Origin: Minisyncoccota bacterium
Lineage (GTDB): Bacteria > Patescibacteriota > Minisyncoccia > Phycocordibacterales > Phycocordibacteraceae
DNA length: 17,113 bases
Assembly: GCA_035531095.1 (NCBI GenBank)
Contig: DATKTL010000042.1
Location: forward strand, 1-17,113
Direction of reading: 5' to 3'
In this document: positions 1 to 17,113 of the stretch, piece by piece
Numbering within the stretch: position 1 is the first letter of the stretch
How the letters are laid out: each line of letters begins with the position of its first letter
Position numbers and translations under genes: made by a program
The notes under the pieces: model-generated
Seen by the model: only the letters and a program-made list of their open reading frames with translations
Database searches by the model: none
What the model was told of the DNA's origin: nothing

Positions 1-71
1 GCGATGTCGGCCATGCCGATCTCCTCGTACATCTCTTCGTTGCTCTCGCCGCTGTGCAGGTGTTCGTCCAT
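1..71 (-). CDS. 5' end of a CDS running off the left edge (MDEHLHSGESNEEMYEEIGMADI...); possibly nusG, judged only from its position downstream of secE
   Basis: ATG at 71 on the minus strand, open to the window edge, 11 nt after the secE stop. secE-nusG adjacency is a widely conserved gene order. Only 23 codons are visible, so there is no domain evidence. Confidence 0.3.
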   Translation of the reverse strand, partial: MDEHLHSGESNEEMYEEIGMADI

Positions 72-82
72 AGGTAGAAGGA

Positions 83-268
83 TTAGCCGCCGATAACGCG
101 ATTCACCCCGAGACCGAACACGTAGTCGAGCAGGCCGACCAGAAGCGCGATGACCGCCGCGATAGCGACGACGGCGACCGTGTGCGAGACCGCCGTCCGA
201 TTAGACGGCCAGACGATGTGCGTGAACTCTTCGCGAACATGCTTCAGATAGGTGAAGGGTGAGGTCAT
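83..268 (-). CDS. secE: Preprotein translocase subunit SecE (61 aa)
   Basis: MTSPFTYLKHVREEFTHIVWPSNRTAV... followed by one C-terminal TM helix, which is the typical SecE layout (K.V..E..KV.WP motif plus TM). The ATG at 268 is preferred over the TTG at 286 given in the ORF track. Confidence 0.75.
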   Translation of the reverse strand: MTSPFTYLKHVREEFTHIVWPSNRTAVSHTVAVVAIAAVIALLVGLLDYVFGLGVNRVIGG

Positions 269-288
269 GGATGTGCGTAAGGTCAAAT

Positions 289-308
289 AAAAAAGCCCTG
301 CGGGCTTT
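289..308 (-). terminator. Rho-independent terminator-like hairpin (AAGCCC-GCA-GGGCTT followed by T6 on the minus strand)
   Basis: Read on the minus strand: cgAAAGCCCgcaGGGCTTTTTTattt. It lies downstream of the SIMPL gene and about 20 nt upstream of the secE ATG. Confidence 0.6.
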
Positions 309-346
309 CGATGCGAGCAGTATAGTACAGGGCGCTGTATGCGTCA

Positions 347-381
347 ACAACCCGCATTCCGCCTAGGCGGAAGCGGGTTGT
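347..381 (-). other. Strong GC-rich hairpin, about 15 bp with one bulged A and no U-tract
   Basis: ACAACCCGC(A)TTCCGCC-TA-GGCGGAAGCGGGTTGT, starting 15 nt after the SIMPL stop codon. Confidence 0.5.
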
Positions 382-395
382 CGGGTGGAGCGGCA

Positions 396-1193
396 CTAGC
401 GGATCTCGTAGGTGATCGAAACGGAAGCGTTGTACGTATTCTCGCCGACGGGGACGTTCGGCGTCGCTTCTGACTTCGCCGAAGTGCCCGCCGCCATGGC
501 ATAGACCGGCGTCGGATACCCGCCTGAATTCTCGCTGAAGTTCACAATCTTGCCGAGCGTGACGCCGAGCTGGCTCGAGAGGAGTGCGGCTTGCGCCTTC
601 GCTTTGGCGATAGCATCAGCACGGGCGGCATCGTAGCCCGCGGTCGTGTCATCGAGAGTGAAGTCGGGACCGGAGACGTTCTGTACAGCGAGCTTCCCGA
701 GGTCGGCGAGGAGCGTGCCTACTGAAGACAAGTCGCGCACGGTCACTTGTATCGACTCAGAGACCTGGTATCCGGTAATCGTCGGTGCGCCGTACGGCGG
801 ACACGCGACACCGGCCGTACACGGACGCGGATACGAGTACTGCGGAGAGATGTTGTACGAGAGTGTCTTCACGTCTTTGTCCGCGATGCCTTGCGCTTTC
901 ACGATGCCGAGCACAGCATTCGCCTGCTTGGTCGTCGCGGCCTGCGCGTCAGCGACGGCCGGCGCAGTGTTCTGTACCGTGAAGGATACGCGCGCGACAT
1001 CCGGCGCGAGCGTCGCTTGGCCGCTGCCGTTTACCGTCACCGTATCAGTCGCCGGCACGCTCGGGCGGCCGAAGTTCTCGGCAGTCGTTATCGTCTGCGC
1101 AAGCAGGAAGAGCGCGAGGATAGAGAGCGCCCCGGTAAGCGCGATGCGCACGCCGCCGGTGCTGAAAAGCTCGTCAAACATGTTGTTGTTCAT
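396..1193 (-). CDS. SIMPL / DUF541 family periplasmic-type protein (BP26/Omp28-like), N-terminal membrane anchor
   Basis: 265-aa ORF. An N-terminal hydrophobic helix is followed by ...VTVNGSGQATLAPDVARVSFTV...AVADAQ...N..L..V...GI...DV.T..YNISPQY... and a C-terminal ...GENTYNASVSITYEI, which is characteristic of SIMPL-domain proteins. Confidence 0.85.
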   Translation of the reverse strand: MNNNMFDELFSTGGVRIALTGALSILALFLLAQTITTAENFGRPSVPATDTVTVNGSGQATLAPDVARVSFTVQNTAPAVADAQAATTKQANAVLGIVKAQGIADKDVKTLSYNISPQYSYPRPCTAGVACPPYGAPTITGYQVSESIQVTVRDLSSVGTLLADLGKLAVQNVSGPDFTLDDTTAGYDAARADAIAKAKAQAALLSSQLGVTLGKIVNFSENSGGYPTPVYAMAAGTSAKSEATPNVPVGENTYNASVSITYEIR

Positions 1194-1199
1194 AGCGAA

Positions 1200-1205
1200 A
1201 TTATA
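1200..1205 (-). promoter_or_regulatory. -10 box TATAAT, 6-nt spacer, then the ATG of the SIMPL gene (leaderless arrangement)
   Basis: Minus strand reads ccTTATAATttcgctATG. No Shine-Dalgarno fits in the 6-nt gap. Confidence 0.45.
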
Positions 1206-1222
1206 AGGTTACCTGCAGGAAA

Positions 1223-1876
1223 CTATAGCACCTGAAGCGTCGAGAGGAGTTTCGCGAGTGCGGCATGGGCCGGCAATGCCGAGATGTCGAGCGCCGGATC
1301 GGCCCAGTTCGCGACTCCGGTGTCCACCGCATCGAAGCGCAATACGCCGGTGCCGGACGGGAGATTCACCGGGTAATAGGCAGTGTCGATGGTGCCCTCA
1401 GAGCGTTCGATCGAGACGATCGTGAAGCGATTCCTCCCCAATACCGAGGAGGTGAAGGCGGTTACGCCGACTGGGGTGCCCGACACGCCGTCCAGAGCCG
1501 TCTGATGAATGATGCTATCGGGTGTCGAAGACGCATCGACGGTGTAGCGACGAATGATGATATTCGCAGTCGTCACGGACGACGTTGCCGACTCCCCATA
1601 CGCGGCGATACTCGCCGCATCGGGGACCTCGGCCACGCTGAAGCCCGGCGGTATGGCAAAAGCGATGTTCGCGTCCGCGAGCGATACGTTCGGCGGCGGG
1701 CATGCGGGGAACGTGCAGGAGAGTCCGGTGCGCGCCACTGACGTACCGTCGGGGCACACTTCCGCATCAAGCGGGCACGCGATGGGCTGACTTGGGTGCT
1801 CGACCGCATTCCGATACACGAGCCCGCCAACGCCGACGAGAATGATAAGTAGAATACCCCAAAAAAGATTCTTCAT
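1223..1876 (-). CDS. Membrane-anchored hypothetical protein with a 4-Cys motif (CPLDAEVCPDGTSVARTGLSCTFPACP)
   Basis: The internal ATG at 1876 (MKNLFWGILLIILVGVGG...) gives a signal-anchor N-terminus and sits 8 nt after the upstream gene's stop. The 47 codons upstream in the ORF track overlap that gene and look non-coding. Confidence 0.7.
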   Translation of the reverse strand: MKNLFWGILLIILVGVGGLVYRNAVEHPSQPIACPLDAEVCPDGTSVARTGLSCTFPACPPPNVSLADANIAFAIPPGFSVAEVPDAASIAAYGESATSSVTTANIIIRRYTVDASSTPDSIIHQTALDGVSGTPVGVTAFTSSVLGRNRFTIVSIERSEGTIDTAYYPVNLPSGTGVLRFDAVDTGVANWADPALDISALPAHAALAKLLSTLQVL

Positions 1877-1883
1877 AGCCTTA

Positions 1884-2087
1884 TTAGATGGCACCGAGAC
1901 GCAAAAGCAACGTACCAATCCAGAGAATGAGAATGAAGTAGTAAAGCGCCCACCCTTCTGCCGGCGGGAACCAACGCGAAAACGTACGGAAATGTTTTGC
2001 GTACCAATCGGGACCAAATAGCACGAGCAAATTGCAACTCACACTGTCGATGACAAGCAGATAAAAAATGATAGCTTCGATGGACAT
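1884..2087 (-). CDS. Small hypothetical integral membrane protein (67 aa, 2 TM)
   Basis: MSIEAIIFYLLVIDSV...WALYYFILILWIGTLLLRLGAI shows two clear hydrophobic helices. It is tightly coupled to the downstream gene. Confidence 0.6.
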   Translation of the reverse strand: MSIEAIIFYLLVIDSVSCNLLVLFGPDWYAKHFRTFSRWFPPAEGWALYYFILILWIGTLLLRLGAI

Positions 2088-2178
2088 AGGATTCGTTCGC
2101 TATATTGATAAGTTCTTTATAGTATACCGCTCTACACGGCGGTACGTTACAGAAACCGTGCGCTCTTGCTTCGAGCTG

Positions 2179-2313
2179 TTTGGGCGACTACAGGGAATCG
2201 GGGTCAAGTTTCTAAGCTCGAAGACTCGCTAAGAACTTCCTCCCCGGGCTCGCCGACAAGCACTCGCTTCGCTCGTCTTGTATACCGGCTCCGCCTTTCG
2301 ATTCCCTGTAGTC
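2179..2313 (-). repeat. tRNA-His-derived structured element: a 22-nt direct copy and a 17-nt inverted copy of the tRNA-His 3' end closing a roughly 135-nt rod-like structure
   Basis: 2179-2200 is identical to 2362-2383 (tttgggcgactacagggaatcg). 2297-2313 (ttcgattccctgtagtc) is its inverted copy. 2186-2200 pairs perfectly (15 bp) with 2299-2313. The interior holds imperfect hairpins at about 2199-2250 and 2251-2290. Confidence 0.6.
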
Positions 2314-2317
2314 TGCT

Positions 2318-2366
2318 CCAAAAAATATAGTCATCGGATACTGCGTATCCTCTTCGTTATTTTTGG
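2318..2366 (-). terminator. A-run / hairpin / T-run terminator-like structure that starts within the last nucleotides of tRNA-His
   Basis: Minus strand: CCAAAAATAacgaagaGGATACgcaGTATCCgatgacTATATTTTTTGG. The outer A-run and T-run arms pair, and the inner stem is 6 bp. Confidence 0.5.
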
Positions 2367-2438
2367 GCGACTACAGGGAATCGAACCCTGATCGAGAGCT
2401 CCACAAGCTCCAGTGTTAACCATTACACCATAGTCGCC
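2365..2438 (-). tRNA. tRNA-His (anticodon GTG), with encoded G-1 and C73; no encoded CCA
   Basis: Cloverleaf by hand: 8-bp acceptor GGCGACTA/TAGTCGCC, D stem GTGT/ACAC, anticodon loop TTGTGGA, T arm CAGGG-TTCGATT-CCCTG. Confidence 0.9.
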
Positions 2439-2485
2439 ATGCACACGATTTTTTATAACACGGAATCGACGAACGCGCGATTCTC

Positions 2486-3028
2486 TCAATACCGGGGGTT
2501 CTCTTCAGCGACGCCGGCCTGGTGGTTCGCAAGCCGCGCGAGCGCGAAGAGGAGCGAGGAGAGGCGGTTCATGTAGGATTTCGTCTCGGGAGGGATATCA
2601 TGCACGCCAACCTCGGCGACCGCTATGAGCCGGCGCTCGGCTCGGCGCGCGAGCGTCCGCGCGACGTCGAGGAGCGCGGAGAGTTCCGTGCCGCCCGCGA
2701 TGGAGAATCCTTTAAGCGGCGGGATCTCCCTCTCGATGCCATTCGTGATGTCTTCGATCTCTTTCACCGCATGCTCCCCCACTTGTTTCTCTGCGCCGGC
2801 GACTTCCGCCTGGATAATGAAGAGCGTCTCCTGCACGTCGCGGAGCACGCGTGCGATACGATCATTATCTGCGGCGCACAGCTTCACGAAGCCGAGGAAG
2901 GCGTTCAACTCATCGAGCGTGCCGAGCGCTTCGGGCAATTCGGACGATTTCGAGATGCGCTTTTGGTCGCAGCCGAAAGCCGTCGTCGTCCCGCCGTCCC
3001 CTTTGCCTGTATAGAGCATATACGCCAT
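2486..3028 (-). CDS. ATP:cob(I)alamin adenosyltransferase, PduO-type (MMAB-like)
   Basis: N-terminal YTGKGDGGTT matches the family YT.TGD.G.T motif. This is followed by ...LGTLDELN..LG... and C-terminal ...YMNRLSSLLFALAR. An alternative start sits at 3019 (MLYTGKGD...). Confidence 0.85.
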   Translation of the reverse strand: MAYMLYTGKGDGGTTTAFGCDQKRISKSSELPEALGTLDELNAFLGFVKLCAADNDRIARVLRDVQETLFIIQAEVAGAEKQVGEHAVKEIEDITNGIEREIPPLKGFSIAGGTELSALLDVARTLARRAERRLIAVAEVGVHDIPPETKSYMNRLSSLLFALARLANHQAGVAEENPRY

Positions 3029-3052
3029 AGTATACCGCCCGTTTCTGGTCTA

Positions 3053-3081
3053 TTGACTTATATATACAATGATGCTATATT
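3053..3081 (+). promoter_or_regulatory. Sigma70-like promoter TTGACT - 17 nt - TATATT
   Basis: TTGACT at 3053-3058 and TATATT at 3076-3081, about 30 nt upstream of the small ORF at 3112, which has a GGAGAG Shine-Dalgarno at 3101-3106. Confidence 0.5.
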
Positions 3082-3111
3082 GTAAGTGTTCTTTACAACT
3101 GGAGAGACATC

Positions 3112-3288
3112 ATGAAGGATTGCCGTTCGCAGTCGCATTACGAAAGTAAGCAGGATGACTGGCTCGACAAGCAGGTCTTTCTGGGGCTGACCTGGAACGA
3201 CATCCTGCTGTGGGGGGCGATAATCGTCCTTGTGGCAATCTGCTACGAGTACCTCCCGAGTTGGGACTTCATCTTCGGGAAGCGGTAG
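3112..3288 (+). CDS. Small hypothetical membrane protein (58 aa), below the ORF-track length cutoff
   Basis: MKDCRSQSHYESKQDDWLDKQVFLGLTWNDILLWGAIIVLVAICYEYLPSWDFIFGKR. GGAGAG sits 5 nt before the ATG, a near-consensus promoter lies upstream and a strong terminator follows directly. One TM helix. Confidence 0.45.
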   Translation: MKDCRSQSHYESKQDDWLDKQVFLGLTWNDILLWGAIIVLVAICYEYLPSWDFIFGKR

Positions 3289-3306
3289 CACGGCAGCAAA
3301 ATACAA

Positions 3307-3337
3307 AGACCCGGACGCATGCGTCCGGGTCTTTTTC
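3307..3337. terminator. Bidirectional rho-independent terminator (11-bp GC-rich stem)
   Basis: AGACCCGGACG-catg-CGTCCGGGTCT followed by TTTTT on the plus strand, with a weaker T-rich tract (ctttgtatttt) on the minus strand. It lies between the convergent small ORFs at 3112-3288 (+) and 3354-3527 (-). Confidence 0.7.
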
Positions 3338-3353
3338 TTATTACCCTCCTCCG

Positions 3354-3527
3354 TCAGGGGCGCTTGTGCTTCTTGTCGTACTGCTTCTGGCGCGTGTATC
3401 GCCGTATAGTGTGAGCCGTTGCCGACTCAAGCAGCGTCTTCTGAGGCGAACCGGCATGCTTCCTTGCATCCCTCGCTCTCTTCTTGTTCCGGGAGAGACG
3501 GCGAGTGATGCCATGTGACACGGGCAT
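3354..3527 (-). CDS. Small, highly basic hypothetical protein (57 aa)
   Basis: MPVSHGITRRLSRNKKRARDARKHAGSPQKTLLESATAHTIRRYTRQKQYDKKHKRP. AAAGGA lies 7 nt before the ATG at 3527, third-position GC is high like the neighbouring genes, and a terminator follows. The longer ORF-track version (to 3680) would overlap tRNA-Leu and is rejected. Confidence 0.45.
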   Translation of the reverse strand: MPVSHGITRRLSRNKKRARDARKHAGSPQKTLLESATAHTIRRYTRQKQYDKKHKRP

Positions 3528-3632
3528 AATGCGTCCTTTCATAAGACTTGCATGGGCTTCGGGACCTTCTGTTCCGAAAGCGATACTAGCACGCTGGAAA
3601 CCAAAAGACACCCTTACGGGTGTCTTAATTTG

Positions 3633-3717
3633 TGCGCAGGGGGAGACTTGAACTCCCATGCCCATAACAGGCGTTACCACCTCAAGGTAGTGCGTCTACC
3701 AATTTCGCCACCTGCGC
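3633..3717 (-). tRNA. tRNA-Leu (anticodon GAG), class II with long variable arm
   Basis: Acceptor GCGCAGG/CCTGCGC, 3-bp D stem GCG/CGC, anticodon loop TTGAGGT, long variable arm, T arm GGGAG-TTCAAGT-CTCCC. Confidence 0.9.
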
Positions 3718-3734
3718 AAACGAGAACACTACGA

Positions 3735-4238
3735 CTATACCACGACTTCCGCTGCCGCTTCCACCTCCGGGGCGACGACTTCAGCGGCTGCCTCTTCTGC
3801 TTCTACCGGCACTTCCTCCGGTGCGATCGTCTCGTCGCTCTTCAGGTGCAGCATGCGCGCCCCGCGGAGCTGGCGGCGGACCGCCTTCGCCGCCTTCTCG
3901 CGGATGAAGTAGAGCTTGGCGCGGCGGACTTTCGAGCGCTTCACGATCTCGATCGAGTCGATGGACGGGGTGTAGAGCGGGAACGTCTTCTCGACGCCGA
4001 TGCCGGAGAGCGTCGTGCGGACGGTGAACATCGCGCCGCTCTCGGTACCATGCTTCACGGAGATGACGAGGCCTTCGAAGACCTGCTTGCGGACGTTCTT
4101 GACGATCTTCTCCTTCTTGTCGGCGCCCTTACCCTTCTTGAGGTCGACGATGTTTTGCACGACGCGCACCGTATCGCCCGCGCGAATACCAAGTTTCGCG
4201 CGCCCATCGGCGTTGACCGGAGTTATGACCTTCTGCAT
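3735..4238 (-). CDS. rplS: 50S ribosomal protein L19 with an acidic Ala/Glu/Val-rich C-terminal extension
   Basis: ...GDTVRVV..I...K.......QVFEGLVISVKHGT.SGAMFTVR....GIGVEKTFPLYTPSIDSIEIVKRSKVRRAKLYF.R. matches the L19 core. The start at 4238 (MQKV...) is preferred because TGaTACAGT lies 8 nt upstream. The ORF track starts at 4256. Confidence 0.9.
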   Translation of the reverse strand: MQKVITPVNADGRAKLGIRAGDTVRVVQNIVDLKKGKGADKKEKIVKNVRKQVFEGLVISVKHGTESGAMFTVRTTLSGIGVEKTFPLYTPSIDSIEIVKRSKVRRAKLYFIREKAAKAVRRQLRGARMLHLKSDETIAPEEVPVEAEEAAAEVVAPEVEAAAEVVV

Positions 4239-4246
4239 ATTCGCGC

Positions 4247-4255
4247 ACTGTATCA
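4247..4255 (-). promoter_or_regulatory. Extended -10 TGaTACAGT, 8-nt spacer, then the ATG of rplS (leaderless arrangement)
   Basis: Minus strand reads gcgTGaTACAGTgcgcgaatATG. Confidence 0.45.
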
Positions 4256-4279
4256 CGCCGGGTGATTAAGAGCAAATAC

Positions 4280-5023
4280 TCAGCCCTTACCCGAAAAACG
4301 GCTCTGTGCCGCGACGAAATCACCGGGAAGCGGCGCTTCGAAGGTGTGCCGCTCGCCCGAAGGGAGCGTGATCGAGAGCGAAAAAGCGTGGAGCGCCTGA
4401 CGCGAGAAGCCGAGGAGGCACGGTTTCCCTTTCGCGTAGAGCTTATCGCAAACGACGGGGTGACCGAGGTGTTTGAAGTGCACGCGGATCTGGTGCGTAC
4501 GGCCAGTCTTCGGGCGCGCTTCCAGATGCGCGACCTTTTCATCCTGCTCCTCGTCGACGCCGCGCGCGAGCACCCGCCAGTCGGTCACGGCCGCGCGATG
4601 CTTCTTCCCTTCCTCTGCGCGCGCGATACCCCAACGCGGCGGCACCGCGCGGATGCGCACGATCTCAGCCTCGATGGTGCCGCTATTCGCGCGCGGATGG
4701 CCGTAGACGAATGCGTGATACGTTTTTTCGGTCGTGCGGTTCTGGAACTGTTCTTTGAGGAAAGCATACGCCTCCGGAGTCTTCGCCAGGATCATCACGC
4801 CAGAGGTATCGCGGTCGAGCCGATGCACGATGCCCGGGCGCGCTACCACTTCCCCTTGCGGCGACGTCCACGGTTCGCCTACGCCCGCCATCTGCGGGTA
4901 CTGCGCGAGCACCCACGCGGCGACCGACGGCTCGTCGGTGCGGCCATCGCTGTGCACGATAAGCCCGGCCGGCTTATCGATAACGAGCACATCAGCGTCT
5001 TCATAGAGGACGGAGGGGTTCAT
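4280..5023 (-). CDS. RluA-family pseudouridine synthase (no S4 domain)
   Basis: VLVIDKPAGL.VH, the catalytic HRLDRDTSGV motif, and ...RTHQIRVH...G.P...D..Y. Confidence 0.9.
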   Translation of the reverse strand: MNPSVLYEDADVLVIDKPAGLIVHSDGRTDEPSVAAWVLAQYPQMAGVGEPWTSPQGEVVARPGIVHRLDRDTSGVMILAKTPEAYAFLKEQFQNRTTEKTYHAFVYGHPRANSGTIEAEIVRIRAVPPRWGIARAEEGKKHRAAVTDWRVLARGVDEEQDEKVAHLEARPKTGRTHQIRVHFKHLGHPVVCDKLYAKGKPCLLGFSRQALHAFSLSITLPSGERHTFEAPLPGDFVAAQSRFSGKG

Positions 5024-5029
5024 CGCTCT

Positions 5030-5038
5030 ACAGTATCA
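5030..5038 (-). promoter_or_regulatory. Extended -10 TGaTACTGT, 6-nt spacer, then the ATG of the RluA-family gene (leaderless arrangement)
   Basis: Minus strand reads aaaTGaTACTGTagagcgATG. It lies in the 25-nt gap after the uppS stop. Confidence 0.45.
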
Positions 5039-5048
5039 TTTCTCGCTC

Positions 5049-5741
5049 TTATTTCCCGTGGCGGCGTTCGCGTGCGGAGAACTCAGCGAGGATAGTATCG
5101 AACATCTCGCGAGAGAAATCCGGCCAGAACGCATCGATGAAGAAGAGTTCGCTGTAGACCGACTGCCACGGGAGGAATCCCGAGAGGCGCCGCTCACCGC
5201 CGGTACGGATGATGAGGTCCGGGTCCGGCATCGGGTAGGACCAGAGATTACGCGTGAATGCTTCCTCGTCGGCAGCTGTCGCCTCCTCCTCAAGCAGAGC
5301 ATTGGCCGCGGCGACTATCTCCGCGCGGCCGCCGTAGGACATGAGGAGATGGAGCGTTATGTCATAGGATTCGGCAGTCGCCGCCTCCATAGCAGCCATC
5401 ATCGTCTGCATATCCTCGCTGAAACGCGACCGGTCGCCGACGAACCGCACGCGGATGCGTTCCTCGATCATCTTCTTCGTCTCATTCTCGAGGATCGAAC
5501 GGAAAAGCTTCATCAGGTAGCCGACCTCAGCTTCCGACCGCTGCCAATTCTCCGTCGAGAACGCGTACGCGACCACGTGCGGGACACCCGCTTCGCGCGC
5601 GAAACGGAGCGTGTCTTGAAGCCGCTTGTACCCCTCTGCATGCCCTTCGAACACCGGCAGGCCGCGCGCCTTCGCCCAACGGCGGTTGCCATCCATGATG
5701 ATGCCGACGCACGAGACGCCCGATGCGTTGTTCATAGTCAT
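5049..5741 (-). CDS. uppS: Undecaprenyl (isoprenyl) diphosphate synthase
   Basis: IIMDGNRRWA, FSTENW.R, RTGGE.RLSGFLPWQS.YSELFF....WPDF are canonical cis-prenyltransferase motifs. Confidence 0.92.
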   Translation of the reverse strand: MTMNNASGVSCVGIIMDGNRRWAKARGLPVFEGHAEGYKRLQDTLRFAREAGVPHVVAYAFSTENWQRSEAEVGYLMKLFRSILENETKKMIEERIRVRFVGDRSRFSEDMQTMMAAMEAATAESYDITLHLLMSYGGRAEIVAAANALLEEEATAADEEAFTRNLWSYPMPDPDLIIRTGGERRLSGFLPWQSVYSELFFIDAFWPDFSREMFDTILAEFSARERRHGK

Positions 5742-5774
5742 ATGAACCTATACGTCTTTGCCTTTAGTTTCAAG

Positions 5775-5847
5775 TGGGCGCTAGAGGACTCGAACCTCTG
5801 ACCTACCCGGTGTAAACGGGTTGCTCTACCAACTGAGCTAAGCGCCC
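5775..5847 (-). tRNA. tRNA-Val (anticodon TAC)
   Basis: GGGCGCT TA GCTC AGTTGGTA GAGC A ACCCG TTTACAC CGGGT AGGTC AGAGG TTCGAGT CCTCT AGCGCCC A. Confidence 0.92.
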
Positions 5848-5848
5848 T

Positions 5849-5923
5849 CGGACGGTACTAGAGACTCCTTCGGAGGAAGCATAACCAGCTGGTTACAGCC
5901 TCCACCGACTGAGCTAATCGCCC
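5849..5923 (-). pseudogene. tRNA-like remnant: an intact-looking 5' acceptor strand and D arm, with non-canonical anticodon and T regions
   Basis: GGGCGATTAGCTCAGTCGGTGGAG(G)C matches a tRNA 5' third. It continues with the palindrome GTAACCAGCTGGTTAT (6- or 8-nt loop, no U33) and a CCTCCGAAGGAG hairpin instead of a GTTCGAATC T-loop. The 3' ACCGTCC pairs only imperfectly with the 5' strand. It fills exactly the tRNA-sized gap between tRNA-Leu(CAG) and tRNA-Val. Confidence 0.4.
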
Positions 5924-5946
5924 GTGAATGCATTTTACTGCATTCT

Positions 5947-6031
5947 TGGTGGGCATGGGGAGACTCGAACTCCCAAGTCTTGCGACATACGCTTCTGAGA
6001 CGTACGCGTATACCAATTCCGCCACATGCCC
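5947..6031 (-). tRNA. tRNA-Leu (anticodon CAG), class II, CCA encoded
   Basis: Acceptor GGGCATG/CATGCCC, anticodon stem-loop TACGT-CTCAGAA-GCGTA, long variable arm, T arm GGGAG-TTCGAGT-CTCCC, A73 then CCA. Confidence 0.92.
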
Positions 6032-6032
6032 G

Positions 6033-6104
6033 TGCCCCGAGCTGGAATCGAACCAACATCAACGGCTTAGAAGTCCGCTGCTCTATCCATTGAGCTATCG
6101 GGGC
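6033..6104 (-). tRNA. tRNA-Arg (anticodon TCT)
   Basis: GCCCCGA TA GCTC AATGGATA GAGC A GCGGA CTTCTAA GCCGT TGAT GTTGG TTCGATT CCAGC TCGGGGC A. There is one A31:G39 mismatch. Confidence 0.88.
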
Positions 6105-6138
6105 GTCCGCACTTCTCTAGCCTAGCGCATTTGCTCCG

Positions 6139-6447
6139 TTAGAGCGACGGGTCAGCGTAGCCGTAGGCGCCCGAGAGGTACTTCTCCTCTTCTGCGGCGC
6201 GATTCGCAAAAACAGCATGGACAGCATCAAGCGACGTCTGACTGAAGACCGGCGTCGTCGTGGCCGCGGGTGAGCCGATGACGCCGCCGCCGGCGACCGT
6301 GTCGAATGCCCACGCATTCCAGACGATGATGCCAGCGAGCGCTATCGCCGCGATGATGATCACGATGAGCCAATCGCGCACCGGGTCCACCTGCGGTGCC
6401 GACCGCATGCGCTTCATGAGAGAGCCGAGCGGGAGGTGAGCGTTCAT
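6139..6447 (-). CDS. Hypothetical single-pass membrane protein, last gene of the pilMNO-like operon
   Basis: 102-aa ORF with a TM helix (WLIVIIIAAIALAGIIVW). Its start overlaps the pilO-like stop by ATGA. Confidence 0.6.
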   Translation of the reverse strand: MNAHLPLGSLMKRMRSAPQVDPVRDWLIVIIIAAIALAGIIVWNAWAFDTVAGGGVIGSPAATTTPVFSQTSLDAVHAVFANRAAEEEKYLSGAYGYADPSL

Positions 6448-6974
6448 GGCGTACTGGTCGCGGCTGCCGGAGGCGTCGAGCCGACGGTGAGGCTCAGGTC
6501 GGCGTGCCAGCTGTTCTTCGCGTCTTGTCCGACCGAAAGCGTCGAGATCGAGAGGTCATACGGGGCGTATTCGATAGCGCCGACCGTACGCATCACTGCG
6601 TCGAACGCCCCCTTCACCGACAGAGAGAGCTGGAGCGTCGGGCGCGCGGGAGTGCCCGCCGCCGAGACCGAGAGCACGCTGACGGCGGCCTTCTGAGAAA
6701 GCCCGAGCGATTCAAGGCTATTGATGAAGGCGACGATGCCCGCTTCCGATACGAAATAGGCTTGGACTTTCGCTTCATCGCCGGCGACCTCGGCAAGCGC
6801 AGCGCGCGCGGCGGCGATACGGCTCGCGTTCTCCGTCGCCGCGTCGATCTGACCCTGTATATCCGCGACCTCGGCGCTTTTCGCCGAAACGGCTGCATAC
6901 CAGACGCCATACCCGGCGAGCGCGGCAGCGGCGACGGCAAGCGCTATGAGGAAGTGGGTACGGGGAGCGTTCAT
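6444..6974 (-). CDS. pilO: PilO-like type IV pilus assembly protein
   Basis: N-terminal TM helix, coiled-coil-like segment (AEVADIQGQIDAATENASRIAAARAALAEV), then a C-terminal alpha/beta region. It follows pilM-pilN with 4-nt overlaps. Assignment rests on architecture and order, so it is moderate. Confidence 0.55.
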   Translation of the reverse strand: MNAPRTHFLIALAVAAAALAGYGVWYAAVSAKSAEVADIQGQIDAATENASRIAAARAALAEVAGDEAKVQAYFVSEAGIVAFINSLESLGLSQKAAVSVLSVSAAGTPARPTLQLSLSVKGAFDAVMRTVGAIEYAPYDLSISTLSVGQDAKNSWHADLSLTVGSTPPAAATSTP

Positions 6975-7537
6975 GGCGCGAGTGTGAGGATAACCGTGAA
7001 GGTTATATCCGTATCTTTCGCATATGCGGAGACCGGGAGGTCGGCCGCGCGCGCGAAAGGCGCGCTCTGCAGCGTGAGCTGATAGCTGCGGAGCGCGTCG
7101 CGCGTCGCGGCGGTACCGGTGAGCGCAAGCGTGCCGGCCTTACCACCCGAAGCGGGCGCATAGGTGAAGCCCGACAAGGTGATACCCGGCCGCGATACCG
7201 CGAGCACCGCGCGGACGACCCCGCTCGCTGACGGAGCGGAGGAAAGGGCGGTCAGCGCGGCGGCGTCGGAGGAGAGCGCCGCGAGCCGCGCCGCGAGCGC
7301 CGCCTGATCGGCTGAAGAAAGCGAGGTGCGTATGCTCGCGAGACGGATGGATTTCGCGGCGGCGCTCCCCGTCAGGAAGACATAGGTCGGCAACAGGAGC
7401 ACGGCGGCGGCAAGCGTCAGCAAGGCGACGAGCGACGCGATCACGACGCCGAGGCGATACTGATACTCGCGCGCGACCCGGATGCGGCGCTCGGAAGGGA
7501 GCAGGTTCGTGAGTCCGTCAGGCATAAGGGGTCGCAT
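6971..7537 (-). CDS. pilN: PilN-like type IV pilus assembly protein
   Basis: N-terminal ...TNLLPSERR... motif followed by a TM helix, as in PilN/fimbrial assembly proteins. It lies immediately after pilM with a 20-nt overlap. Confidence 0.7.
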   Translation of the reverse strand: MRPLMPDGLTNLLPSERRIRVAREYQYRLGVVIASLVALLTLAAAVLLLPTYVFLTGSAAAKSIRLASIRTSLSSADQAALAARLAALSSDAAALTALSSAPSASGVVRAVLAVSRPGITLSGFTYAPASGGKAGTLALTGTAATRDALRSYQLTLQSAPFARAADLPVSAYAKDTDITFTVILTLAP

Positions 7538-8615
7538 AATCGCGCAGCGCGAGACCTATCGCCGTCGCGTACGCGAGCGATTCGGTGTAGTCCAGCGACG
7601 GGACCCAGGTGTCGCGCGAAGCGAGGTTCGTGAATACATCGCCGGCGACGACCGGGATCTGCAGCGTGCCCTCGAGATACTCGGGGAGTCCGCGCACGGA
7701 CGCATTCCCGCCGACGAGGAGCGCGCGCGACACCGGTTCGTGCGTGCTCCCCGGCACGGCGCGCTCCTGCCAGAATGCCAGGTGGCGAGATATCTCGTCG
7801 CGGATTGCGGAAACAGTCGAGAGCATCGCGGCGAGATACTCTTCATTCCCGGGCGTCGGCACGATGCCGCGCTCAGCCTTCACCTTGCGCGCCTCGGCTT
7901 CCGTCACGCCGAAATATTTCTGCACAGCGAGCGTGAGCGCGTGCCCGCCGATATTGATGGTCGTCGCGAATCGCGGTATGCGCCGCGTCACGATGGAGAC
8001 CTTCGTCGTCGTCTTACCGACATCGATGATGAGCGTGGTGGACTCGTCGCCATAGGGGAGCAGCGCTCGCGACGACGCGAACGTCTCCCCCTCGAGGGAG
8101 CGGGTGCTGATATCCGCCGCATCGAACGTCGATATCGTCTCCTCGATGATGCGCCGGGCGAATCCGATGCCTGCCACTTCCGCTTCGCCGTTCTCATTGC
8201 GCCCTATCTCGATGAAATCGAAGATCGTCTCTGCGGGCGGCAGCGGGATGAACTCATCGAGATGCTGTTCGATCGCGAGGCGCTGCTCATCCTTGCCGAC
8301 GCCCGGCACGGTCGTCTCGAACAGATAGGATTTCGACTCCGGGAGCGAGACATTCGCCGCTGCGATGCCGGTCGCCTCAGCCGCAGATGCTAGCGCTTCG
8401 ATGACTGCCGCACGGTCCACGATCTCGCCGTCAGTGAATGCGCCGGCGGGCAGCCGGGCCTCCACATACTGAGCGAGCACGAGACCATGCGTACCTTCTT
8501 CGAGACGCACCGCCTTCACGCCGCTTGTCGAGAGATCGACGCCCGCGAGCGGAAGCGCCATGTACCGCGGCGGCGCGAACAACGCGCGCAAACGTTCATT
8601 GAATACCGGTGACAT
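7518..8615 (-). CDS. pilM: PilM, type IV pilus assembly protein (actin-like ATPase fold)
   Basis: GVDLSTSGVKAVRLE..., IIDVGKTTTKVSIV, and ..LLVGGNASVRGLPEYL.. are typical PilM/FtsA-like phosphate and adenosine motifs. Confidence 0.85.
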   Translation of the reverse strand: MSPVFNERLRALFAPPRYMALPLAGVDLSTSGVKAVRLEEGTHGLVLAQYVEARLPAGAFTDGEIVDRAAVIEALASAAEATGIAAANVSLPESKSYLFETTVPGVGKDEQRLAIEQHLDEFIPLPPAETIFDFIEIGRNENGEAEVAGIGFARRIIEETISTFDAADISTRSLEGETFASSRALLPYGDESTTLIIDVGKTTTKVSIVTRRIPRFATTINIGGHALTLAVQKYFGVTEAEARKVKAERGIVPTPGNEEYLAAMLSTVSAIRDEISRHLAFWQERAVPGSTHEPVSRALLVGGNASVRGLPEYLEGTLQIPVVAGDVFTNLASRDTWVPSLDYTESLAYATAIGLALRDYATPYA

Positions 8616-8621
8616 ACGCGC

Positions 8622-8627
8622 AGTATA
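8622..8627 (-). promoter_or_regulatory. -10 box TATACT, 6-nt spacer, then the ATG of pilM (leaderless arrangement)
   Basis: Minus strand reads cacggTATACTgcgcgtATG. Confidence 0.45.
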
Positions 8628-8652
8628 CCGTGCGCGCGGTCATTCTCTCCTC

Positions 8653-9027
8653 TTAATGTGCACTAGTACCGGGCGGTACCGGGCGATCAGACGTCACGAA
8701 GGCGAATGTTTCGTCCGAACCGACGGCGAAGAGCATGCCGTCGCTCTCAAGTCCGCGTATCGTGCGGGGCTCGAGATTCGTCACGAAAGCGAGCTGGCGG
8801 CCGATGAGCGATTCCGGCTCCGGCACATAGGCGGCGATGCCGGACACGATCTGCCGCACCTTTCCCTCCCCTTCGGGAGACACTTCCCCGAAATCCACGG
8901 TGAGGCGCAGGAGCTTGTCGGTCTCAGGTACGCGCTCGGCGCTCCGCACCGTACCGATCTGTACGTCTATCTTACTGAAATCATCGATGGTGATACGCGG
9001 CTTATTCATCCCGTTAGAAGTTTCCAT
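8653..9027 (-). CDS. tRNA-binding domain protein (CsaA / EMAP-II / MetRS C-terminal-like)
   Basis: ITIDDFSKIDVQIGTV..AE.V...DKLLRL.VDFGE...RQIVSGIA.Y..PE.L.G......NL.PR...G..S.GML. The start at 9027 (METSNGMNKPR...) is chosen because TGgTAGCAT lies 7 nt upstream. The GTG at 9084 and the ATG at 9009 are alternatives. Confidence 0.8.
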   Translation of the reverse strand: METSNGMNKPRITIDDFSKIDVQIGTVRSAERVPETDKLLRLTVDFGEVSPEGEGKVRQIVSGIAAYVPEPESLIGRQLAFVTNLEPRTIRGLESDGMLFAVGSDETFAFVTSDRPVPPGTSAH

Positions 9028-9034
9028 GCGACTG

Positions 9035-9043
9035 ATGCTACCA
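9035..9043 (-). promoter_or_regulatory. Extended -10 TGgTAGCAT, 7-nt spacer, then the ATG at 9027 (leaderless arrangement)
   Basis: Minus strand reads tatcTGgTAGCATcagtcgcATG. Confidence 0.4.
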
Positions 9044-9104
9044 GATAAACCGTCCTGTGTGCAGACAAGTATCGCGTCCGACACGATTCGTACACGTTGA
9101 ATTT

Positions 9105-9524
9105 CTAACGGGATTCATGTGATGAGCGGGAAAGGTAGCTGGTAAGGATGAGCGCGGCGGCAGAAGCGTCGACGTTCGCGCGCGGCTTCGCCGCGCGCGT
9201 CTTCATCTGCTTCTCGGGTGCGCGGCGTGCGAGGGCCGAGGTGAACACTTCCGACTCGTAGACGACCGGGACGCCGGCGCGCTCGGTCAGGAGCGCCCCG
9301 AGCGCGCGGGCACCCTTCGCGATTGGGTTCTCGCCGCCTTCCAGGTTGCGCGACTCGCCGATGACGACCGCGCTGACGTTCTCTTTGGCGATAAGCGCAC
9401 AGAGTTCATCGAGAAGATGCGGCGTATTCGATACGATGGCGTGCGGGAACCCCATCGTCCCTGCTTCGTCGGAGAGCGCAAGCCCTATCTTCGAACTCCC
9501 ATAGTCGATGCCGAGATACCGCAT
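9105..9524 (-). CDS. ruvX: Holliday junction resolvase-like / pre-16S rRNA nuclease RuvX (YqgF)
   Basis: MRYLGIDYGSSKIGLALSD... then ..VVIG.S.NL.G..N... The ATG at 9524 is preferred, since the 15 upstream codons in the ORF track run into the divergent promoter region. Confidence 0.88.
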   Translation of the reverse strand: MRYLGIDYGSSKIGLALSDEAGTMGFPHAIVSNTPHLLDELCALIAKENVSAVVIGESRNLEGGENPIAKGARALGALLTERAGVPVVYESEVFTSALARRAPEKQMKTRAAKPRANVDASAAALILTSYLSRSSHESR

Positions 9525-9530
9525 GCCCCA

Positions 9531-9536
9531 AGTGTA
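9531..9536 (-). promoter_or_regulatory. -10 box TACACT, 6-nt spacer, then the ATG of ruvX (leaderless arrangement)
   Basis: Minus strand reads ccaTACACTtggggcATG. Confidence 0.4.
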
Positions 9537-9545
9537 TGGTATAAT
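9537..9545 (+). promoter_or_regulatory. Extended -10 TGgTATAAT, 8-nt spacer, then the ATG at 9554
   Basis: Plus strand reads gtaTGgTATAATgcacgcatATG. It abuts the ruvX -10 box on the other strand. Confidence 0.5.
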
Positions 9546-9553
9546 GCACGCAT

Positions 9554-9835
9554 ATGCACGACTTCTCACCGCTCTACTCCCCGGCGTACTCGCCGTTCGC
9601 CTTCGGGTTCATGAGCGCGCTCGTTCCCTTCCTCATACTCGCCATGCTCTGGACGATCGTCCTCAAAGGCTTCGCGCTCTGGCATGCGGCTCGCGGCGGA
9701 CAGAAGTGGTGGTTCATCGCTCTCCTCGTCGTGAACACGCTCGGCCTTCTCGAGATCATCTATCTCATCTGGTTCCGCCCGACGGCGTCGCACCGTTCGC
9801 ACGCGCCGGCGCACGAATCATCAACGCAGGCGTAA
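9554..9835 (+). CDS. Small membrane protein resembling the DUF5652-like family common in Patescibacteria
   Basis: LILAMLWTIVLKGFALWHAARGGQKWWFIALLVVNTLGLLEIIYLIWF shows two TM helices with the W..V.KG.ALW.AAR..QK.WF.......T.G.LEI.YL pattern. The family name is from memory and was not searched. Confidence 0.55.
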   Translation: MHDFSPLYSPAYSPFAFGFMSALVPFLILAMLWTIVLKGFALWHAARGGQKWWFIALLVVNTLGLLEIIYLIWFRPTASHRSHAPAHESSTQA

Positions 9836-9842
9836 GCAGTTA

Positions 9843-9927
9843 GGAGGAGTGGCCGAGTGGTCTATGGCACTTGTCTTGAAAACAAGCGTACCGAAAGGTA
9901 CCGTGAGTTCGAATCTCACCTCCTCCG
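9843..9927 (+). tRNA. tRNA-Ser (anticodon TGA), class II
   Basis: GGAGGAG TG GCC GAGTGGTCTAT GGC A CTTGT CTTGAAA ACAAG, variable arm GTACC-GAAA-GGTAC, T arm GTGAG-TTCGAAT-CTCAC, then CTCCTCC G. Confidence 0.92.
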
Positions 9928-10005
9928 CAGAGATTTTTAAGGAGCCGTGCGACTATAAAAATCCAAGTGGGGTTGCGTAATCGCAAGCCCCCGCACATTT
10001 TCGAG

Positions 10006-10014
10006 TGCTATACT
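10006..10014 (+). promoter_or_regulatory. Extended -10 TGcTATACT, 6-nt spacer, then the ATG at 10021 (leaderless arrangement)
   Basis: Plus strand reads gagTGcTATACTtttcgcATG. Confidence 0.5.
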
Positions 10015-10020
10015 TTTCGC

Positions 10021-10494
10021 ATGGCCGCCAATGTCATCGCAGAATGGGAGGGGCGCGAATACGAGCATGACCCGAAGAGCGCCGATTGGTATTGGTCGCT
10101 CGGCATCATCACGGTCGCCGGCACTATCGCATCGGTCCTCTTCGGCAATATCCTATTCGCGATCCTCATCCTCGTCGCCGCGGCGGCGATCGCGCTCCAT
10201 GCCGCCCAGCATCCGCCGCTGCACCGATTCCGGCTCGTCGATACCGGCCTCATGATCGGCGACGATCTCTTCCCGTTCGACCGGATGCTCTCGTTCTCCG
10301 TCCTCCAAGACATTGAGGAGACATACCCGCCGATACTCTCCATCAAGACCGCGAGCTGGCATGCGCCCCACCTCATGATCCCGCTCGAAGGAGCCGACGA
10401 GGACGCCGTCCTCGCGCACTTCCTCGATCATGTCGAGGAAGAGGAACACCGCCACACGTTCGCCGACTTGGTGGCGGCGTGGCTCGGATTCTGA
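10021..10494 (+). CDS. Hypothetical membrane protein (2 TM N-terminal region plus soluble C-terminal domain)
   Basis: MAANVIAEWEGREYEHDPKSADWYWSLGIITVAG...ILILVAAAAIAL... then an acidic C-terminus (HFLDHVEEEEHRH). The ATG at 10021 is preferred over the track start at 9967. Confidence 0.65.
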   Translation: MAANVIAEWEGREYEHDPKSADWYWSLGIITVAGTIASVLFGNILFAILILVAAAAIALHAAQHPPLHRFRLVDTGLMIGDDLFPFDRMLSFSVLQDIEETYPPILSIKTASWHAPHLMIPLEGADEDAVLAHFLDHVEEEEHRHTFADLVAAWLGF

Positions 10495-10510
10495 TATACA
10501 GTAGAGTACC

Positions 10511-10645
10511 GCCCTCGTATGTAGGCATACTTGGGCTCGTTCGGAGAATCCGCCTACACGAGGACGTGCAGTCGCATTTCCACCACAAGGGCACTTCTTA
10601 GTTTCTAACTCGCTGTGCTCGTAAGAAACTAAAGTCGCTCACTTC
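10511..10645 (+). ncRNA. Structured leader element upstream of tRNA-Arg(GCG), beginning with a copy of that tRNA's first 8 nt
   Basis: GCCCTCGT at 10511-10518 equals 10646-10653. GTATG-TAGG-CATAC hairpin at 10517-10530. GCTCGTTCGG at 10535-10544 is identical to 16609-16618. A 12-bp helix joins 10513-10526 to 10552-10563. A 10-bp hairpin CTTAGTTTCT/AGAAACTAA(A)G spans 10597-10634. The tail TCGCTCACTTC abuts the tRNA. Confidence 0.45.
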
Positions 10646-10720
10646 GCCCTCGTCGTTCAATGGATAGGACGGCTCCTTGCGGAGGAGCTGATGCAGGTTC
10701 GATTCCTGCCGAGGGCACCA
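10646..10720 (+). tRNA. tRNA-Arg (anticodon GCG), CCA encoded
   Basis: GCCCTCG TC GTTC AATGGATA GGAC G GCTCC TTGCGGA GGAGC TGAT GCAGG TTCGATT CCTGC CGAGGGC A CCA. Confidence 0.9.
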
Positions 10721-10767
10721 TATTAAAAAAACGGCATGATGCCGTTTTTTTTAATATGGTGCCCTCG
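10710..10767. terminator. 58-nt near-perfect palindrome / bidirectional terminator that includes the last 11 nt of tRNA-Arg(GCG)
   Basis: CGAGGGCACCATATTAAAAAAACGGCA-TGA-TGCCGTTTTTTTTAATATGGTGCCCTCG, with A7 and T8 runs around a CGGCA/TGCCG core. Confidence 0.7.
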
Positions 10768-10802
10768 AGCACGCGCGGGGCGCGTGCGTGCAGGAATCGA
10801 AG
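10757..10802 (-). repeat. Inverted partial copy of the tRNA-Arg(GCG) 3' part (T-loop to CCA), interrupted by a 22-nt GC-rich palindromic insert
   Basis: Minus strand reads CTTCGATTCCTGC[ACGCACGCGCCCCGCGCGTGCT]CGAGGGCACCA, compared with the tRNA's GTTCGATTCCTGCCGAGGGCACCA. Confidence 0.6.
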
Positions 10803-10887
10803 ACCTTGCGAGCGTTTTATGGAGCGGAGCGAACAGAAAATCCGCAAGGTGTACTGAAACGGTACGTTTCGATAAGCGTACTCGCGG

Positions 10888-10904
10888 TCCTGCCGAGGGC
10901 ACCA
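10888..10904 (+). repeat. Direct 17-nt copy of the tRNA-Arg(GCG) 3' end (TCCTGCCGAGGGCACCA)
   Basis: Identical to 10704-10720. It lies 92 nt upstream of the repeat-protein gene. Confidence 0.7.
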
Positions 10905-10979
10905 GCTAGCGCTCATGCAAATGACCGAGATGCCTCGATCATAGGAATGCGTGCGATAAGGAGACTCGTATGCACGACA

Positions 10980-10988
10980 TGCTAGACT
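10980..10988 (+). promoter_or_regulatory. Extended -10 TGcTAGACT, 7-nt spacer, then the ATG at 10996 (leaderless arrangement)
   Basis: Plus strand reads acaTGcTAGACTtgatggtATG. Confidence 0.4.
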
Positions 10989-10995
10989 TGATGGT

Positions 10996-12159
10996 ATGAA
11001 AAAATACTTCCCTTTGCGCAGTGTGGGGGCACTGCCGCTAGGTGCGGCACTCGCTATTGCGTTCCTCGCCGTTACCGCCGCTCACGCGGCGACCACTATC
11101 AGCACGAATATCCAAACGGATGGGACCTTATCGGTAACCAGCACGAGCACCTTTCTCGGGAACGTCGGCATCGGGACGGCGACACCAGCAGAGAAGCTTG
11201 ATGTGATCGGAAGCGTGAACGTGTCGGCAGGTAGCTATTTCAAATACGATGACCTTCCTTTTGCCACAGCTTCCACCTCTCTGTACGACTACTTCACAGG
11301 CGGAGCAGGAAACCTTACGATGACCGGCTCCTACGGCACCGCTAACGGCTACTCGGCCCTCTACCACAACACCACGGGCAACTCCAACACCGCTAACGGC
11401 TACTCGGCCCTCTACTACAACACCACGGGCAATGAGAACGCCGCCTTCGGCTACGATGCCCTACTCTCAAACACCGGCGGCTCGTTCAATACTGCAAACG
11501 GCGCCACCGCCCTCTACTACAACACCACCGGCAACTACAACATCGCTATCGGCGGTGACGCCCTCCACTACAACACCACGGGCGTCGACAACACCGCAAG
11601 CGGCTATCAGGCCCTGCTTTCTAACACCACCGGCTCCTACAACACTGCAAGCGGTTCCTTTTCCCTCTCTTACAACACTTCCGGCTCCTACAACACTGCA
11701 CTCGGCTATTTCGCCGGTGAAAATATCGCCACCGGATATGACAACATCCTCATCGGTGCCAATCCGGATGTTGGTGGCGACCACCTGACGACTGGTACAG
11801 ATAACATCTGTATCGGCTTCAACTGCATCCTGCCGGGCGGGACCGCGGCCACGAATCAACTCAACATCGGCAACCTCATCTTCGGCACGGGCCTCACCGC
11901 GACCTCCTCCTCGACCTCTCTCCCCGGTACGCTCACTGGGAATATCGGCATCGGGACGAGCACTCCGATCGCGAACTTCCAGGTGGCGAATGGGAACAAT
12001 GCCACGACCACTATGGAGCTCGGCCGCAGCGGTCAGAACAAGGGCTCCTGCTTGAAGCTCTATCGCACGGACGGCACCGCCATCTATGCGTACGTCGCCG
12101 CCGGCGCGACCACCTTCACTCTCACGACGACCTCCTGCGCGAATGTGAGCAACTTCTGA
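10996..12159 (+). CDS. Secreted repeat protein, tail-fibre / YadA-head (Hep_Hag)-like, with at least 8 tandem 17-aa NTA.GY.AL..NTTG.. repeats
   Basis: Signal peptide MKKYFPLRSVGALPLGAALAIAFLAVTAAHA. VGIGTATPAEKLDV and IGIGTSTPIANFQV motifs flank the repeats, as in phage tail-fibre-like and adhesin proteins. The repeat period was read directly. Confidence 0.85.
   Translation: MKKYFPLRSVGALPLGAALAIAFLAVTAAHAATTISTNIQTDGTLSVTSTSTFLGNVGIGTATPAEKLDVIGSVNVSAGSYFKYDDLPFATASTSLYDYFTGGAGNLTMTGSYGTANGYSALYHNTTGNSNTANGYSALYYNTTGNENAAFGYDALLSNTGGSFNTANGATALYYNTTGNYNIAIGGDALHYNTTGVDNTASGYQALLSNTTGSYNTASGSFSLSYNTSGSYNTALGYFAGENIATGYDNILIGANPDVGGDHLTTGTDNICIGFNCILPGGTAATNQLNIGNLIFGTGLTATSSSTSLPGTLTGNIGIGTSTPIANFQVANGNNATTTMELGRSGQNKGSCLKLYRTDGTAIYAYVAAGATTFTLTTTSCANVSNF
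11338..11745 (+). repeat. Coding tandem repeat, 8 x 51 bp; the first two units are about 90% identical at the DNA level
   Basis: Unit 1 (11338-11388) and unit 2 (11389-11439) differ at about 5 of 51 positions (accgctaacggctactcggccctctac[c/t]acaacaccacgggcaa...). Later units are diverged in DNA but keep the 17-aa register. Confidence 0.85.
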
Positions 12160-13082
12160 TGACGCCGCGCGCACTGCTGCTTAGTCTTACGCTCGGGTGC
12201 GTCGCCCTGCTTGCGCCGTCCGCCGCGTATGCCGCATACAACGACGTGACGCTCACGACCTCCGCATCCCTATCGGTCGGCGGCTACACGCTCAATGTCT
12301 CGGGCTCGTCCGCAAGCATACAAAGCATAACGGTGAACGCGGACAGCTTCTCGGTAACGCTCGCCTCCGGCTCTGACATCACGGTATCCTCGCCGTCTTT
12401 GCAAAAGCTCGCCACCGACGTCACGAGCGACGTGACGGCTTCGGCTTGCACGGACTCCGCCTCTTCCCTCTCGCTCTCATACTCCGGCGGCAGCACGGTA
12501 ACCAACGTCATCACACCATCCGCATCGATCTGTGGCGCATCTTCGTCTAGCTCTTTAAGCAACTCTGGCAGTTCGCGTGTCGGTGCCATTCTCCCGGGAT
12601 ACACGGAGACCAACCCTCTCCCTGGCCCCTCGGTCGTGGCGACGAGCACCGGCACGGCCGCGTCAGCTTCGGCGGCAGTGCCGACCGCCGCTTCAAGCCT
12701 TACGGGCGCAGAGATACAAGCGGTCGTGGGATTGCTCGCCTCGTTCGGTGCCGACCAGGTCACTATTGCCGGCGTCGAGGCCGCGCTCTCCGGCACGACC
12801 GTCGCTCCCGCAACAGCGTACGCCTTCTCGCGCGATTTGAAACACGGCGATACCGGCGATGATGTGCGGGCGCTGCAAGCATATCTGAACGCGCACGGCT
12901 TCGCCGTCGCCGCCGCGGGTCCCGGTTCGGCCGGAAACGAGACCGGCTACTTCGGCTCGGCTACGGAGGCGGCACTGGCGCGATTCCAAGCGGCAAACAG
13001 CATCGCCCCGGCAAGCGGCTACTTCGGCTCGATAACACGGACGTTCTTGCTGGCTGGGCACTACCCGTCGGAACGACCATGA
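12159..13082 (+). CDS. Secreted protein with a C-terminal peptidoglycan-binding domain (PG_binding_1-like)
   Basis: Signal peptide ...LLAPSAAYA. Ser/Thr-rich beta-type N-terminal region, then C-terminal LKHGDTGDDVRALQAYLNAHGF........ETGYFGSATEAALARFQAANSI..SGYFGSITR. The start overlaps the upstream stop (TGATG). Confidence 0.85.
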   Translation: MTPRALLLSLTLGCVALLAPSAAYAAYNDVTLTTSASLSVGGYTLNVSGSSASIQSITVNADSFSVTLASGSDITVSSPSLQKLATDVTSDVTASACTDSASSLSLSYSGGSTVTNVITPSASICGASSSSSLSNSGSSRVGAILPGYTETNPLPGPSVVATSTGTAASASAAVPTAASSLTGAEIQAVVGLLASFGADQVTIAGVEAALSGTTVAPATAYAFSRDLKHGDTGDDVRALQAYLNAHGFAVAAAGPGSAGNETGYFGSATEAALARFQAANSIAPASGYFGSITRTFLLAGHYPSERP

Positions 13083-13088
13083 GAGTCT

Positions 13089-13109
13089 GATTCTTGCCGA
13101 GGGCGCACC
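13089..13109 (+). repeat. Degenerate third copy of the tRNA-Arg(GCG) T-loop/acceptor 3' end
   Basis: GATTCTTGCCGAGGGCGCACC compared with the tRNA's GATTCCTGCCGAGGGC-ACC (one substitution, one 1-nt indel). It starts 7 nt after the PG-binding gene stop and lies 50 nt before tRNA-Arg(CCG). Confidence 0.55.
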
Positions 13110-13159
13110 CGCGGTCCCGTCGGGCGCAAAAACAGTTTTAGAGTTAGGATGGAATATCC

Positions 13160-13231
13160 GCTCTCGTCGTTCAACGGATAGGATAGCCCCCTCCGAAGGG
13201 GCTGATGACGGTTCGATTCCGTCCGAGAGCA
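13160..13231 (+). tRNA. tRNA-Arg (anticodon CCG)
   Basis: GCTCTCG TC GTTC AACGGATA GGAT A GCCCC CTCCGAA GGGGC TGAT GACGG TTCGATT CCGTC CGAGAGC A. The 5' half is nearly identical to that of tRNA-Arg(GCG). Confidence 0.9.
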
Positions 13232-13234
13232 CTG

Positions 13235-13278
13235 ACAGAAATGAAAAAGCCCGCTTAAGCGGGCTTTTTCATTTCTGT
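13235..13278. terminator. Bidirectional rho-independent terminator between tRNA-Arg(CCG) (+) and rpsT (-)
   Basis: ACAGAAATGAAAAAGCCCGC-ttaa-GCGGGCTTTTTCATTTCTGT is a perfect 20-bp palindrome with A5/T5 runs. Confidence 0.8.
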
Positions 13279-13281
13279 GCC

Positions 13282-13548
13282 CTAGGCCTTGGACTTCTTA
13301 AGGGCGAGGGCGAGACGGCTCTTCTTGCGTGCGGCGGTATTGGCCTTGATGACGCCGCGCTTCTTCGCCTTGTCGATCATGGCGTACGCCTCCGGGAGGA
13401 GCTTCTCCGCAGCGGCAACGTCCTTCGCGGCGAGCGCCTTGGTGAGCGACTTCGTCGTATCCTTCATCGCGTCCTTGCGGCGCAGGTTGAATACGTGCTT
13501 CTTCGCGGAAGAACGTATCGCTTTCTTCGCTGAACTGGTGATTGCCAT
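13282..13548 (-). CDS. rpsT: 30S ribosomal protein S20
   Basis: MAITSSAKKAIRSSAKKHVFNLRRK...IDKAKKRGVIKANTAARKKSRL matches the S20 pattern. GAGGA lies upstream of the ATG. Confidence 0.92.
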   Translation of the reverse strand: MAITSSAKKAIRSSAKKHVFNLRRKDAMKDTTKSLTKALAAKDVAAAEKLLPEAYAMIDKAKKRGVIKANTAARKKSRLALALKKSKA

Positions 13549-13588
13549 ATGTCCTCTATATATACGCTATATCCCGTTCTATGGCAAA

Positions 13589-13597
13589 TGGTACTAT
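13589..13597 (+). promoter_or_regulatory. Extended -10 TGgTACTAT, 6-nt spacer, then the ATG of ruvA (leaderless arrangement)
   Basis: Plus strand reads aaaTGgTACTATacgcgcATG. Confidence 0.5.
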
Positions 13598-13603
13598 ACG
13601 CGC

Positions 13604-14149
13604 ATGATACGGCAGATCCGCGGGAAGGTGCTTTCGATAGGCCCGGCGAGCGCCGTCATCGAGGTCGCCGGCTTCGGCGTCGAGGTGCGTATGAGCGCGC
13701 CTGAGGCGCTCCTGGTCGGTAGCGAAGCGGTGCTCGCGACCCACCTCACGCTCAAACAGGATGGCCTTGAGCTCTATGGTTTCTCAGACAGTGCCGACCG
13801 TGACTTCTTCGAGCTCATCCTCACGGTCTCGGGCGTAGGCCCGAAGACCGCCCTCTCGGTCCTCCGCCGCGCGACGCGCGATGCGCTTGAGGGCGCTATC
13901 AGTACACGCGATCTCCCCTACCTCACCAAGGTCGTCGGCCTCGGCAAGAAGAGCGCGGAGAAGATGCTCGTCGAGCTTGCCGACAAAGTCGGCCCGCGCG
14001 CGCACGACGACGCCGATGGCGAAGTCTTCGATACGCTCGTCGCGCTCGGCTACACCGAACGCGAGGCGCGCAAGGCGCTGCAAGCCGTCCCCGAGAGCGT
14101 GAGCGGGAAAGAAGGGCGACTCAAAGCGGCGCTCTCTTCAGGGAACTAG
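13604..14149 (+). CDS. ruvA: Holliday junction branch migration complex subunit RuvA
   Basis: MIRQIRGKV...VIEV.GFG.EV........L.....L.THL....D...LYGF....R.FF..L..VSGVGPKTAL..L ... GLGKK.AEK...EL ... ALGY...EA. The internal ATG at 13604 is used, because the upstream part of the track ORF overlaps rpsT. Confidence 0.9.
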   Translation: MIRQIRGKVLSIGPASAVIEVAGFGVEVRMSAPEALLVGSEAVLATHLTLKQDGLELYGFSDSADRDFFELILTVSGVGPKTALSVLRRATRDALEGAISTRDLPYLTKVVGLGKKSAEKMLVELADKVGPRAHDDADGEVFDTLVALGYTEREARKALQAVPESVSGKEGRLKAALSSGN

Positions 14150-14150
14150 T

Positions 14151-15440
14151 ATGTACGCCTTCATAAACACGCTCGTCGGCCTGTTGAAAAAGATAGTACC
14201 GGAACCGGTAGTGCGGCCTTTGCGCCCACTCTATCACCGGACGCTCGCCTTCCTCATGGCGCTCTCCTACGGCTTCCCCGCCAGGAAGCTCGTCGTCATC
14301 GGCGTGACCGGGACCAAGGGCAAATCGACGACTGCCGAGATGGTTTTCGCGATACTGCGCGCCGCCGGCCACAGAACTGCCCTCATCTCCACTATCCGCT
14401 TCGCGATCGAGGACGAGTCCGAGCCGAATCGCTACAAGATGACGCTCCAGGGCCGTGGCTTCGCGCAAGCCTTCATGCGCAAGGCGCTCGATGCCGGTTG
14501 CACGCACCTCATCATCGAGGTGACGAGCGAGAGCGTCCTGCAATATCGCCACCAATTCCTCGACCTCGATGCGCTCGTCGTCACGAACATCCAGAAAGAG
14601 CACATCGAGAGCCATGGCTCCTTCGAGAACTATGTCGCAGCGAAACGCGTCATCGTCGATACCCTCGCGCACTCGCCGAAGAAGACGCGCGTCCTCGTCG
14701 CCAATAGCGACATCCCCGAGAGCCGCGCCTTCCTCTCAGCCCCTGTGACCAGAGCGATCAGCTTCAGTGAAGCTGAGCTCGCCGACGTCTCGGGAGACAC
14801 CCGGCACGTCAGCTTCACCTATGCCGGCACGCGTGTCTCGCTCCCCCTCCCCGGCACCTTCAATGCGATGAACGCCCTCGCGGCGATGAAACTCGGCGAA
14901 GCGCTCGGTATCCCGATCGCCGCATCGGCAAAGGCGCTCGCAGCGCTTCCTCTCGTCCGCGGCCGCGTCGAGCACGTCGACGCCGATCAGGACTTCCTCG
15001 CCGTCGTCGATTATGCGCACACGCCAGACTCGCTCATGGCGCTCTACGGCGCCTTCCCGAAAGAGCGAAAGATCTGCGTGCTCGGCAACACCGGCGGCGG
15101 GCGCGACACCTGGAAGCGCCCGGAGATGGGGCGCATCGCCGATGAGATGTGCGAGCAGGTCATCCTCACGAACGAAGATCCGTATGACGAAGACCCGCGC
15201 GCCATCGTCGACGCCATGGCCGCCGGCATGCGCAGAAGGCCGACGATCATCATGGACCGGCGCGAAGCCATACGCGCGGCGCTTGCCGCCGCGCGACCGG
15301 GCGACGCCGTCCTCGTAAGCGGCAAAGGCACCGACCCGTTCATCATGGGCCCGAAAGGTTCGAAGATGCCCTGGGACGACGCGCAGGTTGTCCGCGAAGA
15401 GCTCGGGCGACTTCATTTCCTTAGGAGCGAAGCGAGTTAG
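14151..15440 (+). CDS. murE: Mur ligase, MurE-like (UDP-MurNAc-L-Ala-D-Glu:diamino acid ligase), N-terminally short form
   Basis: P-loop GVTGTKGKSTT, DYAHTPDSL, and GNTGGGRDTWKRPEMG resemble MurE signatures. The start lies 1 nt after the ruvA stop. Amino-acid specificity cannot be read. Confidence 0.75.
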   Translation: MYAFINTLVGLLKKIVPEPVVRPLRPLYHRTLAFLMALSYGFPARKLVVIGVTGTKGKSTTAEMVFAILRAAGHRTALISTIRFAIEDESEPNRYKMTLQGRGFAQAFMRKALDAGCTHLIIEVTSESVLQYRHQFLDLDALVVTNIQKEHIESHGSFENYVAAKRVIVDTLAHSPKKTRVLVANSDIPESRAFLSAPVTRAISFSEAELADVSGDTRHVSFTYAGTRVSLPLPGTFNAMNALAAMKLGEALGIPIAASAKALAALPLVRGRVEHVDADQDFLAVVDYAHTPDSLMALYGAFPKERKICVLGNTGGGRDTWKRPEMGRIADEMCEQVILTNEDPYDEDPRAIVDAMAAGMRRRPTIIMDRREAIRAALAAARPGDAVLVSGKGTDPFIMGPKGSKMPWDDAQVVREELGRLHFLRSEAS

Positions 15441-15482
15441 GAAATGAGAAGTGCCCATGTGGTGCGACTTCGCGCAGAAATT

Positions 15483-15491
15483 TGATAGTAT
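15483..15491 (+). promoter_or_regulatory. Extended -10 TGaTAGTAT, 6-nt spacer, then the ATG at 15498 (leaderless arrangement)
   Basis: Plus strand reads attTGaTAGTATtgccgtATG. Confidence 0.5.
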
Positions 15492-15497
15492 TGCCGT

Positions 15498-16442
15498 ATG
15501 GAACATGACGCATGGTTTTTCATAGGCGTATTCGTCTTCATATTCCTCATCTGGATCGCCACCGGCGGCCCATTGCACCCGATCGCCTTCTCTGGCCCGC
15601 GACTCGCACTGCCGGGGCAGCTCGGCGGCGGTTCCTACCTCTCGCTACCCCGTTCTCCCTATGGCATCGGCGGCACTGACGCTGCGCTGCCGGGCAGCTC
15701 CTCAGGCGGCGGTTCGATCGGCAGCGCCGACACCTCTCTCATCGGCGGGACGACCTTCGGCGACCTCTCCCCGTACCACGGCATCGTGACGATGGATCAT
15801 TCCGTCTCGGGTGCCGGGTCAGCCGACCCGCGCAATGAATACATCGAGATACGCGTCGCGCAGGACGCGAATGTGCCGGTCGATATTTCCGGATGGACGC
15901 TCATGAGCGAGGCGAGCGGCAGCTCGTCTAGCATACCGAAAGGGACGGAGACCCCGACGTCCGGCATCGTGAACGCGGCACAAGACATCGTCCTCACTGC
16001 CGGGGAGCAGGCTATCATCATTTCCGGCCAGTCCCCCATCGGCGCCTCGTTCCGAGAAAATAAGTGTATCGGCTACTTCAGCGGCTTCCAGAGATTCACC
16101 CCGTCCCTGCCGCTCAACTGCCCCGCACCGTCGGACGAACTCGCGTCGTTCTACGGCACCGGTTATATCCGCGATGCCTCCTGTATCGATTATGTGAACA
16201 CGCTCTCGCGCTGCCAAGCGGCGCTCACGCCGCCCACCACCGTCTCAGGCATGTGCCAGGGGTTCCTGGTGAAGTACCTCAATTACAACGGCTGCGTCGA
16301 TGCGCACCGGAGTGATGCTGATTTCAAGGGCGACACCTGGCACGTCTACCTCGGCCGGAGCGACTCGATGTGGCGCCCGCAGCATGAAGTCGTGAAGCTG
16401 CTCGACACGACCGGCAAGACCGTCGACGCCTTCACCTACTAG
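15498..16442 (+). CDS. Membrane-anchored lamin-tail-domain (LTD) protein with a 6-Cys C-terminal region
   Basis: N-terminal TM helix (WFFIGVFVFIFLIWI), Gly/Ser-rich linker, then NEYIEIRV.....VDISGWTL, the LTD hallmark (EY.EI.N......L.GW.L). The C-terminal part carries 6 Cys. Confidence 0.8.
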   Translation: MEHDAWFFIGVFVFIFLIWIATGGPLHPIAFSGPRLALPGQLGGGSYLSLPRSPYGIGGTDAALPGSSSGGGSIGSADTSLIGGTTFGDLSPYHGIVTMDHSVSGAGSADPRNEYIEIRVAQDANVPVDISGWTLMSEASGSSSSIPKGTETPTSGIVNAAQDIVLTAGEQAIIISGQSPIGASFRENKCIGYFSGFQRFTPSLPLNCPAPSDELASFYGTGYIRDASCIDYVNTLSRCQAALTPPTTVSGMCQGFLVKYLNYNGCVDAHRSDADFKGDTWHVYLGRSDSMWRPQHEVVKLLDTTGKTVDAFTY

Positions 16443-16495
16443 AAAAAAGCGGTAAAAAAGAGTAAGTTAGAGAAACGAGGAATAAGCCCGAGTTC

Positions 16496-16660
16496 GCTCC
16501 CGTATCTTCGAAGACTCGATACGAAGGCTTCGCTCGGTGGAAACAAAATCAAGAAGACTTGTTTTGTTTCGCCTCGCTTCAGCTCCCGTATGGAGTACCA
16601 TACAGTGAGCTCGTTCGGCGAGAAAGAAATCGAGCGAGCTCGTTTCTTTCTGCCTCACTC
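16496..16660 (+). ncRNA. Two tandem structured units (86 and 79 nt) upstream of tRNA-Lys, each starting with the first 9 nt of tRNA-Lys
   Basis: GCTCCCGTA occurs at 16496, 16582 and 16661. Both units share head, short hairpin, GC(T)TCG(C/T)TCGG linker, a 13-bp hairpin with a bulged T and a tetraloop, then a GCCTC.CT.C tail. Sequence differences in the stems are compensatory. Confidence 0.55.
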
Positions 16661-16733
16661 GCTCCCGTAGCTCAGCTGGTAGAGCAGCTCCCTTTTAAGG
16701 AGAAGGTCGCAGGATCGTAACCTGCCGGGAGCA
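16661..16733 (+). tRNA. tRNA-Lys (anticodon TTT) with an atypical T-loop ATCGTAA
   Basis: GCTCCCG TA GCTC AGCTGGTA GAGC A GCTCC CTTTTAA GGAGA AGGTC GCAGG ATCGTAA CCTGC CGGGAGC A. The cloverleaf is otherwise canonical. Confidence 0.85.
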
Positions 16734-16780
16734 CATGAGCCACAAACACCTGCCCTGCGGCAGGTTTTGTGCTTATGTGC
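16731..16780 (+). terminator. Long imperfect hairpin / rho-independent terminator starting in the last 3 nt of tRNA-Lys
   Basis: Core ACCTGCC-ctgc-GGCAGGT followed by TTTGTG. The outer arms GCACATGAG(C)CACAAA(C) and TTTGTGCTTATGTGC extend the stem. Confidence 0.65.
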
Positions 16781-16963
16781 TGGCCGGAGCTATGTGCGAG
16801 TCACCGAGTACGGCGAGGCGGGGTCGAGAGCGCTTAGCGGATTGCGAATACCTGGAGCAATTCGGTTAGCGACTCGTGACCATGTGGAGTGTGCGGACCG
16901 CGGGGTTATCCTTCGCAAGGGATATCCTCAAATTACTGCTATCGCATGGTAGTTTGGGATAGG

Positions 16964-17113
16964 TTAGGTTTGCACTTCGATCAGAAGTGGCGCGTGATCA
17001 GAGACTTCGTCAGGCAACACTTTGAAGTCTGTGACCGATATCCCTTTGGTTACGAACGCATAATCCGCATGTTTCTCCGGTTTCGTGTAGAACGACGTGC
17101 GCGTCGAAGACAC
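16964..17113 (-). CDS. 3' end of an endonuclease/exonuclease/phosphatase (EEP) family gene running off the right edge
   Basis: Minus-strand frame reads ...TSFYTKPEKHADYAFVTKGISVTDFKVLPDEVSDHAPLLIEVQT*. The terminal SDH.PL motif is the conserved C-terminal catalytic His block of EEP enzymes. It is absent from the ORF track because only 49 codons are visible. Confidence 0.55.
   Translation of the reverse strand: MSSTRTSFYTKPEKHADYAFVTKGISVTDFKVLPDEVSDHAPLLIEVQT

Follow-up and report, generated by a model that had tools for sequence, protein, structure and literature searches.

A putative head-copy leader cassette, interrupted by a second repeat, upstream of tRNA-Arg(GCG) in a Kaiserbacteria genome

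The 135 nucleotides that precede tRNA-Arg(GCG) in a Kaiserbacteria genome, positions 10511–10645 of the window, are a composite of a worn type-I head-copy leader cassette and a 57-nt dispersed repeat nested inside it. By the window we mean the whole stretch of DNA analysed, 17,113 nt of contig DATKTL010000042.1 (C42 in our numbering); the genome behind it (assembly GCA_035531095.1, here G000) measures 0.5 Mb and is 86% complete. Proteins related to that of a neighbouring gene carry the names Candidatus Kaiserbacteria / Paceibacterota, which places the genome in the Patescibacteria (CPR). The copy belongs to a family of cassettes, and the eight nucleotides with which it opens, its head, are those of the tRNA that it precedes. 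We consider it probable that this is an insertion-polymorphic cassette carried as a 5′ leader, in which a first hairpin (HP1) would sequester the duplicated head and from which RNase P would release the tRNA.

The tRNA itself occupies 10646–10720 (ARAGORN; 61.9 bits with the Rfam tRNA model). Its nucleotides 1–8 (10646–10653) are repeated as GCCCTCGT at 10511–10518, followed by AT and the hairpin GTATG-TAGG-CATAC (10517–10530). The 10-mer GCTCGTTCGG stands at 10535–10544 and is identical to 16609–16618, and the tail TCGCTCACTTC has its last base at 10645. All of this had been described in the original prediction, made from the window's sequence, and is borne out by it. The same prediction placed a 10-bp hairpin at 10597–10634; a hairpin is present, but its contiguous pairs number only nine (10598–10606 with 10624–10632), with an extra pair, C10597–G10634, across a bulged A.

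The prediction held that these features form a modular element specific to its tRNA, a view open to dismissal as chance if upstream head copies were no commoner than expected and the leader words were generic in the genome. Tabulated over all 37 tRNAs found by ARAGORN, an exact repeat of the tRNA's own first eight nucleotides within 300 nt upstream occurs at six, where 0.42 would be expected from the rate of non-cognate head/upstream pairs. The tRNAs concerned are Met (twice), Ala-GGC, Arg-GCG, Lys-UUU (twice), Trp and Leu-CAA, and tRNA-Asp has an upstream head copy with one mismatch. Altogether the genome holds ten cassette units at seven tRNAs, and the distances of the head copies from their tRNAs are non-random, at −79 to −87 or multiples of this. 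As for the words, CTCACTTC is indeed generic overall (16 occurrences against about 15 expected, that is, not enriched), yet five of the 16 lie exactly at −8 of a tRNA; GCTCGTTCGG is enriched, with nine occurrences against about one expected, five of the nine in tRNA leaders. Because head copies exceed expectation and the leader motifs are placed at tRNAs, the dismissal fails, and chance similarity is excluded for practical purposes. The evidence supports a modular, tRNA-linked element whose head varies with the tRNA, of the same family as the units upstream of tRNA-Lys.

A complete type-I cassette is about 78–87 nt long. It opens with the head, after which come an inner hairpin, the head's complement and the motif TCGTTCGG; a second hairpin (HP2) leads to the tail TCACTTC, and the tail ends immediately before tRNA +1. 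In HP1 the 8-nt head and its reverse complement enclose an inner hairpin whose first base is A and whose last is T. HP1 is followed by a UC linker, by HP2 and by UUC directly before the tRNA. HP2 has a base of G-U, an internal loop UC/UC and G-G, then a bulge in the 5′ strand, a variable stem and an apex near G-AAGA-C. Folded individually, the units give z-scores of −4.5 to −7.7. To find further copies we built a covariance model, R1, from HP2 and its flanks only, which makes it blind to the head; in this genome it returned eight strong copies, every one in a tRNA leader. Over 93 copies, HP2 is 93% paired and 12 of 12 pairs vary on both sides, a result reached by none of 500 shuffles. The fourth pair of HP2 is mostly G·U (49 G·U against 14 G-C). 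Watson–Crick pairing in HP1 amounts to about 90% at head positions 1–3, 75% at position 4 and 44% at position 5. This covariation shows the predicted two-hairpin fold to be conserved, with compensatory changes. A search for 7–9-mers complementary to RNase P RNA among the conserved motifs found none; the assembly lacks the 3′ end of 16S rRNA.

We also considered whether the 3′ strand of HP1 might be a copy of the 3′ acceptor strand of the tRNA. This was rejected: six of eight Ala units carry C opposite G3, where the 3′ strands of the three Ala tRNAs that were read have T (G3·U70), so the HP1 3′ strand is the complement of the head and not a copy of the tRNA 3′ strand.

tRNA-Arg(GCG) is preceded by a gene that is conserved throughout the genus and whose stop codon (10492–10494) overlaps an extended −10 box, TGATATACA, at 10492–10500. 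The box can be read directly in the window and is kept before tRNA-Arg(GCG) in about 25 orthologous sites. It is, on this evidence, the likely promoter of leader and tRNA, which would then be co-transcribed. A generic promoter and terminator scan found neither; the promoter scan came back empty because it needs a −35 element, and the promoters here consist of a −10 box only. In empty orthologous sites the box lies about 9 nt from tRNA +1, and here it lies 10 nt from the upstream head, which thus takes the place, relative to the box, that tRNA +1 has in those sites.

Within the cassette, the upstream head (10511–10518) would form the 5′ strand of HP1. It is followed by the inner hairpin ATG-TAGG-CAT (10519–10528) and by the complement strand ACTTGGGC (10529–10536), which can pair with head positions 1–4 and 7–8 and is mismatched at 5–6. 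HP1 (10511–10536) has nine predicted pairs, and a mid-stem mismatch of this kind is typical of the family. In orthologues the complement strand reads ACGAGAGC in G011, where it is perfect, and ACTTGAGC in G017 and G077; in the Arg(GCG) lineage position 3 is altered jointly in tRNA, head and complement. By alignment and folding, 10537–10581 comprises the TC linker and a decayed HP2, whose 5′ base is GT-TC-GG and which reads GGAGAAT...ATTTCC, with an apex CACG-AGGA-CGTG at 10557–10568. The base motifs GU(UC)GG...CC(UC)AC are present; the stem has decayed, and the 57-nt insert interrupts the base. R1 scores the copy at 17.2 bits (E 0.3), against 40.6 bits for the G011 orthologue. The tail TCACTTC (10639–10645), whose AC closes the HP2 base in intact units, abuts +1 of the host gene. 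Compared with Rfam families (T-box and other leaders), 10511–10645 gave only chance-level matches below the gathering scores.

The original prediction treated the 135 nt as one element, which the alignments do not support: they point to a canonical cassette of about 78 nt and a nested 57-nt copy of an unrelated repeat. This block (10582–10638) consists of ACCACAAGGGCACTTC, a hairpin TTAGTTTCT..AGAAACTAA and AGTCGC. In alignment with G011, G034 and the two Met units of contig C3, its insertion point falls precisely at the junction of HP2 (whose 3′ end reads ..ATTTCC) and the tail (TCACTTC). It is missing from the orthologous cassettes of G011 and G034, and Met unit A, on contig C3, has the same block at the same internal position. 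Its consensus, ACCACAAGGGCACTTC, TTAGTTTCT..AGAAACTAA and AGTCGC(TC), defines a repeat family of its own, with matches in 24 of 101 genus genomes; in only two of the 19 contexts read (G005 and G116) does it adjoin a tRNA 5′ end. In G005 the block has replaced HP2's 3′ half, with the junctions at short runs of common sequence. Since the block is a separate repeat, it, and not the cassette, accounts for the supposed 10-bp hairpin and for AGTCGC in the tail. A second, diverged copy of the repeat (ACCACA..hairpin..AGTCGC, about 57 nt) was seen at 15407–15463 on the minus strand, overlapping the 3′ end of ORF 14151–15440.

A 12-bp helix resembling an acceptor stem had also been proposed, between 10513–10526 and 10552–10563. 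It exists as written, with a 2-nt bulge, but it is not the fold of the family. As a functional fold it was rejected for the family as a whole, because it excludes both conserved hairpins and has a predicted energy of −16.9 kcal/mol, against −23.1 kcal/mol for HP1 and HP2 together; the minimum-free-energy fold of the window copy retains HP1. The partner segment of the helix does not track the head change in G011 and G034 and has no counterpart in other units. We read the helix as a coincidence or a relic peculiar to this lineage.

The Arg(GCG) site was read in 30 loci, the window included, with G011 taken from a separate comparison. It is empty in 13 of the 30, for example in G116 ('tgatatacattcactatt|GCCCCCGT'), and carries a full cassette in G014, G087, G034/G103 and G011; the filled site of G014 has an identical 'attcactatt' ahead of the head. 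The cassette is accompanied by an extra module in G000 and G005, and remnants persist in G017 (HP1 only), G077, G118, G105 (only the 3′ half of HP2 and the tail) and G030. Different leaders were found in G062, G069 and G094 and longer spacers in G100 and G061, the tRNA is missing in G023 and G036, and the locus of G085 is at a contig edge. In all readable sites the promoter and its spacing of roughly 9 nt are unaltered, so that a filled site differs from an empty one by a cassette and one extra head. Depending on the species, the inner hairpin at this site is ATG-TAGG-CAT or ATC-TTCTCGGACTC-GAT. Together with presence and absence, this argues that the cassette has been gained, replaced and lost and is not a fixed part of the gene. 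The comparison of these orthologous sites shows insertion polymorphism, with presence, absence and decay.

Across genomes, R1 matched in 25 of 36 members of the same genus (Candidatus Kaiserbacteria), in two of 24 other families of the order, and, under strict filters and with a model specific to HP2, in no genome of a phylum-wide sample (150 genomes, 130 genera). The family is essentially confined to one genus-level clade of Kaiserbacteria. We retrieved 93 matches, 61 of which abut a tRNA start (offset 0 or 1). Upstream of HP2 in these 61, the cognate head is exact in 40 and has one mismatch in 15, so that 55 lie within one mismatch; non-cognate heads match exactly in 0.25% of comparisons. 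The head tracks the tRNA across species as well: tRNA-Lys(UUU) begins with GCTCCCGT here and with GCGCCCGT or GCGCCTAT elsewhere, each with a matching head. The upstream head is kept nearer to the tRNA sequence than the complement strand is to the head, which simple neutral decay does not predict.

Most of the other 32 matches fall into three groups. In one, what comes after the match is another unit of a tandem, a tRNA with an intron or the end of the contig. Another consists of ten CGCTCGG/CCTCGCTT variants (L078, L092, L108, L009:2682, L027, L105, L094, L111, L109 and L095). The third contains 'solo' copies, followed by only 9–11 nt that resemble a tRNA head. Among the variants, L078, L092, L108 and L105 (in G013, G031, G023 and G007) have the inner hairpin AAGCCC-TTCG-GGCTT and the motifs CGCTCGG / CCTCGCTTC, and appear to be placed after the D-loop (..AATGGTA) of tRNA fragments and not after nucleotide 8; in two of these, L078 and L092, the 70 nt read downstream contain a new promoter and repeat the 5′ part of the same tRNA. 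In the solo cassettes L002 (G010) and L031 (G005), only GCGCCTGTAGC or GCGCCTATAGC (tRNA nucleotides 1–11) follows, then a promoter and a protein gene, an arrangement conserved in two species.

Other tRNA-related sequences were seen in the same genome. After tRNA-Arg(GCG), in the region 10730–10801 and 10888–10904, there is a terminator-like hairpin with a T-run, then an inverted copy of the tRNA 3′ end (TGGTGCCCTCG ... GCAGGAATCGAA) interrupted by a GC hairpin, and after it a direct copy of the tRNA 3′ end, TCCTGCCGAGGGCACCA. Inverted 3′-end copies of a similar kind lie behind tRNA-Tyr, Asp, Glu and His. Between tRNA-Leu(CAG) and tRNA-Val(UAC), at 5904–5923 on the minus strand, GGGCGATTAGCTCAGTCGGT is a 20-nt near-copy of tRNA-Val nucleotides 1–20; it stands upstream of the real tRNA-Val, is followed by a hairpin GGAGG..CCTCC and a −10-like box, and amounts to a longer head copy of a different type. 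On contig C20 (about 3250–3480), tRNA-Ile(UAU) separates the 5′ half of a second tRNA-like sequence from its 3′ half; the acceptor strands of that sequence are complementary (CCGCCCC / GGGGCGG), and the arrangement looks like a tRNA gene within a tRNA gene. At 3632–3717 (minus strand) ARAGORN reports a 'tRNA-???' with a 2-nt anticodon (49 bits with the Rfam tRNA model); by eye its anticodon loop, UUGAGGU, suggests Leu(GAG), with a weak anticodon stem.

One set of cassettes lies outside tRNA genes altogether. In at least six genomes a cassette sits inside the 23S rRNA group I intron (L138, L140, L141, L144, L146 and L011, in G014, G005, G031, G123, G064 and G032, respectively), in a variable peripheral hairpin and beside native sequence that looks like a tRNA-Lys head. 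In 18 other genomes the intron is empty and has the native ..NNNCCCGTAG|AGACTGAA; the empty intron of G027 reads GCGCCCGTAG, the first 10 nt of tRNA-Lys. Filled introns contain, in order, the native look-alike, the inner hairpin, the complement strand, HP2, CACTTC, GCGCCCGTAG and the native AGACTGAA. The look-alike is GTACCCGT both in filled G014 and in empty G075, and GCCTCT both in filled G005 and in empty G015. The complement strand of the intron cassette matches the donor head and not the upstream copy. From these copies it follows that insertion is directed by an 8–10-nt sequence and not by tRNA function, that the upstream head copy is the recipient's own sequence, and that the cassette body and downstream head come from the donor. 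The case fits copy-insertion of a head-cassette-head donor at a head-like site.

Under the reading that we favour, the native promoter and tRNA-Arg(GCG) would be separated by a transcribed spacer that holds two small repeats, one nested in the other. The cassette would arrive just 3′ of the first eight nucleotides of a tRNA gene, or of a look-alike, and bring a second copy of those eight nucleotides, so that an intact tRNA gene is restored downstream and the old tRNA 5′ end, together with the cassette, would become a 5′ leader. HP1 would lock the duplicated head against its own complement, and the duplicate should then not compete for the 3′ acceptor strand of the tRNA. RNase P, whose type A RNA is encoded in the genome, would cut at tRNA +1 (10645/10646), and possibly also at 10510/10511 if HP1 mimics a minihelix, and the whole leader would be discarded, making the insertion nearly harmless. 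Co-transcription, removal by RNase P, the protective role of HP1 and the mode of spread are what we infer from the arrangement. As to the spread, we would guess first at copy-insertion mediated by the short head repeats on either side, whether by template switching or by short-homology recombination, possibly aided by a putative factor that reads HP2. No reverse transcriptase was detected in this 86%-complete genome, and we found no mobilising enzyme for the cassettes. Short-homology copying does not explain how one and the same inner hairpin came by complements that fit at least nine unrelated heads in the genus. The G·U at the fourth pair of HP2, the UC/UC loop and the mismatch at HP1 pairs 4–5 look as if a specific factor could recognise them, and could equally reflect a host function. 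A bolder version, which we hold only tentatively, is a 'leader intron': a selfish element that would home to the first eight nucleotides of tRNAs, write its target into both hairpin arms by templating, do no harm because RNase P cuts it out of each transcript, and depend on a dedicated factor that reads the G·U and the UC/UC base of HP2.

The features that could attract a factor are also what lends some weight to a cis-acting leader RNA selected by the host. Here the maturation, stability or quality control of particular tRNAs would be governed by the hairpins, through a bound factor or through the kinetics of folding, or the released leader would act as an acceptor-stem decoy, and the family would have spread through its usefulness. 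Strong compensatory conservation of HP2 over 93 copies agrees with such a role, as do the G·U conserved on the sense strand (49, against 14 G-C), the conserved UC/UC internal loop, the non-random mismatch at HP1 pairs 4–5, heads identical at 8/8 positions in 66% of units and the joint change of position 3 in tRNA, head and complement of the Arg(GCG) lineage. A useful leader is harder to reconcile with an Arg(GCG) site that is empty in 13 of 30 relatives and half-deleted in five more, with a window copy whose HP2 is degenerate (17 bits) and split by another repeat, with solo copies that have no tRNA at all and with a cassette in a 23S intron, where the neighbouring sequence resembles a tRNA head by chance. 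Nor does the cassette show an amino-acid pattern, and it is found at only seven of the 37 tRNAs of the genome. We judge host selection unlikely, though worth keeping in view. The idea of a purpose-built, tRNA-specific device, contained in the original prediction, is weakened by presence, absence and decay at the site, by the solo copies and by the copy in the 23S intron. Another alternative, that the units are decayed tandem duplicates of the tRNA gene itself, would account for a unit of 79–87 nt, close to a tRNA plus spacer, that begins with the first 8–9 nt of the tRNA. It is already contradicted and for practical purposes excluded: units at different tRNAs resemble each other and not their tRNAs, 10511–10645 gave no RF00005 match at E up to 10 and nothing with ARAGORN, and six of eight Ala units have C, not T, opposite G3.

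Less likely still than host selection, in our estimation, is a non-autonomous single-stranded DNA hairpin element mobilised in trans by an HUH enzyme (Y1, IS200/IS605 or RAYT-like), with the complement strand as a guide to the 8-nt target and insertion 3′ of it. In its favour are a pair of imperfect hairpins whose irregularities are conserved, a strand-specific G·U and an insertion point 3′ of a short sequence to which an internal segment is complementary; Y1_Tnp genes are present in 25 of 36 genus genomes, with up to 10 per genome. Among the 36, cassettes and Y1 occur together in 21, cassettes only in four, Y1 only in four and neither in seven, but this co-occurrence follows a subclade split and is therefore confounded by relatedness. 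Moreover, Y1 genes are also common in cassette-free families of the order (14 of 24), those of this genome (on contigs C3 and C44) are flanked by different hairpin repeats, and in the genomes compared Y1 genes and cassettes are never neighbours. Guidance by pairing would, in addition, be expected to bring more insertions at non-tRNA 8-mers than were observed. Known IS200/IS605 guides are 4–5 nt long and are read from the 5′ side of a hairpin; the cassette pairing is unlike these, with 8 nt from the 3′ side. On contig C44 (1925–2650), a Y1 (RAYT-like) transposase gene was seen between REP-like hairpins, GCGGAGGTT(T)AAACCTCCGC and then AAAGTACGC, which are a repeat family different from the leader cassettes.

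The cassette has partial counterparts among known elements. Like MITEs, REP/BIME, Correia, ERIC and Rickettsia palindromic elements, it is short, non-coding, multi-copy and hairpin-forming, insertion-polymorphic among relatives, flanked by a short direct repeat and tolerated in transcribed DNA. Unlike them, it lacks terminal inverted repeats, keeps strictly to one position and orientation at tRNA +1, always has the first eight nucleotides of a tRNA as its flanking repeat, with their reverse complement built in, and has no linked transposase that we could find. As regards MITEs, the left end (GCCCTCGTATG..) is unrelated to the right end (..TCACTTC), and there is an 8-nt direct repeat of the target-site type with empty and filled orthologous sites. 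With IS200/IS605, their miniature derivatives and REP with RAYT it shares strand specificity, imperfect hairpins in subterminal positions, an insertion point 3′ of a short target that an internal segment recognises by pairing, and a clade in which Y1 is abundant. It differs from IS200/IS605 in pairing 8 nt on the 3′ side rather than 4–5 nt on the 5′ side and in duplicating its target, and the Y1 genes examined are flanked by other repeats; repeats of the cassette flanking a cognate Y1 gene were found neither in this genome nor in the relatives compared. Genomic islands that integrate at tRNA genes likewise insert within the gene and keep it functional with a duplicated segment, but they use the 3′ end, extend over kilobases and encode an integrase, whereas the cassette uses the 5′ end, is about 80 nt long and is non-coding. 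Like ordinary pre-tRNA 5′ leaders and engineered hairpins that gate RNase P, it is promoter-to-+1 sequence that RNase P would have to remove. Leader structure can affect RNase P cleavage, as reported for a synthetic RNase P riboswitch (PMC7897497). Natural pre-tRNA leaders are not known to have two-hairpin modules conserved among unrelated tRNAs or a copy of an acceptor strand, and the cassette has both. A literature search found no description of comparable elements, and this hairpin cassette of about 80 bases is apparently undescribed.

If the favoured reading is right, some of the smallest bacterial genomes offer a niche for parasitic or neutral DNA, namely the few bases between promoter and tRNA, where RNase P would remove any insert. 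An element that carries both a copy and the reverse complement of the first eight nucleotides of its target is unusual and points to templated, possibly reprogrammable, insertion. In uncultured ultra-small bacteria (CPR), annotation of tRNAs and small RNAs can go astray at the cassettes and at the tRNA fragments near them, and the natural filled and empty alleles of the cassettes suit tests of how leader structure affects tRNA maturation.

Follow-up and report, generated by a model that had tools for sequence, protein, structure and literature searches.

Two unrelated insertions, a tRNA-trailer element and a two-gene islet, probably account for the repeated tRNA-Arg(GCG) tail at a locus of an ultra-small CPR-type bacterium

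Results

The tRNA-Arg locus and the three copies of the tail

The locus examined lies in a 17,113-nt stretch of DNA (the window) from the genome of an ultra-small CPR-type bacterium (assembly ~0.5 Mb, 86% complete; labelled G000), in which the 3' end of tRNA-Arg(GCG) is found three times, at 10704-10720 (copy 1), 10888-10904 (copy 2) and 13089-13109 (copy 3). The three tail copies do not make one att pair. The locus, together with the history proposed for it below, is probably a composite of two unrelated insertions, a tRNA-trailer element and an islet carrying two genes, each of which copied the tail of tRNA-Arg(GCG). The features are listed in Table 1.

Table 1. Features of the locus, with positions counted from the first letter of the window.
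Feature	Position	Strand	Basis
tRNA-Arg(GCG), encoded CCA; last 17 nt are copy 1	10646-10720	+	ARAGORN; Rfam tRNA, 61.9 bits
Trailer insertion, gene-less, 184 nt	10721-10904		Empty sites in G005 and G121
A/T-flanked hairpin, two-way-terminator-like; first 36 nt of the insertion	10721-10756		Inverted repeats; missing from the G005/G121 empty sites
Type-A tRNA-trailer element, 148 nt	10757-10904		Covariance model R1, 169.8 bits
Trailer: inverted acceptor + CCA copy	10757-10767
Trailer: hairpin P2	10769-10787
Trailer: inverted T-stem + T-loop copy	10790-10801
Trailer: P3	10803-10850
Trailer: P4, GUA triloop	10856-10870
Trailer: P5	10876-10885
Trailer: direct tRNA-end copy (copy 2)	10888-10904
Islet, between trailer and tRNA-Arg(CCG)	~10906-13128
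First 32 nt of the D module (CTAGCGCTCATGCAAATGACCGAG + ATGCCTCG)	10906-10937	+	Alignment to G005
Extended -10-like box TGcTAGACT, ending 7 nt 5' of the fibre-gene ATG	10980-10988	+	Direct reading; not called by consensus scan
Secreted fibre-like protein, 387 aa	10996-12159	+	ORF, repeat family, PHROG
Secreted partner protein, 307 aa, C-terminal peptidoglycan-binding domain	12159-13082	+	PF01471, 6.9e-13
Copy 3, decayed tRNA-Arg(GCG) 3' end, T-loop to acceptor, GATTCTTGCCGAGGGCGCACC	13089-13109	+	Alignment, shuffles
Probable 3' tip of an older type-A trailer (GCGCACCCGCGGTCC + degenerate acceptor copy)	13103-13128	+	20/26 identical to 10876-10901
tRNA-Arg(CCG), ancestral right neighbour of tRNA-Arg(GCG)	13160-13232	+	tRNA call; synteny in relatives

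The 17-nt tail TCCTGCCGAGGGCACCA occurs exactly at 10704-10720 and 10888-10904 and has no further occurrence in the 0.5-Mb assembly. With 3 mismatches allowed, shuffled sequence would give 0.04 matches, and 2 were reached in none of 200 shuffles. In copy 3, the match begins in the T-loop, with GATTCTTGCCGAGGGC at 13089-13104 agreeing with GATTCCTGCCGAGGGC of the tRNA at 15 of 16 positions on the same strand. The local alignment score is 27, as compared with 16 ± 2 and a maximum of 23 in shuffles, and by our own count copy 3 has 1 mismatch to Arg(GCG) and 4 to the neighbouring Arg(CCG). An earlier reading of the window, made from the sequence only, had placed a two-gene block between two tRNA-Arg paralogs and had reported both an exact and a degenerate recurrence of the GCG tail, with the caveat that the latter might be a chance match in the neighbourhood of the similar Arg(CCG) gene. 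These observations were borne out, the caveat was not: the paralogs are 81% identical over 74 nt in direct orientation, both recurrences are above chance, and the degenerate one is nearer to Arg(GCG). A terminator palindrome and then rpsT on the minus strand are found 3' of tRNA-Arg(CCG).

Copy 3 includes T-loop bases (GATTC) that are absent in copy 2, so that its source was the tRNA gene itself and not copy 2. Copy 3 is ~21 nt in length and lies 2.4 kb away from tRNA-Arg(GCG), and it is the sole distant tRNA-end copy in this genome that shares a contig with its gene; the remaining tRNA-end matches (≤2 mismatches) are on other contigs or within trailers, less than ~300 nt from their own tRNA. 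A longer pseudo-tRNA upstream of 13089 was considered and rejected, with no significant homology there (p = 0.27). If any pair of copies brackets an islet, the pair is copies 1 and 3.

The trailer insertion

The DNA right behind tRNA-Arg(GCG) is a precise insertion with a 17-nt direct repeat. Contigs G005:C1 and G121:C4, which have the left flank in common with the window, are without exactly 10721-10904 and provide an exact empty site. In these contigs a sequence designated the D module follows the tRNA end directly, and in the window the D module restarts at 10906. The trailer may have been gained in G000 or precisely lost in G005 and G121. The hairpin that opens the insertion lies in the middle of a perfect palindrome of 58 nt (10710-10767). 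In the element behind it, the closing stem is formed by an inverted and a direct copy of the last 17-23 nt of the host tRNA; the inverted copy is interrupted by a 22-nt hairpin (10757-10767 / 10790-10801) and had been missed before.

Of 151 genus genomes searched with covariance model R1, 70 gave matches, at most 13 in any one of them, and a 140-nt stretch of the trailer has many matches across the genus at 75-89% identity. The family is patchily present or absent from species to species. As judged from 55 copies, 45 of which are located 12-40 nt behind a tRNA (15 different isoacceptors), both arms follow the host, being 93% identical to its acceptor 8-mer; a second copy in the present genome, behind tRNA-Tyr, has tRNA-Tyr ends. 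The top model match, G117:C10, was tried as an orthologous Arg locus and rejected, since it sits behind tRNA-Glu. A search of 10721-10995 against Rfam 15 (E ≤ 1) returned no match, and to our knowledge no family of CPR tRNA-trailer elements has been published.

The islet and its slot in related genomes

The left edge of the islet is a truncated D module. The alignment of this remnant with the sequence right behind the G005 tRNA scores 28 (shuffles, 15.1 ± 2.2), and the D motif is present in 30 of 222 genus genomes, as against 1 match for a control pattern. In relatives, the D module begins 1-3 nt past a tRNA-Arg gene, and variable islands have it as their border on the tRNA side. In G121:C4 and G121:C7, a large serine recombinase (Resolvase, Recombinase, Zn_ribbon) in convergent orientation adjoins D directly behind tRNA-Arg, and in G015:C33 a large serine recombinase is found ~2 kb from D, inside the island. 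What comes after D is a reverse transcriptase in G014 and, in G005, a ResIII helicase, AEP-TOTE and Fic. The two tRNA-Arg(GCG) contexts of G121 may represent a duplication or two alleles; the missing junction contigs of G121 were looked for and not found.

At the right edge, the 20 matches out of 26 given in Table 1 and one 8-mer are suggestive of the tip of an older trailer, overlapping the end of copy 3; CGCGGTCC has 28 occurrences per Mb, both strands counted. The putative tip, 42 nt ahead of tRNA-Arg(CCG), aligns with the end of the G005 trailer, itself 37 nt ahead of that gene, and was not recognised by the covariance model in 12900-13300. The overall layout of G005 consists of an intact tRNA, D, cargo, and a decayed tRNA with a full trailer directly ahead of tRNA-Arg(CCG). 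The islet, with the truncated D module on the left and the decayed tRNA-Arg(GCG) tail on the right, is probably the remnant of a small island.

At least 7 relatives (G002, G007, G011, G013, G021, G023 and, in another family, G027) have only 31-176 nt between the two tRNA-Arg genes. This gene order shows that tRNA-Arg(GCG) and tRNA-Arg(CCG) were ancestrally adjacent, with the two genes between them being a derived insertion. Different cargo occupies the slot in G008, G003, G024, G005, G014, G121 and G180; G180 has just D and a 167-aa ORF within the same left and right flanks. Hence, the alignment across relatives that had been recommended with the earlier reading finds the slot empty or with other cargo, and the two genes are not ancestral here. 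Six relatives have the same operon elsewhere, at a conserved locus between homologs of genes on contigs C15 and C47 of G000 and with no tRNA nearby. The operon at the tRNA-Arg slot may therefore have been relocated or may be a second copy that was acquired, two alternatives that are not told apart because the G000 counterpart of the ancestral site is an assembly gap (the starts of C15 and C47). A metagenome scan for near-identical strains gave just one locus, 49% identical, and comparison of the fibre promoter region with relatives, for mapping of the left junction, found no homology.

Another account leaves the tRNA repeats uninvolved: the operon would have arrived via ordinary rearrangement, either illegitimate or homologous among abundant small repeats, and copy 3 would be the terminal copy of a former second tandem trailer. 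Tandem trailers, each with a tRNA-tail copy at its end, do occur, with two extra copies at tRNA-Cys in G000 and two units at tRNA-Glu in G017, and in other trailer types, such as the tRNA-His trailer, the terminal copy begins in the T-loop, like copy 3. Synteny in the genus is generally fluid, REP-like palindromes are found at a contig break, and the islet has neither a recombinase nor a compositional signal. However, the distance and uniqueness of copy 3, the truncated D module at the left edge, which elsewhere borders recombinase-bearing islands, and the recurrence in G005 of the same order of intact tRNA, D, cargo, decayed tRNA with trailer, and tRNA-Arg(CCG) all speak against it. We consider this account unlikely, though deserving of serious weight.

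DNA or RNA pairing in the trailer

In the alignment of 55 trailer copies, pairing extends to 93.8% of the cells, and both sides have changed in 39 of 46 pairs, although fitting of the alignment to the covariance model gives these values a slight lean towards structure. All 7 helices are strongly covarying, with slide controls ~40% paired. The mismatch cells comprise 47 G.T and 50 A.C in total, and 23 and 24, respectively, in internal helices. The tRNA stems of the same genomes, used as a yardstick, have 82 G.T and 8 A.C. The trailer helices are thus Watson-Crick on both strands, and the pairing is probably selected in DNA or on both strands rather than in one RNA. Assignment of a strand from wobble pairs was attempted and abandoned, as single copies were contradictory and the 55-copy count is symmetric.

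The element at 10757-10904 might instead be a conventional structured ncRNA, for example a tRNA-like one co-processed with the tRNA, in which the repeats serve as an acceptor-like stem. The very strong covariation and the conserved loop sequences would suit such an RNA, as would the order on the tRNA strand (acceptor 5' strand, hairpin, T-stem 5' strand, core, T-stem 3' strand, acceptor 3' strand, CCA), which mimics tRNA topology. Nevertheless, this reading is doubtful, given that G.U does not exceed A.C on either strand as it does in tRNAs, that promoter space is absent between the hairpin and the element while the opposite strand is without a consistent promoter, and that the element occurs patchily among species. 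In addition, the inverted arm carries gene-encoded bases past the discriminator instead of the mature CCA, which also led to the rejection of a mature-tRNA cDNA as its source.

Several further candidates were rejected. A hammerhead-like reading of CUGA...CGAAA failed on inspection, as the required G8, A9 and G12 positions misfit. The genome has no DEDD transposase, contrary to an IS110/bridge-RNA scheme. A MITE was rejected on account of arms that vary per copy and follow the host tRNA, the 17-nt repeat and the lack of an IS110-type gene. We know of no cognate transposase or integrase for the trailer. The exact empty site and the strand-symmetric mismatch spectrum are first handles on whether these widespread trailers act as DNA or RNA.

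The cargo genes

As proposed earlier, the interval between copies 2 and 3 holds only two genes, with the ORF listing giving 10996-12159 and 12159-13082 and nothing else. The fibre protein consists of a signal peptide, a conserved ATTISTNIQTDGTLSV N-domain, ~7 repeats of 17 residues (51-nt period) and a conserved C-domain. The repeats are N/T/G-rich and match PHROG virion-structural and tail-spike families (4e-27 to 1e-18); searches of Pfam, NCBIfam and PDB with the fibre protein gave no sequence match. Its C-domain is 83% identical to that of L080, and the middle differs; in relatives, the same N- and C-domains likewise frame quite different middles. The start of the partner gene overlaps the stop of the fibre gene (ATGA). 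The PF01471 domain of the partner covers residues 232-297 and scores 49 bits against a gathering cut-off of 23, and of 222 genus genomes 21 carry its N-domain, each in a single copy; in relatives a fibre-like gene is always alongside.

The cargo resembles phage tail-fibre and tail-spike proteins and trimeric-autotransporter-like proteins in the 17-residue repeats that match PHROG, with a signal peptide and a PG_binding_1 partner in addition. It is unlike phage fibres in having no Pfam, NCBIfam or PDB match, no other phage gene nearby, and middles that vary in relatives. A fibre with conserved ends and a middle exchanged between relatives is the protein type expected to touch host or phage.

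Recombinases and acquisition of the islet

No integrase is left in the block, as stated in the sequence-only reading; neither of the two ORFs between copies 2 and 3 is a recombinase. In the search for integrases elsewhere in the 86%-complete assembly, which had been suggested with it, only a XerC/D-like tyrosine recombinase and one large serine recombinase, the latter adjoining tRNA-Thr, were identified. Large serine recombinases are unusually common in the genus, being found in 132 of 222 genomes with up to 7 per genome. The compositional deviation that might have accompanied an acquired cassette was likewise not seen, with GC, GC3 and codon bias of both genes within the 14th-80th genome percentiles. 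Composition and the missing integrase argue against a recent foreign origin of the operon.

The suggestion that the cassette was gained by recombination at a tRNA site is retained in part, in that the genes are a derived insertion and copy 3 is a remnant of the tRNA tail; the bracket named for it, copies 2 and 3, is wrong. In the history that we infer, the operon would have reached the slot by recombination at the tRNA-Arg(GCG) end, either site-specific or via homology of the tRNA-linked modules. The recombinase would subsequently have been lost, or would act in trans, and the redundant tRNA copy would have decayed to copy 3. The present trailer would have entered, or have been retained, afterwards. 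A tRNA-end copy such as copy 3 fits a serine-recombinase mechanism poorly. The G015 island, with its intact serine recombinase, has no tRNA-end copy at its far end, and a serine-recombinase event alone thus does not explain copy 3.

A more far-reaching possibility, which seems to us quite improbable, is that the trailer is a DNA-level self-tailoring insertion element that writes inverted and direct copies of any tRNA tail behind which it inserts, with the spare att-like copy downstream of the gene letting D-module islands with serine recombinases, and recombinase-less remnants such as this islet, dock and swap cargo without endangering the tRNA. If this were true, the block as a whole would serve for cassette exchange, as a layered and integrase-poor site found only in ultra-small bacteria.

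The original view of copies 2 and 3 as attL and attR of an integrated 2.2-kb cassette drew on their flanking just the two genes, both above chance, but it is very unlikely: copy 2 is built into every type-A trailer, including those without an adjoining cassette, it is gone from G005 and G121 along with the other 167 nt of the insertion, which contradicts a role as att site and makes it the terminal repeat of a separate element, and it lacks the T-loop bases of copy 3. Homologous recombination between the two tRNA-Arg genes with a swap of the intervening DNA, also raised earlier on account of their similarity, would suit their direct orientation and a content that varies by species, but nothing points to it and it is equally remote, as the longest exact stretches in common are short, no hybrid tRNA is seen (own anticodon arm and acceptor are kept in every relative inspected), and copy 3 is GCG-type and lies outside tRNA-Arg(CCG).

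Discussion

Islands integrated at tRNA genes are delimited by a regenerated tRNA and a displaced tRNA fragment (Islander/TIGER, PMC4383910; tycheposons, bioRxiv 10.1101/2020.12.28.424599). The islet resembles Islander-type islands in being bounded by an intact tRNA and, at the opposite edge, by a directly oriented tRNA 3' fragment, in its accessory cargo that varies among relatives, and in the unoccupied arrangement of relatives. It differs from them in the lack of an integrase, its size of 2.2 kb, its two genes and native composition, and in a cargo that is the lineage's own operon, found at another locus in relatives. Moreover, the associated recombinases in relatives are of the large serine type, unlike the tyrosine integrases of Islander-type islands.

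Displaced tRNA fragments are usually made by tyrosine integrases. Integrative elements with large serine recombinases use integrases of the phiC31/Bxb1 type, and serine recombinases normally leave no direct repeat of 16-21 nt. The likeness to these elements is found in relatives, where the recombinase is beside D (G121) or ~2 kb inside (G015); the window is unlike them in retaining 32 nt of D only, with no recombinase and with the copy-3 direct repeat.

The closest analogues of the trailer are integrative-element derivatives devoid of genes (CIMEs) and small non-autonomous repeats (MITEs, REP/BIME), which are similarly short, gene-less, multi-copy and folded, with a direct repeat of the target and precise presence or absence. 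In contrast to these, the trailer has arms that follow the host tRNA and are not fixed, a repeat of at least 17 nt and a built-in inverted copy of the target. The RtT repeats of the E. coli tyrT operon (Rfam RF00391) are also units behind a tRNA with copies of its 3' end; the trailer differs from them in giving no Rfam match and in its different core, its occurrence with at least 15 isoacceptors and its inverted copy. Because trailers themselves make tRNA-tail repeats, such repeats are not readable as island borders before trailers have been subtracted.

Genomes of 0.5-1 Mb such as these are generally regarded as containing little mobile DNA. The tRNA-Arg slot in this genus is a hotspot for surface-protein operons, reverse transcriptases, TOTE/Fic defence genes and serine recombinases.

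Repeated tRNA-Arg(GCG) ends and the element that carries the second copy

The repeated tRNA-Arg(GCG) tails described in the sequence-only reading were confirmed. The 17-mer TCCTGCCGAGGGCACCA occurs exactly as copies 1 and 2 (see table), as compared with 0.04 matches expected from shuffles even with three mismatches allowed, and no further occurrence was found across the 0.5-Mb, 57-contig, 86%-complete assembly. Copy 3, taken from the T-loop (GATTCTTGCCGAGGGC), is identical to 10701-10716 at 15 of 16 positions and scores 27 in alignment versus 16 ± 2 for shuffles; it is of the GCG and not the CCG type, and no upstream extension of the homology was found. Between copies 2 and 3 there are just two ORFs, as had been stated.

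Positions of the features (window coordinates unless a contig of the genome under study, G000, is named)
Feature	Position	Strand	Detail
Type-B trailer	2130-2364	minus	behind tRNA-His
86-nt tRNA call	3632-3717	minus	ARAGORN
Third small module	9929-9995		
tRNA-Arg(GCG)	10646-10720		ARAGORN; encoded CCA
tRNA-end copy 1	10704-10720		
Perfect palindrome	10710-10767		58 nt
Type-A trailer	10721-10904		184 nt
Inverted tRNA-end copy	10757-10767, 10790-10801		
Segment matched in relatives	10759-10900		~140 nt
tRNA-end copy 2	10888-10904		
Counterpart of CTAGTGCTAATTCAAGTGACCGAG	10906-10929		one base past copy 2
D module, first part	10906-10937		32 nt
Fibre gene	10996-12159		387 aa
Partner gene	12159-13082		307 aa
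tRNA-end copy 3	13089-13104		16 nt, from T-loop
tRNA-Arg(CCG)	13160-13232		ARAGORN
Type-B trailer	16735-16900		behind tRNA-Lys(TTT)
Third small module	G000:C11 29902-29970		
Large serine recombinase	G000:C3 27256-28850		528 aa (L079)

Copy 2 had been proposed as an att site of the cassette, but it is part of a separate small element, here termed the trailer (type A). A hairpin directly behind tRNA-Arg(GCG) is followed by an inverted copy of the tRNA end, split by a 22-nt GC hairpin; tRNA end, hairpin and inverted copy form a perfect palindrome that had been overlooked. In a DNA search of 40 relatives, the segment matched besides the tRNAs lies in many places per genome at 75-89% identity, and a second G000 copy, with the common core and tRNA-Tyr ends, lies behind tRNA-Tyr. 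Another 20 copies have a single architecture, in which the tRNA is followed by a hairpin, inverted acceptor and CCA, hairpin P2, inverted T-stem and T-loop, a core with helices P3, P4 and P5, and a direct copy of the T-stem 3' strand and acceptor. A covariance model of 13 copies detected the trailer in 70 of 151 genomes of the genus, with up to 13 copies per genome. In an alignment of 55 copies, whose fitting to that model favours the structure somewhat, 93.8% of cells are paired and 39 of 46 pairs vary on both sides, whereas slid partners give ~40% pairing. Most copies (45/55) follow a tRNA at a distance of 12-40 nt, with 15 isoacceptors represented, and each of the two arms matches the host acceptor 8-mer at 93% identity. 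Rfam gave no match to the trailer, and no description of the family was found in the published literature.

Functional single-stranded RNA is expected to tolerate G.U far above A.C. In 112 tRNAs from the same genomes, the counts across acceptor, anticodon and T stems are 82 G.U versus 8 A.C. In the trailer, G.U is not favoured over A.C on either strand (47 G.T versus 50 A.C overall, 23 versus 24 in internal helices, where ~97% of cells are Watson-Crick). As mismatches are strand-symmetric and the arms copy gene-encoded bases rather than mature CCA, these data favour selection of the pairing at the DNA level, or on both strands.

The window and two contigs of relatives, G005:C1 and G121:C4, have a common left flank consisting of PilM, a 175-aa ORF, a leader/promoter and tRNA-Arg(GCG). 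In both relatives CTAGTGCTAATTCAAGTGACCGAG lies directly behind the tRNA end, whereas its counterpart in the window is found past copy 2 (alignment score 28 versus 15.1 ± 2.2 for shuffles); over the last 25 nt of its tRNA plus one further base, G121 does not differ from the window. From this comparison, the presence/absence unit is exactly the 184 nt of the trailer, bounded by the 17-nt repeat. The difference may be a gain in G000 or a precise loss in G005 and G121.

Two further observations concern trailers. In G017, the cores of the type-A trailers behind tRNA-Trp and tRNA-Glu (L026 and L034) are almost identical, down to the variable P3 tip and P4, but the P2 hairpins and arms differ, which points to recent spread of the core or gene conversion within one genome. 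A trailer between the tRNA-Arg genes of G027 has an entirely different, yet still paired, P3 sequence.

The fibre and partner operon and its position in relatives

The fibre protein carries a signal peptide and a conserved C-domain, and its seven N/T/G-rich repeats of 17 residues match phage virion-structural and tail-spike families. The partner, also with a signal peptide, combines a unique N-domain with a PG_binding_1 domain. The genes share an ATGA overlap, and a leaderless -10 arrangement can be read at the fibre gene. A reasonable reading is that the partner would be anchored in the wall and hold a variable fibre.

The partner N-domain is single-copy and restricted to 21 of 222 genus genomes. 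Thirteen partner loci were examined, comprising 11 genus genomes from the N-domain search, G023 and one metagenome contig; none has a tRNA within ~1.5 kb. A gene for the same signal peptide plus ATTISTNI N-domain as in the window fibre lies upstream in 7 of the 13, and the pairing of the two genes is constant in relatives. In six genomes (G097, G235, G052, G230, G073 and G066) the pair is located between homologues of genes on G000 contigs C15 and C47. In G000 these flanking genes stop at contig starts beside REP-like palindromes, placing the ancestral operon site in an assembly gap. The palindrome TTGAGTAAGGTTCGACCTTACTCAA, present twice in the contig end G000:C15 1-220, is probably a REP-like repeat that made the assembly break off at that site.

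The signal peptide and ATTISTNI N-domain are common to the window fibre protein and those of L080 (232-1152) and L116-L121. Several have one of two alternative C-domains, while the middles are wholly unlike, with 17-residue repeats here and other repeats elsewhere; on the metagenome contig, the fibre C-domain is 83% identical and the middle quite different. Common terminal domains with unlike middles thus suggest that the exposed part is swapped as a module.

A compositional deviation, for which a check had been proposed, was not seen: GC3 of the two genes is 0.75 and 0.74 (genome median 0.78), and their codon bias is at the 60th-67th percentile of the genome. The comparison of the locus across relatives bore out that the operon is not at this site there. 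The tRNA-Arg genes are separated by 31-41 nt in G023, G021 and G007, 114 nt in G002, and 163-176 nt in G013, G011 and G027, the last from another family. Others carry different cargo, namely prephenate dehydratase (G008), unrelated proteins (G003), or signal peptidase and an extra tRNA (G024). G180, which matches the window on both flanks (tRNA-Ser(TGA), ORF, tRNA-Arg(GCG), slot, tRNA-Arg(CCG), a homologue of window 13604-14140, Mur ligase gene, LTD protein gene), has a 720-nt slot containing only a D module, described below, and a 167-aa ORF. The tRNA-Arg pair is close together in relatives, the operon lies elsewhere in the six genomes named above, and its composition is ordinary; the operon between the tRNA-Arg genes is thus a derived insertion, native to the lineage yet in a derived position.

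Edges of the insertion and its probable origin as an islet

The left edge of the insertion, the proposed islet (~10906-13128), is the start of a ~130-nt D module, built from a 24-nt motif, a T-run and hairpins, two of them small and one long and T-arm-like. The motif is present in 30 of 222 genus genomes (a control pattern gave one match), and the module starts 1-3 nt behind tRNA-Arg(GCG), Arg(CCG), Arg(TCT) or Leu genes, or decayed tRNA fragments. Downstream of D in relatives are convergent large serine recombinases (G121:C4 and G121:C7), an island with a large serine recombinase inserted between tRNA-Arg(CCG) and rpsT (G015:C33) or, as defence-type cargo directly behind tRNA-Arg(GCG) plus D, a 343-aa reverse transcriptase (G014:C26; L158 1474-2505) and a ResIII/DEAD helicase, AEP-TOTE primase-domain protein and Fic/HTH protein (G005:C1; L142 330-3431). 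Of the 222 genus genomes, 132 have large serine recombinases, with a maximum of seven per genome; at sizes of 0.4-1 Mb, this is a striking load for such reduced genomes.

The right edge is copy 3, and GCGCACCCGCGGTCC directly behind it is similar to the 3' motif that is invariant in the trailer (20/26 match); the 8-mer CGCGGTCC has a frequency of 28 per Mb. This motif lies 42 nt before tRNA-Arg(CCG), and in G005 a full trailer, preceded by a decayed tRNA, ends 37 nt before that gene. The intact tRNA-Arg(GCG) of G005, with D and defence cargo, is on another contig with the left flank shared with the window. In G121, the assembly has tRNA-Arg(GCG), along with the same 42 bases upstream, in two contexts, one with D and a recombinase, the other with an S49 peptidase and tRNA-Arg(CCG), reflecting either duplication or two alleles.

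The simplest account, and a fairly probable one, has the slot behind tRNA-Arg(GCG) occupied by an islet, with a nested trailer. The tRNA-side edge of the islet would be D, and its far edge a second tail of tRNA-Arg(GCG), fused to the sequence that formerly followed the tRNA, an old trailer and then tRNA-Arg(CCG). Of the extra tRNA copy, G121 would retain an intact form, G005 a pseudogene and G000 a 21-nt relic; in G000 the islet would carry the fibre and partner operon with D truncated and the recombinase gone, and the present trailer would be nested between tRNA-Arg(GCG) and D. The earlier idea of recombination at the tRNA site is thus supported in general, with copies 1 and 3 as the bracket in place of copies 2 and 3, and the block has no integrase, as had been noted.

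The mechanism of insertion is one that we infer. Serine recombinases do not normally leave such repeats behind, and no tRNA-end copy was found at the far end of the G015 island. Alternatively, tRNA-linked modules may have recombined by homology, or a tandem trailer may have decayed. Ordinary rearrangement, together with an old trailer relic, is less probable than the islet account. The islet belongs to a known kind, the tRNA-associated genomic islands, of which it is a decayed example; the new points are that the repeats have two sources, that the empty site is exact, that the mismatch spectrum is strand-symmetric and that the D module is tied to serine-recombinase or defence islands.

Other tRNA-linked modules

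D modules at L149, L151, L145, L143 and L155 share a conserved structure, with small hairpins that covary and a T-arm-like hairpin of 13 bp. Two units lie in tandem, 145 nt apart, in G180:C9, and a conserved small ORF (MPETKEEI...) is often found behind D. The module may act as an att site, a terminator or an RNA. The sole large serine recombinase of G000, whose C-terminus (...PRVGIEPTT...) lies inside an antisense tRNA-Thr(GGT), adjoins an ImmA/IrrE-like gene; this locus is probably a separate element integrated at tRNA-Thr.

Type-B trailers have a different core (GGCGGAGC..CGCGAGGCGGG); besides the two in the window, they occur in G000 behind tRNA-Asp, Glu(TTC) and Cys (two in tandem). In the one at tRNA-His, the tRNA end is copied both directly (18 nt, exact) and in inverted form. 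The minus-strand tRNA call has a two-base "anticodon (tg)" and was not assigned an identity (Rfam tRNA, 49 bits). The third small module (GAGATTTTTAAGGAGCGAAGCGACTATAAAAATCCAAGTG and a hairpin; window, G000:C11, L029 and L037) lies behind tRNA-Ser(TGA) and tRNA-Ser(CGA), and also forms a ~75-nt insertion within type-A trailers of G024 and G009.

Follow-up and report, generated by a model that had tools for sequence, protein, structure and literature searches.

Two cassettes of about 80 nt stand in tandem directly upstream of the tRNA-Lys(UUU) gene in the stretch of DNA analysed here (17,113 nt in all, hereafter the window), and they belong to a widespread and apparently hitherto undescribed cassette family of Patescibacteria. 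With a probability of roughly 0.45, we read the units as small, non-autonomous cassettes that insert by homing to the outer edges of stable-RNA genes, are co-transcribed with the genes as leaders and are removed by RNase P. A first-pass annotation, made from the letters alone, had described tandem structured units in front of the tRNA, and this observation was confirmed by our analysis. The units resemble decayed tRNA less than an inserted element that is carried as a leader and can be removed.

Tandem units upstream of tRNA-Lys

The head GCTCCCGTA is found in the whole window only at 16496, 16582 and 16661, against a chance expectation of 0.15, and three or more copies were obtained in none of 200 shuffles of the window. 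The copies are spaced 86 and 79 nt apart, and the third is the 5' end of tRNA-Lys(UUU) (16661..16734, forward strand, as are all the features described here; ARAGORN; 63.6 bits with the Rfam tRNA model), the first 9 nt of which are copied in both units. Repeat count, folding and inverted-repeat checks agreed on two upstream units with a common architecture and a triple head, as had been claimed, and all the hairpins listed earlier were recovered, namely CGTATC/GATACG at 16501-06 and 16518-23, GTATGG-AGTA-CCATAC at 16588-16603, and the 9+4-bp hairpins at 16540-16570 and 16621-16651. Compared with shuffled sequences, the fold of unit B was far more stable (z = -4.9) and that of unit A moderately more stable (z = -2.2).

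Both cassettes are placed between a promoter-like block and tRNA-Lys. The block, TAGAAAAAAG..GAGTAAGTT (16441..16472), immediately follows the upstream ORF's stop codon; it is conserved in the many relatives that carry no unit (L003, L012, L017 and L022 among them), where it ends 7-10 nt before the +1 of tRNA-Lys. A sigma-70 consensus scan found no promoter at 16441..16472, so that it is conservation only that suggests a promoter function. The spacer between the block and the first unit (the AGAGAAACGAGGAATAAGCCCGAGTTC region, 16473..16495) is, to judge by its sequence, possibly the tail remnant of an older unit; an ACGAGGA..GG..CTC/TTC-like stretch precedes the unit in two relatives (L004 and L033) and is missing at empty sites.

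Unit A (16496..16581; 86 nt; P1-loop subtype 2; 39 bits with the R1 model) opens with the head GCTCCCGTA. Its first hairpin, P1 (16496..16528), is made up of GCUCCCG + UAUC, an 11-nt loop and GAUA + CGAAGGC, the latter being an imperfect complement of the head. This is followed by the linker J (16529..16537), TTCGCTCGG, which the alignments show to be a variant of TCGTTCGG, by the core of the second hairpin, P2 (16540..16570; inverted repeat I6), which reads GAAACAAAA-U-CAAG AAGA CUUG UUUUGUUUC, and by the tail GCCTCGCTTCA (16571..16581), which adjoins the head of unit B. Unit B (16582..16660; 79 nt; P1-loop subtype 1; 50 bits with the R1 model) has its P1 at 16582..16610 (GCUCCCGUAUGG AGUA CCAUAC(A)GUGAGC), its J, identical to the family consensus TCGTTCGG, at 16611..16618, and its P2 at 16617..16654 (GGC-G-AGAAAGAAA-U-CGAG CGAG CUCG UUUCUUUCU-GCC; inverted repeat I7), while its tail, TCACTC (16655..16660), stops exactly at the +1 of the tRNA. 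At the other end of the gene lies a terminator hairpin (16730..16781; inverted repeats I2 and I9), the extended stem of which takes in the last bases of the tRNA; the terminator scan placed a terminator-like site at 16748-16765.

A third unit (10511..10645) precedes tRNA-Arg(GCG) (10646..10720), the first 8 nt of which (GCCCTCGT) are copied at its start. It had been put forward as a further copy and proved real, since the same covariance model, R1, matched it with 48 bits. It is composed of P1 (10511-10536), J (10537-10544), P2 (10543-10581), an extra hairpin module (10582-10634) and a tail (10635-10645), and this two-module form was also found in one relative (L082).

ARAGORN called only the true tRNA at 16661 and none within the units, and the Rfam tRNA model had no match in 16496-16660 even at E <= 10; the earlier contention that the units are not decaying tRNA pseudogenes is thus upheld. 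At the Rfam gathering thresholds only tRNAs were matched in the window, and a scan of 16380-17113 at E <= 10 added chance-level matches only. The annotation had known of no described element with this layout, and neither Rfam nor full-text literature searches yielded an equivalent.

Anatomy of the family

Folding and alignment gave one order for the family, in which P1 is followed by the linker J, P2, the tail and the mature +1 of the downstream RNA. P1 consists of the first 7 nt of the RNA + UAU(G/C), a small loop, and (C/G)AUA + the complement of the head, giving 11-12 bp; J has the consensus UCGUUCGG, the GG of which opens P2; P2 is a hairpin of 13-17 bp, variable in sequence and closed by CC; and the tail CCUCACUUC (UCACUUC) stops exactly at the mature +1. 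Unit length has its mode at 77-83 nt. J, the tail and the apical loop of P2 are conserved despite wholly different P2 stems, and the ends of the unit, UAUG.. and ..CACUUC, are not inverted repeats. Laid out as an insertion, the unit begins with a direct copy of the terminal 8-9 nt of the gene (7 nt + U, often A), a short palindromic spacer and an inverted copy of the 9-mer, after which come UCGUUCGG, the hairpin P2, CCUCACUUC and the intact gene. The direct repeat measures 8 or 9 nt in 58 of the 72 distinct units and 10 nt in one only.

This anatomy departs from the first description in several ways. The stretch behind the short hairpin (GGCTTCGCTCGG in A, GAGCTCGTTCGG in B) had been read as a linker, but its start is the complement of the head, GAGC pairing with GCUC, so that head, short hairpin and complement form a single hairpin of 11-12 bp, P1. 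The units therefore do possess a 3' acceptor-like strand, although they had been said to have none, as the closed hairpin holds both the head and its complement; and the short hairpin, which had been taken as a mimic of the D-arm, is really the top of the P1 stem. P2 extends from the GG of ..TCGG to the CC of what had been called the tail.

For tRNA targets, P1, with the direct and inverted copies folded together, resembles an acceptor stem, the first 7 bp being identical to the cognate acceptor stem within the total of 11-12 bp. For these targets the P1 3' strand represents the 9-mer, UA included, in reverse complement. A derivation of this strand from the tRNA's own 3' region was rejected, as the preceding AUA is the complement of UAU and does not correspond to the T-stem.

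Range of targets

A covariance model of P1 and J was scanned over 593 kb, in which all matches lay on the sense strand and directly upstream of tRNAs, bar two before an RNA of ~165 nt. Some 100 further units were found in Kaiserbacteria/Paceibacterota genomes and groundwater metagenomes. The metagenome scan, for which the query was the P1 top and J of a single subfamily, returned 84 loci, ~79 of them true units. Among the units there are ~48 different heads, and the targets comprise at least 18 tRNA species and the conserved ~165-nt non-tRNA RNA. The sense targets include tRNAs for Arg, Lys, Leu, Met, Ile, Phe, Ala, Glu and Thr, whereas tRNA-Gly is targeted in reverse; another target is a tRNA-Arg-like 11-mer beside a protein gene. 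The prediction that the units recur in relatives and copy the head of the cognate RNA was borne out by both the relatives and the metagenome loci. The idea that they are specific to tRNAs had to be abandoned, because the cassette also precedes the ~165-nt RNA.

This structured RNA lies upstream of ruvB and is present in 20 relatives. Where a unit precedes it, the unit head copies its first 9 nt; about a dozen of its sites are empty and those of L033, L005 and L001 are filled. Rfam searches identified no family for it, and it may resemble 5S rRNA motifs.

At tRNA-Gly(GCC/CCC), tandem cassettes are reversed and adjoin the gene's 3' end with their tails, and the repeated 9-mer, GTGCGGGTA, is the antisense of positions 66-74, 2 nt out of the acceptor register. 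Given this reversal and the 2-nt shift, a copy of the 9 nt beside the insertion point describes the repeat better than does a functional acceptor mimic.

Filled and empty sites

Through the neighbouring Mur ligase we retrieved 35 related loci with common synteny, all from Patescibacteria metagenome-assembled genomes (Kaiserbacteria, Paceibacterota). Units were present before tRNA-Lys (L001, L004, L007, L008, L009, L030, L032 and L033), tRNA-Arg(UCU) (L005 and L030) and tRNA-Arg(CCG/GCG) (L018, L024, L028 and L030). When filled and empty orthologous sites were compared, the difference was exactly one unit together with one further copy of the head, the 8-9-nt repeat; at tRNA-Lys, for example, L002 and L006 are empty and L001 and L007 differ from them by exactly the unit + GCGCCCGTA.

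The subtype of unit A stands alone before tRNA-Lys in L001, L007, L008 and L009, and before tRNA-Arg(UCU) in L005 and L030, and that of unit B stands alone before tRNA-Lys in L004, L030, L033 and L097 and is truncated in L005. As A and B fall into different P1-loop subfamilies, each of them solitary at tRNA-Lys elsewhere, the array in the window is not a recent tandem duplication, and on this comparison of sequences it would represent two insertions and not one duplication. Tandem arrays of mixed subfamilies were found in the window, L032 and L054; nested units in L018 (in the P1 loop) and L094 (inside P2, with a 5-nt repeat of its own); and truncated units without P2 in L004, L005, L006, L008 and L056. 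In the L050 group the head has decayed and the rest of the unit is conserved. Among the target RNAs, loop types and P2 lineages occur in shuffled combinations. Units of the same genome or contig differ in loop type and P2, and no near-identical pair was present on the contigs examined, hence there is no sign of recent bursts.

Structural constraint

Across 75 distinct sequences, 89.8% of the cells of P1 are paired, with a covariation score of 0.376 as against 0.116 in shuffles; this score was equalled in none of 500 shuffles, and the signal was lost when the partner columns were slid. Pairing is kept in 95-100% of sequences at positions 1-3 and 7-10, and in 53% at position 5. For P2, 17 of the 24 predicted pairs are preserved through double changes. 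The compensatory changes that had been noticed in the two units therefore hold for P1 and P2 on large alignments and support the proposal of a genuine structured family under constraint. The first-pass annotation had held that a lack of further copies or of covariation would speak against it; both further copies and covariation were found. Where the head of the unit and that of the RNA differ, 8 of 13 differences leave P1 paired, 4 of them via a compensating partner.

G.U pairs number 64 in the sense and 75 in the antisense strand, and in 34 of 50 units it is the antisense strand that gives the more stable fold. The G.U/A.C counts and the sense and antisense fold energies thus give no strand preference, and do not separate an RNA from a DNA role. 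In the minimum-free-energy fold of the whole precursor, the first head pairs with the 3' acceptor strand of the tRNA, which implies that three identical heads and their complements compete. The suggestion that the head might compete for the 3' acceptor strand is, on this modelled fold, thermodynamically plausible.

A proposed insertion cassette carried as a leader

The exact boundaries and the tandem, nested, truncated and reversed forms of the units all fit the view that the 9 nt beside an insertion point were copied once directly and once inverted. The breadth of targets, the shuffling of loop types and P2 lineages, the decayed heads and the origin of the 3' strand of P1 as a reverse complement of the 9-mer also favour insertion. 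The earlier idea of a recombination target agrees with this part of the evidence, the signs of insertion. The cassette would be transcribed as a 5' leader, and the cut of RNase P at the tRNA +1 would remove it, which would make it nearly harmless and hence tolerated. P1 would fold first during transcription and sequester the 'anti-acceptor' strand, which, if free, would be expected to invade the acceptor stem of the tRNA; host selection for a locked anti-acceptor strand would explain why P1 has retained its pairing and covariation together with its usual mismatch at position 5. The linker, tail and P2 may serve as recognition features for a putative mobilising enzyme or recombination process, and the inverted target copy may act as a guide or as the mimic of an attachment site, comparable to folded single-stranded attachment sites.

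Several results weigh against insertion. No mobilising gene was found with the units in related DNA, no autonomous, ORF-carrying version occurred among the 84 metagenome loci, and no transposase-bearing parent element was detected in ~1 Mb of related DNA; on viral contigs the generic pattern ATAC..GCTCGTTCGGAGA gave 5 matches, all of them chance matches inside coding sequence. Terminal inverted repeats are absent from the units. Units at orthologous sites look old, and P2 evolves by compensation, which would be less usual in dead selfish DNA than in a functional RNA. P1 mismatches cluster at position 5 and are not spread along the stem. The repeat of sense units begins exactly at the mature +1, and a DNA transposase has no obvious way of sensing this position. 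Finally, the reversed orientation is confined to tRNA-Gly and reflects no more than one or two events in evolution.

The main rival, possible though somewhat less likely, is that the units are host leader RNAs, which would either form a folding switch of anti-acceptor and anti-anti-acceptor strands or serve as RNase P decoys. In the switch, strand 2 (the inverted copy) would pair either with strand 1 (the head copy, forming P1) or with strand 3 (the 5' strand of the RNA), and on this choice would depend the formation of the terminal helix 3:4 and the ability of RNase P to mature the RNA, with J, P2 and the tail binding a protein or tuning the switch; in the decoy version, P1 may be a minihelix substrate of RNase P, unit-length RNAs being freed as decoys or small RNAs. 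A host function would account for ~93% of units being in sense, directly downstream of the promoter-like block and ending exactly at the mature +1, for the strong covariation in P1 and P2, for the retention of J, tail and P2 apical loop next to completely different P2 stems, for the concentration of P1 mismatches at position 5, and for the compensation, inside P1, of certain differences between unit head and RNA head. The domain-swapped fold is also thermodynamically competitive in our models. RNase P measures the stack of acceptor plus T-stem, 11-12 bp, and this is the length of P1. Candidate-phyla-radiation bacteria have an RNase P RNA, two thirds of these RNAs being without the CCA-binding motif (PMC8172020). 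However, the sporadic presence of the cassette at orthologous genes of close relatives means that it is dispensable, copies that are truncated, nested or decayed in the head have persisted, the reversed copies at the 3' end of tRNA-Gly are in a shifted register, a G.U strand bias is absent, and pure selection offers no route to a matching head and complement at ~48 targets.

The remaining two explanations concern parts of the unit or its origin. Regarded as an attenuator or insulator in the leader, P2 would be an intrinsic terminator limiting read-through into the RNA gene (or, when reversed, out of it), with P1 as an anti-terminator-type partner. This we consider improbable: P2 does have the textbook form of A-tract, GC stem and U-tract before the ~165-nt RNA (in L033, AAAAAAGAGACGGG-AAGA-CCCGTCTCTTTTTT), and it is the first hairpin past the tRNA in the reversed tRNA-Gly copies, but most P2 hairpins are without a U-tract (L059 and L060, for example), alternative pairing with the P2 strands is not conserved, and the terminator scan found no terminator in either unit of the window (16496-16660), for which a terminator role of P2 was rejected. 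The chance that the units are decayed tandem tRNA duplicates, or att-site scars of tRNA-targeting integrases, is slighter still, and this origin is already largely refuted by the shared architecture, which is not that of a tRNA. The length of 77-83 nt is near that of a tRNA, tRNA-end fragments are common around the tRNAs of the window, and a LAGLIDADG endonuclease gene adjoins tRNA-Lys in relatives; yet past the first 8-9 nt, where identity ends, no tRNA similarity is left, the helices covary, and the linker, the P2 architecture and the tail are common to unrelated RNAs, which independent decay cannot yield. A tRNA pseudogene or tandem-duplication origin was accordingly rejected.

Seen more broadly, the units might represent a new, Patescibacteria-specific class of element that recognises the outer edge of a stable-RNA gene and builds a hairpin copy of its terminal helix, a proposal that we offer with reserve. 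Such a class could be a guide-bearing mini mobile element, the insertion of which would proceed by a novel chemistry that yields direct, inverted and direct copies of the target, or it could be a domesticated 'anti-acceptor / anti-anti-acceptor' switch by which tRNAs and further stable RNAs are gated in their maturation. Its counterpart at the 3' end might then be the larger 'X' elements (2183-2325 and 10758-10905) that follow tRNA-His and tRNA-Arg in the window.

If the units are mobile, as in the insertion-cassette reading that we prefer, they would be very small elements of an unusual logic, each holding its own target in inverted form and homing to the exact boundary of structured-RNA genes, which would hint that the reduced Patescibacteria genomes encode a new enzyme or repair pathway. 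If they are functional RNAs, they would constitute a widespread and apparently undescribed gating of tRNA maturation via competition for the acceptor strand, which predicts unit-length RNAs released by RNase P. The family accounts for many of the 'orphan' tRNA-head fragments that confuse the annotation of these genomes, for which a covariance model seed is now available, and it draws attention to the conserved ~165-nt RNA.

Comparison with known systems

A number of systems were compared by eye and rejected, because their motifs were absent or the full regenerated gene was left unexplained. These were hammerhead, twister and HDV-type ribozymes, box C/D and H/ACA guides, retron RNA, the P1/internal guide of group I introns, and the ends of IS200/IS605 and Helitron/IS91 elements.

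The trp attenuator and T-box switches (1:2 / 2:3 / 3:4) have three exclusive strands before a decisive helix, as do the units. In the units, however, the decisive helix is the terminal stem of the RNA and not a terminator, and a leader peptide, a specifier loop and a T-box sequence are all missing, as is an Rfam T-box match. Class C group II introns insert behind terminator hairpins, and IS1397 inserts in the loops of REP elements. Such fixed-orientation insertion at stable hairpins may be compared with the nested units of L018 and L094, but these elements are large, carry a ribozyme or ORF and do not produce a target duplication plus inversion.

The attP hairpin of CTX phage, which is used by XerCD, and the attC sites of integrons are folded single-stranded attachment sites. 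In both, a hairpin of the element mimics a duplex target and structure is conserved above sequence, as in the units, and CTX-type integration leaves the core in the order direct, inverted, direct, the same order as is found in every complete unit. In contrast, CTX attP and attC have fixed recombinase-binding arms and a single target, whereas the units, of ~80 nt, have a copied stretch of 7-9 nt that varies with the target; no recombinase gene was found linked to the units.

MITE, REP/BIME, Correia and ERIC elements are, like the units, short (35-150 nt), hairpin-forming, non-coding, intergenic and patchy among relatives, and they share with the units a flanking short direct target repeat, co-transcription with neighbours and tandem or nested forms. 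They differ from the units, which lack terminal inverted repeats, contain their own target in inverted form, stand exactly at the edge of a stable-RNA gene in a fixed orientation toward it, and have neither near-identical copies within a genome nor a known transposase partner. The target-site duplication typical of MITEs is present as an 8-9-nt direct repeat with exact empty-site boundaries; the ends of the unit are not terminal inverted repeats, and no parent element was found in ~1 Mb of related DNA, nor near-identical copies on the contigs examined. REP/IS200-IS605-type elements are marked by an imperfect palindrome, a conserved 5' tetranucleotide, a Y1 (HUH) transposase and no target duplication; the units have the hairpins, and also a target duplication.

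RNase P minihelix substrates, external guide sequences, pre-4.5S RNA and mascRNA resemble P1 in having an acceptor-like helix of 11-12 bp, preceded by a 5' leader and continued by a single-stranded 3' extension, and the logic of external guides, in which a complementary strand makes a sequence into an acceptor-like helix, is also that of the units. They differ in that the units have no 3' RCCA or T-loop, the helix being followed by UCGUUCGG, and in that the helix of the unit copies the neighbouring gene and is not a stand-alone signal, its role as a substrate being a predicted one. That the family is something categorically new is thus conceivable, though we would not press the point. The units combine the target repeat, size and patchiness of MITE/REP-type elements with the helix length of an RNase P substrate, yet they carry an inverted copy of the target and have no RCCA.

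Further elements at stable-RNA genes

Behind the terminators of two tRNA genes of the window lies a further kind of structured sequence, here called the X element, one copy following tRNA-Arg(GCG) (window 10758-10905, forward strand) and the other tRNA-His (window 2183-2325, reverse strand). Each begins with the reverse complement of the last 17-25 nt of its tRNA, which comprise the acceptor 3' strand and T arm; at the other end the same tRNA 3' end, (A)CCA included, is repeated in direct orientation, so that a long terminal helix encloses 2-3 hairpins. Folding gave a z of about -5 for both strands, and the inner motifs GGAATCGAAAGGCGGAGC and TTCGATAAGCGTACTCGCGGTCC, common to the X elements, were found again in three of the compared Patescibacteria and metagenome loci (L009, L035 and L044). 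The X elements could be a 3'-end counterpart of the leader units.

In most tRNA genes of the window the 3' end reads A73-C74 and then diverges (e.g. 16731-16734, 13229-13232 and 5774-5777), and CCA is therefore only partly encoded in them. It is exactly after this C74 that the junction falls in the reversed tRNA-Gly cassettes, the units which lie tail-first against the tRNA-Gly 3' end. For an 86-nt tRNA (window 3632-3717, reverse strand), matched by the Rfam tRNA family with 49 bits, ARAGORN left the anticodon undetermined ('tg'). It resembles a class II (Leu-like) tRNA whose anticodon loop is unusual.

At the 5' side, conserved promoter-like blocks lie in the window (16441-16472) and at the orthologous sites in L003, L012, L017 and L022, which carry no unit; where the unit is lacking, only 7-10 nt separate the block from the mature tRNA +1. 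Without a cassette, tRNA transcripts in this clade may hence have next to no leader. A sigma-70 scan did not recognise these blocks. At window 5848-5923 (reverse strand), 76 nt upstream of tRNA-Val, the first 20 nt of that tRNA (GGGCGATTAGCTCAGTCGGT) are repeated, and a GGAGG..CCTCC hairpin follows this copy; since the linker (J) and tail motifs of the units are absent from it, it represents another kind of tRNA-head duplication. Units also occur nested, the inner one lying within the outer P2 hairpin and having its own 5-nt repeat, GTGCC, in L094 (1927-2072), and within a P1 loop in L018 (1185-1292).

The same leader cassette precedes, in L033, L005, L001 and several metagenome loci, a conserved structured RNA of ~165 nt with paired ends, which is situated upstream of ruvB in L033 (11146-11310) and 19 other loci (e.g. 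L017, 7582-7756). This RNA is 75-90% identical among relatives, and no Rfam family matched it, even at E <= 10.

Immediately after tRNA-Lys, L001 has an ORF of 277 aa (3824-4657, reverse strand) in which a LAGLIDADG_3 domain was recognised (E = 4.5e-08), and equivalents are present in L002, L006, L007, L014, L016, L018, L026 and L027. In the relatives having this ORF, the orientation of tRNA-Lys is inverted with respect to the Mur ligase gene. The ORF is thus a free-standing homing-endonuclease-like gene attached to tRNA-Lys.
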